Of a stretch of 64,000 bases of DNA, positions 1 to 64,000 are shown piece by piece; within the stretch, counting starts at the first letter, position 1, and each line of letters starts with the position of its first letter. The DNA comes from Candidatus Moraniibacteriota bacterium. Lineage in GTDB: Bacteria > Patescibacteriota > Minisyncoccia > Moranbacterales > GCA-2747515. Location of the stretch: assembly GCA_040772365.1 (NCBI GenBank), contig JAXGYI010000001.1:5416-69415 (forward strand). The letters are read 5' to 3'. Made by a program: the position numbers and the translations under genes. The notes below the pieces were generated by a model. It searched no databases and had not been told where the DNA came from. It saw only the letters and a program-made list of their open reading frames with translations.

Positions 1-263
1 AATTTACGTGAACTGATCACGATCTGAATTTGAAAATCCAAAGAGTTGAGAAAATTTTGATACGCACCGATAATCGCCCGCTGCTCATCGGAGGATTTAA
101 GATCAAAGTTCACCGTTGATACAAGTAAAACGGATCGTAATGTGCCGTTTTTCAAGACCACAACACCATCCTTGATTGTCTTAATATCTACATATCGCAG
201 TGTACTATTCCCAACTGATGCTTCTTTTTGTTTTTTTGATGATGAAAAAATACTCATAATATT
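1..263 (-). CDS. Partial CDS (N-terminal 87 aa, runs off the window edge); putative VirB4/TraC-like conjugative ATPase N-terminus. Its ATG lies 1 nt after the PrgI stop.
   Basis: Reverse-strand translation from the ATG at 263-261 reads MSIFSSSKKQKEASVGNSTLRYVDIKTIKDGVVVLKNGTLRSV... with no stop before the window edge. Tight coupling to the PrgI-like gene. Gram-positive T4SS gene order is PrgI(VirB3-like) then PrgJ(VirB4). Confidence 0.3.
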
Positions 264-264
264 A

Positions 265-711
265 TTATTTTTGTTTTGCGCGTTCACGAATAATTTTTTG
301 GATACGATCATTACGTTCTGCTCCACGTGTATCCAATGTTGCTGCAATAGCCACAACATCCTCTACAGCTAATTGTCGTTTTTCTTTTTTTTGAGATCTC
401 TGCTTCTGCTCAATTGTTTTCTTTGGTGGTTTGACAATCTCATTTTGCCATGTGTATACCTTGGGACGGAAAAGGTATGTGAATCCATAACCAATAAATG
501 TAATCAATGACACACCATTTGGTCGATAAAATGCCAACATAAATGTAGCAATTGCAGTCGGCACAGCGATAATATAAAACGTTACTGTATCTACGAGATT
601 CCACAATATAGCCAGGATTGTTCCACCTGCAAAGAACCAACCGATATGTTTCCATGTGAGCGGCCCCGCAATTTTATCTTCCACATCAATATACTGCGGT
701 ACAATCTGCAT
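265..711 (-). CDS. PrgI-family (VirB3-like) type IV secretion system membrane protein
   Basis: 148 aa. N-terminal motif VPQYIDVEDKIAGPLTWKHIGWFFAGG, two TM helices and a basic C-terminal tail match the PrgI family architecture as I recall it. Confidence 0.5.
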   Translation of the reverse strand: MQIVPQYIDVEDKIAGPLTWKHIGWFFAGGTILAILWNLVDTVTFYIIAVPTAIATFMLAFYRPNGVSLITFIGYGFTYLFRPKVYTWQNEIVKPPKKTIEQKQRSQKKEKRQLAVEDVVAIAATLDTRGAERNDRIQKIIRERAKQK

Positions 712-844
712 ATAACATTTTATATTACTGACTTCGTGTGTATTTTATCACCAATCACGTAAAATACAAAGTCTCTGGAATACTTCCGTGTATTGTACAG
801 TACATCATGATTTAAAAACTTCATGAAATACCTCACGGACCTTC

Positions 845-2245
845 TTAACCCCTCTCAGAATTTGGCGCGAGATACTTTTTCGTTGATTGTAGTGTGTGTT
901 TTTTCTTACGCTCAATTGGTAAATTATGATTTGAGCTGAAAGAAATCACACCTTGCACCACAGCATCCTCCTGCACAACAGGTAAACGATCTGGCGCATG
1001 CACTGTCGTCGGAACCATTGCGCCGTAACCACTTTGTAGTGCCATGGCACGTGGTGCCTCTAAACCCTTTTGAGGTGCTGCTGGGAGGCGTGACGGTTGC
1101 TGTGTGCGACTCTGTGGCGGAGTCATACCCCGCGAGATTTTCTGTGACACCTGCTGCGTCTGTGATGATGCTTTTTTCCGTGGTGCACTCTGCGATGTTA
1201 TCACAGAATTCGACACTTCTTTTTCTGTAGTGGTATGCGTCACCGGCGTTTGTCCCCACTGTGGGCGGTCTTCCGCAGGTTTCTGCAATCCACGACCATT
1301 CATGTCTCGTCGCTGTGGCACAAATCCTCCCGATGATCGCACACTTTGCACAGCATTACGGATCGTATATTGCGTCACATCATGAGGAAAGGCTGTGTTG
1401 CGACGCACCATACCCTCACGATCCTGAACAGTGCGTGGTGTAGTACCATTAATTGACTCTTCTGCAAAAGATACTGTACTCGCACGATCTGCATCACGCT
1501 CATTATCTACATCATCCTGGGGCTGTACATCAAAAACGAGTGAGCGCTGATCACGATCAATTGTTAGTGGCATGTCTTCATCACGCGATTTGAGGAGTAG
1601 TGCTAACTTTCGTCGATCATCCTGCGATAATCCTCGCGTCGGCTCTGCACGAAAAACAAAATTTCCACGCTCAAGAGCTGTATGCTTACTCGCGCCAAGA
1701 ACTTTCTCGTACACCATAATCCAATTTTTTACGCTTGGCTTGAGTGGTTGTGGCAGTGATCGCATCACGATTTGCACACTCGTTACCACCTGATCCTTAA
1801 TTGCAGGGTATTGTCGCAATGCCTGCTCCAGTGGTAGTGATACGAGGTGACGTCGTAGTTGTTGCGGTTCATCATCCTCTTCTTCATCGCGCTGCGGCGC
1901 GGGTGTGATGTTTACCATTTCCCGCAACATACGCAACCCCTCCTGCGGCGGAATCCCACACACCTGCGCGATGTGTTGCACAAACGCATCCTCCGACACT
2001 TCGCGAAAAAAATATCTACGCACACTACGGGAAAACTCCTCCGTCTGTGCGTCATTGAGGTGATATTTTTGTTCAATGGTGAAAATGTATTTGGTAATTT
2101 CCCGTGATTTGAGGATCTCCTGAATACGCTGTGGAAATGTGCGAAAAACTTTCCATAGATGAATATTCTTTTCCGAAAAAAAGTCCTCCTGGTTTACACC
2201 GGCAAGCATGGGAAAATATTTCTCTTTCTCATCAAAAATGTCCAT
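845..2245 (-). CDS. Hypothetical protein in the T4SS-like cluster (466 aa), with a C-terminal low-complexity Q/P/T/S-rich region
   Basis: Long ORF on the same strand, tightly packed between the PrgI-like and TrbL-like genes. No motif recognised. Confidence 0.5.
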   Translation of the reverse strand: MDIFDEKEKYFPMLAGVNQEDFFSEKNIHLWKVFRTFPQRIQEILKSREITKYIFTIEQKYHLNDAQTEEFSRSVRRYFFREVSEDAFVQHIAQVCGIPPQEGLRMLREMVNITPAPQRDEEEDDEPQQLRRHLVSLPLEQALRQYPAIKDQVVTSVQIVMRSLPQPLKPSVKNWIMVYEKVLGASKHTALERGNFVFRAEPTRGLSQDDRRKLALLLKSRDEDMPLTIDRDQRSLVFDVQPQDDVDNERDADRASTVSFAEESINGTTPRTVQDREGMVRRNTAFPHDVTQYTIRNAVQSVRSSGGFVPQRRDMNGRGLQKPAEDRPQWGQTPVTHTTTEKEVSNSVITSQSAPRKKASSQTQQVSQKISRGMTPPQSRTQQPSRLPAAPQKGLEAPRAMALQSGYGAMVPTTVHAPDRLPVVQEDAVVQGVISFSSNHNLPIERKKKHTLQSTKKYLAPNSERG

Positions 2246-2250
2246 AGGTC

Positions 2251-4176
2251 TTATGAATTCATTTCACGCATTGTCTTCCTTGCTTCTCTGGCAGCTATTC
2301 TACTACCACCTTTCTCAAATGCAACTTGCTCATCAGTATTCATGGCATCCATAAAATCCTGCTGACTTCGCGCACTCCTGAGATTCTGATATCGATCATA
2401 AACGAAGTTAAAATCGTCTCGATATTGCGGATTTTCTTCGGCGCCATATTCCTTGATCGCCTTTTGTTTTGCAAGAGTTTTCACTTCCATCTTACCATAC
2501 ACATTTTTCAGTGCCTGCTGCCGTATCTCCGCAGAACTCAAGCTTACCTGACCCATTCTTGCCTTTTCTGCTTCCTTTTTTGTAATCTCACTCACCTCTA
2601 GTTGTACGACATTGTGTCCATAACCACTTTCGCGCATCTTCCTCTTTACAGCCTTTTGTGTTTCAGTATCAAGTTTATCAAATGTTTTGATAAGTTCATC
2701 AACCTCCTCATTTAATAAGTCCACCCTCTTTTCCGAGAGGACCTGTGCTTTTGCCTCACTACCAATATCCGTTGCTGTATTAATTGGCGCTTCCCGCATT
2801 TTCTTCTTTTCTTCTTCAATTTTCTTACCCTTGCTCCTCTCCAGCGCCTTTTTATCACCACCCGCCCACTCTGGACCTATTGAAACACCACGTGCAATAG
2901 ACTCATCTATAGTTGATTGATATTGCCTTGCAGACTCATCCTTGAAATTCCTTGCACGCGTCGGTAAACTACGTAAAACAGACATACCCTTTGCAACCCT
3001 TCTATCTAATGCACTATTTTCATTATTCGCCATATAATTAACCCCAGATCCAACAAGGCGATCCGTTGCCCTCCATCCCAAAACGGCACCTCCCTTACCA
3101 AGTCTCTGAACCCTATTCCTCGCCTTACCTGCCATATTTAATGCAAAACCCGTGCCTTCCGCACCAACTTTTTGCGCAGCAATAATCGCCCCCCACATCA
3201 CAAGAATAGCAATTAAATACTGCAACAATGTAAAAACAATATTAGAAGACACGCTATTCTCACCGGACACTGTTTTTGCTGCACCCCAAATTTGCATCTG
3301 CCCCAACTCATCCAAGATGGATATGGCTAATATAATGGCAAATAATGTAATAGGACCCACAAGTAGCTGCTTTGTAAAACCACTCCACCATTGAGAGGAA
3401 TACGACTGTGTTGAGGGAAATGCTGCCATGACATAACCAGCGGACGCAAAGATGAGATAGATTGTTAACGCCACAACACGCACAATTAAAACCATTGCAA
3501 TTGTACCAATGGTTAAGAGGAAGATGATGCCGACAATAATCCCCATGATCAGTGATTGATAGACACCCTCTTTATTCATTTGAAGTTTATGTCCTTTGAA
3601 ATAAGCATCTCCGATAACCAGTTTTGCAAATTGCGTCCTATCGGCAAATTTTCCCATAATACCACTCCCTGTCACACCACCACTTCCACTATTACCACTC
3701 CCATGAAGAATATACGTCATGGTAACGTTGGATACATCCACCAAGACGCGCGTGATTGGCCATGAGAAATTCACCAAAAGTGCCATCACAATAATCATCA
3801 CCCACGTATTGCGAATATGATAGCGCGAAATTTGAAAAACCGTGCAAAATGCGGAGTAGAGAAGGAAAAAGATAAAAAACATATTCAAAATATCCCGCAC
3901 TGTCTTCCATCCGGTATATACCGCACGATTATTCAAAATATCCATAACCTGCGGTTTCAATGTTAAATCAATCAGTGAAACAGCTAGAGAAATCAGCCAT
4001 CCTATAAGCCCAATAATTGCCAAAAATAGATTACCGACAAAATCTTCAATACCTAATGCTCCGCCGCCGGTAGCCTTTGGGTCTCCAGATCCAATATTTG
4101 CCTGCGCATAGGAAACCTGTACACACAAAAAGACTTGTGTAATAATTAATAGGATAAAAATTATTCTTTTACTCAT
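2251..4176 (-). CDS. Putative TrbL/VirB6-like polytopic membrane protein (641 aa)
   Basis: N-terminal signal peptide (MSKRIIFILLIITQVFLCVQVSYAQA), multiple hydrophobic helices, and a C-terminal E/K-rich hydrophilic domain. Located next to the PrgI-like gene. Confidence 0.45.
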   Translation of the reverse strand: MSKRIIFILLIITQVFLCVQVSYAQANIGSGDPKATGGGALGIEDFVGNLFLAIIGLIGWLISLAVSLIDLTLKPQVMDILNNRAVYTGWKTVRDILNMFFIFFLLYSAFCTVFQISRYHIRNTWVMIIVMALLVNFSWPITRVLVDVSNVTMTYILHGSGNSGSGGVTGSGIMGKFADRTQFAKLVIGDAYFKGHKLQMNKEGVYQSLIMGIIVGIIFLLTIGTIAMVLIVRVVALTIYLIFASAGYVMAAFPSTQSYSSQWWSGFTKQLLVGPITLFAIILAISILDELGQMQIWGAAKTVSGENSVSSNIVFTLLQYLIAILVMWGAIIAAQKVGAEGTGFALNMAGKARNRVQRLGKGGAVLGWRATDRLVGSGVNYMANNENSALDRRVAKGMSVLRSLPTRARNFKDESARQYQSTIDESIARGVSIGPEWAGGDKKALERSKGKKIEEEKKKMREAPINTATDIGSEAKAQVLSEKRVDLLNEEVDELIKTFDKLDTETQKAVKRKMRESGYGHNVVQLEVSEITKKEAEKARMGQVSLSSAEIRQQALKNVYGKMEVKTLAKQKAIKEYGAEENPQYRDDFNFVYDRYQNLRSARSQQDFMDAMNTDEQVAFEKGGSRIAAREARKTMREMNS

Positions 4177-4269
4177 ATTTAATATTATTCCCCACCCATG
4201 AAAATATTATAACATAAAATATCCCATTGGAGAAAATTTCTCCAATGGGATATGTAAAAAACAGTATTT

Positions 4270-4752
4270 TTACATTGCCATTATCTTACCACCAGCACCA
4301 TAGTTATTGGCGATATTCCTATAATCCCTCAACTCCGCTTCATATTTTTTTCGCCCCTCCTCATCACCAACATGGTAACATTCCAGTCCATATTGATCGG
4401 AGTTGTGTGAGTCTAACTTAAAAACAGTTCCCTCCTTAATCGGTATAATAATGAGAGCGCAAACCATATCTCCCTCTTTTTGTGACTGAATCCCATACCT
4501 CATAACAATCCAGTGGATATTTTGCTTATACGTGTAAGCTTCGATATTGGATTCCGTAATTTCAGCATCCACCCCAAGATCCTTAAGTAAACCAATAATA
4601 AAAGGATCACTTATCGCCCTAAGTCGATCATCATCATTTACAATCTTCTCATCTGAAGATATTGATGATGGTTCTTTTCCTCCACCAGCACACCCCAAAA
4701 AAAATAGAGGTGCTAAAACTGCCATTACTAAAAAAGTAATATTCTTTTTCAT
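4270..4752 (-). CDS. Lipoprotein (160 aa) with a lipobox; start placed at the internal Met
   Basis: MKKNITFLVMAVLAPLFFLGCAGG is a signal peptide plus LGC lipobox. A GGAGGGGAT RBS sits just upstream of ATG 4752. The longer ORF-track start (4905) lacks these signals. Confidence 0.6.
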   Translation of the reverse strand: MKKNITFLVMAVLAPLFFLGCAGGGKEPSSISSDEKIVNDDDRLRAISDPFIIGLLKDLGVDAEITESNIEAYTYKQNIHWIVMRYGIQSQKEGDMVCALIIIPIKEGTVFKLDSHNSDQYGLECYHVGDEEGRKKYEAELRDYRNIANNYGAGGKIMAM

Positions 4753-5487
4753 AATATCCCCTCCCAAGATTTCATGAAAGAAAAAATCCCATATCGCGCC
4801 ACAAATACATATTCTTGTATTTTTAAGGGACGGCTGGGATCTGTTTATCCCGTAAAAACCACCAACTACGTTTTCTGTGACTTTTACGGAAATTACAGAT
4901 ATCAAGCGATTATAGCATTATTTTCATTTTCTGTCAATAGTTTTCCGTATTAAAATATTAAGTGGAGATATTGCATATTCAGTTAGCGCTAATAACAGTA
5001 TACCGCATAGCAACCACCTCTGTAAATAGTAGTGTAATGTAAATTCGTGAAATGTGAGTAGGTTATATATCATATAAAATACCTAATGAGGGTATTAGTA
5101 TATATTTATATAAATCTATTATTAGTTACTAGTATTGTGGATAAGTAGATAAGTGAGGAAAGTCCCTAAAGAATCACGTTTTAGTGTTACTAGGAGATGT
5201 TAGTGAATACGGAGTGCGTTGTGGGGAAAACCTAGGGAATTCTTAGGTTAGTTATTTACCCACATATCACACTGAGAATATATTCTGTTATACAGTGATT
5301 GTCGCGTGGTTATACCAAGAATGCTGTATACTTATAAACAGGTTATGTGGATAAAGTATAGATGTGTGGATAAGTTGTGAGTGTGTATATAGTTTTTTAA
5401 TTTAAATCGAGGTGAGTAGATGAAGATCAGTAAAATATTGATCTTTGTGAAATTTTATGTTATGATTGGCATTTATTAGCTTGTAGT

Positions 5488-6453
5488 ATGGCAGAAGAGT
5501 TTTTTGTGGAAAATATGGACATCGGTATGCGTGTAGATCGCTTTTTGGCGCAAAAATATACAAATCTTACACGAGGGGAAATTGCGCGAATGTTGCGTTC
5601 AGGACATATCGTTGTAGATGGGGCACAAGCTAAGCCGAGTTTCGTGTTGCGTGGTGGTGAGCATATTTTTATGAGCGAGAGAAGGGAGAAGGTAGAATCT
5701 GTTATACCAAACCACGGTCTTTCTATATGTATTGTGGAGGATATGCGTGATTTTCTTGTGGTTGATAAGGCGCGTGGCATACAGGTACACCCAAGTCATC
5801 GTGAAAAAGAAAACACACTTGTCAATGCTCTTGTGGCACGTTATCCACACATTACCACTGTTGGTGATGATATAATGCGTCCAGGCATTGTGCATCGTTT
5901 GGATAAGGATACAACAGGATTGATGGTGGTGGCGAAATCACAGCGCGCGTTTATGGCGCTTAAAAAAGCATTTCAGGAAAAACGCGTGTACAAGGTGTAT
6001 CATGCTTTGGTGTGGGGTAATGTGAGAGGGGATGAGGGTGTAGTGGATGCGCCAATTGCACGTGCCACGTCATATACTAAACAAAAAATCGCCTTCGGAA
6101 AATATGTTGGGGATGCTAAGGATGCAAGAACGCGCTACCGTGTAGTGGCGCGTTATGATGTGTGTGGTGGTGAGGTGTCGTTAGTGGAATTATATCCCGA
6201 GACGGGTCGCATGCATCAAATTCGCGTGCATATGGCGCACATTGGGCATCCCCTTGTGTGTGATGTGCGTTACTATCGCAAAACAGAACAGAGATTACCC
6301 ATACCACTGCCAAAAACATGTGATCCATCTACATTTTATCTGCATGCCAAGGAGTTAAATTTTACACTTTTCGATAAAAAATATCATTTTACATCAGAAT
6401 ATCCAGAGAGATTTCACTGTGCAGTTGATTTTTTGAAGAAAGGTAATATATGA
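5488..6453 (+). CDS. rluD: RluA-family 23S rRNA pseudouridine synthase (RluD-like) with an S4 domain
   Basis: N-terminal S4-like region; catalytic motif HRLDKDTTGLMVVAKS; 321 aa. Confidence 0.85.
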   Translation: MAEEFFVENMDIGMRVDRFLAQKYTNLTRGEIARMLRSGHIVVDGAQAKPSFVLRGGEHIFMSERREKVESVIPNHGLSICIVEDMRDFLVVDKARGIQVHPSHREKENTLVNALVARYPHITTVGDDIMRPGIVHRLDKDTTGLMVVAKSQRAFMALKKAFQEKRVYKVYHALVWGNVRGDEGVVDAPIARATSYTKQKIAFGKYVGDAKDARTRYRVVARYDVCGGEVSLVELYPETGRMHQIRVHMAHIGHPLVCDVRYYRKTEQRLPIPLPKTCDPSTFYLHAKELNFTLFDKKYHFTSEYPERFHCAVDFLKKGNI

Positions 6454-6462
6454 TAATGGATT

Positions 6463-6864
6463 ATGGGAAGAAAAAATAGTAATCATGAGATGTATGAGGT
6501 AAAGCGATCGTATACTGGACTAGGGCTTTTTGCAGCGCGTAATATTGCACGTGGTGAGTGGATTATTGAATACACGGGTGAGCACATCACACATGATGAG
6601 GCGAATCGTCGTGGTGGGCGATACCTTTTTACATTAAACAGTGACATCGTTGTGGATGGTAAGGGGCGTGATAATGTAGCACGTTATATTAACCATGCCT
6701 GTATACCAAATGCAGAGGCGGTAATTGAGGATGATGCGCATATTATGATCTATGCCATTGCGGATATTGCTACTGGTACAGAGATTACCTATGACTATGG
6801 ATCGGAATATGTGGAGGAATTTATCACAGGAAAATGTCGATGTATACAGTGTTTGCGTAAGTAA
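6463..6864 (+). CDS. SET-domain protein (putative protein lysine methyltransferase), 133 aa
   Basis: Motifs GLGLFA, RYINHACIPN, EITYDY and C-terminal CRCIQC (post-SET) are typical of a minimal SET domain. Confidence 0.7.
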   Translation: MGRKNSNHEMYEVKRSYTGLGLFAARNIARGEWIIEYTGEHITHDEANRRGGRYLFTLNSDIVVDGKGRDNVARYINHACIPNAEAVIEDDAHIMIYAIADIATGTEITYDYGSEYVEEFITGKCRCIQCLRK

Positions 6865-6892
6865 AATATGTAGTAAAGGTATAGAGGATAAT

Positions 6893-6924
6893 AAAAAACC
6901 CTCACCAGTAGTGAGGGTTTTTTA
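6893..6924. terminator. Bidirectional Rho-independent terminator between the SET gene and the tRNA cluster
   Basis: AAAAAACCCTCAC-cagtag-GTGAGGGTTTTTT: a GC-rich stem flanked by an A-run and a T-run. Confidence 0.7.
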
Positions 6925-6932
6925 TAATACTG

Positions 6933-7007
6933 TGAGCGAGTGAGCGGAATCGAACCGCCATTTCTACCTTGGCAAGGTAATGTAATAACCATTATACGAC
7001 ACTCGCT
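6933..7007 (-). tRNA. tRNA-Gly (anticodon GCC)
   Basis: Reverse complement folds as a cloverleaf with acceptor AGCGAGT/ACTCGCT, anticodon loop TTGCCAA and T-loop TTCGATT. Confidence 0.8.
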
Positions 7008-7030
7008 TTTACTAACAGGGTGTTCTGCTG

Positions 7031-7102
7031 TGGGACTAGCAGGGTTCGAACCTGCGACCAAGCGGTTATGAGCCGCGCGCTCTACCTCTGAGCTATAGTC
7101 CC
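7031..7102 (-). tRNA. tRNA-Met, elongator type (CAT; could instead be tRNA-Ile2 read by lysidine)
   Basis: GGGACTATAGCTCAGAGGTAGAGC...CTCATAA...TTCGAAC...TAGTCCCA. Base pair 1-72 is G-C, so it is not an initiator. CCA is not encoded. Confidence 0.8.
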
Positions 7103-7172
7103 AGGCGCTGTTGCTTGTGTCGCCACGCCACCATGTTATCCGATTTTTAGCACTGCGTCAATAAAATCATCA

Positions 7173-7247
7173 TGGTGCCGAGGGAGAGAATCGGACTCTC
7201 GACACAAGGATTTTCAGTCCTTTGCTCTACCACTGAGCTACCTCGGC
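7173..7247 (-). tRNA. tRNA-Phe (GAA), CCA encoded
   Basis: GCCGAGGTAGCTCAGTGGTAGAGC...anticodon loop CTGAAAA...TTCGATT...CCTCGGCACCA. Confidence 0.85.
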
Positions 7248-7282
7248 ATGACGTAAATATCATAGCACATCATAGTGTTTTG

Positions 7283-7356
7283 TGCACGCTGAGAGACTCG
7301 AACTCCCGGCCCTCTCGGTGTAAACGAGATGCTCTAACCAACTGAGCTAAGCGTGC
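7283..7356 (-). tRNA. tRNA-Val (TAC)
   Basis: GCACGCTTAGCTCAGTTGGTTAGAGC, anticodon loop TTTACAC, T-loop TTCGAGT, acceptor AGCGTGC. Confidence 0.85.
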
Positions 7357-7445
7357 AGTATAGATCCTATCCCATTATATACTGTTTTAAAGGTATGCGC
7401 CACATATAGTTTCTTTTGGAAAATCGTACTATCTGCATAGATCTG

Positions 7446-7530
7446 TGCCCAGGGCGGGACTTGAACCCGCACACCCCGTGAGAGGTCTAGGCCCTCAACC
7501 TAGTGCGTATACCAATTCCGCCACCTGGGC
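7446..7530 (-). tRNA. tRNA-Leu (GAG), class II with a long variable arm
   Basis: GCCCAGGTGGCGGAATTGGTA...anticodon stem-loop CTAGG-TTGAGGG-CCTAG, long variable arm, TTCAAGT T-loop. Confidence 0.8.
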
Positions 7531-7561
7531 ATCACATCCACAGCACAGTGCTGTGGGAGGG

Positions 7562-7984
7562 TTATACAACCTCCTCTTCTACTGGTGTCGCTGGAGGAGT
7601 TTTTTCTTTACTTGTAACAGCTGTGTCTTCTACTGCGGGAACATCAGCATATTTAAAACGTAAAGCCTTGTTTGCTTTTTCGCGGACATAATACAGCTTA
7701 GACTTTCGCACATGTGCACGTTTGACAATCTCAATTTTATCAATATTTGGAGAGAAGATTGGGACAATGATTTCCACACCCACGTCATTAGACACTTTTC
7801 GTACAGTCACAGTTGGTGAGCTACTTTGGCGTCCCTTTACAGCAATAATCATTCCTTCAAAAATTTGTATACGTTCCTTCTCTCCTTCTCTAATCTTTCG
7901 ATGGATCTTCACGATATCACCAGCGCGTAGATCGATGGTCGTTTGCCGTTGTGATGTATTAAATGTGATGACTTCGTTATGCAT
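7562..7984 (-). CDS. rplS: 50S ribosomal protein L19 with a C-terminal acidic/Pro-rich extension
   Basis: Core IDKIEIVKRAHVRKSKLYYVR and GDIVKIH-like motifs are characteristic of L19; 140 aa. Confidence 0.85.
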   Translation of the reverse strand: MHNEVITFNTSQRQTTIDLRAGDIVKIHRKIREGEKERIQIFEGMIIAVKGRQSSSPTVTVRKVSNDVGVEIIVPIFSPNIDKIEIVKRAHVRKSKLYYVREKANKALRFKYADVPAVEDTAVTSKEKTPPATPVEEEVV

Positions 7985-8259
7985 AGCAGTTACGTTAATT
8001 TATGGGATAAGACCTTCTCAGGGGAAGTACAAGATTGTGAAACACGGGATCATAAAGTAGAAAAACTGCCTTTGTGGCAGCTATATGCATGCCCTCATTT
8101 TTCAAACCTGTTGTTTATGATAGAATAGGATGACGTTTTCGTCAATATCTTGCCAAGAGAAGGTTTTTGGTGTAGGCTGAGTAAGTAATTTAGTTATTTT
8201 TCTCGTGTAGAGCGGTTACATAAACATTGAGAACGGCTCTATGGCAGAAGTAAAAATGT

Positions 8260-8535
8260 ATGGTATTGACAACACGTCAAAAGAAGAACGCAACAAAGGA
8301 TGTTAAGCGACATGATAGCGATACGGGGTCACCAGAATATCAAATCGCTCTCTTTACTACCCGTATCAATAAACTTACAGCACATCTCAAAAAAAATAAG
8401 CAGGATTTTCATTCTCGTCGCGGACTACTCAAGATGGTAGCAAAGCGCAAGAAATTAATGGACTATCTCGCACGCACCGATCAGAAGGCACATAAAGCAG
8501 TTATAAAAAAACTTGGTTTGCGGGAGCGTAAATAA
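8260..8535 (+). CDS. rpsO: 30S ribosomal protein S15
   Basis: DTGSPEYQIALFTTRINKLTAHLKKNKQDFHSRRGLLKMVAKRKKLMDYL matches the S15 consensus. Confidence 0.9.
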   Translation: MVLTTRQKKNATKDVKRHDSDTGSPEYQIALFTTRINKLTAHLKKNKQDFHSRRGLLKMVAKRKKLMDYLARTDQKAHKAVIKKLGLRERK

Positions 8536-8582
8536 TACGCTCTTTTGCATTTATGTAGTACGGTAATAGAAAATATATTTTT

Positions 8583-9077
8583 ATGAAATATAAAGATCAG
8601 CGCGTGGCTGTTTTAGTGGATATTCAAAATCTCTACTACAGTGCACGTGTGCTCTATAGTAAAAAAGTCAACTTTAAAAATCTCCTAACAGCTGCAGTGG
8701 CGGATCGTAAATTAATTCGTGCAGTAGCTTACGGTATTTCTACAGAGGAGGCGCAGGAGGAGAAGTTTTTTGATGCCTTAGAAAAGGTGGGTTTTGAAGT
8801 AAAGGCAAAAGATTTGCAAATTTTTGCTGGTGGACAAAAAAAAGGTGATTGGGATGTCGGTATTGCAATTGATGCCGTAAAACTTGCAAAGACTGTAGAT
8901 GTAATCATTATTGCATCTGGTGATGGTGATTACGTACCACTTGTAGAATACATCCAAAATACAAATGGATGTCGCGTTGAGGGTATTGCTTTTGGCGAAT
9001 CTACAAGCACGCGACTTATTGAGTCGCTTGATGACTTCACTAATCTCTCAGATGATAAGCGGAAGTTTCTTATCTAG
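8583..9077 (+). CDS. NYN-domain (LabA/DUF88-like) protein, putative RNase
   Basis: VAVLVDIQNLYYSA ... IIIASGDGDYVPLV pattern of the NYN/LabA fold; 164 aa. Confidence 0.7.
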   Translation: MKYKDQRVAVLVDIQNLYYSARVLYSKKVNFKNLLTAAVADRKLIRAVAYGISTEEAQEEKFFDALEKVGFEVKAKDLQIFAGGQKKGDWDVGIAIDAVKLAKTVDVIIIASGDGDYVPLVEYIQNTNGCRVEGIAFGESTSTRLIESLDDFTNLSDDKRKFLI

Positions 9078-9157
9078 AGAAATTCGTTCACTGCTGTGAT
9101 GTAGCAGCTCAGTATAGTGATAGTTATCATGCTCTTTTAAGGACAAAGCGAAAAAGA

Positions 9158-9194
9158 AAAAACCACTCTTTTTATGTATTAGAGTGGTTTTTTC
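9158..9194 (+). terminator. Rho-independent terminator downstream of the NYN gene
   Basis: AACCACTCT-ttttatgtatt-AGAGTGGTTTTTTCT. Confidence 0.65.
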
Positions 9195-10018
9195 TCAGAC
9201 ATCTTCCGGCGAATCTCTCTTCCCCATAAGAGGTCTGGAGTAAGATTCACCGGGCGCCAAGTCGCCCGAAAAAAATATTTTATGGGCATGGCGCCCGGTA
9301 TAGTTCGCATGCACGAACATGTAACCTTTCGAGATTTTCTCGCATCGGGTGAGGTATGCGATCAATCTACTAGTGGAACATGTATTTTCTGTACATGCAT
9401 TTTTACGCATGGTATTCCCAGGTTACTTTTACCTGCGTTTTCTTCCACCATCCTACGGATTTCCCCTAATTTTTCTAAAGAACTTTCCACATTTTTTTAT
9501 ATTTTTGTTTGTGGCGATTACCTCCGACAATGCGAAGATAATGTTTTTATTTTTGTTTTGTGTACGAAGCCGGGAACTTTGAAAGACTTCGTGTGTAGTA
9601 ATAATTTTATTACTACAGTAGGACAGGGGAAGAATTTCCAATCACAAATAGGGGGAAATTGTGATTGGAAATTCTTCCTCCATCAAGATATGTTGTAAAG
9701 GTGCGTGTGAATAGTTCTCCTTCACTAGCTGTATACAACCATTATAGCATTTTACATACGCATCGTCAAAGGTAGTGAGGTTTTTTTATGATAAACACAG
9801 ACTTTTCTACGCTCTTTACGATTTAAAAAATACTATCACAACCACTGCGCAAAAAAGAAAGAAAGACTCTTTATAAGAACAGGTGATTTTTATCCACACA
9901 TTATACACAACTTCACAAGTTATCCACAGAATAGATGAGAGTTTGGTATGAAGAAGAAAAACATCACGCACAGAATCACTAGTTTCGTACGGATGTAAAA
10001 GGAAGGTTTGAAGTGGTA

Positions 10019-11116
10019 TTAGTAGCTAAACTCCGGCAGTGGTTCCTGATACGATGTTTTTTCATGTAACATGTCAAAAATTGCACGTAGTGTATTTTTT
10101 GATGTTCCGATAAGCCATTGCTTATTGAGTATGGCATAATCAATAGAGTAGGTTTCTTCCTCATTAAGATTGGTGTAGCGCAACGGTTTATTGTAATAAG
10201 TATTGTCTTGAAAGACAATGGGGTGTGTAGATATAACCTCAGATGAGAGAAAAGGTGCTAGCGCCTGCGAAAGCAGATGCTCTTGTGTTACGAGGGTTGA
10301 TTGTAGTACAAGGGGATCTTTAATATCTACAACGAGACCAAAGCGTATACCTGTTTCAGGATCGTTATAGGCATACAGTTCAAAGTTTTTATCTAAAACG
10401 GAGAGAATGTCTTCTGTGAGACCGAGTTTTGCTGCAAGGGCAAATTGGTGAAAAGATATGGGTGTAGTAGTGCTGTCAGTGACAATGAAAATTACTGGAT
10501 CTGTAGGTGACTGTTGTGAGAGCTGTGTGCGTATTGTGGAGAGCTGTGTTGTAATTTCTGTGGCAACAGAGGGGCTGGCGAGATCAATCGTAAAATAATT
10601 TGGTATACTCAGAGAATATGTAGAAGGTTCAGGTGTTGGATCTTCTTGTAAGGTGGGTATTTCTGGTTCATGTGGTGTATCTGGTGTAGGAGGAGGCGTC
10701 TCTTGTTTTTGTGTGGAGATATAATAATATGCCCCACCAGCTACAAAGAGTATAAGGAGAATACCGGCTGTAATAAGAAGAATCTTTTTCCAGGAAGACT
10801 TTTTCTGCTCTATTGGTTGTGGAGCATCTTGTAATTCTGGAGAAATGTCAGAAATAGCGTAATTGATCTTCTCTTGTTCACTGCTGGATGTTGGGGCAAA
10901 AGTATTTTTACCAATACCATCAGTTTCTGCTGATGGGGTATCAGAAAGGAAGGGGTTTGGTTCGGATGATTTTTTCGGTGATGAGGGTGTGGGTAAGGGT
11001 GTGTCGTGAGATGCTTGCGCGTTTTGCTGTGGTTGTGATTTTCGCGCAGCATTATCACTCTGTAGAGTGTGAACTTCGAAGGGCGTGGTGGGGTTTTTTT
11101 GATTTTTGTTTTCCAT
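10019..11116 (-). CDS. Hypothetical bitopic membrane protein with a disordered Pro/Ser/Thr/Gln-rich N-terminus
   Basis: 365 aa; single TM helix ILLITAGILLILFVAGGAYYYI; low-complexity flanks. Real start uncertain. Confidence 0.55.
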   Translation of the reverse strand: MENKNQKNPTTPFEVHTLQSDNAARKSQPQQNAQASHDTPLPTPSSPKKSSEPNPFLSDTPSAETDGIGKNTFAPTSSSEQEKINYAISDISPELQDAPQPIEQKKSSWKKILLITAGILLILFVAGGAYYYISTQKQETPPPTPDTPHEPEIPTLQEDPTPEPSTYSLSIPNYFTIDLASPSVATEITTQLSTIRTQLSQQSPTDPVIFIVTDSTTTPISFHQFALAAKLGLTEDILSVLDKNFELYAYNDPETGIRFGLVVDIKDPLVLQSTLVTQEHLLSQALAPFLSSEVISTHPIVFQDNTYYNKPLRYTNLNEEETYSIDYAILNKQWLIGTSKNTLRAIFDMLHEKTSYQEPLPEFSY

Positions 11117-11190
11117 AATATAGTAGGTGAAGCTAAAGACATTGCATAATGCAATGTCTTTAGTGTAGCATAGAATGCTGTGAAATAAAA

Positions 11191-13317
11191 CTATGCTTTT
11201 GGAAGCAGGGCCTTCATGGATAAATTGATGCGTCCCTGACTGTCAATCTCTTTTACTTTTACGGAAATAGTATCGCCAAGCTTTACAATGTCTTCTACGC
11301 TGTTAACGCGATGGTGTGCAAGTTCACTAATGTGCACAAGACCATCTTTACCAGGAAGAATTTGTACGAACGCCCCAAACTCCATAATACGTACAACTGT
11401 ACCTTCAAATACCTCTCCTGCCACAACATCACGCGTGAGGTTGTGTACCATACTCTGTGCTGATGCAGCACTTTGTCCATCTGGTGCGGTAATAAAAACC
11501 GTACCATCATCCTCAATGTCGACGCAAACACCAGTTTTATCAATAATATCATTGATAATTTTTCCACCAGGACCAATGACGTCGCGAATCTTATCCGGGT
11601 GAATATGCATTGTGATAATGCGTGGTGCATATGGTGAGAGGTCACTATTCGGCTGTGGGATTGTTGCGAGCATTTTATCGAGAATGTGCATCCGTCCACT
11701 GCGTGCCTGCTCAAGTGTTGCGCGGAACATTTCTGCAGTAATACCAGACATTTTTACATCCATCTGTACGGCAGTGATACCTTTTTCTGTGCCTGCGACT
11801 TTAAGATCCATATCACCGTAGTGGTCTTCTGCACCCTGGATATCAGAGAGAACGGTGTAGGTGCCAGATGTATCACTCATCATGCCCATAGCAATACCAC
11901 TAACAGGTCGTGTAATAGGAACACCAGCATGCATTAGCGAGAGCGTGGACCCACAGGTTGCTGCCATTGATGATGATCCATTTGATTCTAGAATTTCTGA
12001 TACCAAGAGCATTGTATAAGGAAAGGCATCTTTCTGAGGTAGTACAGGAAGGAGGGCTTTTTCTGCCAAAGCGCCGTGCCCGATTTCACGTCGACCAGGT
12101 CCGCGCATAAAGCGTACTTCACCAACAGAGTATGGAGGAAAGTTATAGTGGTGAATGTAGGCTTTTTTCTTATCCACCTCCATTGTATCAATAATTTGTT
12201 GATCACCTGGCGCGCCAAGTGTTGTCACGGTTAGTGCCTGTGTCTCTCCACGTGTAAATAGAGCAGAGCCGTGTGGACGCGGCAAGATGCCAACATCACA
12301 TGTGATAGGGCGAATTTCATCAGGCGTCCGTCCGTCTGGGCGACGATTGTTTTCGATAATATTACGATGCACGATAGTATCGCAGATATCATCATAGACT
12401 AGGGAGAAAATGTCGGAAAAGTACTCCTTCTCATCTTCCTCAAGTGTCTCTTCTACTGCAGATTTTGCTGTATCATACACATGTGTAGTTTGTGCTGCAA
12501 TCTCTGTTTTTGTGCCGTAGAGCGCATCTTCAATGCCGTGAGAGAGGAGTACCTCTTTAATGCGATTTTCCAGATCATCGCTACCGCGGAGGAGCGTTGC
12601 AGCGCGTTTTGGCACACCAACCTCTGCGACAATCTCACGAATAAACTTTGTGATTTCCCCAACAGCTTCATGACCTTTTTCGAATGCGTGCAATAAATCT
12701 TCTTCGGGCACCTCTTGTGCACTAGCTTCTATCATGTTGATCTTTTTATCAGTTCCAGATAATGTAAGGTGTAGCACGCTATTTTCTTCTTGAGCGGTTG
12801 TTGGATTGATAATAATTTTTCCATCAACCATGCCGACGCGTACAGCGCCAACAGGACCATCCCAAGGAATATCGGAAATTGCTAGTGCAGCACTTGCAGC
12901 AATGATTGAGATGATATCAGGATCGTTTTCACCATCAATAGAGAGCACAGTAAGCACAACCTGGACTTCATTACGCATGCGCATATTAAAGAGAGGGCGA
13001 ATCGTGCGATCCACCGCACGTCCAGCTAAAACAGCATCATCACTTGGACGACCTTCACGCTTGATAAAGCGAGAACCCTTAATCTTCCCTGCAGCGTAAT
13101 AGCGTTCTTCATAATCAACCATTAGCGGAAAATAGCCCATAACACCGCTTTTGTTTTTACTCATTACAGCAGTGGCAAGGACCTGTGTATCACCGCAGCG
13201 CACCATTACAGCGCCGTCAGCTTGTTTTGCAACGCGACCGGTTTCAATAGTGAAATCACGGCCAGCAATTGATCGTGTCCATGTACGTAGTGGATGTAGC
13301 ATGTTTCTGTGCCGCAC
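11191..13317 (-). CDS. pnp: Polynucleotide phosphorylase (polyribonucleotide nucleotidyltransferase)
   Basis: Two RNase PH-like domains, then KH ([15 protein letters not shown]) and S1 ([18 protein letters not shown]) domains. 708 aa; start may be the Met 5 codons downstream. Confidence 0.95.
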
Positions 13318-13479
13318 ACATAGACAGTCTATAAATATACAGATATCATTCGCATTGAAGATCGTGCGACAGAAATCTGTATTTTCATAGGATGGCTATG
13401 TACGGCAAAAATAAAAATTATCTATGGTGCAGTATGACATGGATGGAGATGAAAGTCAATTATATGGTATACTGAAAAT

Positions 13480-14142
13480 GTGATCTTTTACCATGGATAC
13501 AGCATGACTTCTTTTGAAAAAAAACTCATTGTAGAGAGTAGCCGAGAGTCTATGTTTCTGCGTACATTGAAACACATAGATTTTGGTGTATCTATGATAC
13601 TACGTAATTATGGCGTAGAAGATCTATTCAATACCCCTGTGGATGAATTTGTACGTAATACATATGCATCAGAAAAAGAAGACGCGGCAAAACTGTCTGA
13701 TACAGAGAGGGCTGTCTTAGAATCTAAAATTACAGCGCAGCACTCCATTGAGCTTTTACAACAAAGTATTCGAGGGTATTTTTATGCAGCTGCCACAGGC
13801 ATTAAAAATCGTAAGTTGCGCGAACAGCAAGCACGTCATGGAAAAAACTTTAAAGAAGCGGAGTTTGCACAAGCTCTTGAAGAAGCAACGCTTGCTGCCA
13901 CTCAAAACCTCTGTGATACAACATATACACAATTTCATCATGATATGATACAAATGGCTGCTAAGCATGGCATCACACATGATGCGGAACTTTATTTTAC
14001 GTGGCGTATTGAAAAAAGTGGCCTACCAATCGTATTTACAATGGACACGAGCGACTCTGGACCACGCCTTACAGCACCTGACTTTTATACAGATTCTGCG
14101 CTGCAAGAGTTTCACGCGTGGAATCGTGAAATGTCAATGTAA
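13480..14142 (+). CDS. Hypothetical protein (220 aa)
   Basis: Long ORF with codon-usage-like composition; no recognised motif. Confidence 0.5.
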   Translation: MIFYHGYSMTSFEKKLIVESSRESMFLRTLKHIDFGVSMILRNYGVEDLFNTPVDEFVRNTYASEKEDAAKLSDTERAVLESKITAQHSIELLQQSIRGYFYAAATGIKNRKLREQQARHGKNFKEAEFAQALEEATLAATQNLCDTTYTQFHHDMIQMAAKHGITHDAELYFTWRIEKSGLPIVFTMDTSDSGPRLTAPDFYTDSALQEFHAWNREMSM

Positions 14143-14154
14143 TACAGTGAGGTT

Positions 14155-14472
14155 ATGATGGCACAAAAAAAGCAAAAACAAAAGATTGCAGAGCTGCTTT
14201 TAGAACGGGTTGATCTTGGTGATATTACGGAGACCAAGAAACTCTTTCTTTTGGATAAAATTAACACAATTCTCACCAAGCGTATTATTGCGGCGCTTAT
14301 TCTGCATGCTCCTGCAGATAAAAAAGATCTTTTTGTAGAGAAGATTAATCAGCATAAAGATCAGCCGGATAGGATCATTCTCTTCATTGATCACTTCATT
14401 CCCGATGCGGACAGTATTATTGATGCCGAAATTACTAAGGTTTCCGATGAAATCATGCAGAGTCTACAGTGA
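14155..14472 (+). CDS. Hypothetical protein (105 aa)
   Basis: ORF tightly following the previous gene on the same strand; no motif. Confidence 0.4.
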   Translation: MMAQKKQKQKIAELLLERVDLGDITETKKLFLLDKINTILTKRIIAALILHAPADKKDLFVEKINQHKDQPDRIILFIDHFIPDADSIIDAEITKVSDEIMQSLQ

Positions 14473-14604
14473 CTCTGTTAATAGTAAATCGGATACGATA
14501 AAGGTGCTTTCATAATAAGAGCATTTTTTTATTTGGAAAAAGGTGTGATATGTGTAGGGTGTTACTACAGAATAACTATTGCTACAAGGAAGCAAGGTAA
14601 ACCA

Positions 14605-14633
14605 TTGACAATGAAACAAAAGTATGCTATAAT
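14605..14633 (+). promoter_or_regulatory. Consensus sigma-70-type promoter (TTGACA-17-TATAAT) upstream of the 3D-domain gene, leaving a 5' leader of about 90 nt
   Basis: Exact TTGACA at 14605-14610, 17-nt spacer, TATAAT at 14628-14633. Confidence 0.6.
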
Positions 14634-14725
14634 GGTCGGTCATGTGAAAAAATCGCATGATCGCGCTATCTGTGTGAAAAGCACGCACAAAGTAGCACAG
14701 GCGCGGTAAACCGTGAGTCTCGTTC

Positions 14726-15202
14726 ATGAGGTTTATCATTATCAGTATACTTTTTCTTGCGCTGGGTATTATGAGTACAACACCTGCGCATGCTGCAGAA
14801 ATTCAGATCGTGCAGTTCCCTACAATCTATCAGTACATGACAGAAATGCTTAATATTACACATATTGCACATGCAGAGAGTATTCCTGTGCAGCCAGTTG
14901 CTTATATAGAGCACTCCGATACATTTACAATTAATGCATCCGCATACACGGCCGCTGCTGATGAGTGTGGTAAAAGTGATGGTATTACTGCTTCCGGTGC
15001 AAAAGTTACACCGCAGCGCACACTTGCCTGCCCCCCGTCATATGCCTTTGGTACGAAAATCCACATTGTTGGTATGGGCGAGTATGTCTGTGAAGACCGT
15101 GGCGGTGCAATTAAGGGCAATAAGTTTGATATCTATATGGAAACAAAAAAAGAGGCATTCGCATTCGGGCGTCGTCAGCTTGAGGCATATGTCATTCTAT
15201 AA
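14726..15202 (+). CDS. Secreted 3D-domain protein (MltA/YuiC-like cell-wall-binding or lytic-transglycosylase-like)
   Basis: Signal peptide MRFIIISILFLALGIMSTTPAHA; C-terminal 3D motif CEDRGGAIKGNKFDIYME with conserved Asp residues. Confidence 0.7.
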   Translation: MRFIIISILFLALGIMSTTPAHAAEIQIVQFPTIYQYMTEMLNITHIAHAESIPVQPVAYIEHSDTFTINASAYTAAADECGKSDGITASGAKVTPQRTLACPPSYAFGTKIHIVGMGEYVCEDRGGAIKGNKFDIYMETKKEAFAFGRRQLEAYVIL

Positions 15203-15225
15203 TATAGACAATGCTATAATAAAAA

Positions 15226-15264
15226 ATGCAGAAACCACTTCGTATTATTATGAAGTGGTTTTTG
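15226..15264 (+). terminator. Rho-independent terminator after the 3D-domain gene
   Basis: AAACCACTTC-gtattattat-GAAGTGGTTTTTGT. Confidence 0.65.
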
Positions 15265-15268
15265 TGTG

Positions 15269-15353
15269 TGCCCGGGGCGAGACTTGAACTCGCACGAATT
15301 ATGCATTCAAGGAATTTTAAGTCCCTCGTGTCTACCAGTTTCACCACCCGGGC
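15269..15353 (-). tRNA. tRNA-Leu (TAA), class II
   Basis: GCCCGGGTGGTGAAACTGGTAGACAC...anticodon loop CTTAAAA...long variable arm...TTCAAGT...CCCGGGCA. Confidence 0.8.
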
Positions 15354-15382
15354 AAGATGATCGGAAATGATATCATTTTTTG

Positions 15383-15453
15383 AGGTCGCGCCCGGAATTG
15401 AACCGGGGTACAGGGTTTTGCAGACCCTTGCCTAACCACTCGGCCACGCGACC
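15383..15453 (-). tRNA. tRNA-Cys (GCA)
   Basis: GGTCGCGTGGCCGAGTGGTTAGGC, anticodon stem-loop AGGGT-CTGCAAA-ACCCT, T-loop TTCAATT, acceptor CGCGACC. Confidence 0.8.
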
Positions 15454-15492
15454 ATTGTACAGGTGTAAGAGTATCAAATTGTAGCACGGTGG

Positions 15493-16092
15493 TCAATTGC
15501 CGCGCTCTTTAGTGATATGTGTGAGGATTTTGGGAATACGTGCGAAGTCTGCAAAAAGTGTGTCGCGCAGTCCTCCATTGTAGAGTGCTGCTGCAGGATG
15601 GTAGAGTGCATAATAGACACGCGTACCAAGTCCGTCAATAGTACGTCGAAATGCCTTACCATGATCAGAGGAAATGTGTCGGTCAGGTACAAAACGGTTG
15701 AGCGCATGGCGTCCAAGTGGCACAATGAGTAGAGGATCAATAAGTTTCACTTGTTCTTGCAGCCATAGCCAACAATCCGCTACTTCTTCTGGCAGTGGAT
15801 CGCGGTTGTGCGGTGGGCGATATTTCACGATGTTAGTAATGTAAACATCATCTCTTTCTAGGCTGATTGTAGCAAGGAGTTCACTTAAAAATTTTCCCGC
15901 AGCGCCGACAAATGGTTCCCCCATTTCATCCTCCTTTGCCCCCGGCGCCTCACCAATAAACATGATGCGTGCGTATGCACTACCCTTTCCTGGCACGACG
16001 TTTGTAGCAGTTTCTTTAAGTGCGCATGCACACATGTCGTGCATAACAGTATTGAGTTTTTCAAGTTGTTGCTGCTTGTTTGCAGATGGCAT
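15493..16092 (-). CDS. Family-4 uracil-DNA glycosylase
   Basis: GEAPGAKEDEMGEPFVGAAGKFL motif (GEAPG...PFVGxAG) is typical of family-4 UDG. Confidence 0.8.
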   Translation of the reverse strand: MPSANKQQQLEKLNTVMHDMCACALKETATNVVPGKGSAYARIMFIGEAPGAKEDEMGEPFVGAAGKFLSELLATISLERDDVYITNIVKYRPPHNRDPLPEEVADCWLWLQEQVKLIDPLLIVPLGRHALNRFVPDRHISSDHGKAFRRTIDGLGTRVYYALYHPAAALYNGGLRDTLFADFARIPKILTHITKERGN

Positions 16093-16129
16093 AGGGCTGA
16101 GGTGGTGATTTTATAGAGGCACTCTTATA

Positions 16130-17107
16130 TTATACCACGCGCCACCCGCCATGTGCATCAACCTCAATATGTCCAGGCATACTAAAGCCACTTGCCAAAG
16201 GATGTCCACCACCTCCCAGACGGTGTGCAATTGCTGACACATCGATATTGGCATGTTTTTCGGCGCGCAGACTACCCTTTATCATATTTTTTCCCGATTG
16301 ATAGATAATAAGTGCTGCTTTTACTGTAGGAACAGTGGTCAGCATGGAGGCAATATTGGAAACCTCTGCACTGTTGATGGCATAGTGATCTCTATCATCT
16401 TGCGTGAGAGCAGTAACGGCAAGTCCACTCTCTTTATAGAATTTTGTTCTTTCCAGTGCTTTACCCCATAAATTTAACGTTTCAATTTTGCGGTTGGCAA
16501 AGAGTGTAGAAATAATTTTTGTAATAGAGGCACCTTTGCGAATAAGATCCGAAGAAATGTGTAAAATATCAGCTGTTGTGTTGGCGTGTTGAAATGCGCC
16601 TGTATCACCGATGATACCACCCAAAAGTGCATGCGCAATGTTTTTTGTTATAGGGAGTCCAGTGTGGATGAAGAAGTTATAAAGCACCTCACATGTTGCA
16701 GCATATCCCCCATCTACAATACGTATATCAGCATCTAGTGTAATGTCATGGTGGTGATCAATAATGATAGTTACACAATCATCGTGCAGTTGCGGAATAA
16801 TTTTTTCAAAACCACGCTCTACACTATCACAGCCGATAGCAACATCAAACACCGATAAATCAAGGTCACTAGGGTGCACAAAGGGTATGTGTGGGTTGAT
16901 GATTGTTAAGCTGTCAGGCATACGATCAAAGCACGCAATCGTGACTTTTTTGTGGTAATTTTGCACGATGAAGTCGTGAAGCGCAGTTGCAGATCCTACA
17001 GCATCAAGATCCGGATGTGTATGTGGCATGATTACAACGTGTTGCGCATTGCGCAATACGTAATCTACTGTGGAAAACTCTTTAAAAAAAAGGTTTTTTG
17101 TAGGCAT
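16130..17107 (-). CDS. nrnA: DHH/DHHA1 phosphoesterase (NrnA-like oligoribonuclease / pAp phosphatase)
   Basis: HTHPDLDAVGS, IIIDHHHD and GGGH motifs of the DHH family. Confidence 0.8.
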   Translation of the reverse strand: MPTKNLFFKEFSTVDYVLRNAQHVVIMPHTHPDLDAVGSATALHDFIVQNYHKKVTIACFDRMPDSLTIINPHIPFVHPSDLDLSVFDVAIGCDSVERGFEKIIPQLHDDCVTIIIDHHHDITLDADIRIVDGGYAATCEVLYNFFIHTGLPITKNIAHALLGGIIGDTGAFQHANTTADILHISSDLIRKGASITKIISTLFANRKIETLNLWGKALERTKFYKESGLAVTALTQDDRDHYAINSAEVSNIASMLTTVPTVKAALIIYQSGKNMIKGSLRAEKHANIDVSAIAHRLGGGGHPLASGFSMPGHIEVDAHGGWRVV

Positions 17108-17151
17108 AGAGCAACAGAGGTATCGGCGTTTATAGAGACAGTTCTCCCCTT

Positions 17152-17496
17152 CTATTCGTGGTTATCAGCATCGGATTGTAACAAGCGATCAATTACATCA
17201 ACTTCATCACCACGTGGATCATGAGCAAAAGATAGCCGTGGCAATATACGCATAGGCATTACCTTATGGAGATTTTTTTGTAACGTGTTGCGTTCGTGTT
17301 CCAAAGTAGCCATGGCATACGACAAGTCTTTTTGCGGAAAGACACGCACGAACACGCGAGTGTAGCGCATATCATCACTTGTGTCAACCTTTGAAATTGT
17401 CACAAAAACACCGGGTTTAAAGTTTATATCACGCGCCATGATTGCAGAGAGTTCTTTTTCGATGACGGCGTTGATTTTACGGATGCGCTCATGCAT
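17152..17496 (-). CDS. rbfA: Ribosome-binding factor A
   Basis: RbfA KH-like fold motifs (VTISKVDTSDDMRYTRVFVRVF). Confidence 0.8.
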   Translation of the reverse strand: MHERIRKINAVIEKELSAIMARDINFKPGVFVTISKVDTSDDMRYTRVFVRVFPQKDLSYAMATLEHERNTLQKNLHKVMPMRILPRLSFAHDPRGDEVDVIDRLLQSDADNHE

Positions 17497-18136
17497 AGAG
17501 ATGCTATAAAAAGGATAGTTGTATGCGTGTTTTTATACAATACACGATGGTGTCTGTCTCGATCAAAGTTGTGGTGTGCCCCATAGTATTTTCTGTGCGC
17601 GTGTTGTATAAAATCAATGCTTGCTCTAGTTTTTAGGTCTCTGTGACTAATATCACAGGTCGAAAAGTGTGTACGTGGAAGTTCTTTGCGGATGTCACCA
17701 CCCCAGATCTCAGAAAAATCATTCTTGCTATGTGGTACGCTCTGGTGCTTCTTTCCAGTTGGCACAAACTGAGTACAGTACAGTGTATGTTGTAGAAAGA
17801 AAATGCGATGGGAGATAGGCCATCACAGCAATGGTGGCTATGCGTGCAGTTGATAACGTGAATACTACAGATAGTGTGTAAAGCCTTTCTTTAAAGGCTC
17901 TTCCCTATTTTTAATGTAGCATACTATGAATAGACGTGTAAAGTGCGATTTTCATGACGAAATAATGTGCTACATAGCACGTCAACTCACTCAATGTAGT
18001 AACGTAAAATCCATGGATTGCTGTGTGATGTTGTAACACGTGGACCTATAGATGGGTAAGTTCCTCACTCTCTACAGGCTTCTATCAGTGTAAACCCTTG
18101 GTTTAAAGAGATTTTTGGTGAGATTTTTATGAGAGG

Positions 18137-18208
18137 TGCCCTTGGGAAGAATCGAACTTCCATCTAATCCTTAGGAGTGATTTGTTCTATCCATTGAACT
18201 ACAAGGGC
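18137..18208 (-). tRNA. tRNA-Arg (CCT) lying inside the long rbfA-nrdD intergenic region
   Basis: GCCCTTGTAGTTCAATGGATAGAAC, anticodon loop CTCCTAA, T-arm GGAAGTTCGATTCTTCC, acceptor CAAGGGC+A. There is an A-G mismatch at the bottom of the anticodon stem. Confidence 0.7.
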
Positions 18209-18372
18209 CTGGGGGACCCCCCCTTCCCTTTATTGTAGCGATTTTTCTGGAATCTTTCAATGAGGCTACGCAAGTGGTTATTATTAAAATATATTACATA
18301 AAATATGTCAAGTTTAAAATCCCCTATTTACTACACATTCTCTATAGTTGCACGATAATATTCTTCTCACCA

Positions 18373-19084
18373 TGTTCCACGTGGAACAGTGTGTATGCGA
18401 ATATATTTTCTACGAACTATGCAGTTTTTCCTTCTCGATTAAGAATTATACAATGATCTTTTAGTGATTTTTATAGGGTATTTGTAAATTTTTCATGTTC
18501 CACGTGGAACAATAAGCGAAAAGTAGTAATTTAGGGTTTTTCAGGATGTGTTCAGGTCATGCATATAGTATGATCTTTCCATTGTTCCACATGGAACAAT
18601 GGAAAGATGGGGTAATCTATAAAATAATATACTTACCTATGTTCAGATACTTAGTTTATTGGAGAGCCTAATTTTTTAGGGAAAAATTATACGCAGTATA
18701 CCACAAAATATATCTTTGGATCTTTTTGATAAAAACTTTCTTTGAATTTCATATTGTTCCACGTAGAACAAAATAAAGAACTATAAGGTGGGGGCTTTAT
18801 GGAGAAATACCACTAAAAGGTTCCACGTGGAACATTTTAGTGGGCGTATAGCGCATAAGATGCACTTTTAAGAGAATCTATCAAAACCTTACTTAGGGAT
18901 ACTGTTCTACGTGGAACAGTAAGTTAAGTTAAAATAACGCTCTTGATCTAGGTGTGGGATTTTTTTGTGAAGACGTATCGTTCTTTCAAGATATATATTT
19001 AAGAAATAACACAGTATTATCAAAAAAGCATTTTTAAAATCTTTATAAAAAGGATATTCTGAGCGCAGTGTTCCACATGGAACA
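18373..19084. repeat. Array of seven dispersed copies of a 16-bp palindrome (consensus TGTTCCACGTGGAACA) in the non-coding region upstream of nrdD
   Basis: Copies at 18373-18388 and 18496-18511 are perfect. Copies at 18582-18597 (CACATG core), 18755-18770 (1 mismatch), 18819-18834 (GGTTCC...), 18903-18918 (1 mismatch) and 19069-19084 (CACATG core) are variants. Spacings are 123, 86, 173, 64, 84 and 166 bp. Copy 3 extends to a 32-bp palindrome (18574-18605) and copy 5 to a 34-bp palindrome (18810-18843). Confidence 0.9.
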
Positions 19085-19237
19085 GTGTGCAGCGGTGTGC
19101 ACAGAGATATAATCGAAAAATTGCCCTTGTGGTATGATTGGATATAAAACCACAATATATAGTATGTTTGCATATCCTGTGGATAGGCTTCGCTTGCATC
19201 GGTTTTTTGAAAGTGCTACAATGAAAATGTTCAAAAG

Positions 19238-21406
19238 TTGAAAAGGGGTAAGAGTTTTTTCTTGCTTTTTTCTTTTATGCCAAAAACCCATATGACAGCA
19301 ACAAAAATCAAAAAACGAAATGGAACAATTGTGGATTTTGATGTGCGTAAAATTGAGCGGGCAATTACGAAGGCCGCAGAGGCGTCGCGCCCAACAAAGA
19401 AGATGGATGCCAAAAAGGTTGCGCAGTATGCGGTAACACGAGTTGGCAAAAAGTATGGCGATGCAATTCCTACTGTGGAACAGGTGCAGGATGCTGTGGA
19501 GGAGTCTCTGATTAAACACAATTATCCACAGGTGGCGAAGGATTATATTCTCTATCGACAGAAACGTACGGAAATACGTGAGGATCGCAATGTGATGGTG
19601 GATGTGGAGAAAACCATGGGAGAATATCTTGATCAAATCGATTGGCGGGTTAATGCGAACTCTAATCAGGGGTACTCGCTGGGCGGAATGATTTTGAATA
19701 CTGCAGGAAAAGTAACTGCAAATTATTGGTTGTCACATATGTATCCAAAGGCAATTGGCGATGCGCATCGCAATGCGGATGTGCACATTCATGATCTTGA
19801 TATGTTTTCTGGTTACTGTGCTGGTTGGAGTCTACGCGCGCTTTTAGAAGAGGGATTTAATGGTGTAGATAATAAAATTGAGTCCAATCCACCTAAGCAC
19901 CTCTCTAGCGCTGTGGCGCAAATGGTAAACTTTTTAGGAACACTGCAAAATGAGTGGGCGGGTGCACAGGCATTCTCTAGTTTTGACACCTATTTAGCAC
20001 CATTTGTCAAAAAAAAGGAGATGGAGACACGTGCTGCAATCAAAAAATATAAAATGACTTTTCCGTCGCCGAAACACAAAAAGGAATACATTCATAACCT
20101 CGTCTATGATTATGTGTACCAGAACATGCAATCATTTGTCTTTAATCTTAATATTCCGTCGCGCTGGGGGACACAAACGCCATTTACCAACATTACATTA
20201 GATTGGGTTTGTCCACCTGATCTCAAAAAAAAGACACTCCTTTTAGGAGGTAAGCCATTTACACACACATTCGGGGAGCTCCAGAAAGAGATGGATATGA
20301 TTAATAAAGCATTTATTGATGTGATGATGGCAGGGGACTCCAAGGGGCGTACGTTTACATTCCCAATTCCAACATATAATATTACGAAAGACTTTGATTG
20401 GGAGGATGAAAAGGTGTTGCCACTGTTTGAAATGACTGCGAAATATGGTACACCCTACTTTCAAAATTTCATTAATTCAGATCTTGATCCTGGTGACGTG
20501 CGATCCATGTGTTGTCGATTGCAGCTAGATCTCAAGGAGTTGCGTAAGCGCGGCGGTGGATTATTTGGATCTGCGGAAATGACGGGATCTATTGGTGTAG
20601 TGACAATTAATTTGGCACGTATTGGTAAGATGACAGCGGGTGACAAAGAAGCGTTTTTGGAGCGCGTAACGTATTTGATGGAACTTGCAAAAACATCACT
20701 AGAAATTAAGCGAGAGGTTATTCAAAAGTGGATTGATCGTGGGCTTTTCCCCTACACGCGGCGGTATCTCGGAACACTTAAAAATCATTTTTCTACGATT
20801 GGTGTAAATGGAATGAATGAGGCGATTCGCAATTTTACGAATGATCGGGAAAATATTGCATCGCCATTTGGACAAGCATTTGCCAAAGAGGTCCTAGAAT
20901 ACATTCGTGGGAAAATGTCGGACTTTCAAGAAGAAACTGGTAACCTCTATAACCTGGAGGCAACGCCTGGTGAAGGAACAACATATCGCTTTGCTAAGGA
21001 AGATCAGAAGCGTTTTAAGGATATTTTGCAGGCCGGTACAAAAGAAACGCCATATTATACGAACTCTAGTCAGCTGCCAGTGGGATATACTGATGATATA
21101 TTTGAAGCATTGGATTTACAGGATGATTTGCAGAAGAAGTATACGGGCGGAACTGTGTTTCATGGGTATATGAGTGAGCGCATTAGTTCTGGTGCGGCAT
21201 GTGCGCAGTTAGTGAAAAAGATTTTGACGAACTATCGATTACCTTATATCACCATTACACCAACATTTTCCATTTGTCCAAAACATGGTTATCTAGCAGG
21301 AGAATATGATTTTTGCCCGAGGTGTGATCTCGATCTTGGCATACGCAAGGAGCACTGCGACAGTGAATTTCGCGGACGCTACGAAAGTGCGCATGCGGAG
21401 CGATAG
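19238..21406 (+). CDS. nrdD: Anaerobic (class III) ribonucleoside-triphosphate reductase, large fragment lacking the C-terminal glycyl-radical domain
   Basis: N-terminal ATP-cone (KIKKRNGTIVDFDVRKIERAI); the stretch CCRLQLDLKELRKRGGGLFGSAEMTGSIGVVTINLARIG is typical of NrdD; a C-terminal Zn-ribbon-like CPKHG...CPRCD. The ORF stops about 25 aa after the Zn site without an RVxGY motif. The real start may be the ATG at 19292. Confidence 0.85.
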   Translation: MKRGKSFFLLFSFMPKTHMTATKIKKRNGTIVDFDVRKIERAITKAAEASRPTKKMDAKKVAQYAVTRVGKKYGDAIPTVEQVQDAVEESLIKHNYPQVAKDYILYRQKRTEIREDRNVMVDVEKTMGEYLDQIDWRVNANSNQGYSLGGMILNTAGKVTANYWLSHMYPKAIGDAHRNADVHIHDLDMFSGYCAGWSLRALLEEGFNGVDNKIESNPPKHLSSAVAQMVNFLGTLQNEWAGAQAFSSFDTYLAPFVKKKEMETRAAIKKYKMTFPSPKHKKEYIHNLVYDYVYQNMQSFVFNLNIPSRWGTQTPFTNITLDWVCPPDLKKKTLLLGGKPFTHTFGELQKEMDMINKAFIDVMMAGDSKGRTFTFPIPTYNITKDFDWEDEKVLPLFEMTAKYGTPYFQNFINSDLDPGDVRSMCCRLQLDLKELRKRGGGLFGSAEMTGSIGVVTINLARIGKMTAGDKEAFLERVTYLMELAKTSLEIKREVIQKWIDRGLFPYTRRYLGTLKNHFSTIGVNGMNEAIRNFTNDRENIASPFGQAFAKEVLEYIRGKMSDFQEETGNLYNLEATPGEGTTYRFAKEDQKRFKDILQAGTKETPYYTNSSQLPVGYTDDIFEALDLQDDLQKKYTGGTVFHGYMSERISSGAACAQLVKKILTNYRLPYITITPTFSICPKHGYLAGEYDFCPRCDLDLGIRKEHCDSEFRGRYESAHAER

Positions 21407-21458
21407 AATGACTGATAAATTATGATATACTATAAATAATTAGTAAAAAAATAAAACT

Positions 21459-21650
21459 ATGGCATCACAAGTGCTAAAAGGGGATAATAATGAGGGGCGT
21501 ACACCGTGTGAGGTGTGGACACGTGTAATGGGGTACTTTCGTCCTGTGTCATTTTTCAACACTGGCAAGAAATCTGAACACTATTCACGTAAGCATTTTC
21601 AGGAGTGTGTGAGTGCCAACGAAAGCTTTACCAATAAATATGCTGATTAG
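21459..21650 (+). CDS. Stand-alone glycyl-radical domain (NrdD C-terminal module / GrcA-like), 63 aa
   Basis: TRVMGYFRPVSFFNTGKKSEHYSRKHF closely matches the NrdD glycyl-radical motif (TRVxGYxxxxxxxNxGKxxExxxR). It lies in a different frame from nrdD and is separated from it by about 50 AT-rich nt with stops in all frames. Confidence 0.7.
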   Translation: MASQVLKGDNNEGRTPCEVWTRVMGYFRPVSFFNTGKKSEHYSRKHFQECVSANESFTNKYAD

Positions 21651-22344
21651 CGGGATTCAACCATTTACACTTCTGGATTATCCGGACAAGGTGGCAGCGA
21701 TTATTTTCACCCCAGGGTGTAATATGCGCTGCCGCTTTTGTCACAACAAAGAATTTGTTTTGCCGGAAGAAATCGCCAAAATACGCACAAGCTTCATTGC
21801 GGAAAAGACTATTCTGAATTTTTTGCGATCGCGCAAGGGCAAATTGGATGGTGTGGTGATTTCCGGTGGTGAGCCGACGGTGCAGCCAAACTTGCGGAAA
21901 TTTATTGAAAAAGTGCGCGCAATGGGTTTTTTGGTGAAATTGGACACTAATGGCAACTTGCCGGACGTACTGAAAAGTTTGGTAAAGGATAGGTTGGTGG
22001 ATTATGTGGCAATGGACGTGAAAACGACGCCGGATCGCTATAAGGCGCTTGTTGGTGATATGGCTAATCCAGATAGTGTAGTGAAAAGCATTGCTTTCCT
22101 TAAGAAAAATCATGTACCCTATGAATTTCGTACAACATTGATTGCCGGGGAACACACACCAAAAGTGATCAAGGACATGGCAGATCTCCTTGCAGGTGCC
22201 GATACGCTGTATTTACAGACATTTCGCCCGGAGACGACACTGGATCCGGCATTTGAAGAGAAGGGGTTTATAGCCGAAACTACTGTGAATCGCTATGCGA
22301 ACATTTTTATGAAAAAGAGTGTGCGCTGTGTCTTTTTGCGATAA
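21613..22344 (+). CDS. nrdG: Anaerobic ribonucleotide reductase activating protein (radical SAM)
   Basis: CNMRCRFCHN is a CxxxCxxC radical-SAM motif; it directly follows nrdD. The start may be the internal Met at 21640. Confidence 0.85.
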   Translation: MPTKALPINMLISGIQPFTLLDYPDKVAAIIFTPGCNMRCRFCHNKEFVLPEEIAKIRTSFIAEKTILNFLRSRKGKLDGVVISGGEPTVQPNLRKFIEKVRAMGFLVKLDTNGNLPDVLKSLVKDRLVDYVAMDVKTTPDRYKALVGDMANPDSVVKSIAFLKKNHVPYEFRTTLIAGEHTPKVIKDMADLLAGADTLYLQTFRPETTLDPAFEEKGFIAETTVNRYANIFMKKSVRCVFLR

Positions 22345-22402
22345 AAAAACACTCAATTTTGTAAATTAAAGAGTGTTTCTTTAAGATTCCGAAGGAAGAA
22401 GA

Positions 22403-22699
22403 TTATTCTGGGAATCTTTCAGTTCTTACAACACCGCTCCCATCAGAATACACTTCTTGTTCCGGTACATTATCCATAATCTTTCTGCGTTCCTCATCAA
22501 AAACCTGAATCACACTTGGAGCCTCTTCATCGGAAACCACTGCAAGTTTTTCAACCAATGCCTTGAGCATTAAGACATCTTTGTTTACACCATCACCCAT
22601 ATACGCTCTAACTATCTGTTCCTTTTTTTCACTCAGCTCCGCCAAGAGATCATCACTAAGAATCTCTTTTTTCGGGGACTTAGATTCAAACATGTTCAT
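22403..22699 (-). CDS. Hypothetical acidic protein (98 aa)
   Basis: ORF only. Confidence 0.4.
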   Translation of the reverse strand: MNMFESKSPKKEILSDDLLAELSEKKEQIVRAYMGDGVNKDVLMLKALVEKLAVVSDEEAPSVIQVFDEERRKIMDNVPEQEVYSDGSGVVRTERFPE

Positions 22700-22807
22700 A
22701 GTATTTTGTGAAATTAATAATAATCACTACTTCTTATAGTATAATAAAAGGCCCAAAAAATAGCAAATACTATTTTTTGGGCTTCATATTAACTTAGTGC
22801 ACTTAAC

Positions 22808-23224
22808 TTAGTGCGCACCGTGACGTGCAACGGTGCAATAAGCCTGAAACAAGGGATTATTTTTTAATTCCCCCATGTCCAGCGGCTGGTTATCTGTTGA
22901 CTGTTTTTTTTCATAACAGATAATTTGCTGGTAGATTTTTCCCCAGGTATTATCCGGTAGTTTTTTGTACACCATGCTGAGAGAAAATTGCTGGGGCGGT
23001 GTGTTTTTTGTGATTTCTTGAAACGCTTTCATAAACTCACAAAAATCGTATTCTATGACCGCATTGGTCTTCCCCATCCCTTGAAGTGTTTGGTAGTTTT
23101 CTACCAAAGACTCCTGCAAGAGCATAATTGCAGCACGTGCCACAATATCCATCTCGTTCTCAGTTGTCATAACAAAGTTTCCTCCACTGTAGTGTTTGAA
23201 TGATAACGAACATTGGTCTCTCAA
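22808..23224 (-). CDS. Hypothetical protein (138 aa or shorter)
   Basis: ORF only. Confidence 0.4.
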   Translation of the reverse strand: MRDQCSLSFKHYSGGNFVMTTENEMDIVARAAIMLLQESLVENYQTLQGMGKTNAVIEYDFCEFMKAFQEITKNTPPQQFSLSMVYKKLPDNTWGKIYQQIICYEKKQSTDNQPLDMGELKNNPLFQAYCTVARHGAH

Positions 23225-23308
23225 GCTTATAGATTATAGGGTATTTTACAAGTTTGTCAAGGGCACGTATACTTAATTTTAGGTATAATATGCAATAAAA
23301 AATATCCT

Positions 23309-24232
23309 ATGAACAACAAAGTAACAATTATCGGTGCGGGAATGGTGGGGTCAACAGTGGCATATAGCCTTGTGCTGCAGAGCTTTGTAGACGAAATTGC
23401 TATGATTGACCTCAACCAAGACTTATTACGTGCCCAGGTTATGGATTTGCAGCATACAGTACCATTTGTGGATCGCGCAGAGGTGAAAATGGGCACATAT
23501 GCGGACTGTGTAGATAGTCGCATGGTTGTCATTACATGCGGTGCAGCACAAAAACCTGGTGAGTCGCGTCTAGAATTAGTACAAAAAAATGCGACCATTA
23601 TAAAGGAAATTATGCCAAAAATTTTTGAGCATAATCCCAATGCAATTGTGCTCATGGTCACCAACCCTGTTGATGTGTTGACGCGATTAGCTGTATCTCT
23701 TTTTCCTGACAAAAGGAACCATATTTTTGGCACCGGGACTGTTTTGGATTCTGCACGCTTGCGACATTTATTGGGTCAAACACTGCATATTAGCGCACAG
23801 AGTATTCACGCATACATGCTTGGTGAGCATGGCGATAGTGAATTTCCTGCATGGAGTACAGCAACGATTGGCAATATGCGGTTGCAGGACTGTAAAATGC
23901 TACACGATGAGGAGAAAATGCGTATCTTTCAAGAGGCGAAAAATGCTGCGTATACGATTATTGAGGGCAAACAGTCAACGTACTATGCTATTGGCGCAGG
24001 GTGTGCACAAGTAATTTATGCTGTTATGCGAGATGAAAAAGTTGTACTTCCAGTGTCGCACATGATCAAGAATTTGTACGGCATCTCGGAGACATGTCTC
24101 AGTATGCCAGCGATTGTTGGCGTGGATGGCATTGAGGATCGTTTACACGTCCCACTCAATGAGCACGAGCAAGATCTTTTACGAAAGAGCGCAGAAGTGC
24201 TACAAGAAACTTTTGCAGCAGTTCATAGCTAG
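23309..24232 (+). CDS. ldh: L-lactate dehydrogenase
   Basis: Rossmann motif TIIGAGMVGS; substrate loop GAAQKPGESR (Gln typical of LDH rather than MDH); GEHGDSEF active-site region. Confidence 0.85.
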   Translation: MNNKVTIIGAGMVGSTVAYSLVLQSFVDEIAMIDLNQDLLRAQVMDLQHTVPFVDRAEVKMGTYADCVDSRMVVITCGAAQKPGESRLELVQKNATIIKEIMPKIFEHNPNAIVLMVTNPVDVLTRLAVSLFPDKRNHIFGTGTVLDSARLRHLLGQTLHISAQSIHAYMLGEHGDSEFPAWSTATIGNMRLQDCKMLHDEEKMRIFQEAKNAAYTIIEGKQSTYYAIGAGCAQVIYAVMRDEKVVLPVSHMIKNLYGISETCLSMPAIVGVDGIEDRLHVPLNEHEQDLLRKSAEVLQETFAAVHS

Positions 24233-24285
24233 AACGTGTACGGAGTTGCAGCGCCTCTATATGCTTTCACTGTAAATAGCAGGAA

Positions 24286-25491
24286 TCAGTAGATAACGAC
24301 AGGTGTTCCAACAGAGGCCCAGTGGTAGATTAATTCAGAGTTTTTTGCATCGTGGCGAACGCAGCCAGGTGAGACTGCGCGTCCAATGCTTGCTGTACTC
24401 TCCTTGCCGCCCTCAGGCATCTCTTCATGGCCCTCTGGCCAAATAACAAGTCCGTGGATGCCATACTCGCCGTTTGCTGTGAATGCCATCCAGTATGGCA
24501 TGTAGACGCCGAGGAGGTTTGAGAGTGCATACGGGTCTTTATTGTGAATTGTAAATGTTCCGGTTGGCGTTGGTGTTGCTGCTGCACCGGATGAGTTTGC
24601 AAAACTTGTAATATATTTTCCATGATCAAATAGTGTTGTGACTTGTGCAGCAAGATTAACATCAATATATTTTGTGTCAGTGATGCGTGGCGCTGTAGAC
24701 TTTTTTGCAATTGTAAGGCGTTCATCAATAGGTGTCGGCCATACATCCGGTGTAGATGTGACAGTAGTAAAAGTTTTTGTAGTAATGGGGTAGAATGCCT
24801 GGGCCGGTGCAGATGTGTGACGGACAAAAATGGTGACATTATGTGATCCGGCGATATGTTCTGGTATAGTGCCAATGCGGAACTGTGCGGCGTTGGGGTT
24901 GTCAGTCGGCACCCTTTCTACGTCAATAGAGGGTTGTATAGTCGCACTGAACTCAAAGGCGGAGATGTCACGATCGAATGTGAATGTGATAGTGTCGTCT
25001 TCTTTAAGATAATCATCGTGATCAATGATTGTACTCGCAATGACATGTGGATAAGTGTGGGTAGTGAAATGAAAAATTTGCGATAAATTGGTGGGTGAGA
25101 CAGCGGATCTAAGGGGTAAGGCGAGAGAGTAGGTCGTTTCTGCATCCCACAGTGTTTGGGGGATGATGCGCAACTCTTGAGGTGTGATCCATGTAAAACG
25201 TAGTGTCTCAGAGGGAAAACAGGTAACCTGCTCCTGGTATGCAGATGGATTAGTGATCGGATGGGTAAAAGTGATGATAATCTCTTCATCAAGTGCAATA
25301 ATCTCATCGGTGATTACAAGAGGTTCTGGCTGTACAGAATTGGGAGGGTTGTGTATAGGCACTGTCAGCGCTGTGCTAAAAGAGGATAGCGGTAAAAAGG
25401 CAAATAGCAAAAGCGCTACATTGGTGCGCAGAGGTGTGTGGCGTGGTTGCCGAAGGTTTTTTTTGTGTGTCAGCGATGAAAGTACAGGCAT
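24286..25491 (-). CDS. L,D-transpeptidase (YkuD domain) with an N-terminal membrane anchor and a Thr/Pro-rich linker
   Basis: C-terminal catalytic region YGIHGL...ASIGRAVSPGCVRH (the H...S-x-GC-[IV]-R signature). Confidence 0.7.
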   Translation of the reverse strand: MPVLSSLTHKKNLRQPRHTPLRTNVALLLFAFLPLSSFSTALTVPIHNPPNSVQPEPLVITDEIIALDEEIIITFTHPITNPSAYQEQVTCFPSETLRFTWITPQELRIIPQTLWDAETTYSLALPLRSAVSPTNLSQIFHFTTHTYPHVIASTIIDHDDYLKEDDTITFTFDRDISAFEFSATIQPSIDVERVPTDNPNAAQFRIGTIPEHIAGSHNVTIFVRHTSAPAQAFYPITTKTFTTVTSTPDVWPTPIDERLTIAKKSTAPRITDTKYIDVNLAAQVTTLFDHGKYITSFANSSGAAATPTPTGTFTIHNKDPYALSNLLGVYMPYWMAFTANGEYGIHGLVIWPEGHEEMPEGGKESTASIGRAVSPGCVRHDAKNSELIYHWASVGTPVVIY

Positions 25492-25697
25492 AGGTATAGT
25501 TTGGATACAAAAAAGAGCTGCTCACATTATGAAATGTGACAACTCACCCTGTAACACATCTATTATAGCATTTTTTTATCATTCATTCAAGCACTTGTGT
25601 GCATAGTGTCTTGCAGGCTAGTTGCACAACTTATAAAGAAGTTGTTGCATAAAAAAAATGTGCTATACTGTAAAGTAGTAAAAATAAAATTTTTCTT

Positions 25698-26678
25698 GTG
25701 TCTATACGATTTAGCTATAATACAGTGGCATTTGCAGTATTTTGTGTATTGATTGTTGCTGCATGTACAGTGTATGTTGTTGCAGATGAGGCAAAAAATC
25801 TGACGCTTTTTGAAGATTTTGATCAGGACGGCCTCTCTAATGGTGAGGAATATGCTTATGGCACTAATCCATATCTTGCTGATACAGATGGCGATGGATA
25901 CTCTGATGGTGTAGAAGTAGAAAGTGGGTTTGACCCACTCAAGCCTGCACCTGGAGATAAAATTATTAAAAAAGATACGACGCCTAGTGTTGATCCAGCT
26001 CATACTACAGCAACAAATATGACGCAGCGTATCTCCAATAGTCTCATCACGTATCTTGAGGATCAAAAGGAAATGGGAGCAGAATCTATCAATTCAGAGG
26101 ATTTATCTGATGTTGTTTCCAAGGCCATTGATCAGGATGCAGCTTTTGTAACTCCCGATGTTATTGATTTGTCACATGTTTATATTAAAAAACAGGATTA
26201 TGACAAAGTGTCCTCGCGAGAAAAAAAGGAACACATGAAGAAAGATATCGTAGAGTACTTTACATCACTGTCCTATGTTTTTATCAGTAGTTTTCCGCAA
26301 GGGTATTTTGATCGTGCGCCAGAGGAAGTGCAGAAGGAATTGTTTTTACACATCTCAGAATACTCTTCATCACTGACATCGTACAGCTATTTTGAAGATA
26401 TGGCACGTCGATCTATTGAGGCGCAAAAGCAAATGCACAGCCTTACTGTTCCAGAGAATGTTCTGGATATACATATGGAAACGTTATATCTCTTGCGATA
26501 TATGGAAGAGATTTATAATCAAGGAGATTATAAAAAAATCAACACAGATGAAGCTTCTCTCATTGCAACATTGGCACAGGTGCAGGCACTGCTGCAAAAA
26601 AGCATGGATCTACAGACAAAAGTAGAGGCACGGCTCTTAGAATACGATTTACCTATTGATTCTTTTTTGCAAATATAA
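25698..26678 (+). CDS. Secreted protein with thrombospondin-type-3-like Ca-binding Asp repeats
   Basis: Signal/TM segment FAVFCVLIVAACTVYVVA; repeats DQDGLSNGEE, DTDGDGYSDGVE. Confidence 0.55.
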   Translation: MSIRFSYNTVAFAVFCVLIVAACTVYVVADEAKNLTLFEDFDQDGLSNGEEYAYGTNPYLADTDGDGYSDGVEVESGFDPLKPAPGDKIIKKDTTPSVDPAHTTATNMTQRISNSLITYLEDQKEMGAESINSEDLSDVVSKAIDQDAAFVTPDVIDLSHVYIKKQDYDKVSSREKKEHMKKDIVEYFTSLSYVFISSFPQGYFDRAPEEVQKELFLHISEYSSSLTSYSYFEDMARRSIEAQKQMHSLTVPENVLDIHMETLYLLRYMEEIYNQGDYKKINTDEASLIATLAQVQALLQKSMDLQTKVEARLLEYDLPIDSFLQI

Positions 26679-26682
26679 CTCT

Positions 26683-27846
26683 ATGAGCACTTTACAACGA
26701 AAAGCCATTGCGCTAGCACTACTTGGACACTTGATTATATATACAACATGTGCACCTGTTGCTAGGGCAGGGTATTGGTTTGAAACATATGGATCGCTGA
26801 CGTATAAGCAAATGATGGAGGAAATGTCACAGCAGGTTCGGGATGCTGTGAATGCTGCAGCAAAAATGGCATCGATCAAAATGGTGACATCCATGATCGA
26901 AAAATTACTCTATGGCAATAGTTCTTCGCCGCGTAACATTCGAAATTTTAATGATTTTTTGATTGCGGATCCACGTGATGTTGCTGTGACATACGGGCAA
27001 GATTTTCTGACGCAAACGCTGCGTGGTATGGGGTCTGGTGACTACACCTCGGCAAGCGGTAGTGTGGGCGGAGATTTTTTGGCGCAGATCTTGCAAGATT
27101 CCGGGCAAGCTGTTCTGGATCAGTGGCGTGGCAAAACAACGCCGACCGTAGATTACATGAATTACTGCAATCTCTCCGGATCATCTGGAGGGTATAGTGG
27201 CGCAAATTACTTTACGGGAGAGGGGGGTGATGGTGGTATTTTTGCCGATGGGAATTTCTTGTGCTTTAGTTCTATTTTTTCCAATCCGCTCAATACACCC
27301 ATTGGTTTAGCACTAGCAGTTGACACAGCAACAGCAGCAAAATATCAACAAGAGCAGGAGATTGCTAAACTCATGGCAACGAGTAGTGGTGTGTTGCCAG
27401 ATATTGATATTAACGGTCTAGTGAAAGTGCCTGCGGATATGGTAGCATATATTCAACGTGCCCAGGCAGATTTGCCATTGCAGGCGTTAGCGGCGGGGAG
27501 TGCAAAGGTTTTTTCATCACTTATTCAAGCCTTTGCTGTAACAATGATTGTGGGAATTATGCAGCGCGGACTGGGTGAGGTGAATGAGGCGACTGATAAA
27601 AATATTGCTGCGTTCCAGCGGCAGTATCAAGAGAAGTTCGGTGATTTGATGAACAAGGTTGGCCCTGCTGCATCATATGCAAAAGATGCCTACACTGCTG
27701 CACAGCAACAGCAGCAGCGACAAGAGAAGCGATCTGAGGTATGGGACAACCCGGACACGCCGGAAGATGAATCTCGGCAAGGACGCCCAGTGATATGGGA
27801 CAACCCGGACACACCGGAAGATGAGTCAAAGCAGGGATCACGATGA
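26683..27846 (+). CDS. Secreted hypothetical protein with a C-terminal tandem repeat (WDNPDTPEDES, twice)
   Basis: Signal peptide MSTLQRKAIALALLGHLIIYTTCAPVARA. A 58-60 bp DNA tandem repeat at 27742-27830 encodes the duplicated C-terminal motif. The ORF-track TTG start at 26656 overlaps the upstream gene. Confidence 0.55.
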   Translation: MSTLQRKAIALALLGHLIIYTTCAPVARAGYWFETYGSLTYKQMMEEMSQQVRDAVNAAAKMASIKMVTSMIEKLLYGNSSSPRNIRNFNDFLIADPRDVAVTYGQDFLTQTLRGMGSGDYTSASGSVGGDFLAQILQDSGQAVLDQWRGKTTPTVDYMNYCNLSGSSGGYSGANYFTGEGGDGGIFADGNFLCFSSIFSNPLNTPIGLALAVDTATAAKYQQEQEIAKLMATSSGVLPDIDINGLVKVPADMVAYIQRAQADLPLQALAAGSAKVFSSLIQAFAVTMIVGIMQRGLGEVNEATDKNIAAFQRQYQEKFGDLMNKVGPAASYAKDAYTAAQQQQQRQEKRSEVWDNPDTPEDESRQGRPVIWDNPDTPEDESKQGSR

Positions 27847-27935
27847 AATATGTTCTAGTAGACCCTGTGCGTGATAAAATATACATGAGGTAAAAATTCA
27901 CACCACGCCATGTAGAGACGTGGTGTGTTTTTCTG

Positions 27936-28009
27936 TGGACGGCACAAGAGTCGAACTTGTGACCTTCTGCATGTCGAGCAGACGCTCTAACCAGCTGAGC
28001 TAGCCGTCC
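27936..28009 (-). tRNA. tRNA-Val (GAC) with an unusual C at position 33
   Basis: GGACGGCTAGCTCAGCTGGTTAGAGCG, anticodon stem-loop TCTGC-TCGACAT-GCAGA, T-arm ACAAGTTCGACTCTTGT, acceptor GCCGTCCA. Confidence 0.75.
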
Positions 28010-28050
28010 TGATAAGACACAGACAGTAGAAGTATCTGTGCCTCTCTAGG

Positions 28051-29919
28051 TTACAGCTCTTTGTTTTTATCGTCAACGTTTTGTGGGGCAGCGTTGGGAT
28101 CCTTGCCTTCCATCATGCGGGCAAATTCTTCTTTTTCAATCGTCTCTTTATCTAAAAGACGTTCTGCTACAGCGTCAAGAATAGAGCGTTTCTCTGTGAG
28201 GATCGTACGTGCTCTTTGCTGCGCATCACTGAGAATTGTGGTCACTTCACGATCAATGGCCTCTGCAGATTTTTCTGAATAGTCTTTCTCTTCCGCAACT
28301 TCGCGTCCTAGGAAGATTACATCCTCATTTTTACCAAATGTGCGGATGCCAAGGCTGCTCATACCGTAACGCGTGACGATGTTGCGTGCCATGTGTGTTG
28401 CGCGCTTAAGGTCGTTAGATGGTCCGGTTGTAACATCACCAAACACTAATTCTTCCGCAACGTAGCCACCGAGAAACATAGATAACTCATCGAGGAAGTA
28501 GGCGCGTGAATGGAGACTCTTATCTTTTTCTGGGACAGCTAGTGTGTATCCACCAGCACTACCACGTGAAATAATAGACACCTTGTGTACGGGATCAGTG
28601 TGCGTGAGGCTTGCGCCAACAATAGCGTGCCCAGCCTCATGGTAGGCAACAATTTTTTTCTCTTGGTCGTTCAAGCGATTGTTTTTATGTGCTGGTCCAA
28701 GGAGAACTTTTTCAATAGAGTCTACAATATCAATCATGGCAACCTCTTTTTTATTACGTCGTCCAGCAAGTAGAGCCCCTTCATTCATCAAGTTCATCAG
28801 GTCCGCTCCGGAGAAGCCTACTGTGCGCTGTGCAATACGCTCTAAATCTACATCTGCGGCAAGTTTTTTTCCTTGTGCGTGAATAGCAAGGATGGCTTTA
28901 CGATCCTCAATATCCGGAAGGTCAACAGTGACACGGCGGTCAAAGCGGCCAGGACGCAGGAGTGCCGGATCTAAAACATCAGGACGATTGGTTGCTGCCA
29001 TAACAATCACGTTTGTCTGATTGTCAAAGCCATCCATTTCTACAAGAATCTGGTTTAATGTTTGCTCGCGTTCATCATGACCGCCGCCAAGGCCGGTTCC
29101 GCGTTGGCGTCCGACCGCATCAATTTCATCAATGAATACAATTGCGGGAGCATGTTTTTTTGCTTGCTTGAAGAGGTCGCGTACGCGTGATGCACCGACA
29201 CCAACAAACATTTCAACAAATTCTGAGCCACTAATAGAGAAAAATGGCACACCGGCCTCACCAGCAACAGCTCGGGCAAGGAGTGTTTTTCCTGTTCCGG
29301 GACGACCAAGAAGTAAAACACCTTTAGGAATTTTTGCACCCAGATCACGAAACTTTTTCGGCTCCTTAAGGAAGTCAACAATTTCAATCAGCTCTTCCTT
29401 CGCTTCTTTATTACCGGCAACATCGCTAAATCGCGTGCGATTTTTTGGGTCTTTTGGGTCAATCATGCGGGCACGTGATGTTCCAAACATCATTGCTTGA
29501 TTATTTCCACGCATAGCCTGCTTCATCATGAAGATGATGAGAGCGCCAATAATAATGATAGGAAGTAGTGCGGGAATGAGAAGTGTGCTCCACATGGACC
29601 ACCCGGAACGGGTTTCTACAGTGATAGGGACATTTTTAAGCTTTTCGTGATCAACGCCAAAGTTGCGCAATGTCTCTGTGAGACTAGCATCTGCTTCCTT
29701 GTTTGTTTTTTGTTCCTTACCATCTTTTAGTGTTGCTGTAACCTTATTATCAGCAGAAACAGAAATTTTTTCAATTTTTTCCTCATTAATCTCTTGGGAT
29801 AATTGTGTGAGAGAAATCTCTTCGGGCTTTTCTTTTGATCCTGTTGAAAGAAATACAAACATGAGCAGTACCATGCTCACGATGATAATGAGGGAAGAAT
29901 TTTTGATAAGCTTATCCAT
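28051..29919 (-). CDS. ftsH: ATP-dependent zinc metalloprotease FtsH
   Basis: N-terminal TM segments; Walker A GRPGTGKT; AAA second region of homology; Zn-binding HEAGHA. Confidence 0.95.
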
Positions 29920-29967
29920 AGTACTATATCAGAAATAGTTAGTAAAAATATACAACAAGAGAAGTGT

Positions 29968-30924
29968 TCATTTCTTCGTATGTACAAGGTATACTGTATC
30001 ATTTTTTTTTGTGAGTTTCAAGTGTTTGCTTGTAAATCTTGGTGTTTTTGTCTTTGTACTAGAAATAATTTTACGTAACTCATCAATGTGGCTTTTTGTA
30101 ATATGTGGAGATTGGTCGCACAATGCTGTAATGATTGTGTGCAGGGCGTTACGCTGCTCTGGTAGTGAAAGTGATGCAAAGTGTTTCGCGGAGAACGTAG
30201 TTGTATGAGATGCATGATCAATGTGCCAAAATGGTGGTGGTGTTGTAGAGTGCTCTAAGATATGTGCTGTACGGGCAAGAGTTGCGACGATATTGGGATT
30301 GTAATATCGTGCGAGATAGGGGATGAGATGATGGCGAATACGGTTGCGAGTGTAGGAGAGATCGGTGTTTGTGACGTCAATGCGGAAAGGGATATCTTGC
30401 GCGACGAGATAGTCATGTACAGTGGCACGTGATACTTCAAGAAGTGGGCGCGCAATATGTGTGGAGGACATAAATGTCATACCACGCAGACCACGCAGAC
30501 CTGTTCCACGCAATAGGTGTAGGAGAATGGTTTCTGCTTGATCATTCTGTGTGTGGGCAACGATGGTGGCACAGGCATGATAGCGTATGCGCAGTTCTTC
30601 AAAAAATGCATAACGTGTCTTACGTAGTGCATTTTCAGATGTGCTATGATTTTTTTTTACATGGAGAGTATGGTAGTGCATGCCATACCGTTTTGCAGTC
30701 TTGGCAACAAGTTGTTCATCAGCATTAGAATCTGCGTTGCGTAAATGGTAGTTAACATGTGCAACGATAATAGTTAAATGCTCTTTACGTGCAATGCGCA
30801 TCATGATATCCAGTAGACACATACTATCTGGTCCGCCGGATACACCAATGATGAGCGTAGCGCCGTCGTGCCACATATGGTGTATTGCATTTTTATGCTG
30901 AACATGGAGGACAAGGTTTTTCAT
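29968..30924 (-). CDS. tilS: tRNA(Ile)-lysidine synthetase
   Basis: PP-loop SGGPDSMCLL (SGGxDS) near the N-terminus. The tilS-ftsH adjacency is conserved. Confidence 0.85.
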   Translation of the reverse strand: MKNLVLHVQHKNAIHHMWHDGATLIIGVSGGPDSMCLLDIMMRIARKEHLTIIVAHVNYHLRNADSNADEQLVAKTAKRYGMHYHTLHVKKNHSTSENALRKTRYAFFEELRIRYHACATIVAHTQNDQAETILLHLLRGTGLRGLRGMTFMSSTHIARPLLEVSRATVHDYLVAQDIPFRIDVTNTDLSYTRNRIRHHLIPYLARYYNPNIVATLARTAHILEHSTTPPPFWHIDHASHTTTFSAKHFASLSLPEQRNALHTIITALCDQSPHITKSHIDELRKIISSTKTKTPRFTSKHLKLTKKNDTVYLVHTKK

Positions 30925-30938
30925 GAGAAAAAATAATA

Positions 30939-31586
30939 CTAGGATGTTGTGCGACTGTGTTTGCGGATAATGTCTTCAACAGCGGCAACAGCATCATCAA
31001 GGAATCCTTGGCGGTTGATAACGGTGTAATCATAGATGTCCGTGTGTTTCAACCACTCCTTGGTGTATGCCATGCGTTCTGCCACATATTCTTCCGTCAC
31101 GTCACTGCGTCTACGGATACGTTGCTCCAAGATCTCCAATGATTCTGCCATGAGAAAAATAGCAATGATGCCTGGGAATGTCTTTTTTGCTGTAATCACG
31201 CCCTTGTAATCAATTTTCCACAAGGCGATTTTATTGTGAGAGGTAATATCATCAAAGGCTCTGTGCGTTACACCGTAGTAATGTCCATTGTATTGCTGTG
31301 CCCACTCCACAAAAGCCTTCTCGGCGATCAATTTTTGAAATGTTTGCGTAGTGACAAAATGATAGGGATTTCCCTCTGATTCACCAAAACGCATGTCACG
31401 TGTCGTGGTTGTAGTTACTGTGAGGATATCGGGGTGTTTTTTTGTGAGTGCTTTGATGACGGAGTCTTCGCCAGCGCCGGATGGGCCGGAGATAATAAAA
31501 ATGTTATTGTGATTCATAGGTAAGTGATGTAGATAAAAGTGGAATGTTGTGCGCTGTGATACAAAGCGCGCCCAGGCTGTAAGCAT
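30939..31586 (-). CDS. gmk: Guanylate kinase-like nucleoside monophosphate kinase
   Basis: P-loop ISGPSGAGEDS; YHFVT...YYG pattern of GMP kinases. Confidence 0.65.
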   Translation of the reverse strand: MLTAWARFVSQRTTFHFYLHHLPMNHNNIFIISGPSGAGEDSVIKALTKKHPDILTVTTTTTRDMRFGESEGNPYHFVTTQTFQKLIAEKAFVEWAQQYNGHYYGVTHRAFDDITSHNKIALWKIDYKGVITAKKTFPGIIAIFLMAESLEILEQRIRRRSDVTEEYVAERMAYTKEWLKHTDIYDYTVINRQGFLDDAVAAVEDIIRKHSRTTS

Positions 31587-31601
31587 GAGCGCGTTGTGAG
31601 G

Positions 31602-32969
31602 CTATTTCTTGGCTGCTTTTTTCGACTCTACATCCTTTTCTTCTTTCGTCGAGGCAGTTGCATCTTTTGTGCTTTTCAACTCTTGCATTTTCTTGTCGTC
31701 AATGAGTACGAGTCCCATGCGATGTTCTTTGGGTTCAATAGAGAGGATTTTCCACATGTATTCTTTCTTGGATTCAATTTTTTCATCTAGTTTTTTGCCT
31801 GGGTACATTTCTTGGAATTCGCTGACATGCGCCAAGCCGTGGATGTCACTATCAAGATAGACAAATGCGCCAAAATGCGTTATTTTATCGACCTTGCCTT
31901 TATAGATGTTGCCAACAGTGTATTTATCTGTAATTTTTGTCCACGGATCTTCTTTCAGGGCCTTGATAGAGAGAGAAATACGTGTATCATCAATACCAAT
32001 AATTTTTGCCTCTGTTTTATCGCCGACCTTGATGACTTCACGCGGGTTATCAATAAGTTGCCACGCAAGTTCGCTAATGTGAATTAACCCCTCTAGACGA
32101 TCATCATCATCTGTGGAGTCAGTGTGTGACGGGAAGAATTTGACAAATGCACCAAAATCCACAACACCACTTACTTCACCGGTAATTGTGTCACCAACGG
32201 TGAGACCAGCAATCACCTTGCGTTCGCGGTCACTGTGCGCAGCTTTTTCGGAAACAATCAGCTTTTCATCTGTCTGATTGATGTCAATAATGCGTATATC
32301 AAGCTCTTGTCCAATGAGTCGCTTGAGGAGTTCAAGGATTTTATTTTTATCACCATCTTCTACGCGCGGGTAGTTTTTGCTAGAGAGTTGTGATACAGGT
32401 AAAAAGCCTGTGACGCCGTTAATTTCTACCATCAAACCGCCCTTATTCGCATCCATGATTTTTACGGCAATAGTTTCTTTATTGTCCATTTTTGCTTGCA
32501 GGTCATCCCATGCGCGCTCGTAGGACGCTTCACGGATAGAAAGCTCGATGTAACCGTCATCGTTATCCAAGTCAACAACGGCTGCCTGTACTTTACTGCC
32601 AGGGCGTAGTTTTGCATCCTCTGCTAAGCCGCTTTTGGCTTCGCGTCCAATCACCATACCAGTGCCGATTGGTCCAATGTCCAAAAGGACGATATTTGCA
32701 GAAATATCAATTACTGTGGCGTCAATCACATCGCCAACGCGGGGAATGTGGAGTTCTTGACCATCAAGTAATTGCTGCATTACTGATGTTGTATTTTGCG
32801 ATGTTGTAGATGCGGTTTTCTCCTTCGGCTCTGTTTGTGCTGTGGACTGATCTTGTTGTGCGGTGGTATCCGCCTGTGATGTGTCTGCTACGATGGGTTG
32901 ATCAGCTTTTTTACTTCCAGCTTTTACTTCCTCTACAATTTTGTCGAGAAGACTTTCAAGTTTTGACAT
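31602..32969 (-). CDS. rpsA: 30S ribosomal protein S1-like protein with multiple S1 RNA-binding domains
   Basis: Repeated S1 motifs (GDVIDATVIDI..., GAFVKF, GLIHISEL, GAFVYLDSDIHGLAHVSE). Confidence 0.75.
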   Translation of the reverse strand: MSKLESLLDKIVEEVKAGSKKADQPIVADTSQADTTAQQDQSTAQTEPKEKTASTTSQNTTSVMQQLLDGQELHIPRVGDVIDATVIDISANIVLLDIGPIGTGMVIGREAKSGLAEDAKLRPGSKVQAAVVDLDNDDGYIELSIREASYERAWDDLQAKMDNKETIAVKIMDANKGGLMVEINGVTGFLPVSQLSSKNYPRVEDGDKNKILELLKRLIGQELDIRIIDINQTDEKLIVSEKAAHSDRERKVIAGLTVGDTITGEVSGVVDFGAFVKFFPSHTDSTDDDDRLEGLIHISELAWQLIDNPREVIKVGDKTEAKIIGIDDTRISLSIKALKEDPWTKITDKYTVGNIYKGKVDKITHFGAFVYLDSDIHGLAHVSEFQEMYPGKKLDEKIESKKEYMWKILSIEPKEHRMGLVLIDDKKMQELKSTKDATASTKEEKDVESKKAAKK

Positions 32970-33424
32970 AGTGCATTTAGGTGCCCACGCTCCAATTGGG
33001 CGTTATGTAATTACAAATGGGGAGCAAAACATAAAAATTTCCACGATCAAAGCGGAAACCATCAAACAGTTTTCGTCGCGAGATTGTGTCATCCCCGACG
33101 TTCACACGACCGTGTGCCGCATGAATCTTCACTTGTCTAATAATTATCCTCTTTCACTGTGTCTTGTCAGTATAGGGGAAGATGGTAAAAAATGCAAGAG
33201 TTGTGTATGTGGGCAGATGCTTGGATTAAGTGCTTAGGCCCCTTAATTGTACCCTCATGTCGCATTTTTAGTGAGGATACTTCGGAGAGTGTTTGTCTCT
33301 AAGTGCTACAGCTTTGGCGCATCGTTAGGATCGTCTGCTAAAGATTGACTTTTATGCATAAAAAGAGTAAAATGTATATTCTTTAAAATTTTCATATTAA
33401 TACGTCATGTAGAATGCCATATCA

Positions 33425-34108
33425 TTGCCAAAATCACCAGAGGAGGACACTATGGATCGCATTGGTCTTGTGTTGACAGCAGGCAGTAAGAAAAACGTTT
33501 GGATGTTTGGGAAGAAGCTCCCAAACATCATCACTTGGCCGATTTTCAAAATTTTGTACCCTCTGTTCGGGGTCCGTGTCGAACTGATTCCGGAACTGAA
33601 GAAAGAGACAACTTCTCGACTGGAAACTGCTCTCGATCTCTATAATAAGGGAGTTGTGGATCAGCTCTTTCTTGCGGGGGGATATTCAAAATTTCGGCAA
33701 AAAACAACTACTGTGCTGATGAAAGAGTGGTTGGTGAACAAAGGTGTTCCCGAATGGAGTGTTTTTTATGAGAGCGGATCTCTTGATACATCCGGCAATG
33801 TGGAAAACTTCTTACATTGGATGAAACAGGGGCGCTCTCACAATCGGCGTGTTTTTGTTATTACGTCCGATTATCATCTTAAAAGAGCAGTCTCTTTTCT
33901 TGTGGAGGGAGGAGTACAGAGAAATGAGATTGTGGAGGTAGCGGCATTGCCACCGAAATTTGATAGCTTCTTTCAAAAACTCAGTGATGAGTATACGTAC
34001 AATACCATCACTGAATGTCTGAAGAGAATCGCGGGGAAAAATTCTCACATGCTTATATTCTTTAAAAAAATAGAGCGCTGTTCGCGCAATAATTATACAC
34101 AAAAGTAG
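33425..34108 (+). CDS. DUF218/YdcF-family protein (SanA/ElyC-like)
   Basis: GGYSKF...SGSLDTSGNVEN...VFVITSDYHLKRA matches the DUF218 pattern. Confidence 0.6.
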   Translation: MPKSPEEDTMDRIGLVLTAGSKKNVWMFGKKLPNIITWPIFKILYPLFGVRVELIPELKKETTSRLETALDLYNKGVVDQLFLAGGYSKFRQKTTTVLMKEWLVNKGVPEWSVFYESGSLDTSGNVENFLHWMKQGRSHNRRVFVITSDYHLKRAVSFLVEGGVQRNEIVEVAALPPKFDSFFQKLSDEYTYNTITECLKRIAGKNSHMLIFFKKIERCSRNNYTQK

Positions 34109-34114
34109 CAAGCA

Positions 34115-34160
34115 TCACCCTGCATGTTGCATAATGCGACATGCAGGGTTTTTGTTTTTA
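34115..34160 (+). terminator. Rho-independent terminator after the DUF218 gene
   Basis: CACCCTGCATG-ttgcataatgcga-CATGCAGGGTTTTTGTTTTT. Confidence 0.7.
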
Positions 34161-34313
34161 GTGTGTTTTTTCGCGGGTTCAGGCATCTACACCCAAACCA
34201 TGTGTTTCTTTGTGTACGTGGCCTAAATACGGTTGTGACAGGCGATAGTGTCATTTGAGAAAAAACAAAAACCCCGACGACAGCGATCTGTCATCGGGGA
34301 TAGTTATGATTCC

Positions 34314-34565
34314 TTAACGTTGCCTAGCGTACGCGCGCCACTCTCTAACAATTTCCTCCTCTGTGGCAGAAAACCCCGGTACCTCATAGATTTCTCCTTG
34401 TGGCGGCATACCAAACCAGGTGGTATTATCGAACACTAATTTACCCCCTATTATTCGTGTAAGAAAAAGCAAAAAAATCCGCACTTGATCGTGCGTCATA
34501 CGGAGGTGAAAGCGGATAATTACCGACAATTTCTTGAGGTGTTGTGGCGGTTGGCGGAAAAGCAA
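34314..34565 (-). CDS. Small hypothetical ORF (83 aa or shorter) followed by a minus-strand terminator hairpin (34258-34297)
   Basis: An ORF sitting between two convergent intrinsic terminators; no recognised motif. Could also be a non-coding transcript. Confidence 0.2.
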   Translation of the reverse strand: MLFRQPPQHLKKLSVIIRFHLRMTHDQVRIFLLFLTRIIGGKLVFDNTTWFGMPPQGEIYEVPGFSATEEEIVREWRAYARQR

Positions 34566-34654
34566 GGTTAGTTTAAAAAACTATTTTTTACAAGAAACAT
34601 GCGGGAAAAGATAGTGGTGCTACAATGGTAGTATGGAGTATTATATGATGCACT

Positions 34655-35068
34655 ATGGGATCGTGGCATAAAAAACGCGTGAAGGGTGATGTGGTGGGGC
34701 ATGCGGTGGGGCGCGTGGGAGAGGATGCGGCGGCGCGGTTTTTGCAGGACAAGGGTTATACGATCGTGGCGCGCAATTGGTATAATCCGCGCGGGCGACG
34801 CGTGGGTGAGATTGATATTATTGCCAAGGATGGGTTGCAATGGGTATTTGTGGAGGTGAAGACGAGTGCTGTGCTCATTGATGCGCACCATCTGCCGCCG
34901 CAAGAGAATATTACGGTGCATAAAATGCGTAAAATGGAAGCCGCGGCACAAGCGTATTTGCGTGCGCATGATCAGTTTGATGCGTCGTGGCGCTGTGATG
35001 CTGTGGCAGTGTATATGACGGATGGTGTGGTGGTAAATATTGTGCATTTGTCACATATTTTTTCGTGA
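34655..35068 (+). CDS. yraN: YraN-family (UPF0102) endonuclease
   Basis: GEDAAARFLQDKGYTIVARNWYNPRGRRVGEIDIIAKDG..WVFVEVK matches the YraN consensus. Confidence 0.75.
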   Translation: MGSWHKKRVKGDVVGHAVGRVGEDAAARFLQDKGYTIVARNWYNPRGRRVGEIDIIAKDGLQWVFVEVKTSAVLIDAHHLPPQENITVHKMRKMEAAAQAYLRAHDQFDASWRCDAVAVYMTDGVVVNIVHLSHIFS

Positions 35069-35142
35069 ATAGATATCTTTTTACCTAGACATGTTATGTA
35101 CACCTTGGTATACTGGAGGCAGATGTTTCATTTTTTAGAACT

Positions 35143-35508
35143 ATGCATATGACACTTGATGATGCGACACGAGAGGCACTGCACAAAACATTATTGGCGG
35201 ACAAGGAGGATCTGGAAAAACAGTTAGCACGATTTGCAAAAAAAGGAGATTGTGCCGGTGGAGATTGTTATGAGACAACATTTCCGGAGGATTTAGGCAG
35301 TGAGATTGGAGAGAATGCGTCAGAAGTAGAACAATATGTGGGCAATATCGCCCTAGAGCATTCACTGGAAACGCAGTTGCGCGATGTGAATGATGCATTG
35401 GAAAAAATGGAAAAAGGTACGTACGGTATTGATGAGGAGACAGGGGAGCCAATTGCCGTAGAGCGTCTCAAGGCGTATCCTGCAGCTCGCACGAATATTT
35501 CTACATAA
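35143..35508 (+). CDS. DksA/TraR-family protein with a degenerate (Cys-less) zinc finger
   Basis: Coiled-coil N-terminus, then GTYGIDEETGEPIAVERLKAYPAART, which is the C4 finger region with the cysteines replaced. Confidence 0.55.
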   Translation: MHMTLDDATREALHKTLLADKEDLEKQLARFAKKGDCAGGDCYETTFPEDLGSEIGENASEVEQYVGNIALEHSLETQLRDVNDALEKMEKGTYGIDEETGEPIAVERLKAYPAARTNIST

Positions 35509-35522
35509 CGCTTACTCATTGT

Positions 35523-35942
35523 ATGACAACACATCATCGGATGTGGTGGTTTCTTGCAGGGGCTGTATGTGTGGGTCTTTTTGTCGTCATTGACCAACTA
35601 ATAACGCAGTATGTTGTAGCATCTGCGGTCTATCTGTGCAACAAGGGTATTGCGCTTGGCGTGATTCTCCCTCGTGCAATTTTTAGTGTAGCATGGGTTG
35701 GTATTGTCGGATTACTGGGGTGGCTGTGGTGGCGCGGTATGTTGTGGAAGCCTATAGATCATGTAGCGTTTATGATGATTTTTGCGGGAGCATGCAGCAA
35801 TCTTGTCGATCGTGTTCGTTATGGCTGTGTCATAGACTATATTCCTTTTTTTACCATATCATCATTTAATGTGGCAGATGTTTTCATCACCTGTGGCGCA
35901 GCGATTATTGCGTGGCATGTGTTTGCTGTATCACGTCGCTAA
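35523..35942 (+). CDS. lspA: Lipoprotein signal peptidase (signal peptidase II)
   Basis: Four TM segments; motifs NLVDRVRYGCVIDYI and FNVADVFITCGAAII. Confidence 0.8.
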   Translation: MTTHHRMWWFLAGAVCVGLFVVIDQLITQYVVASAVYLCNKGIALGVILPRAIFSVAWVGIVGLLGWLWWRGMLWKPIDHVAFMMIFAGACSNLVDRVRYGCVIDYIPFFTISSFNVADVFITCGAAIIAWHVFAVSRR

Positions 35943-35951
35943 AAGAAGTAT

Positions 35952-37472
35952 ATGCCATCAAAAATTTTTTCTGCAGCAACAGTTGGATTACATGGGGCAA
36001 TTGTGGAGGTGGAAGTAGACGTACTGAGTAGCGGTATGCACCATTTTACGATTGTAGGGTTGCCAGATGTTTCTGTGAAGGAGTCACGGGAGCGTGTGAG
36101 TAGTGCAATTAAAAATAGCGGCTTTACACCAGCGCACCATAGTGGGCGTATTACGGTAAATCTAGCTCCTGCTGACTTGCAAAAATCCAGTCCAATTTAC
36201 GATGTGCCGATGGCATTAGGATTTTTGATGGCGACGGGACAGCTGACATTTGATTCGCAGGGAAAACTTTTTGTGGGGGAGTTAGCATTAGATGGTACAG
36301 TGCGTGGTGTGAGTGGCATCTTGCCTATCGCGCTTTTTGCCAAGGAGTCGGGCATGCAGGAAATCTATGTACCACAGGATAATGTACGTGAGGCAGCAGC
36401 AGTAGATGGGTTGATAGTGTATGGCGTTTCGTCGCTACGCGATCTTGCTGAGCATGTAATAGGGCGCGCACCGTTGATGCAGCAGGCGTATCAACCTATT
36501 ACACCTGAAATTGATATGCGTACATCGTTGGATTTTCGTGATGTGCGCGGTCATGAACATGCGAAACGTGCACTGGAAATTGCCGCTGCGGGAGGGCATA
36601 ATGTCATTTTTCATGGTCCTCCTGGGTCCGGTAAAACACTACTTGCCAAAACATTTGCATCTATTTTGCCGACATTGTCGCAGCAAGAGGTGCTGGATAT
36701 TACAAAGATTTATTCTGTTGCTGGACTGCTATCGCATAGTGAACAATTAATTACACAGCGACAATTTCGCGCACCACACCACAGTGCGTCGGCGGTATCG
36801 TTGATTGGTGGCGGTACAAATCCTAAACCTGGTGAAATTACACTTGCGCACCGTGGTGTGTTGTTTCTGGATGAGTTTGCGGAATTTCCACGCGCGGTGT
36901 TGGAAAATTTGCGACAGCCGCTGGAAGATGGCATTGTAACTATTGCACGCGCTCGGTCTCGCGTCACGTATCCGGCACACTTTATTTTAATTGCGGCAAT
37001 GAACCCGTGTCCGTGTGGTTTTGCTACAGATCCCGAAAAAAACTGTACGTGTAGCGCAGCACATATTGCACGGTATACGCAGAAAATTTCCGGACCGATT
37101 CTGGATCGCATTGATTTACATGTGGATGTACCGCGGCTGCATGTGGATAAACTGGATAGTGATGCAGTGGAGGGAGAGGGTAGTGCAACGATTCGTGCGC
37201 GGGTGGAGGCGGCGCGTGTACGGCAAAGTGCGCGATTTGGTGCACGTAATGTGATCAATGCGGAGATGAACCAAAAAGATCTTGCACGGTATTGCGTACT
37301 AGATACATCATCACGTCAAATTTTGCGTGCAGCTGCGGCGAAGTTAGATCTCAGTGCGCGTGCGTATTTTCGTATGATTAAAGTAGCGCGTACCATCGCT
37401 GATCTTGCCGGAGAAAAGAATATTGCACAGGCGCATATTGCGGAGGCATTACAATATCGGCCGAAGGTATAA
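35952..37472 (+). CDS. comM: YifB/ComM-family Mg-chelatase-like AAA+ ATPase
   Basis: N-terminal Lon-like domain; Walker A GPPGSGKT; VLFLDEF Walker B; C-terminal Mg-chelatase domain. Confidence 0.85.
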   Translation: MPSKIFSAATVGLHGAIVEVEVDVLSSGMHHFTIVGLPDVSVKESRERVSSAIKNSGFTPAHHSGRITVNLAPADLQKSSPIYDVPMALGFLMATGQLTFDSQGKLFVGELALDGTVRGVSGILPIALFAKESGMQEIYVPQDNVREAAAVDGLIVYGVSSLRDLAEHVIGRAPLMQQAYQPITPEIDMRTSLDFRDVRGHEHAKRALEIAAAGGHNVIFHGPPGSGKTLLAKTFASILPTLSQQEVLDITKIYSVAGLLSHSEQLITQRQFRAPHHSASAVSLIGGGTNPKPGEITLAHRGVLFLDEFAEFPRAVLENLRQPLEDGIVTIARARSRVTYPAHFILIAAMNPCPCGFATDPEKNCTCSAAHIARYTQKISGPILDRIDLHVDVPRLHVDKLDSDAVEGEGSATIRARVEAARVRQSARFGARNVINAEMNQKDLARYCVLDTSSRQILRAAAAKLDLSARAYFRMIKVARTIADLAGEKNIAQAHIAEALQYRPKV

Positions 37473-37501
37473 GCTGCAATCATGTGAGAGATGACACTGT
37501 G

Positions 37502-38269
37502 CTATGCGCGATATTTACCGCGTAGCCAGTTCCATCGTACACGTAAGATTTGTTGTGCCATATCTAAAGATTCCTTGACGAACTTACTGCCGCGGTTTTT
37601 AGTGTCGGATACGTCCTCATCTTCCCAGTGAACGGGAACTTCTTTGATTTTATAACCACGTTTCTGTGCCATAAAAAGAAGCTCTACATCGAACGCTGTT
37701 ACAGTCCAGCCTTCAATTTTCATTGCGACAGCATCTAAGAGAGGGAAAAGTGTCTTGGCGAGGTCAGTGCGATACATTTTGAATCCACACTGCGTATCAT
37801 TGATATCGCGGAGAAGAAAGGTTTTACGAAAAAGGCGAAAGAGTGTGGATGCTGTTTTGCGTAGGAAGGAAAAATTTTCGCGCTCTGTACCGCGTGATCC
37901 AATGACAATATCATAGCCCTGATCAAAAAATGGGAGCATCTTTGTAACCTCTGAGACAGGCGTGGACATATCCATGTCTGGCGTACAGATCAAGGTGCCG
38001 CGGGCATGTCGAATGCCATTGAGGAGTCCTGCTGCCTTGCCGCCATGATCGCCCTTAATCAGTGTAAAGTGTGGATGTTGTGCTACGTACTCTGCAACAA
38101 AGGCATCACTGCCATCTGTTGATCCATCGTCATTGATGACAACTTCCCATGTATAGGGCTGTTGTTCTAAAAACGTGCGCACGTCATCCAGTACACCGCG
38201 TTCCAAATTTTTCTTCTCATTGTACTGCGTGATCACGATGGACAAAAAAATGGGCTGTGAGGATTCCAT
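37502..38269 (-). CDS. Family-2 glycosyltransferase (polyprenyl-phosphate sugar transferase-like)
   Basis: LSIVITQYNE...DDGSTDGS...DMDMS motifs of GT2 (DxD). Confidence 0.75.
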   Translation of the reverse strand: MESSQPIFLSIVITQYNEKKNLERGVLDDVRTFLEQQPYTWEVVINDDGSTDGSDAFVAEYVAQHPHFTLIKGDHGGKAAGLLNGIRHARGTLICTPDMDMSTPVSEVTKMLPFFDQGYDIVIGSRGTERENFSFLRKTASTLFRLFRKTFLLRDINDTQCGFKMYRTDLAKTLFPLLDAVAMKIEGWTVTAFDVELLFMAQKRGYKIKEVPVHWEDEDVSDTKNRGSKFVKESLDMAQQILRVRWNWLRGKYRA

Positions 38270-38368
38270 AAGACGCTATTTTAGATAATTGCTACCTTTA
38301 GTATAAAACGAAAACATGTTTTTGCGCAATGCTTTTCTTTAGATGACGTTGTCCTTTATAATAGACAC

Positions 38369-39334
38369 ATGCATAAACGTGTGCGAAAAAAACTTCTGCA
38401 GCGCTATGGGCGTATTTTTGGTCAAATGGTTATCGTGATCGTGTCTTTGTGGTGGGTGTGGGCTTCTACGGGGTATCGATTTTCAGAGTATGATTTTGTG
38501 GAGCGTGTAACGATTGTGGATGATGGGGTGGTATTCGTTTTTGATCATCTTCATGCATATACTGTGGATGACGTGCTCTGTGCTGCTGGGATAACACTGG
38601 CACATGATGACCGTGTTTTTCCTGCACGCGAAGATCGGGTGTTCTCTGAGGATGTGATTACGATTGATCGTGTACACACCGTTACTATTACGGTAGACAA
38701 AGAGCAGTATGTTGTACAGACATTTCGTGATCGTGTTGGTGATGTACTTGTGCGCGCGGATGTGCATCTAGACTCTGACGATCTTGTGGAGCCATCACGT
38801 GCGTATGTTGTGATGGGTCATATGGATGTTGCAGTGACGCGTGTGGTGATCAAAGAAGAGGCGGTGACACAGAAGATTCCATTTGACACGAAGGAGGTGG
38901 AGGATGCAACGATGAGTTTTCTTAAAAAAACTATTACTCAAAAAGGAGAATATGGCATCAAAAAGATTACGTATCGCGTGGCATATCATGATGGTGTGGA
39001 GGTAAAACGGAGTGTTATGGGCACAGAGATTACAAAAGAGCCAGTGACAGAGAAGGTGGCACAAGGTACGAAAGTGACAGTGCGTAAAACACACAGAGGT
39101 GCGTGTTCCTGGTATAGCCACACAGGAACACTGTCAGCGGCAAATCCATGGATGGCCATTGGGTCGTATGCACGTGTGACAAATATGGAAAATGGCAAAT
39201 CTGTGATTGTGCGCATTAATGATCGTGGCCCGTTTGTACAAGGACGTATCATTGATTTAGACAAAGTAGCATTTGAAAAAATTGCATCGTTGGGGGCTGG
39301 TGTGATTACAGTAAAGGTAGAGGAGATCTACTAG
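38369..39334 (+). CDS. Cell-wall-associated protein with a G5-like region and a C-terminal RlpA-like double-psi beta-barrel (DPBB) domain
   Basis: N-terminal TM helix; C-terminal GACSWYSHTG...VTNMENGKSVIVRINDRGPFVQGRIIDLDKVAFEKI matches the RlpA/expansin-like DPBB. Confidence 0.65.
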   Translation: MHKRVRKKLLQRYGRIFGQMVIVIVSLWWVWASTGYRFSEYDFVERVTIVDDGVVFVFDHLHAYTVDDVLCAAGITLAHDDRVFPAREDRVFSEDVITIDRVHTVTITVDKEQYVVQTFRDRVGDVLVRADVHLDSDDLVEPSRAYVVMGHMDVAVTRVVIKEEAVTQKIPFDTKEVEDATMSFLKKTITQKGEYGIKKITYRVAYHDGVEVKRSVMGTEITKEPVTEKVAQGTKVTVRKTHRGACSWYSHTGTLSAANPWMAIGSYARVTNMENGKSVIVRINDRGPFVQGRIIDLDKVAFEKIASLGAGVITVKVEEIY

Positions 39335-39512
39335 GCTAAACGTAAGATTATTTTTCTTCTGTTAGGTACCCATAATGTGTCGCCAAGGATACCATCAATA
39401 AAAATTGCACAGAGTGGCATATTTCGGGCTGTGAGTGAAGCCTAGCGATGAGGTAGTTGTCAAAATTCTATATAGTGAAAACTTGTGCAGCTAAGGGTTC
39501 TCCTCTAGTATA

Positions 39513-40355
39513 ATGATACTATCGTATAAAGAAATGAACATGGTGGCATTTGCATATAACAAATCTCTCGGACAGCATTTTTTGCGCAATACAGAAATTG
39601 TGCATGACATTGTAGAGATTGCGAAGATTACATCTCGTGATATCGTTGTAGAGGTTGGGCCTGGTGACGGTGTACTAACTGCAGCGCTTGCTACGCATGC
39701 AGGCCAGGTGATTGCTGTTGAAAAAGATGCGCGACTCATTGCGACGCTACAGAAACGCTTTGCCAATATGGCGCACGTAACAATTATACATGACGATATC
39801 TTACATAGTAATGTGGAGTCTATGATTGACCGTGCTACAGCAACGCACGGGTCTGCATATAAGGTTGTGGCAAATATTCCTTACTACATTACGGCGCCGA
39901 TTTTACGATTATTCATGGAACAATCTCATCCACCACACATGATAGTGGTGATGGTGCAAAAAGAGGTGGCAGAAAGACTATGTGCTGCACCGGGACAGAT
40001 GAGTGTGTTGAGTGTTGCAGCACAATACTACTGTAGTGTGCATTATGCCCGCACAGTGGATCGTGCCAACTTTGAGCCTGTTCCTGCTGTGGATAGCGCT
40101 ATTGTAGTGTTAAAGCGACGAGCACATGTACAACCAGACGCAGAATTTTTTCGCATTGTGCGTATCGGATTTAGTGCGCGACGTAAAACACTCGTCAATA
40201 ACCTTGTAAATGGACTCCGCCTCTCAAAGCATACCGTGACTCAACTTCTTGTGGACAATGATATCGCGCCACATGTACGCGCACAAGAGCTATCTGTGGC
40301 ACAGTGGCAACAGTTGGCACGTGCTGTTAGGAAAGTACACGAAAAAATACTATAG
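39513..40355 (+). CDS. rsmA: 16S rRNA (adenine1518/1519-N6)-dimethyltransferase
   Basis: LGQHFL, SAM motif VVEVGPGDGVLT and NIPYYIT motifs of KsgA. Confidence 0.9.
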   Translation: MILSYKEMNMVAFAYNKSLGQHFLRNTEIVHDIVEIAKITSRDIVVEVGPGDGVLTAALATHAGQVIAVEKDARLIATLQKRFANMAHVTIIHDDILHSNVESMIDRATATHGSAYKVVANIPYYITAPILRLFMEQSHPPHMIVVMVQKEVAERLCAAPGQMSVLSVAAQYYCSVHYARTVDRANFEPVPAVDSAIVVLKRRAHVQPDAEFFRIVRIGFSARRKTLVNNLVNGLRLSKHTVTQLLVDNDIAPHVRAQELSVAQWQQLARAVRKVHEKIL

Positions 40356-41958
40356 CAATGCTCATCGCATAGATGGTGACGATACCAAAGATGGTCCAGA
40401 GTATGCTGTGTGGTGTAAAGCGGAATTTTTGTGCACGGTGTGCGGTAACAGCCCAAAAAGCAACACTACCACAGCAGAGGGCAGGTATGAAGAGCATGCG
40501 AACGTTAAGGAGAAAGACGCTAAGGAGGAATGCTATGAAGATGCCGCTGCCGATGATCACGCGTCCAGTACGTTCACCGAAAAGCACCGGTATGGTAAAA
40601 ATCTGGTGTTTCTTATCTCCGCGGATATCTTTGAGATCTTTTAGTGGTAGTGATATCGTATAGGCAATAATGAGAAGGATACCAATACGCATCGGGAAAT
40701 TCTGTAGATCATGTGCAGGGTTGATGAGAATAAATCCAATCGCTACGATGAAGAATGATGCAATTGCTGCAAGAAATGTGGCGATGACAGGAAAGCGCTT
40801 GAGGCGTAACGGTGGTGTGTTGTAGAGATAGGAGAGTGTATGATAGCCAATGAGGAGTAGAGCGGCGTGCGGGAGGAGGATGGCGATATACACACAGGAA
40901 AGTATTGTGAGAAATACACCCACAGATCGATAATCGCGTATCGTGATGGCGCGGGTGATCAGCGGACGCCGGGGATTGCTAATGCGGTCAATGTCGATAT
41001 CAACAATATCATTGAAGATAACAGTGGCATACCATGCCATAATCACAGCAAGCAGTGCAACGATTATAGCCATGACGGAGAAGGGGTTCCACAAGATGGT
41101 TGCATCGGTAAAGTGCCAGGCGATGAGCATGCCTAGAAGCAGTAGCCCGCTGTGATAGAGCGTTTGCACAGGCCGAATGTTGCGCAGTAAAGCTATGCAC
41201 TGTGTGGGGCGAAATGTATACCATAGCCATGCGACCAAAAACGGAATGATAATGGCATACACAAGTGACATTTTGATATTGCCCGAGCTTGTGATGTCGG
41301 TAATAGGTGTTGTAAGGATGGTTGTTGGAGAAATGATGAATCCCGCTACATCAGCTCCTGTAGTGCGCAGGTGTGTGTCATGGAGGAGTATTGTGAGGAG
41401 AGAGGGAAACGCACTCATGATGAAACAGAGTATGTAGACAGCGCTACCGGCAACTATTGCACGCCACGCTGTACGCGTCACGGCATAGACATAGCCACTT
41501 ATACCAATGATGGCAGTGGCAATCATGATACGTGTGCCATAGGTGATACCACGTGTTGGACTGTCACCAAAGAATGTCCACAGACTCTGCCAGAGTCCTG
41601 CAATACCATCAAAAAGTGCGTAGCTCCAAAATGGTACGCCACTATAAAACCACTGTGCAATCAACATATCTAAAACCGGTGGACAGACAGTTAGCAAAAA
41701 ACCATATAGCAACACGACGGCCGTAGCTTGTACGGTTTTACGTGTAAGGGCAGAGACAAGGAGAAGGCAGGCAATGAAAAGCGTAGCAAAAAAGAACACA
41801 GTATGCGTCGTCTCTGTCAAATAAAAGATGCCACTACGTGGGGCAAAGTGATGTATCCATGATTCTATAAGCAGTCGGGTTGCAATGATAGCGGTAAAGG
41901 TTGTGACAAGGGCACGAAGTGATAAGGGTGTTTCGTGCAAAAATGAATAAAGGCGCAT
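40327..41958 (-). CDS. UbiA-family prenyltransferase fused to a large N-terminal polytopic membrane domain (543 aa)
   Basis: The C-terminal third carries NDIVDIDIDRISNPRRPLI (the NDxxDxxxD Asp-rich motif of UbiA prenyltransferases). The N-terminal roughly 300 aa are extra TM helices of unknown function. Confidence 0.6.
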   Translation of the reverse strand: MRLYSFLHETPLSLRALVTTFTAIIATRLLIESWIHHFAPRSGIFYLTETTHTVFFFATLFIACLLLVSALTRKTVQATAVVLLYGFLLTVCPPVLDMLIAQWFYSGVPFWSYALFDGIAGLWQSLWTFFGDSPTRGITYGTRIMIATAIIGISGYVYAVTRTAWRAIVAGSAVYILCFIMSAFPSLLTILLHDTHLRTTGADVAGFIISPTTILTTPITDITSSGNIKMSLVYAIIIPFLVAWLWYTFRPTQCIALLRNIRPVQTLYHSGLLLLGMLIAWHFTDATILWNPFSVMAIIVALLAVIMAWYATVIFNDIVDIDIDRISNPRRPLITRAITIRDYRSVGVFLTILSCVYIAILLPHAALLLIGYHTLSYLYNTPPLRLKRFPVIATFLAAIASFFIVAIGFILINPAHDLQNFPMRIGILLIIAYTISLPLKDLKDIRGDKKHQIFTIPVLFGERTGRVIIGSGIFIAFLLSVFLLNVRMLFIPALCCGSVAFWAVTAHRAQKFRFTPHSILWTIFGIVTIYAMSIAIVFFRVLS

Positions 41959-42039
41959 AAAAAAAATTTATAAACACCTCTATCATAACATAGATTTTCT
42001 TCTTTCTGGAGAGGAAGCATGGTCTGAAAGGTTGTTTCA

Positions 42040-44205
42040 ATGGTACAATGGCTTAGTATGAAAGAAAACATCTTAGCACAATTGAATCCGGAGCAAAAAA
42101 AAGCAGTTGTGGCCTACGAAGGTCCGTATTTAGTACTCGCTGGTGCAGGATCAGGAAAAACAATGGCATTGACGCGGCGCATTGCCTATCTTATTCGACA
42201 TCATGGCGTTGCGGCGCATAATATTGTGGCGGTCACATTTACCAATAAGGCAGCGCGCGAAATGCGCGATCGCGTTTCCACTCTCCTACATGGCCATAGT
42301 GCATTGCCATGGGTGGGCACGTTTCACAGTACATGCGTACGGGTCTTGCGTGATCATGCCGACCGTATTGGGTATGATCGCGGTTTCACGATCATTGATG
42401 CCGCTGATCAGTTGGCACTGGTAAAACGTGCGATGAAGGAGTTGGACATTGCAATCACACAGTTGTCACCGCGCAGTGTGATGGAGAGTATCTCGCGTGC
42501 CAAAAGTGACGTACTGACACCGGAGGCATATGCAACACATGCGGACAACTATCGCGACGAACGGATTGCGCGCATCTATGAGCGCTATCAGTACACTCTG
42601 CAGAACAATCACAGTATGGACTTTGATGATCTTATTCGCCTGACGATCGCGCTTTTTGAAAAACACCCTGATCTTCTACGCACATATAATGATCGGTGGC
42701 GATTTGTATTAGTAGATGAGTATCAGGATACCAATTATGCACAATACCACTTGATTCGTCTCTTAACGCGACAGCATCATAATATTTTTGTCGTCGGGGA
42801 TGATTGGCAGTCAATCTATAAGTGGCGCGGTGCGGATGTGCAAAATATTCTACGCTTTGAGAAGGATTTTCCTGGTACAACGGTGATTGCGTTGGAGCAG
42901 AATTATCGATCACCGCAAAATGTATTGGATGTTGCCTATGGCATCATTGAGCGCACAGTGCATCGGACTGACAAGCGCATTTGGAGCAAAAACGGTGCCG
43001 GTAAAAAATTAATAACGTATGAGGCAGAAGATGAGCTTGATGAGGCAGCGTTTGTGCTTTCAACTATGCGGCAGCTGATGGAGCAGGAGGGCTACCGTGA
43101 GCGGGATTTTGTGGTGCTGTATCGGACCAATGCACAGGCGCGTGTTATGGAGGAGCTGTTGGTGCGCGAGGATGTAATGTACCGTATTGTAGGTGGCATG
43201 AAATTTTATGATCGGAAAGAAGTGCGTGACATGTTGGCATATGTGCGGCTTGTTGCCAATCCGTCGGATGCGAGTGCACTGGAGCGAGCACTACGTGTGC
43301 CAAAGAGGAGCATCGGACCAAAAACATTACATGCGTGGTTGACTGCGGCTGAGCGGATGGGCGTTAGCCCCATTGCCTTAGGTGCGGATGCGACGATGGC
43401 AGACCACTTGCCACGTAGAAAACGCGATACGATTGCGGCATTTTGTACAATGATCATGGAGGCACGTACCTTTGTGGAGACACATACGATTGCAGAGCTG
43501 ATTGCACATCTCTATACGGCAAGTGGCTACAAGGCATTTTTGAATGATGGTACGGAAGAGGGATTAACTCGTGAGGAGAATGTGCAGGAGCTGTATTCCA
43601 GTGTGTTGGCACAGGCACAGGGTCTTGAGGGATTGACGGTATTTCTAGAGCACGTGTCACTTGCTAGCGATACGGATGCTGTGGATGAGCAGAGTGGCGC
43701 GGTGCATTTGATGACGTTACACAGTGTGAAAGGATTAGAGTTTCCTGTGGTATTTGTGATCGGGATGGAGGAGGGGCTTTTGCCACACAGTCGGGCAATG
43801 GCAAATGAAGCAGAGATGGAGGAGGAGCGACGGCTGGCATATGTAGGTGTGACACGTGCCAAAAAACAAGTCTTTTTTGTCCATGCACGTCAGCGTGTGA
43901 TTTTTGGCAGCCTGCAGATGAATCAACCATCGCAGTTCTATGATGATATGCCGCAGGAGCTTTTAGTGTCCGCGCATCCGAAAAAACGCGCGCGTGTGAC
44001 TTATGGCGCCAACACGGTTGTGCCGTCTGATGCGAAAACGCGCGATGTCCAGCAAATGTTTGCGGATGGCGATGCTGTGGAGCACCCACAGTTTGGCACG
44101 GGGATTGTGGTGGCGCAGACGGAGACGATTGTGCATGTGGTGTTTCGCGATGTCGGTCTCAAAAAACTTGCGCGCGGTATTGCACCGCTCGTGCGTCGCA
44201 CGTAA
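42040..44205 (+). CDS. pcrA: UvrD/PcrA-type ATP-dependent DNA helicase
   Basis: Walker A AGAGSGKT, helicase motifs (TFTNKAAREM, VLVDEYQDTN, VGDDWQSIYKWRGA, VTRAK) and a C-terminal Tudor-like tail. Confidence 0.9.
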   Translation: MVQWLSMKENILAQLNPEQKKAVVAYEGPYLVLAGAGSGKTMALTRRIAYLIRHHGVAAHNIVAVTFTNKAAREMRDRVSTLLHGHSALPWVGTFHSTCVRVLRDHADRIGYDRGFTIIDAADQLALVKRAMKELDIAITQLSPRSVMESISRAKSDVLTPEAYATHADNYRDERIARIYERYQYTLQNNHSMDFDDLIRLTIALFEKHPDLLRTYNDRWRFVLVDEYQDTNYAQYHLIRLLTRQHHNIFVVGDDWQSIYKWRGADVQNILRFEKDFPGTTVIALEQNYRSPQNVLDVAYGIIERTVHRTDKRIWSKNGAGKKLITYEAEDELDEAAFVLSTMRQLMEQEGYRERDFVVLYRTNAQARVMEELLVREDVMYRIVGGMKFYDRKEVRDMLAYVRLVANPSDASALERALRVPKRSIGPKTLHAWLTAAERMGVSPIALGADATMADHLPRRKRDTIAAFCTMIMEARTFVETHTIAELIAHLYTASGYKAFLNDGTEEGLTREENVQELYSSVLAQAQGLEGLTVFLEHVSLASDTDAVDEQSGAVHLMTLHSVKGLEFPVVFVIGMEEGLLPHSRAMANEAEMEEERRLAYVGVTRAKKQVFFVHARQRVIFGSLQMNQPSQFYDDMPQELLVSAHPKKRARVTYGANTVVPSDAKTRDVQQMFADGDAVEHPQFGTGIVVAQTETIVHVVFRDVGLKKLARGIAPLVRRT

Positions 44206-44570
44206 GTATCAGAAGTGTGTATATGTACTATGCTGTGTGATGTGTTGCGCTGGGATATGCCATGTCGCATATTGTCGTAGTGGGTTTTTATGCTATAATG
44301 CAACGTACGATACAAGGAAGTTCCTTACCAAATAGCTATCACATTTTACAGTGTGGTATTTTTTTATAAAAAAATGGAGGATATGATGAGAAAAGAAAAA
44401 ATGACCATGGGAATAGTTATAGCGAAAGTCTTTTTAGTAATAATATTTTCGCCAATACTCCTTTTTTTAGGAGTGATGTACTTTATCGCAGATTACTGCG
44501 ATGATGTACGTCGGCGTGGAAACACCATTGTACCCTTCTAGGCATCAGACGTGTGCGCACACACGTCTTT

Positions 44571-45509
44571 TTATGTATTTTTTTTACCGTGAAATTTTTT
44601 GTGAACGTCTTTGAGACCTTTGTTGGTGACGTGTGTGTATACTTGCGTCGTAGTAATGTTGGCGTGTCCGAGCATGGCTTGCACAGAGCGGATGTCGGCA
44701 CCATTGTGGAGTAGGTCCGTAGCAAAGGTATGACGCAGGGTGTGTGGGTGGACATTTTTGACAATACCGGCCTTAGTGGCGTATTTTTTGACAATACGTT
44801 GAATACTACGTGTTGTGAGGCGCAATCCGCCGCTTTCGGTGTCTTTGCGTCCACGTCTGCTGTCACGTACAAAGAGTGCTGGGTCAATATCGGTACGTCG
44901 GTTCAAGTAGAGTTCTAGAGCCTTTTTGGCAGCATCAGAGATAAATACAATGCGCACAGCACCGCCTTTACCGCGTACGCTAAACTCTTGGCGGTCAAGA
45001 TTGATACTCTCTCGGTCTAGGGCAACAATTTCTGATACACGTAGTCCTGCAGAAAAAAGTAATTCCAAAATTGCACGGTCGCGTAATGATGATACATCTG
45101 ATCCATCAGCGGCAGAAATCAGCCGTATAATCTCATCATCTTCCAGAAAGGTCACAGGCTGCTCGGGATTTTTGCCGATGTCTATTTTTTCCGCTGATAG
45201 GGTGGGGATGTCGTTTTTTGCAAGGTATTTGAGGAAATTTCGCAGAGCAATGGCGTGGTAGTTTTGGGTAGCGATACTGAGGGGTTCACCCGTATGCGGC
45301 ACAGTTTGGCGATTAAGGAAAACGCGATATTTGCGTACGATATCCATAGTGATATCGCCTGGATCGCATGATTGGCAGTGTGTATCAACAAAATCTACAA
45401 AACGTTCCAAATAGTGGTCGTAGTTTTGGATGGTTTTTTGGCTGCGGTGGAGCTCTGATTCCAAATACTCCAAATACTCCATTTTTAGGTCGTAGAGATC
45501 TTTTGCCAT
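44571..45509 (-). CDS. Tyrosine site-specific recombinase (XerC/XerD family)
   Basis: Catalytic residues R...HTLRHTFAT...GHANITTTQVYTH (the R-H-R-Y signature). Confidence 0.85.
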   Translation of the reverse strand: MAKDLYDLKMEYLEYLESELHRSQKTIQNYDHYLERFVDFVDTHCQSCDPGDITMDIVRKYRVFLNRQTVPHTGEPLSIATQNYHAIALRNFLKYLAKNDIPTLSAEKIDIGKNPEQPVTFLEDDEIIRLISAADGSDVSSLRDRAILELLFSAGLRVSEIVALDRESINLDRQEFSVRGKGGAVRIVFISDAAKKALELYLNRRTDIDPALFVRDSRRGRKDTESGGLRLTTRSIQRIVKKYATKAGIVKNVHPHTLRHTFATDLLHNGADIRSVQAMLGHANITTTQVYTHVTNKGLKDVHKKFHGKKNT

Positions 45510-45649
45510 AATATACTCTATACAAGGTGTTTTATACGTATTTTACCACAAAAAAATAATAGTGCGGTTTTGACAAAATGCCAGATGTCCTTATAATAGA
45601 AGAAGTCTAAAAAATAAGGTTTGCGCCGATGGTGATCAATATGCTGTGA

Positions 45650-46897
45650 TTGCCTTACGTGCATAACCATGTAAAGGACGTAGAGATTATCTCACGATTT
45701 TCCAAAATCTGCCGTGCCTGTCGCGGCATGTTCTCACGGCTATACCACATATATCTTGCGATTGAGCGTGCTGCAGTCGAGTCTTTTCGTCAACGATCTT
45801 TTTTTGGGATTGGTTATTTTATCCGCAACAACGGTAGCTTGGCAGTTCTTGTGGCAATTGCAACGCTGATTGTGTTTGGCAATATTTCTGCACGTGCTAA
45901 TGATGATGATTCGTATCTCATGGGATACCTAACGACATACAATAAGCCAACAGGTGTTATTGGGAGGACAGGAGAGTCAAGTCTTGTTTTGGATAATAGT
46001 ATTGTGAGTGATTCACGTAGTGATGTGACGACGGCAGAGCTCAAAGAGAAAGCATCACAAGAATCGCAGCTACATGTGCTGACAAATGCTAGCGAGGAGC
46101 TGCTGGGTGATGCGGCAATTATTCCACCGCGTCGTGAAGGAGCGAGTGATCCGGATAATGAAGGTGATGTGATTTTGTATACCGTGCAAATGGGCGATAC
46201 ACTCAGTACGATTGCGGCACGGCATCATGTGACAACAGAAACACTATTTTGGGCGAATGAGATTGAAAATATTGATGATATTGCACCAGGTGACACGCTC
46301 TTTATCTTGTCAGAATCTGGTGTGAAGCATAAAGTCGTAGCTGGCGATACCTTGGACAAGATTGCTGCGCAGTATAAGGTTGAGCGTAAGGATATTATTG
46401 CCTATAACACCTTACCGGCAAATGGAGAGATTGAGATTGGTGCAGAGATCTTTGTGCCGGGAGGGCGCAAGGAAATTCCACGTCCAGTGGAACAGCCAAT
46501 TCTTGCACCGCGCGATTATGTGGCAACGGGTACGGGGAGTGCTAATTTAGGGAGTACTGTTGTGACAAATACATCTAAAACGCGCCGCGCCGGGAATAGC
46601 TTTCCCTATGGATACTGTACGTACTATGTAGCAAATAAGCGCACAGTGACGTGGCGAGGCAATGCCGGTACATGGCTGTATAATGCGCGTGCAGCAGGCT
46701 ATGCAACAGGCAAAACACCACAGGCTGGTGCTATTGTCGTCACAACAGAGGATGCACGTTATGGACATGTAGCATATGTAGAATCTGTAGGTAAGGATAC
46801 AATTACAATTTCGGAAATGAACTATAAAGGGTGGGGCGTAGTGAACAAGCGGACATTGAGTAAAAATGCTCGTGTGATACGCGGTTACATTTACTAA
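45650..46897 (+). CDS. Peptidoglycan hydrolase with LysM repeats and a C-terminal CHAP domain
   Basis: Three LysM-like motifs (YTVQMGDTLSTIAARH, HKVVAGDTLDKIAAQY); CHAP region GYCTYYV...YGHVAYVE with the Cys/His dyad. The start may be an internal Met. Confidence 0.75.
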   Translation: MPYVHNHVKDVEIISRFSKICRACRGMFSRLYHIYLAIERAAVESFRQRSFFGIGYFIRNNGSLAVLVAIATLIVFGNISARANDDDSYLMGYLTTYNKPTGVIGRTGESSLVLDNSIVSDSRSDVTTAELKEKASQESQLHVLTNASEELLGDAAIIPPRREGASDPDNEGDVILYTVQMGDTLSTIAARHHVTTETLFWANEIENIDDIAPGDTLFILSESGVKHKVVAGDTLDKIAAQYKVERKDIIAYNTLPANGEIEIGAEIFVPGGRKEIPRPVEQPILAPRDYVATGTGSANLGSTVVTNTSKTRRAGNSFPYGYCTYYVANKRTVTWRGNAGTWLYNARAAGYATGKTPQAGAIVVTTEDARYGHVAYVESVGKDTITISEMNYKGWGVVNKRTLSKNARVIRGYIY

Positions 46898-46935
46898 AAA
46901 TACGCACACCGTGTGGTGTATGCGTATAGCAGTGT

Positions 46936-47637
46936 ATGATCTTTCTTTGGGGTATTCTTGTGGTTGCAACAGTTGGTATGCTTATGGCCCGCGTGCGGAC
47001 AGTGTCGCGTCAGACGGCGACATTTTTATATACACTGATTATGACATGTGCCGTTTGTGCACTCATTGTGTTGCGTGCACCACTGCTTGATGAACATATG
47101 GTGACGCAGCTACGCCTGCTTTGTGCACCACAGCAGCAAGGTGATACGCACAGATCTCATGCAGAGGCGATGGGGGCTGCTGGTGAAGAAGATCGTCATC
47201 AGAATATCACAGAGGAAGGTATGTTTGCTGTTGTTTCTGTTGTGGATGGAGATACGGTGAAGGTGCAGATGGATGATCGCAGAGAAACTGTGCGCATCAT
47301 TGGTATTAATGCACTGGAGTCTGTGGATCCACGTCGTGCGGTGGAGTGTTTTGGTACAGAGGCGTCAAAGCGGGCTACAACACTGTTATCAGAAAAAATG
47401 GTCATTCTTGAACGTGATAAAACACAGGCGGATCGTGATCGGTATAATCGTCTCTTGCGTCATGTACGACTTTCAGATGGACGTCAGTTTGGGGAAGTGA
47501 TGATTGCTGAGGGGTATGCCTATGAATATACCTATGGTACGGCTTATGCCTATCAACAGCAGTATCGTGCGGCGCAGCAAGAGGCACAGATGGCGCAACG
47601 AGGACTATGGGCACCCGATGTGTGTGCAGAGCATTAG
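46936..47637 (+). CDS. Membrane-anchored thermonuclease (SNase/micrococcal nuclease-like)
   Basis: N-terminal TM helix; SNase motifs VVSVVDGDTVKV, VRIIGINALE, YNRLLRHVR, GEVMIAEGYA. Confidence 0.75.
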   Translation: MIFLWGILVVATVGMLMARVRTVSRQTATFLYTLIMTCAVCALIVLRAPLLDEHMVTQLRLLCAPQQQGDTHRSHAEAMGAAGEEDRHQNITEEGMFAVVSVVDGDTVKVQMDDRRETVRIIGINALESVDPRRAVECFGTEASKRATTLLSEKMVILERDKTQADRDRYNRLLRHVRLSDGRQFGEVMIAEGYAYEYTYGTAYAYQQQYRAAQQEAQMAQRGLWAPDVCAEH

Positions 47638-47740
47638 TGTGACGATAAAAAATTGACAGTGGCATTGTGCCATGGTAGGATGGTTCTTCTGTGGGTTAGT
47701 TGTTTTTTAATAAAAGAGAGCGGAAGGAAGAGGGGTTGAT

Positions 47741-48157
47741 ATGGGAAAAAGAGATCGTCCTATGCGCTCAAAGAGGCGTGAAGGTGGGTGGCGAAGCAAG
47801 CGCCCGCAAGATTTGCTCAAAAAAATCAGAGATGTGGAAGAACGAGAGAGTAGACTTTCTCGTATGTACTGGGAAGTAACTAAAGAACTAGCGCAACTAC
47901 AAAGATCTTTTTGCGCATTGGAAAAACAGTCTGTGCAGGATCGAGAGACCAGGATACGCATGTATCAAGACGCAATTCATGTCTTGGCATGTTGCGTAGA
48001 GGCATGTCGTGTTGCTACAGAGAATGTGCAGCCGCCTGGATCACATCTATCGCTGCAGGAGATGTATGTGCGACAGAAAGACGCACTACAAAAAATTCAG
48101 GAGGCGATTGCAGAGTTGGACGATGCGCGTCTCATGAAAATTTCCGATCATATCTAG
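47741..48157 (+). CDS. Hypothetical coiled-coil protein with a basic N-terminus (138 aa)
   Basis: ORF only. Confidence 0.4.
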   Translation: MGKRDRPMRSKRREGGWRSKRPQDLLKKIRDVEERESRLSRMYWEVTKELAQLQRSFCALEKQSVQDRETRIRMYQDAIHVLACCVEACRVATENVQPPGSHLSLQEMYVRQKDALQKIQEAIAELDDARLMKISDHI

Positions 48158-48191
48158 CCAAAGATCATAGCACAGCATTTGCCTATGGTCT

Positions 48192-49379
48192 TTATTTTTT
48201 TACTGCGTCAATAATGGCATTGATTGCTTCAAGATCCGGACAGCCGTATTTCATATGTGCTGAGTAGAAGCGACGACGTGGTCCGTGACAGCCGCCGTTA
48301 TCTTGTGGTAGAGGGGTGAGCAGCGGCAAGAGAAAGCCGACATCTTGAGTGATAAACGTCGTATGCAGTTTTTGTAGAGTGGCGTGACGCCTGTCTGTAC
48401 TCATGAGTGCAAATGTGCTCATATCATCACCCTTGATACCGCTCCAATCCAAATGTACAAAAACATTATGGGCTTTTGATTTAAATGTATCGTGCCACAG
48501 CAATGCCCAGCACCACCCTTCTTTTGTCGTATTGTTATACCAGCGAGAAAAACATGGATGATCCTCTACCGTGCCGTCGGAATGCAGTCCAACGCCACCT
48601 TCAATAAAGTCAAAAAAACGTAAATATTCTTCATCGGTAATATTGTTGGTTTGTGCACCAATGATAATAGAGATGCCTCTACTTTTTGCATATGTGCGCA
48701 TATCATCCAATATTACCTGCACGGATGATTTCTCTAAATCCTCTTCTTGGTGATACACTTGCCCAAATAGAAAAACGCGGATACCAATATCCATCGCGTC
48801 ACGGGTGATCTGTGACAGGTATGCACGGTACTCTGGCTCTTCTAGTGACGGTTTGCACGTATGTTCACCCCAGAAGTTCTTGGAACCATCTTTGCACATT
48901 GCGGCGAAGTTGAAACGACGATTTTCTGTGTAGTAGAAATAGTTTTCTTTCTTATGAATGGCTTCGGCGATGAACATGCCATAGAGTACGTCGGTGCGCC
49001 CGATGTCATCCATGATTTTTTGCGCCTTTGCAAAATCTGGAGAATCGCGCCATGTCTCAATAGCGCGAGAGAAGAAGTAGCATGAACTGTCGCGTGCCAC
49101 CTGCACATCTTTGCTTGTGCGATTGTAACCGCTCAAGAGTCCATCCGCAACACAGCCCTCACGCTTCATGCGGTCAATATTTGGCACGGGCCATATTTTT
49201 GTGGGTGGTGTTAGTGGTGGAGCAGTTTCGTTGTGTGTAATACGTGGGGGTACGGCAAACGTGGGCACAGGTTCACTACGCGGTGCACTGTGTGGCGCAA
49301 AGAGAACCACTCCTGCGCATAGCACATATATGGTGATGCGAGCAGTATGGTAGCGCGTTGTAAAAAAGTGTTGGAACAT
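48192..49379 (-). CDS. Hypothetical secreted protein (395 aa), possibly a TIM-barrel glycoside-hydrolase-like fold
   Basis: N-terminal hydrophobic segment; no confident motif. Confidence 0.5.
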   Translation of the reverse strand: MFQHFFTTRYHTARITIYVLCAGVVLFAPHSAPRSEPVPTFAVPPRITHNETAPPLTPPTKIWPVPNIDRMKREGCVADGLLSGYNRTSKDVQVARDSSCYFFSRAIETWRDSPDFAKAQKIMDDIGRTDVLYGMFIAEAIHKKENYFYYTENRRFNFAAMCKDGSKNFWGEHTCKPSLEEPEYRAYLSQITRDAMDIGIRVFLFGQVYHQEEDLEKSSVQVILDDMRTYAKSRGISIIIGAQTNNITDEEYLRFFDFIEGGVGLHSDGTVEDHPCFSRWYNNTTKEGWCWALLWHDTFKSKAHNVFVHLDWSGIKGDDMSTFALMSTDRRHATLQKLHTTFITQDVGFLLPLLTPLPQDNGGCHGPRRRFYSAHMKYGCPDLEAINAIIDAVKK

Positions 49380-49464
49380 AGATCAGGTATTTCAATATAG
49401 AAACAGTGTACGCTTGTGCATACTCCAGCATAGCACGTGCTGTGTGTTTCGTGAATTCGTGTGT

Positions 49465-49493
49465 TTGACGACTGTGATTTTTTCTGCTATAAT
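49465..49493 (+). promoter_or_regulatory. Consensus-like promoter TTGACG-17-TATAAT, followed immediately by a hairpin plus U-run (49511-49553)
   Basis: TTGACG at 49465-49470, 17-nt spacer, TATAAT at 49488-49493. ATCGGGTGA...TCACCCGAT+TTTTT hairpin about 20 nt downstream. Confidence 0.45.
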
Positions 49494-49619
49494 AGACATA
49501 TGAATGATGAAATCGGGTGAATCATCAGTCACAGACTGTCACCCGATTTTTCTTTGGTCAGGAAAAAAGTGGTGGCATGCAATATATTGCAGTGTAATCC
49601 ACCATATAACAATACACAT

Positions 49620-49838
49620 ATGTCAGATGAAATGAAATGCCCAACATGCGGTTGCAAGTGCAGTGCCGCAGCAGTGGGCGCGGAACAACAAGCACCGGTT
49701 GTAGAAACACCCGATGCACCGCAAATGAAAAGCTTTCGTTTGCACCGCCAATCTATTCAGGACACAGAATTTGCCGTCTTGCTTGCGTTGGTCCCCGCGA
49801 TGACGATGACACTCTTTAACTTAATGGGACTGTTGTAA
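49620..49838 (+). CDS. Small Cys-rich tail-anchored protein (73 aa): N-terminal CPTCGCKC cluster and a C-terminal hydrophobic helix
   Basis: MSDEMKCPTCGCKCS...EFAVLLALVPAMTMTLFNLMGLL. The ORF is bracketed by the leader hairpin and a strong terminator at 49866-49903 (ACACCCTCCTTC...GAAGGCGGGTGTTTTTT). Confidence 0.4.
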   Translation: MSDEMKCPTCGCKCSAAAVGAEQQAPVVETPDAPQMKSFRLHRQSIQDTEFAVLLALVPAMTMTLFNLMGLL

Positions 49839-50947
49839 TTCACCATACGGTGATCTTCCAAACAAAACACCCTCCTTCTCGACCGGAAGGCGGGTGTTTT
49901 TTATCCGTGATAGGAATTTTTTTATATATCCCCGGACAGTACTAAAATCCAACCCAGGGCATGTCCTAAGATGGATCTTGCGCGCAATAAGAGTATTTCT
50001 AAAAAATATACATGTCACCACAGGATGGGAAGTCTGAGCTAATCAGACAATTGGACAGAACGTGTGAAAAATAAAAAACCCGCCATGTCCTATACGAAGG
50101 AGTGGCGGGTATCTTTCTAGTATTTTTATTTTTACAAGTCTACACAATCATAGGCATCACCTCCTCGATAATTCGGCTGGTGTCATGTGGTATAAGAGAG
50201 CACGTCGTTATTGACGCAAGCTCTTGACCACATGATACCCATGCATAGTTGACCCATGCATAGTTGTGTGCTGTATGTGATTGTTAAAATAACGACACTC
50301 ATACCATAACGGCATATTATAGCACTATAGTACAATCTTGTCAATAGCACAAAACCGCATAAAATGCACATTTTTTGACAGGGGACGATGCCGTGCTATA
50401 GACAATCCCTCTCACGGACCATTCCCACAGGATTTTTTGTGATCCATTGGCTCGGAGCTATTGGCGGGTATTGCGAAATATATGACGTGCTGCCAATAAA
50501 AAAACCGCATGTCGCGGATGATAGGTGGCTCAATTTTAAGAGCGAGGCTGTAGATACAACATCGCTCTTGGAAGCAGGGGAGCCTCGTAAGGCTATGTTG
50601 GTCATTTTACGACCATTGTCTTGAAGGTCTCATCGTACCCTACTTCCCTAAATGTTTTTTCGCCCTGGCAAAGGGCATTCGCGCTATGCGCATGTGAGAT
50701 TTTTTTTCATAGGCATTACTCCTATAAAAAAATGAATAAAGAGAACCCTCTTAAAATCTAGAGAATTCACCCAAATCTCTACATATTCTAATTATAGCAC
50801 ACTTTTGCATTGTATGCAAGCGACGTGGGAATTAGCGCGTGAAGGGTGTAGACATTTTTTTTGGAAAATGGTACTGACTGGCGGTATGTGCATGTACAAA
50901 AAGAAAAAGCGAGTGGAGGGCACTCGCTTTTTGCTGGATTGTACATG

Positions 50948-53401
50948 CTATAAGATGGTAGCGGCGGCAATGGTGTCACTGGCGCGGGGCTTCATGATGC
51001 GCACACCTTGGGTTGCACGGGAGAGTGTAGAGATATCTTTGAGGGGTGTGCGGATGATTTGTCCGGCGGCGCTGGTGATGATGATGTCGCTGTTGTCATC
51101 TGTGCTGACGACGTAGGCGCTAACAATCGGACCGGTTTTTGGCGTAATTTTTGCTGTTTTGATGCCGCTGCCGCCACGTCCTTGGATCTTGTATTGTGAC
51201 ATCGGTGTCTTTTTGCCGTAGCCGTTAGCCGTGAGGATGAAGAGTGCAGTACCTTTTTGCTTGGCAAACATCACATCCATGCCGATGACGTAATCATCGC
51301 TGTGTAGGCGGATACCGCGCACGCCGCCGGCATTGCGCCCCATGGCGCGCACGTTGGCTTCTTTGAAGTGGATGGCCTGTCCGCGTGCCGTGGAGAGAAT
51401 CACGGTGTCTTTGCCGGTTGTGGGCTTAACCCAGCGTAGTTGATCGTCTTTGCCTAATGTGATGGCGATGAGACCGTTGCGACGCACGTTGCTGAAGTCT
51501 TTGATTTTGACTTTTTTTACAACGCCGCGCAGTGTTGTCATGAAGAGGAAAGAGAACTGATCGTCTTTGTTGAATGGAATAATGGCAGTAATGCGCTCTT
51601 CTTGCGACAATTGGAGGAAGTTGACAATAGCATTGCCCTTGGCTGTGCGAGCGGATTCGGGGATTTCATAGGCCTTGGTCTGGTAGACTTTGCCGGTATT
51701 TGTGAAAAAGAAGAGATCATCATGTGTCATGATCGACAGCATATGCGCCACGCTAGTGTCTTCTTTAGTGGCGGCACCAATCACACCTTTGCCGCCGCGT
51801 TTTTGTACGCGGTAGACATCGGGATTCATACGTTTGATGTAGCCATCTGTGGTGAGTGTGATGATAGCTTCTTCGTTGGGGACAAGGTCTTCTTGCTTGA
51901 ATTCACCGACGGCGGATTTGAAGACTTTGGTACGACGTGCGTCGCCGTATTTGTCAGCAAGCTCTTGCAGCTCGTCTTTCACGATCTGTTTTTGCAATTT
52001 TTCACTTTTCAAAATGGCCTCCAGTTGTTTGATGAGGCGTAATTTTTCCTTGAGTTCATCTTCCAGTTTTTTACGTTCTAGCCCTGCCAGTGTTTGCAGG
52101 CGCATTTCCAAGATGGCGGTTGCTTGGACATCGGAAAATTTAAAGCGTTTACGCAAATTGTCGTGAGCTGTTTCTTTGGTGCGTGATTTCTTGATGGTGT
52201 CAATGACTTCGTCGATGTGGTCAAGTGCCGTACAGAGTCCTTCCAAGATATGTGCTCGTTCGCGTGCGCGGTCCAAGTCAAACTGTGTGCGGCGCACCAC
52301 AACGTCGCGACGGTGGATAATGTAGTATTCCAAAATTTCTTTGAGGTTCAGGATACGTGGTTCAATGCCATCCACAAGCGCAAGCATGTTGACGTTGAAG
52401 TTTTTTTGCAAATCTGTGTAGGAGTAGAGTTTATTGAGGACCTTTTGCGGATAAGCCTCTCTCTTGAGGTCAATGACGATACGTACACCGTCTTTATTAG
52501 ATTCATCGCGTAAGTTTTTGACACCAAGGATTTTTTTATCTTTAACGAGTGTAGCAATTTTTTCAATCAACGTTGCTTTATTCGTTAGATAAGTCATTTC
52601 TGTCACAATAATGGAGAACTGTCCGCTCTTGCTCTCTACGATATCTGCTTTTGCACGCATTGTGATTCTGCCATGTCCCGTGGCGTAGGCTTCGCGAATT
52701 TCGTTGTGGTTGTAGATCATGCCACCGGTGGGAAAGTCTGGACCGGGGATGAACTGCATCAGATCATCAGTATCTGCCTTAGGGTTGTCAACAAGGTGCG
52801 CGATGGCACTGGTGAGTTCGCGGAGGTTGTGCGTGGGGATGTTCGTAGCCATACCCACAGCAATACCCATGGTGCCGTTCAGGAGGAGTTGTGGCAGTTT
52901 TGCCGGCAGGACAGTGGGCTCTTGGTGGACGCCGTCAAAGTTCGGCTGGAAGTCTACGGTATTCTTTTCAATATCCAGAAGGATTTCGTCGGCAATTGGC
53001 ATGAGTTTTGCTTCGGTATAGCGATATGCAGCCGCGCTGTCACCATCCATGGATCCAAAGTTGCCTTGCCCCCAGATGAGTGGATAGCGCATGGAGAAAT
53101 CTTGTGCCATACGTACCATGGTGTCGTAGACAGCAGTGTCGCCATGCGGGTGATATTTTCCCAGCACTTCACCAACAACGGTCGCGCTTTTACGAAACTT
53201 TGCTGTGGAGCGTAGGCCTGTTTTCCACATGGAATACAGAATACGACGGTGCACAGGCTTGAGGCCGTCGCGTACATCTGGAAGTGCGCGTGCAATGATG
53301 ACGCTCATAGCATATTCCATGTAGGATTTTTGCATTTCTTCCACAATAGGTTGTGGGGTAATATCTGTGGGCTCGTGCAGTCGTGCAGGTTTTTTTGTCA
53401 T
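50948..53401 (-). CDS. gyrA: DNA gyrase subunit A
   Basis: N-terminal [24 protein letters not shown]; active-site Tyr region; C-terminal beta-pinwheel repeats. 817 aa. Confidence 0.95.
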
Positions 53402-53565
53402 AAGAGTATTTTAGTGATTGCAGGTTAAGATAATACGAAAAAAAAGAGAAAAACACCATGGGACATGTGTGATGTTCTTTCAGTTGTCTATACTTTTTTG
53501 TGTTGCTCTCATGCGACAGTCATTCCCCCGGGGGACGCTGCATGTCGCATGAAAGCAGCACGTGT

Positions 53566-53865
53566 CTACTGTGAGAGTGTATCAGGTTGGGAAAGTAGGT
53601 CGCTAATAGATACGTTACTGTCTTGCTGTTGTATGCGCTGCGTTGGTTCATTCATATTCTGCTGCATGTGTTGCTGAAAGCTTTCAATAGTAGCCTGTGA
53701 ACGATCGTTATTGCGTAGAACAGCAATATTGATGCGAATGGACATGATCCAGATGATGATGATCAGGATCATGGAGACAGCTAATGCTCCCCACATATAG
53801 CGCAAACGTACATGTTCTGGTTGCTGACGAATGTCGTGAATTTTTTTTTCCAGTGTTTCAAACAT
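53566..53865 (-). CDS. Hypothetical single-pass membrane protein (99 aa)
   Basis: ORF with a TM helix LAVSMILIIIIWIMSI. Confidence 0.4.
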   Translation of the reverse strand: MFETLEKKIHDIRQQPEHVRLRYMWGALAVSMILIIIIWIMSIRINIAVLRNNDRSQATIESFQQHMQQNMNEPTQRIQQQDSNVSISDLLSQPDTLSQ

Positions 53866-53870
53866 AGTGG

Positions 53871-54533
53871 TTATACAACAGCAAGTGTAACAATACGCAT
53901 GCTAACATTTTCAATATCTGACTTTCTTACCGTGTATTTTTCTTCAGTTGTTTTTGGGCAGTTGCCGATTTCGTCACAGAAGTCATCAGGAGAACGTAGT
54001 TGTGTGGATGTGACGCCTTTGGTCTTGTAGTGAATGGGTATAATGATGCGCGGTTCAATTTTACGTGCAAGGGTTTCCGCAGATTTTCCATCAAGTCCTT
54101 CTTGATCGCCAACAGGAAGCAGGAGGATGTCGATGTCATTGAGGATATCCATTACGTGCGGTGGAGGGTCCATGCCAATACCGCCGAGGTAGGCGACTTT
54201 CATGTCTTCCACATCTACAACAAAGACAACGGTATTACCGCGTGTGATGCCACCACGCAGATCAGCAGGGGCATCTCGCCCAATGATATTGATGCCCTTG
54301 GCGGAAAATTCGCCTGGACGATCGAGTACAATAGCGTCACCCCGTAGTCCGGAAGCGTGATTAAACATCGGATCATCTAATGGTACGAGGACAATGTCTG
54401 CACTGCTTTGTAGAGGACGTAGCCCAAAATCTTTACTGTATGGTGCAAAAACGATTGTCGCATCATCACTGCCACGCCCGGCAGTTTTGGCAATCAGTTT
54501 CACACAGGAAAGTCCATGGTAAGTAATATGCAT
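53871..54533 (-). CDS. Metallo-beta-lactamase-fold hydrolase
   Basis: MHITYHGLSCVKL...DIVLVPLDDPMFNH...IPIHY pattern of MBL-fold proteins (UlaG-like). Confidence 0.6.
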   Translation of the reverse strand: MHITYHGLSCVKLIAKTAGRGSDDATIVFAPYSKDFGLRPLQSSADIVLVPLDDPMFNHASGLRGDAIVLDRPGEFSAKGINIIGRDAPADLRGGITRGNTVVFVVDVEDMKVAYLGGIGMDPPPHVMDILNDIDILLLPVGDQEGLDGKSAETLARKIEPRIIIPIHYKTKGVTSTQLRSPDDFCDEIGNCPKTTEEKYTVRKSDIENVSMRIVTLAVV

Positions 54534-54735
54534 AACAGAAAATAAATCAGATAATAGAGGTTTTATGTGCCATTACGGCACCATCTATACTTTTCAATGG
54601 TAGCATGTTTACTACTGTTCGTCCATATCCTGTGGCTCTTTCGTGTCTTTGGATGTTTCACATAGGCACATATACTAAAGTCATGTACAATGAAGATACA
54701 CGCCATTGAGGGTGCAGTATTTGTAATAAAAAATT

Positions 54736-55599
54736 ATGCATACACTACGTGAAGTATTGACGCAGGCGCGACAGCAGGGTATTGCCGTCGGACATTTTAA
54801 TATTTCCAACCTAGAAACGCTATGGGCGATTTTTGAAGCGGCACGCGATCTGAAACAACCGGTGATTATCGGCGTATCGGAGGGAGAGCGTGCGTTTGTA
54901 GGTGCGCGACAGGCCGCAGTGCTGGTGAAGAGTTTGCGCGATACGTATGACTATCCAATTTTTATGAACGCCGATCACACACATGATATTGCAGGCATTG
55001 TGGAAACGCTTGATGCGGATTTTGATAGCGTGATGATTGACGGATCACAGTTGTCGTTTGATGATAACGTCGCCATCACAAAAGAATGTGTGCGCTTGGC
55101 GCAGGAACGTAGTACACAGGCGGGGCGAGAAATTCTCACCGAAGCGGAGCTGGGCTATATCGGGACATCGTCGGCGATTTTAGATGCAATTCCCGAGGGT
55201 GCCGGTGCGGACATGACGGTGCCAGAGGTTGCGGCGCAATTTGTGGAGGCAACGGGTGTGGATATTTTTGCACCATCGGTGGGAAATATTCACGGTATTG
55301 TCACGAGTGGCAATCCGCACATTGACGTGGATCGCGTACGTGCCATTGCAGATGCGACGTCGGCGTATTTGGTGTTGCATGGTGGCAGCGGTATCAGTGA
55401 TGCGGATATTCGCAATGGGATTGCGGCAGGCATTGCCATTGTACATGTCAATACGGAGTTGCGTGTGGCTTTTCGTGGTGGTGTGGAGCAGGGCTTGGCG
55501 GCAGATCCAACAGTAGCGCCCTATAAGTTTATGGCGCCGGCACGTAAAGCAGTGTATGACGTCGTGCATCAAAAAATACGTCTTTTTGCCAACCTCTGA
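54736..55599 (+). CDS. fba: Class II fructose-bisphosphate aldolase
   Basis: GHFN...IIGVSEGERAF...MNADHT...VLHGGSG motifs. Confidence 0.85.
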   Translation: MHTLREVLTQARQQGIAVGHFNISNLETLWAIFEAARDLKQPVIIGVSEGERAFVGARQAAVLVKSLRDTYDYPIFMNADHTHDIAGIVETLDADFDSVMIDGSQLSFDDNVAITKECVRLAQERSTQAGREILTEAELGYIGTSSAILDAIPEGAGADMTVPEVAAQFVEATGVDIFAPSVGNIHGIVTSGNPHIDVDRVRAIADATSAYLVLHGGSGISDADIRNGIAAGIAIVHVNTELRVAFRGGVEQGLAADPTVAPYKFMAPARKAVYDVVHQKIRLFANL

Positions 55600-55617
55600 T
55601 AACGTTTTGAGATTTTT

Positions 55618-56769
55618 ATGACATTTCAGGTGACACAAAAGCGTGATGCGGCACGTATAGGCATGTTGACGACACGTCATGGCGCTTTGACGACACCGTT
55701 TTTCATGCCGGATGCCACGCGTGCAAGTGTGCGTGGGCTGACAAATGCACAGCTGCGCAGCGTGGGTGTGGTGCCAATGGTGGTGAACACCTATCATCTT
55801 TTACTACAGCCCGGCATGGATCTCGTGCGCGGTGCTGGCGGTATACACAACTTTATGCAGTGGGATGGTCCACTGCTGTCGGATAGTGGTGGCTATCAAG
55901 TGTACTCATTGATTCACAAAAATGCCGCACTAGGGAAGATTACAGAGGATGGCGCTGTTTTTAAAAGTGTTTTGGATGGGCGCACACATGTGTTGACGCC
56001 GGAAAAGGCCATCCGCATTCAATTTGATCTTGGCGTGGATATGATGGTCATGCTCGATGATCCGCGTCCCAATGATGCGACACGGACGGTGTTTGAGGAT
56101 GCTGTGGAGCGTACGATACGATGGGCGCAGCGGTGCAAGGATGAGTATGATCGTCACGTTGCGGCGCGTGACATGGATGAGGCATCACGACCGTTGCTGT
56201 TTGGCGTTGTCCAGGGTGGTCCATTTGCGGATTTACGCGCGCGATGTGCTCACGCACTGCATGCTATTGGCTGTGACGGCTATGGCTTTGGCGGGCGACA
56301 CGTGGATATGGACGGGCGATTGATGGAGGAGATTATTACACATACTGCGGCAAGCATTACTCCTGATGCGCCACGGTTTGCACTTGGCATCGGCACACCG
56401 TCGGATATCGTGCGTTGCCATGCGGTTGGGTGGGACCTGTTTGACTGTGTGATTCCCACACGTGAGGGACGGCATGGGCGGTTGTTTGTGTACACACATA
56501 CGGACCATGCGCAGATGCACAGTGCGCCGGATGATTTTTATCACACCATCAATATTGCCAATGCGCAGTATCGGCAAGACTTTTCGCCGATTGATCCAAC
56601 ATGCACATGCTATGCATGTACAAACCATACGCGAGCATACATCCAACACCTGTTTCGCGTTGGCGAGCCGCTTGGGGCGCAATTGGCAGCATTGCATAAT
56701 TTGCGATTTTTTGTACGATTGATGGAGATGCTGCAACATCTTTCAATCGAGCCGCGTCATAACACATAG
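55618..56769 (+). CDS. tgt: Queuine tRNA-ribosyltransferase
   Basis: FMPDATRASVRGL, LSDSGGYQV, Zn site CTCYAC...H. Confidence 0.9.
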   Translation: MTFQVTQKRDAARIGMLTTRHGALTTPFFMPDATRASVRGLTNAQLRSVGVVPMVVNTYHLLLQPGMDLVRGAGGIHNFMQWDGPLLSDSGGYQVYSLIHKNAALGKITEDGAVFKSVLDGRTHVLTPEKAIRIQFDLGVDMMVMLDDPRPNDATRTVFEDAVERTIRWAQRCKDEYDRHVAARDMDEASRPLLFGVVQGGPFADLRARCAHALHAIGCDGYGFGGRHVDMDGRLMEEIITHTAASITPDAPRFALGIGTPSDIVRCHAVGWDLFDCVIPTREGRHGRLFVYTHTDHAQMHSAPDDFYHTINIANAQYRQDFSPIDPTCTCYACTNHTRAYIQHLFRVGEPLGAQLAALHNLRFFVRLMEMLQHLSIEPRHNT

Positions 56770-56774
56770 AACTT

Positions 56775-57503
56775 ATGTTTACATTTTTTGAGGAACATGA
56801 AAAAATTATCGGGGCAATGTCAACAGCGCAGGATGGCAACATGAAGCTCCGTGACGACCATGCCCAAGACGATATTATACAAAACCGTAAAACGTTTTAT
56901 GACAAGCTACGCATACCGCATGAGCGTGTTGTGTCAGCTGGTATTACGCATGGGGCATCAGTTGCTATCGTGCCAGATGTGGCACGTACGTGGTATCCGC
57001 AAACAGATGCACTCGTCACGCGCGCCACGGAGACATACCTTGCGATTACGACGGCAGATTGTTTTCCCGTGCTGCTGTACGATCCACATGCAGAAGTCAT
57101 TGGCATTGCGCATGCGGGGTGGCGCGGTATCGTGACGCATATTGTGCCAAAAACCATTACCATGATGGAATCCATTGGCGCTAGTCGTGATGCTATTCAC
57201 ATGGAAATCGGTCCCGGTATTTCACAAAATAGCTTTGAATTTGACTTTAGAGAAATGATTACGCACTTTGGTCTGTACAACCAGGATAAGTACATCGTAC
57301 CTGGAAGCACCATTGAAAAAGTGCGTGTTAATTTGCAGCAGATCATTTTGGATCAAGCGACGCAGGCCGGCTTGCAGCTACATGATATTAAAGGGTGTTC
57401 GGCGTGTACATTTTTGGATGAATCACTCTATTCGGCACGGCGCCATGGCGGTGACTCATTTAGCGCCATGGTGAGTGTCTTGGGGATGCGTAGCAATGCG
57501 TAA
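56775..57503 (+). CDS. pgeF: YfiH/PgeF-family (DUF152, laccase-domain) peptidoglycan editing factor / purine nucleoside phosphorylase
   Basis: TTADCFPVLLYDP...GIAHAGWRGIV motif. Confidence 0.8.
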   Translation: MFTFFEEHEKIIGAMSTAQDGNMKLRDDHAQDDIIQNRKTFYDKLRIPHERVVSAGITHGASVAIVPDVARTWYPQTDALVTRATETYLAITTADCFPVLLYDPHAEVIGIAHAGWRGIVTHIVPKTITMMESIGASRDAIHMEIGPGISQNSFEFDFREMITHFGLYNQDKYIVPGSTIEKVRVNLQQIILDQATQAGLQLHDIKGCSACTFLDESLYSARRHGGDSFSAMVSVLGMRSNA

Positions 57504-57569
57504 GTCTGAAAAATATTGCGCACGATCAAGCAACACAGGGCTCACGTGCAGATGCGTGAACCTATAAAG

Positions 57570-57598
57570 TTGTCAAAATAGTTTTTTGTGCGTAGAAT
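57570..57598 (+). promoter_or_regulatory. Promoter (TTGTCA-17-TAGAAT) upstream of the methyltransferase gene
   Basis: Good -35/-10 spacing, 45 nt upstream of the ATG at 57644. Confidence 0.45.
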
Positions 57599-57643
57599 AG
57601 ATGAAATTACACATGAAATACCGTTATTTACGTATAGCGCCCT

Positions 57644-58768
57644 ATGGCAAACGAAAATCTCACCAAGGCAAAAAACGCCAAAAACGACGAGTTCTATACG
57701 CAATTTGAAGATATCCAAAAAGAGATCAACGCGTATTTGGAATACGACCCCGATACCTTTCGGGACAAAGTCGTCTATTGCAACTGCGATGATCCCTATG
57801 AAAGCAAATTCTTTCAATACTTCGTGCTTAATTTCAAAGTTTTGGGACTCAAAAGCCTCATCACCACCAGCTACAAGCCTTCTCCCATTGCCAATACACA
57901 ACTATCCCTCTTTGGCGATCACAAAACCATTCGTCCCAAAAAAGGACGTCCAAAAGTCACTGCCAACCGCTTTATTCTCAATGATGTGGGGGATTATAAC
58001 AACGATGGTGCATTCAACGCCAAGGACGTCGCACTGCAACTACAAGAAAACAAAAACAACGAATGGGCACCACTTGAAGGAGATGGTGATTTTCGCTCTG
58101 AAGAGTGCATCGATCTTCTTCGGCAAGCAGATATTGTCGTGACCAATCCGCCTTTTTCACTCTTTCGGGAATACATAAAGCAATTGTCAGACTATGAGAA
58201 AAAATTTGTAATTATTGGAAATAAAAACATCATAACCTATAAGGAAGTTTTTCCTCTTATTAAAAACAATAAAATGTGGGTTGGTGCAACTAGTTTTAAT
58301 AAGGACATTCTTTTTATAGCTCCGCCAAATGCTGATCTTAGCAGTAAACCAAGAACGGCAATTCGGGAAGTAGATGGTGTTACCTATTTACGGTCGCCTT
58401 CTGTTTGGTTTACTAATCTTGACCACGGGCGACGTCATCAGTCACTTGAATTAATGTCTATGGCAGATAACCGTAGATTTAACAAAAAAGTTGCTAAAAG
58501 TAAGACTGCATATAAAAAATATGATAATTACGACGCAATTGAAGTGCCGTTTACTGATGCGATTCCTAAAGACTACGATGGCGTGATGGGCGTGCCAATT
58601 TCATTTCTTGATAAATACAATCCAGATCAGTTTGAGATTTTGGGAGCGACAGAAAGCGAGGGTAGAGGTTTTTCAAATGGACTTTGGGACGAATCAAGTA
58701 AAGTTTCACAGCCGCTTGTAGGCGGTGGCAGGGTTTACAAAAGGATTTTTATTAGGTTTAAGAGGTAA
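57644..58768 (+). CDS. N6-adenine DNA methyltransferase, EcoRI-methylase-like family (NPPF motif)
   Basis: N-terminal KNDEFYTQ...KVVYCNCDDPYESKFFQYF resembles M.EcoRI as I recall it. Catalytic motif IV is VVTNPPF. The 3' half of the gene (from about 58190) is markedly AT-rich. Confidence 0.65.
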   Translation: MANENLTKAKNAKNDEFYTQFEDIQKEINAYLEYDPDTFRDKVVYCNCDDPYESKFFQYFVLNFKVLGLKSLITTSYKPSPIANTQLSLFGDHKTIRPKKGRPKVTANRFILNDVGDYNNDGAFNAKDVALQLQENKNNEWAPLEGDGDFRSEECIDLLRQADIVVTNPPFSLFREYIKQLSDYEKKFVIIGNKNIITYKEVFPLIKNNKMWVGATSFNKDILFIAPPNADLSSKPRTAIREVDGVTYLRSPSVWFTNLDHGRRHQSLELMSMADNRRFNKKVAKSKTAYKKYDNYDAIEVPFTDAIPKDYDGVMGVPISFLDKYNPDQFEILGATESEGRGFSNGLWDESSKVSQPLVGGGRVYKRIFIRFKR

Positions 58769-58780
58769 ATTTTACAAATT

Positions 58781-59230
58781 ATGGAAACAGGATATCTGTG
58801 GCCAATAGCTTTGGCTGTTGTGGGATCTGGTTTTGTGTCAACTATTTTGACAATTGCCAATAGTTGGGCAAAGGATTATTTCTTAGCAAAAAGAGAAGCG
58901 AAAGACGATGTTTTTAAGATTAGAAAAGATATACATAATGATTTTGTTGAATACATGGATTTTTTATATAAAAATGATTTATCAGACAATGAAAGAGCCA
59001 AAAAGAAATACCATTTTTTGAAGACCTACAGAATGATTTTTTTATATTCTGCCGATGAGGATGTGAAAAAAATAAATAAAATGATTGAAGCAAATATAGA
59101 CCTTGTACAAAAAGATGATCCGTACATGCAAGACAAGAAAAATAAAGTTGCTGAAAGTTTTTTACAACTAAGAAAACACACAATAAAAGATACGTCTTTG
59201 AGTGTGGATGATTTTCTGCATATAACTTAA
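58781..59230 (+). CDS. Hypothetical N-terminally membrane-anchored protein (149 aa) in the low-GC island
   Basis: TM helix LWPIALAVVGSGFVSTILTIA, then a charged domain. AT-rich codons. Confidence 0.5.
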   Translation: METGYLWPIALAVVGSGFVSTILTIANSWAKDYFLAKREAKDDVFKIRKDIHNDFVEYMDFLYKNDLSDNERAKKKYHFLKTYRMIFLYSADEDVKKINKMIEANIDLVQKDDPYMQDKKNKVAESFLQLRKHTIKDTSLSVDDFLHIT

Positions 59231-59253
59231 TAGACGCGTGGCATAATAAGGAG

Positions 59254-59919
59254 GTGAATTGTATGAAAAAAAGGTATATAGGGAAAATCAAATTAAATGG
59301 TAAAACATTTATAAACCTAATTTGTAATAGCAAAGGAGACTATATATTTTCCTTTCCAAAATCTAGTGATATTTTAGATGAAGGGGGCTATTTCAGATCA
59401 CATCTTACACTGCACATACAAAACAATCGATTAACATGGAAGGTTACAGACTTTGGAAATTCTACAAAAGATTTTAGCGATGTACTTGGTGTTGCCGACA
59501 AGGAGGGTTTTTATGTATCTCGAAATCAGGGATTATTGAATGACATTGATCTTTTAAAAGGAGAAAGATATTTAGATTTAGAAGATCCCACACATGTTGG
59601 GAAGGTTATTACTTTTGCTGAGAGAAATATACATAAAAAGGGAAGTGGATTAGATTTTTTTTCTGACCCCAAGAATGATGAAAAAAAATTTTCTGAAATT
59701 ATTAATCTTCAGATACCAAAAAAAATTTCTGCTGTAGAGTTAAATATATATGCTGCAAAGAATATAAAATATAATCTAAATCGTATCTATAACATGCGTC
59801 AATCTAATTGGAAGTCAGGCTGTTTTATTCAAGATAATACTAAAAACGCAAAGTATACTTTTGTTGTAATAGTTGAGGATTCCGTATTTAATCCTATTGG
59901 AGGTTATAATTTCTGTTAA
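59254..59919 (+). CDS. Hypothetical protein (221 aa) in the low-GC island
   Basis: ORF tightly following the previous gene; no recognised motif. Confidence 0.5.
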   Translation: MNCMKKRYIGKIKLNGKTFINLICNSKGDYIFSFPKSSDILDEGGYFRSHLTLHIQNNRLTWKVTDFGNSTKDFSDVLGVADKEGFYVSRNQGLLNDIDLLKGERYLDLEDPTHVGKVITFAERNIHKKGSGLDFFSDPKNDEKKFSEIINLQIPKKISAVELNIYAAKNIKYNLNRIYNMRQSNWKSGCFIQDNTKNAKYTFVVIVEDSVFNPIGGYNFC

Positions 59920-60173
59920 TTAGTGCCAAAGTCCTTCGATCCATTGTTTTTTGTAGTCATATCTTTTTTGAATGACATGTGTAAACAAAATAAGAAAAAT
60001 CGTGAAAAACGGTGAAAAAAGTTGGTCAATTCACGACTTTCTTGCAAAAATCGTGAAAGTAGTGTGAAATAGGGGAAAGAAGCAGAGTGCTTTTTGGATG
60101 AGGGCGCGCGAAAAATTGGCACGTGCGGTGATCTTGTCACGCTTAACTAATCAATACATCACAGTAGCATCAC

Positions 60174-61337
60174 ATGAAAACAACATTACGCACCGACATT
60201 ACGGTGAGAGAACTTTGCGATGGATTTGTGTACAACGAATTAGAAGGTAAGGGGCTTTTTGGTTTGTCGGGGAAATTAACGATCCAGCCGGAATACCAAC
60301 GTAACTATATCTATGCCGACGGCAAGAAGGATGTGGCAGTGATTGAGTCAATTTTAAAGGGTTATCCTTTGGGCTTAATTTATTTTAACAAGGTAGAAGA
60401 GGACACATTTGAGGTATTGGATGGGCAGCAGCGGATCACGAGCATCGGACGCTACGTAACAGGAAAATTTGCAGTAAAAGATGAAAGTGGGATGGAGCAG
60501 TTTTTTCATGGCTTAGCAGCGGATAAACAGAAGAAAATTTTGGAGACGACCTTATTAATTTATGAGTGCGAGGGAGAAGAGAGTGAAATTAAAGATTGGT
60601 TTAAAACCATTAATATTGTGGGTGTGGCGTTGAATGAGCAAGAGAAGTTGAATGCGATTTATTCTGGACCGTTTGTGACACTAGGCAAGGAGGAGTTTAG
60701 CAATTCGCAAAATGCCAATGTGCAGAAGTGGAGTGCCTATGTTTCCGGCAGTGTGAATCGGCAGGATTTTTGGGAGCGGGCGCTTTCGTGGGTGAGTCGG
60801 GGAGATGTTGATAGCTACATGAGCCGGCATCGGTATGATGACAACATTACAGAGGTGAAGACGTATTTTACCAGTGTAATTGATTGGGTATCCGGTGTGT
60901 TTGTGGATGTGACAAAGGACATGCGCGGGTTGGAGTGGGGGCGCCTATACGAAGCCTATCATGAGACTGCATATGATCCGTCGGAGGTAGCGGCGCATGT
61001 GCAGCGATTGTATGCAGATCCCTATATCAAAAACTATAAAGGTATTTTTGAGTATATTCTGGGTGGCTTGACGGATACAAAACTATTGCATGTGCGGGTG
61101 TTTGATGAGGCAACAAAAAGATCTGTCTATGCTGCGCAGACGGCAGAAGCAAAGAAGTTGGGCAAGTCCAATTGTCCGCTATGCGCCATTGGGCATGATG
61201 CCAACAACATCAAAATATGGAACAGTACTGACATGGATGCTGATCATGTGACGGCATGGAGTAAGGGCGGTGCGACGGACGCGGCAAATTGCCAGATGTT
61301 GTGCAAAACACACAATCGCGCAAAAGGTAATCGCTAG
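60174..61337 (+). CDS. DUF262 (ParB/Srx-like, GmrSD N-terminal type) domain fused to a C-terminal HNH nuclease motif
   Basis: N-terminal [10 protein letters not shown] and DGQQRITS (DUF262 hallmarks). C-terminal CPLCAIGHD...[12 protein letters not shown]...[15 protein letters not shown] is an HNH with two Cys pairs. Confidence 0.7.
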
Positions 61338-61477
61338 GTGCGTGTTTTATGGCATGATGTGTGAAACATTGTACTGATCGTACATTGATTTTTTGTGTGC
61401 ACTATGCTATAATAGATGTGTAGAAGTCAATACTAAGGTTCGTAAAACGGGTGCAGAGCTCGTTTTTGTGTATTTCT

Positions 61478-62122
61478 ATGGCACGTAAAAAGACCCAACA
61501 ATCAAAGAATAAGTGGTATGCTGTCCGATTTGTGCGTTCGCCACAGGATGGTATTGCTGTAGTTTTTGCGGTGGTGTGTAATATTGTAGTTTTTGGATCA
61601 CTTGGCATGTTGTACTACACGCAAAAAGACATTGCGCTGTCTATGGAGCATGTTGATCATTCTATCGCCGTGATACAGAAGATGTATGATCCAAAATTTA
61701 TACAGGCGCGCAATCTTGCAATTGAGCTCTATGGTTATCCGATGATGCATATGGTCCCGTACTTAGTACGCGAAGATCCCCAAGTGGTGGCATTTTTGGT
61801 AGCGATTGCCAAGAAAGAAAGCGCGTGGGGCAAGCGGGCGCCGGTACTGAACGGCGATGATTGCTATAATTACTGGGGATTTCGGCAAGTACGTACGCGC
61901 ATGGGTACTGGGGGACATACATGCTTTGATGGTCCGCAGGATGCTGTAAGTACGGTTGCTGCGCGCGTGCAGGATCTTATTGCCAAACAATACGATACGC
62001 CACAGAAAATGGTTGTGGTGTGGAAGTGTGGTTTTTCATGTCAGGGGCATACGGAGGCAAGTGTGCGGAAGTGGGTTTCTGATGTGAACTATTACTATAC
62101 GCGCATGTACCATCATTTTTAG
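61478..62122 (+). CDS. Glucosaminidase-like (FlgJ/lysozyme-family) peptidoglycan hydrolase with an N-terminal TM anchor
   Basis: AIAKKESAWGKRAP...YNYWGF resembles the mannosyl-glycoprotein endo-beta-N-acetylglucosaminidase motif. A TATAAT lies upstream at about 61410. Confidence 0.55.
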   Translation: MARKKTQQSKNKWYAVRFVRSPQDGIAVVFAVVCNIVVFGSLGMLYYTQKDIALSMEHVDHSIAVIQKMYDPKFIQARNLAIELYGYPMMHMVPYLVREDPQVVAFLVAIAKKESAWGKRAPVLNGDDCYNYWGFRQVRTRMGTGGHTCFDGPQDAVSTVAARVQDLIAKQYDTPQKMVVVWKCGFSCQGHTEASVRKWVSDVNYYYTRMYHHF

Positions 62123-62161
62123 CAGTCCTTCTCAATCGTCCTTGCGGTGATGCAGGGTATT

Positions 62162-63286
62162 TTAGAATTGGTCACACGGTGGTGCGATCTCACCGCTGCC
62201 ATTATTGGCAAAGGTGAGGTCTGATGTGGTGATGACGGATGCAAAAAATGGTCGTGGTGTACGCGGAAATTTGGCATGACGTGCACAGCGGATACCATAG
62301 GTGGCATTATTGGTGATGGTGAGATTGTTGAGCGTTACCTTGCCTGTGCCAACAGATGTGAGGAATGCCAAGCCATTTTTTCCATTTTCGGAAAATGTGC
62401 TGTTTTCTACGGTGAGATCTGTGTCATAAATTTCTGTCTCCAAGCCACTTTCGCCATTGTTGCGCGCTATGGTGTTTGTGACGACAGTCTTGGTATGCGG
62501 ATGGAGATCAATACCTTCTTCACCGTTTTTTTCTACAAGACATGCATGTATTTTGACGATGCCGTCGCGTAAATAGAGGCCTTGTTTGGCATTGTGGACG
62601 ATGTGACTCTGTGTGATGGTGAGGGATGTAGCGTGATCTTGTGGAATGATATTGATCATGGACGCATCACGATCGTGTGGTTGAAATACGTCATACCGTT
62701 CTGCCTCGTGGTTGTTTTCTGTGTCTTGTGCACGGTCTTTTTTGCTGCCCATGAGCACGCCGTATTCCAATGCACTGGAAATGACGGCGCGGGTGATGTG
62801 CGTGTGCGTGCCATAGGGTATGACCACTGCGTCACGTCCGCCTTTTATATGAACATTGATAACGGCGGTATTGTGCGCTGTTGTGAGGGGGAAGCGCAGA
62901 AGCGCTGGATCGTCGGTGATGGTAACGGATGGCATACCATCTTCTGTGACGCCGACGCCATACAGGACAATACCGTCTTGCAGTGTCACACATTCTTTAT
63001 AGAGGCCCGGCGCTACGATGATCGTTGTGGGTCCATGTGCCGCTGCAACGGCGTCGGAGATTGTGTGGAAAGGATTGTGTAGAGAGCCAGTTTTTTCGTC
63101 GTAAGGGGGCGGCATGGAGCTTATGGGATCGTTGCGGTCAACAAACAGGACGCCTGGTGTGGGTTGTGCCAACAGACGCGGCGTGTAGCGCATGTCAACA
63201 AACACCATGAAGCCAAAACCGCACGTGGCGCCAATGATGAGGTACAGTGTGATACGCGCCAAAAACCATATGCGTGTGGAGGCCAT
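62162..63286 (-). CDS. Membrane-anchored right-handed parallel beta-helix (pectate-lyase-fold) protein
   Basis: N-terminal TM; repeated NxxxG/beta-helix-like segments (TVENSTFSENGKNGLAF, NNLTITNNATYGIRCA). Confidence 0.5.
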   Translation of the reverse strand: MASTRIWFLARITLYLIIGATCGFGFMVFVDMRYTPRLLAQPTPGVLFVDRNDPISSMPPPYDEKTGSLHNPFHTISDAVAAAHGPTTIIVAPGLYKECVTLQDGIVLYGVGVTEDGMPSVTITDDPALLRFPLTTAHNTAVINVHIKGGRDAVVIPYGTHTHITRAVISSALEYGVLMGSKKDRAQDTENNHEAERYDVFQPHDRDASMINIIPQDHATSLTITQSHIVHNAKQGLYLRDGIVKIHACLVEKNGEEGIDLHPHTKTVVTNTIARNNGESGLETEIYDTDLTVENSTFSENGKNGLAFLTSVGTGKVTLNNLTITNNATYGIRCARHAKFPRTPRPFFASVITTSDLTFANNGSGEIAPPCDQF

Positions 63287-63490
63287 AGAGTGCTGTTGTT
63301 ATAAGTTTCACACATACACTATACATACACAATGGGTTTTTGTCACGGTGTCTTTGGTATAAATACAGACGTGCCATGCTGTATGCAGGACATCTGTACA
63401 TGCGATGCGGTGTGTCATGCTGCACGTGCTTTTACAACTCTATCATGACTTACAGAAATCTCTTGCAAAAATCCTCTTTTCATAGTAGGA

Positions 63491-63844
63491 TTGCCGTGTA
63501 TGAACTTTTCACGAGAACACGACAAGATTATTCCGCAGAAGTGTCCTGTGTGTGGCGCGGGACGCGATGTGTTATCGTACGTGCCAATTGGACATGATGG
63601 GGATAAGACAGTTGTGCACATCACGTGTGCAAAGTGTGCTGGTGCAGCAATGGTGCTGGTATCACATAGCGATATGGGCGTGATGACAGTTGGTGTGCTG
63701 ACAGATACGACGGCTCATGAGGCGCGAAAGTTTCTTAATGAAAAAATTGTATCGGATAATGATGTGATCGCCGTGCATCAGTACCTGAATCATTATGACG
63801 GCGCAATGAGTGAAATGTTTAATGCATCAGCGACAAATCGTTAG
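63491..63844 (+). CDS. Hypothetical zinc-ribbon protein (CPVCG...CAKC)
   Basis: ORF with two Cys pairs. Confidence 0.4.
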   Translation: MPCMNFSREHDKIIPQKCPVCGAGRDVLSYVPIGHDGDKTVVHITCAKCAGAAMVLVSHSDMGVMTVGVLTDTTAHEARKFLNEKIVSDNDVIAVHQYLNHYDGAMSEMFNASATNR

Positions 63845-63872
63845 TATAGTTAGTAATTTGTGATGAGAGCTA

Positions 63873-64000
63873 TGGAAAAAATTGTATTAAAGGTAAAAAA
63901 ACGCAGTGAAACAGGCAAGGCAGCGCGACGGGCTGCTAACGGACGTATTCCTGCCGTTCTCTACGGCAATAATGTGTCTACGCAAAATATTTGGGTAGAT
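63873..64000 (+). CDS. rplY: 50S ribosomal protein L25 / general stress protein Ctc, N-terminal fragment (runs off the window)
   Basis: MEKIVLKVKKRSETGKAARRAANGRIPAVLYGNNVSTQNIWV matches the L25 N-terminus. Confidence 0.7.

Follow-up and report, generated by a model that had tools for sequence, protein, structure and literature searches.

A dense array of predicted parS sites at the rbfA/tRNA-Arg locus, the probable chromosomal centromere of an uncultured small-genome bacterium

The best-known multi-site parS centromeres are spread over several kilobases of DNA or more. The four origin-proximal parS sites of Pseudomonas occupy several kilobases, with parAB in the same origin region, and the parS sites of Myxococcus xanthus and Streptomyces coelicolor are scattered over tens to hundreds of kilobases in large genomes. 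The sopC locus of the F plasmid is composed of regular tandem direct repeats, each containing an inverted repeat that is bound by SopB, and its motif is plasmid-specific. A review table lists from 2 to 22 parS sites per chromosome, with 22 sites in M. xanthus and 21 in S. coelicolor (PMC7022226), and Pseudomonas has 10 sites in total, the four origin-proximal ones lying partly within genes (PMC4368675). At the nucleotide level, the wild-type parS2 and parS3 sites of P. aeruginosa are both TGTTCCACGTGGAACA (Jecz et al., 2015, Table 1; PMC4368675), and parS5 is TGTTCTACATGGAACA (PMC4368675). The P. putida parS is also TGTTCCACGTGGAACA (Table 1 of the review, PMC7022226), the 22 M. xanthus sites read TGTTCCACGTGGAACG, and consensus sequences of the TGTTNCACGTGAAACA type are given for parS in other phyla (PMC7022226). 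ParB biochemistry has made use of the B. subtilis parS, which has the related sequence TGTTCCACGTGAAACA.

Here we describe an array of palindromes of this type in a 64-kb stretch of DNA, referred to below as the window, from an uncultured small-genome bacterium that is probably a member of the Patescibacteria. Allowing at most two mismatches, we identified seven matches to TGTTCCACGTGGAACA in the window, all of them within positions 18373-19084, including two perfect copies (starts at 18373 and 18496) and five copies with one mismatch (18583, 18755, 18819, 18903, and 19069). The chance expectation at this stringency is 0.01 matches, and seven were reached in none of 100 shuffles. The obtained set agrees with the original prediction of seven locally confined copies, and loosening the search to three mismatches added just two unrelated matches, at 29586 and 53221. 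The start-to-start spacings of the copies are 123, 87, 172, 64, 84, and 166 bp, as irregular as had been claimed, with no helical phasing evident on inspection. An ORF check of 18373-19084 revealed no plausibly coding frame of 100 or more amino acids within the array. The array, its individual copies, and the features on both sides of it are as follows.

17152-17496, minus strand: rbfA, the left neighbour gene of the non-coding stretch
18032..18047, no strand assigned: weak eighth parS-like copy, TGTAACACGTGGACCT, with 4 mismatches, in a strain-specific 640-bp segment
18135-18208, minus strand: tRNA-Arg(cct), the left boundary of the array (18135..18260 when its promoter-like site is included)
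18260-18232, minus strand: promoter-like site of tRNA-Arg, TTGAAA-17-TACAAT, which would transcribe leftwards, away from the array
18373..19084, no strand assigned: the whole predicted parS array, 7 predicted ParB-binding palindromes in 712 bp of non-coding DNA
18373..18388, no strand assigned: predicted parS copy 1, perfect TGTTCCACGTGGAACA, the same as P. aeruginosa parS2/parS3
18496..18511, no strand assigned: predicted parS copy 2, perfect TGTTCCACGTGGAACA, from the motif scan
18573..18608, no strand assigned: predicted parS copy 3, core 18583-18598 TGTTCCACATGGAACA, within a 36-bp palindrome
18755..18770, no strand assigned: predicted parS copy 4, TGTTCCACGTAGAACA, one mismatch, from the motif scan
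18810..18843, no strand assigned: predicted parS copy 5, core 18819-18834 GGTTCCACGTGGAACA, within a 34-bp palindrome
18903..18918, no strand assigned: predicted parS copy 6, TGTTCTACGTGGAACA, one mismatch, from the motif scan
19069..19084, no strand assigned: predicted parS copy 7, TGTTCCACATGGAACA, ortholog of the last copy (9802) in the close relative L001, with an ACAT centre in both
19150..19291, plus strand: right boundary, the nrdD regulatory region as read from the sequence, nearly identical in L001
19150-19165, plus strand: NrdR-box-like site CCACAATATATAGTAT, a conserved block upstream of nrdD
19194-19199 and 19214-19222, plus strand: predicted nrdD -35 element TTGCAT and extended -10 element TGCTACAAT, directed rightwards, away from the array

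An exact-string search of the full-text literature with TGTTCCACGTGGAACA led to papers on chromosome partitioning. The array copies conform to the TGTTNCACGTGAAACA consensus, two of them being identical to P. aeruginosa parS2 and parS3 and the other five differing by one base, and the array motif is one base away from the M. xanthus sequence TGTTCCACGTGGAACG. P. aeruginosa parS5 combines two variants that also occur among the array copies, the change from C to T and the ACAT centre. A dimeric binding site had been among the original suggestions for this repeat, and the 16-mer is indeed a canonical parS. We therefore regard it as very probable that the seven palindromes are parS sites that together constitute the chromosomal centromere, at which ParB of the ParABS/SMC segregation system would be loaded. 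The case for this assignment is built from the identity of the motif, its position, its conservation, and its association with partition genes, each of which is considered below. The degenerate parS-like sequence at 18032-18047 is probably non-functional.

The array shares its 16-mer with the P. aeruginosa and P. putida sites as well as a location near the origin, which is a predicted one in our case. It differs from them in its density, with 7 to 14 sites in a dedicated non-coding stretch of 0.7-1.5 kb, and in having no parAB within approximately 60 kb. Many parS sites are likewise concentrated in the origin region of M. xanthus and S. coelicolor, whereas in the small-genome lineage studied here the mean density of the array is one site every ~60-130 bp, varying with the genome. 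The resemblance to sopC of the F plasmid lies in the dense, dedicated, non-coding set of palindromic sites for a ParB-family protein (predicted here). In contrast to sopC, however, the array has irregular spacing, unrelated spacers, and the universal chromosomal parS as its motif.

We further assessed the conservation of the array in related genomes. In the closest of them, L001, whose NrdD is 92% identical, the gap between tRNA-Arg and nrdD contains 14 copies (L001 8298-9817). Three metagenomic contigs, L129, L118, and L158, represent more deeply diverged relatives with shared synteny. In L129, whose RbfA is 45% identical, the genes follow the order 3D-domain gene, UDG, DHH, rbfA, tRNA-Arg, tRNA-Ala, and the array comes directly after, with 12 copies reaching the contig end. 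L118 (RbfA 39% identical) carries 14 copies at the rbfA/tRNA-Arg locus in the order DHH, rbfA, tRNA-Arg, tRNA-Ala, array, TSP3-repeat gene, tRNA-Val, FtsH, TilS, and L158 has 8 copies followed by a TSP3-like gene and tRNA-Val. The five genomes thus hold 7 to 14 copies each at the rbfA/tRNA-Arg locus. Since the array is kept at this locus in L118 and L158 without an adjacent nrdD, it is anchored to rbfA/tRNA-Arg and not to nrdD; the latter conclusion also follows from the more distant nrdD-bearing loci of the Candidate Phyla Radiation (CPR; L002-L013), in which no parS was found near nrdD. In the window itself, a block of genes from nrdD to a YkuD-domain gene (19238-25606) separates the array from the same TSP3 gene, here at 25698.

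The sequence between the copies has diverged far more than the copies themselves. When the intergenic regions of the window and L001 were aligned, nothing was recovered apart from the tRNA, the parS cores, and the promoter and leader of nrdD. Side-by-side reading of the two regions suggests that a short block immediately upstream of the tRNA is conserved as well, although the alignment itself did not pair it. Despite the unalignable spacers, the L001 16-mers stay within one mismatch of the consensus. A comparison of this intergenic region among relatives had been proposed in the original prediction, and its outcome, with the 16-mers kept, the spacers diverged, and 8 to 14 copies at the same locus in four relatives, points to purifying selection on the sites relative to their flanks and to a conserved position. 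Positions 4 (T) and 7 (A) are the same in all 110 half-sites, taken from the 55 copies of the five genomes, and the variation is concentrated at position 5 (C in 97, T in 12), which the parS consensus leaves as a degenerate N. The second variable spot is the central CpG (C in 95, T in 15). The spacing of copies is irregular across the clade, from 33 to 316 bp. An 86-nt two-site unit is repeated 254 bp apart in L001, and the flanks of four sites recur ~525 bp downstream in L129; judged from these sequences, segmental duplication seems to be how the arrays expand.

The association of the motif with partition genes was analyzed by scanning metagenome contigs for two GTTCCACRTGGAAC copies 44-74 bp apart, which yielded at least 120 contigs. 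A ParA-type Walker A motif (KGGxGKT) was located no more than 1.5 kb from the motifs in 61 of the 120 contigs listed, and the ParB box GERRxRA no more than 3 kb away in 35 of the 120. Either signature was found beside the motif pair in 65 of the 120 contigs listed, many of the others being too short to show neighbouring genes. As a control, 1.34 Mb of nrdD-centred loci gave no ParA matches and three ParB pattern matches, whose context, judged by eye and not by Pfam, was not ParB-like. Pfam confirmed a ParA ATPase and a ParB protein (ParB_N, HTH_ParB, and ParB_C) in L104, L131, and L177, where the motif clusters occupy the rsmG-parA or gyrB-parA gap; the motif therefore co-occurs with parA and parB in other genomes. 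The intergenic clusters between rsmG (gidB) and parA, which are present in L104 (7 copies in 350 bp), L131, and many metagenomic contigs, have the same motif and similarly close spacing. These clusters lie in the parAB promoter region, whereas the array described here has its fixed place next to rbfA/tRNA-Arg, apart from parAB. Neither ParA nor ParB was found in the 64-kb window by six-frame motif search and Pfam scans of ~50 ORFs, nor on the syntenic contigs L001, L118, L129, and L158, and parAB was not found in a 5.6-kb leftward extension of the window provided by a contig of the same strain. We infer that ParB is encoded by the source genome and binds these sites.

The position of the array relative to the replication origin was estimated from DnaA boxes and nucleotide skew, which point to the following feature.

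4906..5487, no strand assigned: predicted oriC, a 582-bp intergenic region with 63-72% A+T, DnaA boxes, and the cumulative G-C minimum

DnaA boxes without mismatches occur in this region at 5136, 5346, and 5365, a fourth box with one mismatch lies at 5256, and further boxes follow at 5505, 5841, and 5898. The richest 1-kb interval of the 64 kb holds 7 of its 46 DnaA boxes at up to one mismatch. The cumulative G-C curve has its minimum at 4.8-5.0 kb. To the right, the GC skew is positive over 59 kb, including the minus-strand genes at 10-13 kb; to the left, it is negative for at least 10.5 kb, as the same-strain contig L205 carries the negative values 5.6 kb past the end of the window. Because all genes to the left of the switch share one strand, gene-strand bias may add to the negative skew there. 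The related strain L204 shows the same cluster of DnaA boxes and the same switch in skew, with negative values for 8 kb leftwards. No dnaA gene is present in the 64-kb window. The left end of the window and the 5.6-kb leftward extension carry T4SS-like genes. Taken together, the DnaA-box cluster and the skew switch from negative to positive form a predicted oriC signature, and the array would accordingly be placed approximately 13 kb from the origin.

The array occupies a long non-coding stretch with rbfA to its left and nrdD to its right. The long intergenic region was originally predicted to extend over 17497-19237 and to include a tRNA-Arg gene. The tRNA (18135-18208, minus strand) and the left end are upheld by our analysis, but the right end should be moved. 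The most likely nrdD start is the ATG at 19292, as indicated by a 704-aa gene call in L081, a contig of the same strain, and by a 705-aa ATG ORF in L001, and the intergenic region would thus span 17497-19291. NrdD, the closest named relatives of which are 65-73% identical proteins in metagenome-assembled genomes of Magasanikbacteria, Patescibacteria, Gracilibacteria, and Peregrinibacteria, is followed by a radical-SAM activase. The 640-bp strain-specific segment 17497-18134 had no homolog in any fetched locus. Since the promoter-like sites on the two sides are oriented outwards, no transcription is expected through the array, which probably occupies a transcription-free gap between divergent promoters. 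L118 shares this arrangement.

The closeness of the two flanking promoters, at ~110-130 bp from the outermost parS copies, suggests that a ParB complex might also repress or insulate the tRNA-Arg and nrdD promoters. Such a role would supplement the centromere function and is not an alternative to it. A precedent is known in P. aeruginosa, where PA0011 and PA0013 are repressed by ParB bound at the neighbouring intergenic sites parS3 and parS4 (PMC7022226), and by analogy a side effect on the expression of nrdD and tRNA-Arg is possible. However, the right-hand neighbour varies among the relatives, being either nrdD or the TSP3 gene, so regulation is unlikely to be a selected trait. Overall, we consider an added regulatory role conceivable but rather unlikely.

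A somewhat unusual property of the array, alongside its density, is the palindromic extension of some of its copies. In copy 3, perfect 17-nt arms (18573-18589 and 18592-18608) form a palindrome of 36 bp in all, and in copy 5, 19-nt arms with one mismatch span 18810-18843. The two long palindromes had been reported originally at 18574-18605 and 18810-18843; both exist, and their size was slightly understated, the first being the 36-bp one at 18573-18608. When folded as single-stranded DNA, the hairpins of copies 3 and 5 have energies of -16 kcal/mol (z -7.3) and -12.6 kcal/mol (z -6.5), respectively. At least 6 bp of extra perfect palindromy was detected in 13 of 96 copies from 11 arrays, compared to 0.11% in the cross-copy null. 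When all the copies of the window, of L001, and of the metagenomic loci were pooled and divided by GC content, the fraction extended by at least 6 bp was 20.6% below 0.45, 5.4% between 0.45 and 0.60, and 3.5% above 0.60, against a null of 0.1-0.2%. The excess of copy-specific extensions around clustered parS, ~35- to 90-fold over the null depending on the class, was thus seen in all GC classes.

These extensions raise the question of whether the repeats are selected for secondary structure, as bidirectional terminators, small-RNA hairpins, or cruciform sites. The folding energies of copies 3 and 5 and the statistical excess are in line with this explanation, and copy 5 is terminator-like on both strands. 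In addition, the L001 ortholog of copy 5 (core 9248-9263) lies in a palindrome with 10-bp arms (9238-9273), which has been kept through a compensatory double change from A:T to C:G. However, the arms are extended barely or not at all in five of the seven copies, which still keep the 16-mer, and the sequence is conserved beyond what pairing would demand, the fixed positions 4 and 7 being a signature of protein recognition. T-runs are missing from most copies, copy 5 and a G/C hairpin next to the tRNA were the sole hits of the terminator scan, which led us to reject a terminator array, and the promoter-like sites on both sides point away from the array. Rfam searches of the region at gathering and E-value thresholds matched the tRNA and no other known RNA family. 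The left flank of copy 5 and of its L001 ortholog is shared with a paralogous copy at L001 8994, the right flank of which is unrelated, which indicates that the copy-5 palindrome was created when one flank was copied in inverted orientation. An established mutational mechanism, strand switching templated by the hairpin of a perfect palindrome, can extend the arms without selection, and we take it to be the simplest explanation of the flank extensions. The original claim that the flanks are self-complementary yet copy-specific is statistically sound, but the selection for structure that had been deduced from it is not needed; self-complementary flanks do not require a structural function as an explanation. 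We conclude that purely structural elements are a very unlikely explanation of the array.

A combined model, in which the centromere of the clade is a dedicated, positionally fixed array of 7-14 parS sites in about 1 kb that is uncoupled from parAB, duplicates segmentally, and carries hairpin extensions maintained by selection, is in our judgment unlikely. If it were true, the selected extensions could, for example, form cruciforms or insulate against transcription and thereby shape ParB loading, and their excess around clustered parS would represent a previously unrecognised structural feature of bacterial centromeres. A literature search on parS and cruciforms returned nothing relevant.

The leading idea of the original prediction was an operator array for an unknown regulator of the anaerobic ribonucleotide reductase operon nrdDG. 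It is favoured by the location of the array upstream of nrdD in the window and L001 and by palindromes that would suit a dimeric regulator. This proposal did not survive the comparison with relatives. The arrays of L118 and L158 lie next to no nrdD gene and precede a TSP3-repeat gene instead, the L118 contig being without nrdD, and the retention of the array position without nrdD contradicts a dedicated nrdDG operator. The last copy is also ~110 bp upstream of the nrdD -35 element, with the others up to 800 bp away, and a separate, conserved NrdR-box-like site at 19150-19165 belongs to nrdD. Finally, the motif is the parS of P. aeruginosa and adjoins parAB in unrelated genomes. A dedicated transcription factor of nrdDG is thus an extremely improbable owner of these sites. 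The site at 19150-19165 was called NrdR-like by the NrdR box consensus, acaCwAtATaTwGtgt (16 bp, usually located at the nrd promoter).

To a dispersed REP/MITE-like family, or to iterons serving the replication of an integrated plasmid or another element, we assign next to no probability: the repeat is short, palindromic, and non-coding and there are T4SS-like genes at the left end of the window, but no further copy (at up to two mismatches) was found in the 63 kb of the window that flank the 712-bp array, or on the relatives' contigs beyond their own arrays, there are no terminal repeats, target duplications, or Rep gene, the array sits in the chromosomal synteny DHH-rbfA-tRNA-Arg that is conserved across deep divergence, and DnaA boxes cluster 13 kb off and not inside it. 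The originally listed candidate of replication or partition iterons therefore holds on its partition side, through the identity with parS, and fails on its replication side. Several other candidates were rejected. The repeat itself misfits the NrdR consensus, a CRISPR array is contradicted by the irregular spacing (64-172 bp), by the lack of cas domains among ~50 ORFs, and by the lack of an Rfam match, and a TIGR-Tas guide-RNA array would call for regular spacing and a tas gene, both of which are missing (~50 ORFs). The original exclusion of NrdR boxes, LexA boxes, and CRISPR repeats was correct.

As for the preferred reading of the array as a parS centromere, a ParB dimer would recognise each 16-bp palindrome through its helix-turn-helix domains, bind CTP, close into a sliding clamp, and escape onto the neighbouring DNA. 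With 7 to 14 loading sites in approximately 1 kb, the flux of ParB loading would be high and may produce one large partition complex beside the origin. ParA, if present, would pull on this complex, and SMC would be loaded from it.

Our literature search found no paper joining ParB, parS, and Patescibacteria and nothing relevant that pairs ParB with the Candidate Phyla Radiation, and the array thus represents a concrete target for tests of chromosome segregation in Patescibacteria. With 7 to 14 sites in 0.7-1.5 kb, separate from parAB, it is denser than the textbook parS cases and in this respect somewhat unusual. It is otherwise an ordinary element of a known kind, notable mainly for its dense packing in an uncultured small-genome bacterium. 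A mysterious-looking repeat array is in this way explained as a probable chromosome centromere, which together with the DnaA-box cluster would anchor the origin region of this bacterium. The dense architecture uncoupled from parAB and the excess of palindromic extensions provide small, testable leads on the evolution of bacterial centromeres.

The two sides of the parS array between tRNA-Arg and nrdD include the following segments:

17497-18134, non-coding 640-bp segment between rbfA and tRNA-Arg
19150-19291, nrdD upstream block: palindrome resembling an NrdR box, CCACAATATATAGTAT; promoter with an extended -10, TGCTACAAT

The 640-bp segment, which contains a degenerate parS-like 16-mer at 18032, had no homologs beyond same-strain contigs. 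It is missing from the related genome L001 and from the deeper syntenic relatives L118 and L129; in all three the rbfA/tRNA-Arg gap spans only about 28-90 bp. The nrdD upstream block was near-identical in L001, and the adjacent spacers were unalignable. The MAGs that carry L001 (CAYRUU010000001.1) and the distant nrdD-bearing loci L002, L004, L007, and L008 are labelled 'uncultured Micavibrio' or 'Gammaproteobacteria' in their records. These labels look wrong, because NrdD similarity groups all five with Patescibacteria, as do gene content and synteny in the case of L001.

DnaA boxes were located in two other parts of the window, the second of which (9628-9933) also holds an inverted repeat:

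4906-5487, predicted oriC: AT-rich intergenic DNA holding clustered DnaA boxes and a GC-skew switch
9628-9647 and 9659-9678, arms of a perfect 20-nt inverted repeat
9890 and 9920, pair of perfect DnaA boxes set 30 bp apart, upstream of the 365-aa ORF
10019-11116, minus strand, unknown 365-aa ORF

GC skew turns from negative to positive at the DnaA-box cluster of the predicted oriC, past which further boxes occur at 5505, 5841, and 5898; no dnaA gene was found within the window. Directly to the left of the predicted origin, a set of T4SS-like genes (PrgI, TraC-like, VirB4-like) begins. The 9890/9920 box pair is kept in L001, at L001 positions 286 and 305.

Two further stretches were delineated:

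49380-50947, 1.57-kb stretch upstream of gyrA, longest ORF at most 94 aa
57644-61337, low-GC island (GC 0.335 at 58-60 kb)

The former gave no Rfam match. The latter is probably a defence island; it carries genes for an EcoRI-type adenine methyltransferase and a GmrSD-like DUF262/HNH endonuclease, together with two unknown ORFs.

The parS motif of the array also occurs in closely spaced pairs on 15 viral-classed IMG/VR contigs (L210-L224), with no ParA/ParB signature near the pairs in any of them. Among the metagenomic contigs with such pairs (L084-L203), the window, and L001, 3.5-20.6% of parS copies carried a palindromic flank extension of at least 6 bp, compared with 0.1-0.2% under the cross-copy null. 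The effect peaked in AT-rich genomes. Three loci from very AT-rich lineages (GC 0.25-0.28) each have their parS sites just past a gyrA-homologous stretch:

L150, 2419-3199, parS sites
L111, 1450-1758, parS sites
L140, 11950-13189, parS sites

Almost all copies of L150 and L111 bear a private palindromic extension of 5-9 bp. Copy-specific palindromic extension of the flanks is a general trait of clustered parS.

Follow-up and report, generated by a model that had tools for sequence, protein, structure and literature searches.

Organization of the nrdD-nrdG locus

The window analysed here, a stretch of 64,000 nucleotides (64 kb) from Candidatus Moraniibacteriota bacterium, contains genes of a class III (anaerobic) ribonucleotide reductase (RNR), an enzyme that produces the precursors of DNA without oxygen, in the order body, small subunit and nrdG, with the following features:

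19277 to 21406, forward strand: nrdD body (large subunit), 709 aa from ATG 19277, with Pfam and NCBIfam profile matches.
19304 to 19573, forward strand: ATP-cone domain (allosteric activity site) of the large subunit, PF03477, residues 23-112 of the 722-aa open reading frame (ORF), 80.2 bits.
21275 to 21325, forward strand: Zn ribbon of the large subunit, C-P-K-H-x9-C-P-R-C (Cys667, His670, Cys680, Cys683), read from the sequence.
21326 to 21406, forward strand: post-ribbon tail of 26 aa, DLDLGIRKEHCDSEFRGRYESAHAER, with the TAG stop; CPR-clade-specific and conserved in length.
21407 to 21458, forward strand: intercistronic spacer of 52 nt, AT-rich, with TAG, TGA and TGA stops in the three frames.
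21459 to 21650, forward strand: predicted glycyl-radical small subunit, 63 aa, PF13597 positions 532-562.
21531 to 21533, forward strand: codon of Gly25, the predicted radical glycine (the G of RVMGY), by alignment to Thermotoga maritima NrdD.
21640 to 22344, forward strand: nrdG, radical-SAM activase, 234 aa, with a TIGR02495 NrdG2 profile match.

The nrdD gene could also start at ATG 19292, and the mechanically delimited ORF, which opens at TTG 19238, has 722 aa. The large ORF terminates in SICPKHGYLAGEYDFCPRCDLDLGIRKEHCDSEFRGRYESAHAER-TAG, 26 residues past CPRC, and lacks the RVxGY motif, in agreement with an earlier note on this DNA which had it ending about 25 residues after the Zn site without that motif. 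The small ORF, with the translation MASQVLKGDNNEGRTPCEVWTRVMGYFRPVSFFNTGKKSEHYSRKHFQECVSANESFTNKYAD, lies in a frame different from that of nrdD and consists of a variable leader (residues 1-13), the core RTPCEVWTRVMGYFRPVSFFNTGKKSEHYSRKHF and a CPR-specific C-terminal extension, ECVSANESFTNKYAD. The gap of about 50 nt with stops in all frames that had been described between the two measures 52 nt; it contains no ORF, and no homing endonuclease, intron or intein was found at the break. The start codon of nrdG (ATG 21640) falls inside the end of the small ORF, and this overlap, noticed before and here measured at 11 nt, suggests translational coupling. No clear Shine-Dalgarno site was seen before the small ORF, nrdD or nrdG when the window was inspected.

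Two reading frames make up one NrdD

Along the 562 positions of the Pfam family NRDD (PF13597), the large ORF covers 2-528 (E 1.4e-176) and the small ORF 532-562 (E 1.9e-8; 33.9 bits against a cut-off of 26.2). The large ORF also matched the ATP-cone PF03477 (E 1.7e-22), NF006126 of NCBIfam (1086.5 bits, cut-off 548) and TIGR02487 (468 bits, cut-off 326), and the nrdG product matched the NrdG2 profile TIGR02495 (196.9 bits, cut-off 131.15). The large ORF reads from end to end as ATP-cone, 10-stranded barrel, SMCCR finger loop, Zn ribbon and 26-aa tail, and the polypeptide that carries the barrel stops at PF13597 position 528 of 562 with the RVxGY loop absent. The solved chain of T. maritima NrdD (4COI) is likewise covered by the two ORFs with neither gap nor overlap: the large ORF aligns to residues 104-608, and residues 609-647 correspond to residues 13-51 of the small ORF, a match that is weak alone (E 0.18). 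Gly25 of the small ORF aligns to Gly621, the radical site of the T. maritima enzyme (PMC4493059), and together with the PF13597 match this bears out the reading of the small ORF as an NrdD glycyl-radical loop.

The separate piece comprises only the Gly loop and the C-terminal tail; the large subunit retains the Zn-ribbon half of the region known in the literature as the glycyl radical domain. Across 24 split pairs there is no variation in the finger-loop motif SMCCR (C412/C413) or in the residues C667, H670, C680 and C683, and the barrel profile, the finger-loop cysteines, the Zn ribbon and the adjacent NrdG together mark the locus as encoding a class III RNR catalytic subunit. AlphaFold2 was run on the concatenated body and small ORF with an alignment depth over the small part of almost nil; the body was predicted confidently, and the tail and the whole small subunit, at that depth, had a pLDDT below 50. 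A run on the concatenated pair without an alignment gave a pLDDT of 38.6.

The junction is reproduced in independent assemblies

A stop codon and a change of frame in the middle of a gene are the classic signature of an indel, and the genome is metagenome-assembled, so nrdD could in truth be one gene interrupted by an assembly or sequencing error, or else a fresh pseudogene left by a recent inactivating mutation. We regard the probability of either as negligible. The junction, for which the earlier note had considered an assembly indel, is identical, including the 52-nt spacer, in the NCBI assembly and in three independent Logan SRA assemblies (four samples), one of them of a slightly diverged strain, and because of this identity an assembly indel is excluded. 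The exact 709-aa body protein has been called in GCA_040769235.1 as well, and the 234-aa NrdG in public assemblies. Moreover, undoing an indel could not rejoin the gene, as stops occur in all three frames, and the tail and leader amount to about 40 extra residues without a counterpart in fused NrdDs.

Distribution and conservation of the split

Among 80 species-representative loci, 74 are split, three are fused, two are orphans and one lies at a contig edge. The 74 have the same layout as the window; CPR phyla, Proteobacteria and Elusimicrobiota are represented among them, as is an Atopobiaceae MAG. The fused loci (L045, L050 and L071) belong to distant relatives placed among split lineages in the tree, and none is the unsplit neighbour with identical flanks that the earlier note had set against its own reading. 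Three further loci (L049, L061 and L043) were rejected as fused, because their apparent fusions are long spurious open frames in high-GC DNA with the body in another frame.

The radical loop was absent from the body in all 120 nearest body homologs, and 114 of these have a tail of 26-27 aa with the recurring pattern D.ELG...D.E.R..Y.S....K; the tails of proteobacterial bodies are shorter and different from those of CPR. In a broader sample of the 150 nearest representatives of 50%-identity clusters, the end of the barrel was recognisable in 133, 76 of which stop 16-60 residues further on without a Gly motif. The small ORF of the window has more than 1000 homologs, the best 120 of which are all 54-89 aa long, and a proteobacterial small ORF matched 4771 clusters, with the best 120 all at 51-109 aa, so that the 240 homologs listed for the two queries stay within 51-109 aa throughout. 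An alignment of 45 small-ORF sequences has 19 invariant columns, the radical Gly being among the invariant residues, and dN/dS lies between 0 and 0.13 in the 14 measurable pairs; the small ORF is, on this comparison, under strong purifying selection. Its annotation is inconsistent ('hypothetical protein', 'oxidoreductase', 'nrdD' or none).

A recent disruption is excluded because the layout is common to 74 of the 80 species genomes, the nearest bodies are uniformly loop-less and the small ORF is under purifying selection; the preference for a functional split over a disruption, voiced in the earlier note, is borne out by the same counts and by the identical junctions. As far as these genomes and clusters indicate, the split is of ancient origin, widely distributed and no peculiarity of this genome. 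It is the majority state of this NrdD subfamily and occurs in thousands of bacteria, and lone copies of the small gene are present in phages.

The small ORF as an independent cistron

A single polypeptide might still be made from the two ORFs, by a frameshift, by bypassing of about 50 nt, by read-through or selenocysteine insertion, or by trans-splicing of a split intein. Phage T4 gene 60 is translated by ribosomal bypassing with a 50-nt hop, to which the 52-nt gap found here comes close, and in the proteobacterial loci L037, L039, L056, L058, L059 and L064 the two ORFs are in the same frame and parted by one TGA. Across the loci, however, the distance from body to small ORF ranges from a 4-nt overlap to 961 nt (including 142, 232 and 446 nt, and in one locus with other sequence inserted), the content of the spacers is unrelated, TAA, TAG and TGA are all used as body stop codons, and the relative frame varies freely, which leaves no fixed site for recoding. 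The small ORF always has its own ATG after a variable leader, preceded by a Shine-Dalgarno sequence where inspected (e.g., AAGGAG in C. necator), and orphan copies of the small gene occur far from any body. Selenocysteine or read-through, suggested by the in-frame TGA of the proteobacterial loci, was dropped because loci elsewhere have TAA or TAG stops, different frames or long spacers. Reading the Gracilibacteria with code 25 (UGA = Gly) did not join the ORFs either, with L024 and L041 remaining at 70 and 74 aa. An intein needs roughly 130 residues, against the about 40 that tail and leader provide. Recoding is excluded because spacing and stop codons vary and the starts are independent across loci, and joining into one chain by any of these routes seems to us very unlikely; by all these features of its sequence, the small ORF is an independent cistron.

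A probable two-polypeptide class III RNR and its relation to known systems

The locus very probably encodes a naturally split, functional class III RNR whose two polypeptides are translated separately. Everything but the radical site (ATP-cone, barrel, finger-loop cysteines and Zn ribbon) would reside on the 709-aa body, and the 63-aa protein would supply the loop with the radical glycine (predicted Gly25) and the C-terminal tail. By homology with the one-piece enzymes, NrdG would abstract a hydrogen from Gly25, and body and small protein would assemble non-covalently, the loop presumably lying inside the barrel of the body beside the SMCCR cysteines as the tethered loop of a one-piece NrdD does. 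A separate loop fits what is reported of one-piece NrdD, in which the glycyl radical domain shows high mobility and may be disordered altogether (PMC11226230) and the buried Gly must exit the barrel for activation (PMC4493059).

The closest systems include the one-piece NrdD/NrdG enzymes (T. maritima, 4COI; P. copri, 8P23; phage T4, 1H79), which belong to the same family and contain both pieces, and among them the one-piece NrdD of RNRdb subclass NrdDh, named subtype NrdD2 by Wei et al. (PMC4493059). One-piece NrdD shares with the split locus the ATP-cone, the barrel, a Cys/His Zn ribbon, the RVxGY loop and a neighbouring NrdG2-type NrdG. The double-Cys finger loop reads SMCCR here and SCCR in T. 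maritima NrdD, and the Zn site, C-P-K-H-x9-C-P-R-C, is of the same type as the CxxxHx6CxxC of T. maritima (PMC4493059). Unlike one-piece NrdD, the split form has a break in the chain after the Zn ribbon and before the Gly loop. A conserved tail of 26-27 aa has been added to the body, and the loop has acquired a separate start codon and a variable leader, to which CPR add a conserved extension at the C-terminus.

Catalytic chains encoded by two adjacent genes are known to be functional in other RNRs, as in the class II NrdJa/NrdJb of P. aeruginosa (PMC9669993) and in NrdA-a/NrdA-b of Aeromonas phage Aeh1, split by mobE (PMC3653736). These belong to other RNR classes and are split at other points than NrdD; the gap in Aeh1 holds a homing-endonuclease gene, whereas the 52-nt spacer here is empty, and in neither system is the split-off piece the radical-bearing element.

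The earlier note had likened the small ORF to GrcA/YfiD. The likeness holds as an analogy of function: GrcA/YfiD and Y06I of phage T4 are, like the small ORF, small stand-alone proteins with little beyond a radical loop, copies of which exist in phages, and GrcA/YfiD is charged by the activase of its parent enzyme and inserts in trans into the large subunit, as we propose from sequence for the small ORF. It fails for the family, which is NRDD and not Gly_radical (a Pfam scan of the small ORF at E<=0.1 returned PF13597 only and no PF01228, the GrcA family), and for the role of a spare, because this is the only loop at the locus. GrcA serves as a spare part for full-length pyruvate formate-lyase (PFL), rescuing enzyme whose own loop oxygen has destroyed; the split body never had a loop, and the small protein would therefore be an obligate subunit. 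A 2026 review names the formate lyases as the only class of glycyl-radical enzymes with spare-part proteins (PMC13450708).

The small ORF could nevertheless be a spare part of the GrcA/YfiD type for an intact NrdD elsewhere, with the adjacent truncated body inactive or otherwise employed. This would suit a small, stand-alone protein that consists of the radical loop only, as GrcA does, and has lone copies in phages, as T4 has the GrcA-like Y06I (PMC13450708). We nevertheless think it improbable. The adjacent body has no radical loop of its own, and no second NrdD or other glycyl-radical enzyme that could serve as the parent was found within the 64-kb window; the body is intact and highly conserved, with catalytic residues invariant in the 24 pairs and a score far above the NrdD family cut-off, and an obligate partnership is favoured by the conserved order of the three genes and by the overlap of the small ORF with nrdG.

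The nrdDG locus in Cupriavidus

The split layout is also found on pHG1 of C. necator H16, where a 676-aa body ending in CPRCDEEILARKRDQLAA and its stop codon is followed by a 66-aa ORF for the glycyl radical domain and by nrdG (in this order H16_RS32680, H16_RS32675 and H16_RS32670). A deletion in this split-type nrdDG locus was reportedly studied by Siedow et al. in 1999. Anaerobic growth of C. necator H16 reportedly depends on the split-type locus, and the nrdDG locus is indispensable if denitrification is to be complete in this strain (PMC2864759). C. metallidurans has a single NrdDG set, Rmet_5137 and Rmet_5139 (PMC2864759), which also speaks against a spare part for a second NrdD; the numbering leaves one locus tag for a gene in between.

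Lone copies in viruses

Of 80 viral loci in IMG/VR, 78 have the small gene but neither an NrdD body nor NrdG within 4 kb of it. The viral orphan copies come from IMG/VR contigs only: a viral orphan copy had no tblastn match in the INPHARED records of cultured phages, and the small ORF of the window gave only weak matches there.

By analogy, and given the orphan copies in phages, it is possible, although we lean slightly the other way, that the split turns an oxygen-labile, self-cleaving radical element into a cheap, replaceable cartridge, perhaps also more accessible to the activase, and a replaceable, perhaps activase-accessible loop would explain the lone phage copies. More speculatively still, phages might use their lone cartridge genes to re-arm host NrdD bodies during infection, with NrdG charging the free 6-7-kDa loop protein and only the cartridge being replaced after cleavage by oxygen, in the way that cyanophages provide photosystem II with its labile D1 protein. 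If true, no spare-part or trans-radical system would have been known before it except in the formate lyases.

Implications

To our knowledge, every glycyl-radical enzyme known to date has its radical glycine and its active site in one chain, GrcA being the only functional exception. A full-text literature search returned no published description of a split NrdD, and the two-polypeptide class III RNR is apparently both widespread and undescribed. Large RNR surveys discard sequences of fewer than 400 residues (PMC9531940) and therefore cannot see the small subunit. Expressing such a 'NrdD' gene alone would yield an enzyme without a radical site. The split would further imply, to judge from the sequences, that no covalent tether is needed for the loop to find its way into the barrel, and it would offer a natural system for the question of how an activase meets a buried substrate, with a peptide of about 60 residues in place of an enzyme of about 700. 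It also suggests a cheap recovery from oxygen damage, which would matter for CPR bacteria and for denitrifiers and micro-aerobes, among them Cupriavidus, Ralstonia, Paracoccus and Bradyrhizobium, and the lone phage copies, if confirmed, would constitute a new class of auxiliary metabolic gene.

Organization of the split nrdD locus

Direct reading of positions 19000-22600 and a list of the ORFs confirmed the account of the locus in the earlier note: an NrdD body without the glycyl-radical loop, a spacer closed by stops, a small ORF in a separate frame that encodes the loop, and an overlapping nrdG.

19277 (ATG)..21406, + strand: nrdD body, 709 aa, the same product as in public gene calls
52 nt after 21406: spacer, AT-rich, with stops in all three frames
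from ATG 21459: small ORF, 63 aa, in a frame different from that of the body, MASQVLKGDNNEGRTPCEVWTRVMGYFRPVSFFNTGKKSEHYSRKHFQECVSANESFTNKYAD
from ATG 21640: nrdG, which overlaps the end of the small ORF by 11 nt

The mechanical start of the body ORF is a TTG at 19238, and its C-terminus reads ...SICPKHGYLAGEYDFCPRCDLDLGIRKEHCDSEFRGRYESAHAER-TAG. No recognisable Shine-Dalgarno sequence precedes nrdD, the small ORF or nrdG (19252-19291, 21433-21458, 21614-21639), and translation in this organism may start largely without one. The small ORF overlaps nrdG here, in Cupriavidus necator and in Ralstonia solanacearum, suggesting that activase and substrate are translated together.

In Pfam, the large ORF contains an ATP-cone and NRDD positions 2-528 of 562, and the small ORF covers NRDD positions 532-562 (E 1.9e-8, exceeding the gathering score). 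NCBIfam assigns the body to NF006126 (1086 bits vs a cut-off of 548) and the third gene to NrdG2. In a search of solved structures, the body aligned to residues 104-608 of Thermotoga maritima NrdD and the small ORF to residues 609-647 (weak alone, E 0.18), and therefore the two tile a complete NrdD with neither gap nor overlap; Gly25 of the small ORF aligns with the radical Gly621. The earlier note had the glycyl-radical domain encoded separately. In the nomenclature used for the Prevotella copri enzyme, this domain comprises the Zn site, the Gly loop and the C-terminal tail (PMC11226230); the loop and the tail are indeed split off, but the Zn ribbon (Cys-x2-His-x9-Cys-x2-Cys) is retained on the body. 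AlphaFold2 run on the concatenated body and small ORF gave a pLDDT of 38.6 with no alignment; with alignment A10, which has almost no depth over the small part, the body reached a mean pLDDT of 80.3 (most 10-residue barrel blocks >85), and residues 692-772, the tail and entire small subunit, stayed below 50.

An assembly indel, which the earlier note wished to see excluded, was ruled out by comparing junctions: the exact small ORF occurs on four contigs from four samples (GCA_040769235.1; Logan SRR13001968, SRR11702768 and SRR27558881), in which the stop, the 52-nt spacer and the start are identical throughout, and one of which is a slightly diverged strain with differences confined to the coding parts.

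Region upstream of nrdD

18135-18208, - strand: tRNA-Arg(CCT), bordering the palindrome-rich intergenic region on the left
18240-19240: non-coding stretch upstream of nrdD

A palindrome of 14-16 bp, (T)GTTCCACGTGGAAC(A), occurs in seven copies within 710 bp (18374-19083) and is absent from the rest of the 64-kb window (0.17 expected; seven reached in 0/100 shuffles). It differs by one or two bases from the B. subtilis-type parS consensus, TGTTNCACGTGAAACA, and by sequence the group looks like a dense cluster of putative ParB-binding centromere sites. The region is probably origin-proximal, because the cumulative GC-skew minimum lies at ~4 kb of the window. Some ~110-175 nt before nrdD starts, two A/T-rich 16-mers, CACAGAGATATAATCG and CACAATATATAGTATG (19101-19167), resemble NrdR boxes and are candidates for them.

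Distribution and conservation of split NrdD

The small ORF retrieved more than 1000 homologs, of which the best 120 (Uhrbacteria, Moranbacteria, Magasanikbacteria, Nomurabacteria and others) are all stand-alone proteins of 54-89 aa with an NRDD domain; the core is nearly invariant, with 19 invariant columns among 45 sequences. With the small ORF of Ectothiorhodospira as the query, 4771 clusters were retrieved, and the top 120 (Hydrogenophaga, Roseospirillum, Paracoccus, Thiocystis and others) were all 51-109 aa long. Of the 120 closest homologs found for the body (72-100% identity), almost all have ~704-705 aa; the glycyl-radical loop was found in none of these 120, and 114 of them have a post-Zn-ribbon tail of 26-27 residues with a recurring pattern.

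The earlier note called for a search for the same split in related genomes. We scanned one genome per species and classified the best 80 loci with a custom script: 74 are split in the order body-small ORF-nrdG, three are fused, i.e. carry the loop in cis (Obscuribacterales, L045; Actinomycetota, L050; Maricaulis, L071), two are orphan small ORFs and one lies at a contig edge. Split loci occur in CPR phyla, many Proteobacteria, one Elusimicrobiota MAG and one Atopobiaceae MAG; they include the cultured Proteobacteria Ectothiorhodospira shaposhnikovii, Thiocapsa imhoffii, Allochromatium palmeri, Thiohalocapsa marina and Terasakiispira, and MAGs assigned to Kangiella, Sulfuricella and Azospirillum. 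The orphans (3959-4186 in L054, 3911-4135 in L080) have no nrdD nearby; the neighbours are an uncharacterised 287-aa ORF and an alpha/beta hydrolase for one, a methyltransferase and a B12-binding radical-SAM (DUF4070) gene for the other. A neighbour-joining tree built from the bodies, without support values, shows the split state in both major clades and the two placeable fused loci amid split loci.

A body search of 1.84 billion cluster representatives, with the best 150 parsed, gave 133 proteins with a recognisable end-of-barrel motif, 76 of which end 16-60 residues further on without a Gly motif and 57 of which carry the loop in cis. Finally, 18 close pairs of small ORFs were compared over the 38 codons of the core; the 14 with measurable dS gave dN/dS of 0-0.13. 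Recent disruption is thus ruled out by the homologs, species genomes, tree, protein libraries and codon comparison, and the preference of the earlier note for a functional split is backed by this wide recurrence and by the low dN/dS.

Other architectures were seen in the same subfamily. Many of the nearest bodies among representatives P0367-P0516 are 950-1880 aa long, with 3-6 separate segments aligning to the query, which suggests multiple inteins. Fused NrdDs often extend past the Gly loop by a further C-terminal domain of ~110-150 aa, marked by the signature CPxC...APTL(V/L)V (P0375, P0383, P0391, P0407, P0413 and P0417; viral L191-L202 and L228-L242); this domain appears thioredoxin/glutaredoxin-like, as would suit an NrdD2-type enzyme with a thiol reductant. 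A second loop-less body type (P0388, P0393, P0404, P0414, P0420 and P0422; viral L219) ends ...HGYIPGKHEFCPYPHTEE(D/E)LE(R/K)(F/Y)G..., with the second CxxC of the Zn ribbon changed to CPY.H, and could represent either a separate splitting event or another C-terminal architecture.

Cultured carriers

Megaplasmid pHG1 of C. necator H16 has the three genes in split layout.

pHG1 body: 676 aa, annotated 'ribonucleoside triphosphate reductase', ending CPRCDEEILARKRDQLAA*
pHG1 small ORF: 66 aa, called nrdD by PGAP, MIHHDQSAQFTQSLPGHAALRDEERQPCEVWTRVMGYHRPVSSFNVGKQGEHRERRFFSEPHAIAT
pHG1 nrdG: overlapping the small ORF

The C. necator nrdDG locus is reported to be required for complete denitrification in the C. 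metallidurans paper, which cites Siedow et al. (PMC2864759), and we count the pHG1 locus as evidence that split nrdD works. The same paper lists Rmet_5137 and Rmet_5139 as the NrdDG genes of C. metallidurans CH34, which leaves one locus tag for a gene between them. R. solanacearum has the same layout, with the small ORF annotated 'hypothetical protein'; small ORFs also occur on replicons of Paracoccus, Bradyrhizobium, Allochromatium vinosum and C. metallidurans, and some are already labelled 'nrdD' in RefSeq.

Probably two proteins rather than one

A single polypeptide could be produced from both ORFs by recoding or by an intein, but the comparison of loci argues against it. The body ends in TAA, TAG or TGA depending on the locus, the two ORFs have no fixed frame relation, and the body stop and the conserved core lie anywhere from 2 nt to 961 nt apart; unrelated sequence several hundred bases long separates the genes in a Magasanikbacteria locus (L023, 3041-4000, 961 nt, apparently carrying reverse-strand coding sequence) and a Peribacteria locus (L075, 3556-4000, 446 nt). 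Every small ORF has its own ATG, behind which the leader varies in length and sequence, and that of C. necator has a canonical AAGGAG 7 nt before the ATG. In Gracilibacteria, reading UGA as a sense codon leaves the two ORFs unjoined, and tail plus leader, at ~40 residues, are too short for an intein.

Phage copies

A scan of IMG/VR with an alignment of small ORFs gave 167 confirmed loci, of which the best 80 were kept (L085-L164). Their small ORFs are clean, ~50-75 residues long, with a complete CEVWTRVMGY...NxGKK core; tblastn (E<=1e-3) found neither an NrdD body nor NrdG within ±4 kb on both strands at 78 of these 80. At the two loci whose contexts were checked, the context is genuinely phage: tail-fibre genes lie on either side in L118 (small ORF 3980-4129), and a tape-measure gene adjoins the small ORF in L111 (3896-4075). 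A tblastn search of the INPHARED cultured-phage records with one viral orphan found no counterpart, and the small ORF of the window drew weak hits only. The reciprocal scan with the body gave 331 viral loci, the best 80 of which include 57 fused, 15 split and seven with no loop within 500-1000 nt; by eye, only one contig is common to the best 80 of each scan. The orphan status is provisional, since only the best 80 per scan were compared and a body could lie more than 4 kb away. In one locus, L086 (IMG/VR 3300028832_000163), the whole 8.1 kb holds only two ORFs of at least 90 aa in the standard bacterial code; the phage may use a code in which a stop codon is reassigned.

Relation to known systems and proposed mechanism

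On sequence grounds, split NrdD is real and widespread, and very probably functional. It shares all sequence criteria of class III RNRs except the defining one, the glycine on the catalytic chain. The earlier note likened it to GrcA/YfiD, likewise a small protein giving a radical loop in trans; that likeness holds, but the small ORF belongs to a different Pfam family and is very probably no spare. Class II NrdJa/NrdJb and phage Aeh1 NrdA-a/b are alike only as two-gene RNRs. Split NrdD is apparently undescribed as such: in a search of mostly openly accessible full text, none of the papers examined mentions it, among them the main RNR phylogeny and insertion/extension surveys and a glycyl-radical enzyme review of June 2026 (PMC13450708), which gives the formate lyases as the only class with spare-part proteins. 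One large RNR survey dropped sequences shorter than 400 residues (PMC9531940), a floor that would hide the small subunit.

The best-supported reading is a two-subunit reductase with its activase, in which the small protein would be the radical site and the body complete otherwise. By homology, Gly25 would lose its pro-S hydrogen to NrdG, and the loop would be located in the body barrel facing the SMCCR finger loop. In one-piece NrdD the buried glycine must exit the barrel for activation (PMC4493059), and no part of the enzyme is more mobile than the glycyl radical domain, which is fully disordered in the dATP-inhibited form (PMC11226230), so that a non-covalent loop is mechanistically plausible. 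In CPR, the 26-27-aa tail of the body co-occurs with a conserved C-terminal extension of the small subunit, ECVxANxxFxxxY, with N54 and F57 invariant; Proteobacteria have other sequences in place of both, and we infer that tail and extension may form a lineage-specific docking interface. Oxygen destroys the glycyl radical and the chain is cleaved at the glycine (PMC13450708); after such damage, a 60-residue cartridge would be cheaper to replace than a 770-residue enzyme. We hypothesize that this replaceability is the reason for the split, which the lone phage copies would fit.

Follow-up and report, generated by a model that had tools for sequence, protein, structure and literature searches.

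In type III restriction-modification systems, the methylase supplies sequence recognition, and alleles of the mod gene vary in their recognition domain alone. In type II systems, the methylase is usually the more conserved of the two proteins. In M.EcoRI, H235 governs DNA intercalation and specificity (PMC2396439). This residue lies directly after the exchangeable cassette discussed below. Among nucleases, the DUF262 domain is an NTP-dependent switch in BrxU (PMC12707154) and in SspE (PMC13251355). Restriction operons may also host further genes: PrrC and RhuM are embedded in them (PMC3710099), and 'guilt-by-embedding' is a further precedent. The published embedding surveys cover Hma, BREX, DISARM and type I systems, and the two-gene family described here lies outside them (bioRxiv 10.1101/2024.01.29.577857).

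The locus lies in a window of 64 kb, which is the whole stretch of DNA analysed, and consists of four co-oriented + strand open reading frames that span 57644-61337 in the list of open reading frames. These are the methylase gene M (57644-58768, 374 aa), the cargo genes orfX (58781-59230, 149 aa) and orfY (59263-59919, 218 aa), and the DUF262-HNH nuclease gene R (60174-61337, 387 aa). A previous interpretation from the letters alone (the sequence-only reading) had recognised the four co-oriented frames, their defence context and the identities of all four, and on each of these points it is supported. The identical arrangement recurs in a second, independent assembly of this strain, with 99.1% identity over 12 kb. 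A promoter-like site, TTGTCA-17-TAGAAT (57570-57598, + strand; 10 of 12 matches in a consensus scan), is present 46 nt 5' of the methylase start and is a candidate operon promoter, defined by a consensus that may not be that of the host. Of the two flanking genes named in the sequence-only reading, the upstream pgeF is confirmed (Pfam Cu-oxidase_4, 5.7e-48), but the label of cell-wall hydrolase for the downstream ORF (61451-62122) has no Pfam match behind it.

The base composition of the locus is uneven. The minimum GC among all 1200-nt windows is 0.298, in the window at 58901, compared with a mean of 0.438 (sd 0.039; 1200-nt windows, 64 kb), and the lowest of the 32 2-kb bins is 58001-60000 (GC 0.335). 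GC is 0.30 in X and 0.295 in Y (GC3 0.27 and 0.215), 0.40 in the methylase gene, 0.45 in the nuclease gene and 0.47-0.53 in the flanks. The low-GC tract begins inside the methylase gene at ~58286 and runs through X and Y to ~59950. The compositional deviation that had been claimed is therefore real, 58.3-59.95 kb being the lowest in GC of the 64-kb window, and only its onset, previously placed at ~58190, needs correction; the anomaly also supports the claim that the central part was likely acquired horizontally.

Judged by profile, motif and homology, M is an EcoRI-family N6-adenine DNA methyltransferase, as had been proposed. It matches Pfam EcoRI_methylase (PF13651) at 3.8e-120 over profile positions 1-343 of 345 and the PADLOC type II model MTase_II at 2.3e-101 over the full length, and the expected NPPF motif is found at aa 168-171 (nt 58145-58156). 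M is ~43% identical (tblastn) to the authentic M.EcoRI, which is encoded on an E. coli plasmid and there adjoins the C-terminus of R.EcoRI. The nuclease R matches Pfam GmrSD_N (7e-21) and HNH (1e-6), and PADLOC REase_II (PDLC03418) at 3.9e-81 over residues 8-386. Its motifs are DGQQR at aa 83-87 (DUF262, with a ParB-like NTPase fold), CPLC at aa 334-337 and DADH...HN at aa 355-381. More than 8000 homologues of R exist, all of similar length and with 77-86% identity among the matches listed; across 83 sequences, 115 of its 387 positions never vary and 197 reach at least 95% conservation.

Comparison across genomes shows that M and R are a conserved, usually translationally coupled pair across bacterial phyla. 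In a one-genome-per-species collection, 406 of 443 candidate stretches encode an R relative. In each of the 76 loci whose upstream DNA is visible far enough, M precedes R on the same strand; these loci represent more than 10 phyla. The two genes are -23 to +18 nt apart in 53 of the 76 loci (22 overlapping by ATGA), 60-209 nt in four and 354-3484 nt in 19. Plasmids from cultured Moraxella, Enterococcus, Arthrobacter, Rhodococcus and Aeromonas carry annotated copies of the pair, which also occurs on 8 IMG/VR contigs. By gene order and family membership, M and R are a widespread two-gene restriction-modification operon. The earlier statement that the methylase has no cognate restriction enzyme does not hold, R being its constant 3' partner with a strong REase_II match.

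Two features place X and Y outside this conserved M-R unit: tblastn detected neither of them in 83 other M-R loci, and their relatives, where any exist, are found elsewhere. X begins 12 nt 3' of the methylase stop and Y follows X after 32 nt. The probability of a chance ORF at this composition is ~7e-7 for X and ~1e-9 for Y, and X is present in public gene calls. X contains one N-terminal hydrophobic helix (Kyte-Doolittle peak 1.74, residues 6-24) followed by a charged, helical remainder, in agreement with its earlier description as a small N-terminally anchored membrane protein, and has no homologues among 5.8e9 proteins. For Y, the listed start is GTG 59254; the likely start is ATG 59263, which is preceded by GGAGG and gives the 218-aa form in public records. 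Y belongs to a small family of ~210-aa proteins whose fold matches none recognised, and the five invariant residues and confident fold of this family indicate that it is under selection. Its relatives, the closest one included, are solitary and lie among housekeeping genes (dnaX, infB, pnp and the like) in neighbourhoods that lack restriction genes, and in every case seen the genes of the family are richer in AT than their hosts. The profile searches named in the sequence-only reading matched PF13651, GmrSD_N and HNH, and neither Pfam nor PADLOC gave a significant family match for X or Y. The proposal of a four-gene system is not supported by these results, since the four genes occur together in none of the 83 other loci, the outcome which that reading itself had set against its proposal.

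Across these loci, the M-R junction is a slot that repeatedly receives co-oriented accessory genes, the majority of which match known or candidate anti-phage families. Of the 76 loci, 19 contain other co-oriented cargo, mostly of defence type. All genes within the gaps share one orientation and lie close together, and gap GC is mostly lower than flank GC. Pfam matches among them are to RhuM, Bro-N, KilA-N, ORF6N, T5orf172, ThsB-TIR (two copies), PemK, AAA_15/AAA_21, AAA_13, DUF2130, DUF4209, a D12 methylase and a Y1 transposase, and OLD/AAA ATPases are also present. PADLOC defence or candidate models match eight of the ten gap genes tested (PDC-S05, 5.6e-142; PDC-S13, 1.2e-139; ThsB, 3e-66 and 6.7e-76; AriA/Old, 2e-40; PDC-S39, 4e-32; PD-Lambda-5_A, 2e-16; HEC-04, 1.5e-20). 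Cargo is carried by 12 of 21 Patescibacteria-type loci compared with 5 of 53 others (Fisher p = 3.9e-5). The slot is not reserved for defence, because IS200-type transposases occupy it in two loci (L033 and L063). The insertion of X and Y is inferred from composition and cross-species comparison, and no close relative with an empty slot was found. The architecture is probably that of a conserved M-R pair with unrelated inserted cargo, in which the low-GC tract, from a variable segment of M at ~58286 through X and Y to ~59950, would have recombined into a two-gene operon.

The function of the cargo can be read in two ways. X and Y may be co-expressed accessory genes, with X a membrane-anchored effector and Y its partner, and the contents of the slot in other genomes lend some support to a second-line defence or abortive-infection add-on that follows the precedent of embedded PrrC and RhuM; this is a tentative suggestion, held with well under even confidence. 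The other reading, in which X and Y are mere passengers and play no part in defence, is a real possibility that still falls somewhat short of even. They would then be orphans or mobile-element remnants in a permissive recombination hotspot, or Y would be a carried-along accessory gene of housekeeping type in Patescibacteria. This reading agrees with the lack of defence-family matches for either protein, the housekeeping neighbourhoods and AT-richness of the Y family, and the transposases in the slot. It accounts less well for two long, intact frames, each preceded by a ribosome site, in AT-rich DNA, for the invariant residues and confident fold of the Y family, and for slot cargo that elsewhere mostly matches defence or candidate-defence families.

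Between Y and the R gene lies a non-coding spacer of 254 nt (59920-60173, + strand), missing from the M-R junction of most other loci. It contains three copies of AAAATCGTGAA, at 59996-60006 (+), 60030-60040 (-) and 60047-60057 (+), and exact copies of AAATCGTGAA within the 64-kb window are confined to it. The spacer has no Rfam match and its folding is not unusual; a function in regulation or as a promoter is possible. Co-transcription of X and Y with R is uncertain because a 254-nt spacer is atypical for these operons.

The methylase itself contains two variable segments. VR2 (58286-58402, + strand, aa 215-253), a candidate target-recognition element of ~40 residues, falls into at least 13 discrete classes with an identity of 0.74 within and 0.20 between classes, and aa 215-253 are the only columns informative on VR2 class. 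VR3 (58649-58735, + strand, aa 336-364) has at least 26 classes and assorts independently of VR2 (permutation p = 0.30). The methylase regions on either side of the cassettes are well conserved, and methylase-core identity is 0.72 within VR2 classes and 0.69 between them. VR2 classes recur across phyla, and tandem methylases of different classes precede a single R, three in L049 and two in L057. The start of VR2 coincides with the onset of the low-GC tract and with a break in strain-to-strain similarity: the sister strains L090 and L092 carry other VR2 cassettes, their similarity to this locus ends at 58285-58291, and the VR3 of L090 is also unlike that seen here. One chromosomal site holds three alleles in strains of this species with flanks 97-98% identical. 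The segment pattern and the homology to M.EcoRI suggest that VR2 or VR3 may set sequence specificity. The cassette of M.EcoRI falls in class 2 (matching segment 67-72% identical) and that of this locus in class 6, which gives no ground for taking GAATTC as its target. Class 2 shows no depletion of GAATTC (observed/expected 1.02), and the only class-specific sign of motif avoidance is a weak one, for GATC in class 1 (pooled z = -7, per-locus p = 0.02 uncorrected).

No such classes are reflected in R. Its identity is 0.789 within and 0.786 between VR2 classes, no R column is informative on VR2 class (maximum mutual information 0.86 vs 0.99 for the null 95th percentile of the maximum), and none is informative on VR3 class either. 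Mean pairwise identity is 0.79 for R vs 0.54 for M in a survey of the 80 loci most similar to this R, a choice that under-samples R diversity and leaves methylase diversity as the point at issue. The swappable methylase segments and the lack of covariation in R suggest by analogy that the methylase directs the nuclease. M would methylate adenine at sites set largely by exchangeable cassettes, and R would cleave DNA without the mark of M; lacking a matching sequence specificity of its own, R would be targeted or licensed by M at unmethylated sites, with the DUF262 NTPase domain as the switch and the HNH domain as the blade. Targeting or licensing by M is the most economical mechanism for a nuclease that hardly varies and shows no covariation with the cassettes. 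This type III (Mod-Res) logic built from different parts is put forward tentatively, at just under even confidence.

An unlikely alternative is a classical type II system, in which R alone reads a fixed sequence that all of the methylases protect and the variable segments are specificity-neutral surface loops, which might diversify under pressure from phage inhibitors. The PADLOC type II labels on both proteins, the separate genes (as in EcoRI), the conserved methylase regions around the cassettes and the lack of clear class-specific motif avoidance in most classes are as expected for such a system. Discrete cassette classes that recur across phyla, are swapped between strains of one species and are combined in tandem arrays, however, are the pattern of recognition-domain alleles, and M.EcoRI, which acts at GAATTC, falls within just one of the 13 classes. 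In addition, R is far more conserved than M, contrary to what is usual in type II systems, and its NTPase-type DUF262 domain with an intact DGQQR would be superfluous in a plain type II enzyme.

It is very improbable that R is a type IV modification-dependent enzyme like GmrSD or BrxU, acting independently of a solitary methylase that happens to neighbour it in a defence island. The sequence-only reading had likened R to the GmrSD/BrxU type, which it described as normally modification-dependent; the N-terminal DUF262 domain, weak PADLOC matches over this part (HEC-05/06, NsnA) and the JGI label 'McrA' on some homologues point the same way. Yet Pfam detects no DUF1524 domain in R, its 387 aa compare with ~600, its only PDB sequence match is BrxU at E = 0.58, and a type II restriction enzyme model matches it over its full length. 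The fixed order, shared strand and frequent 4-nt overlap of M and R across more than 10 phyla argue for operon-level coupling and not loose clustering. An integrated, unnamed restriction or abortive-infection system with X and Y as obligatory parts is scarcely credible: co-orientation, close spacing and the same arrangement in the independent assembly are set against the absence of X and Y from the 83 other loci, the 53 of 76 pairs with no gene between M and R, Y relatives with neither methylase nor nuclease nearby, an X without relatives, and a composition sharply unlike that of M and R.

Among known systems, the embedded defence genes (PrrC in EcoprrI; RhuM/Doc) likewise show co-oriented accessory genes nested between restriction components. 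AAA_13 PrrC-like ATPases fill the M-R slot in other genomes, as do families from the guilt-by-embedding candidates of Payne et al. 2024 (RhuM = PDC-S05, Bro-N = PDC-S13, DUF4209 = PDC-S39); X and Y differ in that they match no candidate family and are seen embedded at no other locus. GmrSD, BrxU and SspE (DUF262-DUF1524; type IV, phosphorothioate-sensing) share with R the N-terminal DUF262 domain with DGQQR and a C-terminal nuclease of His-Me-finger type, and NTP binding or hydrolysis gates their cleavage. R differs from them in its shorter length, a classical HNH domain (PF01844) in place of DUF1524 and no long linker, its similarity to BrxU being negligible; because it is always paired with a methylase, it presumably attacks unmodified and not modified DNA. 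The EcoRI system has the same methylase family and NPPF motif, the RRH segment with H235 of M.EcoRI conserved here, and a cassette from one of the 13 classes. Its partner enzyme R.EcoRI is a PD-(D/E)xK enzyme rather than a DUF262-HNH protein, the end of its R gene lies upstream of M whereas the order here is M then R, and its cassette is of another class than the class 6 found here. Type III systems (e.g., EcoP15I) differ in their parts: Mod is of the beta class and M of the gamma-class EcoRI type, and Res combines an SF2 helicase-like ATPase with PD-(D/E)xK where R combines a ParB-like DUF262 domain with HNH. The likeness to type III lies in the organisation, with conserved methylase flanks around discrete exchangeable segments, an M-then-R overlap, and a far more conserved nuclease with an NTPase domain and no covariation with the segments.

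Downstream of pgeF (56775-57503; Pfam Cu-oxidase_4, 5.7e-48), four genes lie on the + strand: M, an EcoRI-family adenine methylase (57644-58768; 374 aa), X (58781-59230; 149 aa, with one N-terminal hydrophobic helix), Y (59263-59919; 218 aa if translation begins at the ATG preceded by GGAGG, with GTG 59254 as the start of the mechanically called ORF), and R, a nuclease with DUF262 and HNH domains (60174-61337; 387 aa). The 223-aa ORF that follows R (61451-62122) is unannotatable. Over 1200-nt windows, the GC minimum of the 64 kb falls within this gene group, at 58901 (0.298 vs. a mean of 0.438, sd 0.039). By gene, GC is ∼0.30 in X and Y, 0.40 in M, 0.45 in R, and 0.47-0.53 in the flanks, while GC3 is 0.27 in X and 0.215 in Y. 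The sequence-only reading proposed the four genes as a candidate low-GC defense or restriction module; the ORFs and the compositional anomaly it described are genuine, and its interpretation stands only in part. A further assembly from this strain shows the same arrangement (99.1% identity over 12 kb), so the locus is not a chimera. An island bordered by a tRNA or integrase was considered and rejected, as there is no tRNA in 50-64 kb and there are no notable flanking direct repeats. The only other stretches below 0.36 GC are 3901-4701 and 17801-18401 (∼0.34 over 1200 nt), the latter overlapping a tRNA gene (18137-18208), and a cluster of five tRNAs is present at 6935-7530 on the - strand.

M and R form a coupled operon. 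A relative of R is encoded in 406 of the 443 candidate stretches matched in a one-genome-per-species collection; the best 80 of the matched stretches by similarity to R were surveyed, and these loci span Patescibacteria, Chloroflexota, Bacteroidota, Pseudomonadota, Planctomycetota, Actinomycetota, Nitrospirota, Elusimicrobiota, Omnitrophota, and others. A same-strand EcoRI-family methylase is encoded upstream of R in every locus with enough upstream DNA (76/76), and the two genes abut or overlap in 53 of these 76, with gaps of -23 to +18 nt and an ATGA overlap in 22. Homologs of R number at least more than 8000 (E <= 1e-10); the 120 listed, drawn from Patescibacteria, Chloroflexota, and other groups, are 385-409 aa long, almost all 387, and, the query aside, 77-86% identical to R. 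More divergent R subfamilies, such as that of Aeromonas caviae p1, share ∼38% identity. Among cultured bacteria, the pair is found on plasmids from Moraxella osloensis, Enterococcus faecium, Arthrobacter, Rhodococcus, and Aeromonas, with the labels 'adenine-specific methyltransferase EcoRI family protein' and 'DUF262 domain-containing protein', and it also occurs on eight IMG/VR contigs. In E. faecium the carriers are antibiotic-resistance megaplasmids; on one of them, NZ_CP142416.1 (compared locus L086, 3810-6164), the pair lies near the resistance genes optrA and erm(A), and its methylase cassette is M.EcoRI-like (class 2).

The two proteins differ in how far they have diverged, with a mean pairwise identity of 0.79 for R and 0.54 for M, and 115 of the 387 residues of R are invariant in 83 sequences. 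Since other R genes are only ∼71% identical to that of the window at the nucleotide level, the conservation of the R protein reflects selection rather than recent spread. Both proteins match PADLOC type II models end to end (M to MTase_II, 2.3e-101; R to REase_II, 3.9e-81), which, together with the constant pairing, provides M with a cognate nuclease candidate, namely R; the earlier view that no obvious classical cognate endonuclease lies next to M is thus not supported. The prototype enzyme behind the REase_II model was sought in the literature, NCBIfam, and plasmid annotations, which yielded only 'DUF262 domain-containing protein', also the sole RefSeq label, and a literature search found no paper describing an EcoRI-family methylase paired with a DUF262-HNH protein. 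The locus belongs to a widespread restriction-modification family, computationally labeled but apparently uncharacterized, and carries strain-specific orphan cargo.

The junction between M and R serves as a slot for such cargo. It is widened to 354-3484 nt in 19 of the 76 loci, and in two further loci cargo lies directly upstream of R with M past the contig end. Cargo genes are co-oriented, and for the most part only a few bases separate them from the end of M and the beginning of R. Their Pfam families include RhuM, Bro-N, KilA-N, ORF6N, T5orf172, two ThsB-like TIR domains, PemK/MazF, AAA_15/AAA_21 and AAA_13 ATPases, DUF2130, DUF4209, a ParB-like protein with a D12 methylase, and IS200-type transposases, and eight of ten slot genes tested match a PADLOC defense or candidate model (PDC-S05, PDC-S13, PDC-S39, ThsB, AriA/Old/GajA, HEC-04/PtuA, PD-Lambda-5_A). 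Cargo is present in 12 of 21 Patescibacteria-type genomes compared with 5 of 53 others (p = 3.9e-5), with taxa taken from record titles and four 'bacterium' records counted as non-CPR. Cargo type shows no association with the class of the methylase C-terminal segment. One locus, L037, contains within its cargo a duplicate of the first 45 codons of R (5529-5663; 84% identical), downstream of which come a fragment of RhuM, a gene for Bro-N, and intact R; the duplicate looks like a scar left when R served as the homology arm in recombination, and would show how cargo is exchanged.

Several slots display arrangements of their own. DUF2130 genes occur beside AAA_15 or AAA_13 ATPases in or next to the slot (L035 3898-6999, L011 37-3260, L003 8501-9784); DUF2130 has no PADLOC match, and the two genes may constitute a module of their own. 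In three loci a second methylase module is nested in the first, consisting of a ParB-like 430-aa protein (PD-Lambda-5_A-like) and a D12-class adenine methylase (L019 3728-5874, L070 3575-5864, L081 4870-7004). IS200/Y1-type transposase genes are found in two slots (L033 6438-6887, L063 6347-6952), hence the contents are not all defense genes. A search for an empty-site relative of the window locus returned none, as the close relatives all carry M at the same place on contigs that end inside M.

X and Y are inserted cargo and not core components of the M-R system: neither has a tblastn match in 83 other loci, contrary to the proposal that they belong to a four-gene module. Neither matches a Pfam or PADLOC family. 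X, a called gene in public records, has no homolog in 5.8e9 clustered proteins. It resembles none of the slot genes, including the one in L003 whose 193-aa product is anchored at its N-terminus, and its matches to TatD_DNase (17 bits, cut-off 27) and a PHROG of unknown function (0.0015) are sub-threshold. Y has one relative at 47% identity by indexed search and 21 family representatives of ∼210 aa by exhaustive HMM search, and five Y loci were retrieved from collections with a narrower alignment. The invariant residues of the family (P32, H47, H51, K60, and K166) indicate that it is under selection. A structure model of Y reaches a pLDDT of 88 from a 20-sequence alignment, while that from a two-sequence alignment is unusable (pLDDT 33). 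Assignment of Y to the HxT-type 2H phosphoesterases on the basis of its conserved HFTLHT strand was rejected for want of a second motif and of fold support.

That X and Y are simple passengers is a substantial possibility, although somewhat short of an even chance. The relatives of Y with readable context are solitary, lie among housekeeping genes, and are AT-rich relative to their hosts, with no methylase, nuclease, or X-like gene found nearby. By the logic of guilt-by-embedding, X and Y are nevertheless candidates for accessory defense, and an accessory defense or abortive-infection role, in which X would act as a membrane-anchored effector and Y as its partner, is a tentative proposal by analogy to which we assign a slightly lower probability.

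The 254-nt spacer between Y and R (59920-60173) is atypical for the M-R family. It contains copies of AAAATCGTGAA in two direct and one inverted orientation, at 59996-60006 (+), 60030-60040 (-), and 60047-60057 (+); AAATCGTGAA has no other exact copies in the 64 kb beyond the three in the spacer, and the repeats are not conserved in other loci. These repeats may form an operator, and R may be under its own control from the spacer. The spacer was rejected as an RNA element (no Rfam match; folding z = 0.13). The promoter-like site before M and the start of X share a perfect inverted repeat of 14 nt, TTGTCAAAATAGTT / AACTATTTTGACAA, with arms at 57570-57583 and 58840-58853, which may reflect chance in AT-rich DNA.

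The assignment of M as an EcoRI-like methylase is borne out by a full-length match to PF13651 (3.8e-120; 401.7 bits, cut-off 26.4), in which residues 5-371 align with profile positions 1-343 of 345, and by the catalytic NPPF at aa 168-171. Bona fide M.EcoRI (326 aa) of the E. coli plasmid NZ_CP116485.1 is ∼43% identical to M by tblastn. This ColE1-type plasmid (L098 1-1336) carries the true EcoRI system, as the frame upstream of the methylase ends with the C-terminus of R.EcoRI.

M is a mosaic of conserved sequence and short variable cassettes. The first cassette, VR2 (aa 215-253), falls into 13 discrete classes, with an identity of 0.74 within and 0.20 between classes, and these classes recur across phyla. 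The second, VR3 (aa 336-364), comprises 26 or more classes, whose distribution is independent of VR2 (p = 0.30). Replacement of a complete C-terminal domain was rejected as an explanation, residues 261-337 being conserved and variation confined to the short cassettes. M.EcoRI itself is one combination, VR2 class 2 with VR3 class 11, of a modular family that elsewhere is paired with DUF262-HNH proteins; its VR2 shares 67-72% identity with each of the eight class-2 cassettes, against 48% or less with those of other classes. The window M carries VR2 class 6 and thus differs from the GAATTC enzyme in this segment. Tyr204 of M.EcoRI, reportedly a site of DNA photo-crosslinking, presumably lies within VR2. 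Directly after VR2, a conserved RRH motif includes the position of H235, which in M.EcoRI controls DNA intercalation, base flipping, and specificity (PMC2396439).

The cassettes are exchanged between M genes, and R is blind to them. VR2 class is unrelated to the remainder of M (identity 0.72 within vs. 0.69 between classes) and to R (0.789 vs. 0.786). By column-wise mutual information over 59 M-R pairs and eight VR2 classes, the M columns informative on VR2 class are exactly 215-253, while no column of R is informative on VR2 class (maximum 0.86 bits vs. 0.99 for the null 95th percentile of the maximum) and none on VR3 class. Correlation with R is limited to two deep forms of M segment 78-142, which reflect two old sublineages of the whole system. 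Exchange is also evident within the species: same-species strains are 97-98% identical to the window over the upstream flanks to ∼58290, where similarity breaks (58285-58291) at the start of both VR2 and the low-GC tract. At this locus the VR2 alleles of these strains are of three kinds, set between identical flanking methylase residues, and one strain differs from the window at VR3 as well. Three same-species contigs from three other samples, with differing cassette alleles, end within or just past M (L090 8804-9874, L092 6263-6949, L091 2197-2979), which suggests that natural populations harbor several alleles side by side and that metagenome assemblies break at M for this reason. In other loci, tandem intact methylases of different VR2 classes precede a single R, three in L049 (3499-6982) and two in L057 (4693-6995).

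Motif avoidance was used to look for the targets of individual classes. Pooled over all loci, only generally avoided palindromes stand out, and no GAATTC depletion was found near M.EcoRI-like class 2 loci. GATC has an observed/expected ratio of 0.56 near the class 1 loci (L006, L012, L013, L026, L032, L036, L044, L047, L076, L082, L083, L084) compared with 0.85 near others when pooled, a weak signal at the level of single loci (p = 0.02, uncorrected), and GATC may be the target of class 1 methylases. The M. osloensis plasmid methylase (NBRC 115781, pSKB0120-6) is of this class.

The N-terminus of R is a DUF262/GmrSD_N domain (PF03235; residues 36-163, 7.1e-21) with a conserved DGQQR at aa 83-87, and residues 352-387 form an HNH domain (PF01844; 1e-6) preceded by CPLC. 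In Pfam, R has no match to DUF1524. The DUF262 domain and conserved DGQQR hint that R may depend on NTP; in BrxU and SspE, DUF262 is described as an NTP-dependent switch (PMC12707154; PMC13251355).

These observations are consistent with a division of labor in which M directs R. If the cassettes are the recognition elements of M, different loci would methylate different sites, and an invariant R that read DNA by itself would kill its host after a cassette swap; R is thus probably recruited or licensed by M. M bound at unmethylated sites would recruit or license R, which would be switched in an NTP-dependent manner through its DUF262 domain and would cut with its HNH domain. We give this type III-like reading nearly an even chance. 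Its main rival is a pair of the classical type II kind, with cassettes that leave specificity unchanged. The type II models of PADLOC fit both proteins over their full length, but no R column tracks cassette class, a finding that counts against the rival only if the cassettes set specificity; we regard it as rather unlikely. A reading of R as a modification-dependent type IV enzyme of the GmrSD/BrxU type is very improbable in view of its 387-aa length, its missing DUF1524, a sole PDB sequence match to BrxU at E = 0.58, and the methylase that always lies upstream on the same strand.

If M does steer R, specificity might be reprogrammable by swapping a cassette of ∼40 residues, with a bearing on how new restriction targets evolve without host death and a possible use in enzyme engineering. 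The more interesting lead, which lies outside the earlier reading, is a cassette-swapping M with an invariant DUF262-HNH R whose junction is a defense slot in Patescibacteria. To our knowledge, Patescibacteria have few recognizable defense islands, and the junction offers a compact site at which to search for their new defense genes; candidates are X, Y, and the unannotated slot genes of L071 (347 aa), L003 (193 aa), and L034 (145 aa). A joint reading would combine a distinct kind of restriction-modification, with specificity given by the freely exchangeable cassettes of M and cleavage by a near-invariant, NTP-gated ParB-like/HNH R (labor divided as in type III, but between unrelated components), with a junction that docks second-line defense genes, especially in the small genomes of Patescibacteria, and with the membrane-anchored X and a Y of new fold as undescribed examples; taken as a whole, it is doubtful. 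A puzzling four-gene module becomes a testable conserved restriction pair with inserted cargo.

Known systems share parts of this organization. Toxin and defense genes embedded in restriction operons include PrrC in EcoprrI and RhuM/Doc (PMC3710099; PMC12707154), and guilt-by-embedding has been applied systematically to Hma, BREX, DISARM, and type I systems (bioRxiv 10.1101/2024.01.29.577857), a survey whose hosts do not include the M-R family. Like PrrC-type genes, which are nested and co-oriented within a defense system, X and Y share the + strand with the M and R genes that enclose them. Genes identified by embedding are recurrently embedded or match a defense family, whereas X and Y do neither and the relatives of Y are not embedded. 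Type IV enzymes such as GmrSD, BrxU, and SspE have an N-terminal DUF262 in common with R, but join it to DUF1524 through a long linker in proteins of ∼600 aa; they are modification-dependent and stand alone, with no cognate methylase. Classical type II systems consist of adjoining, separate methylase and endonuclease genes, as does the M-R pair; their endonucleases read the methylase's sequence by themselves and cleave with Mg2+ but no NTP. In type III systems, a variable recognition region lies between conserved methylase flanks and its alleles recombine, a pattern that M resembles with a putative recognition role for its cassettes; type III restriction requires Mod for target recognition, while a dependence of R on M is suggested by the missing covariation. 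As type III Res combines an SF2 helicase-like ATPase with PD-(D/E)xK and R combines DUF262 with HNH, R is no member of type III, and only the proposed logic is alike.
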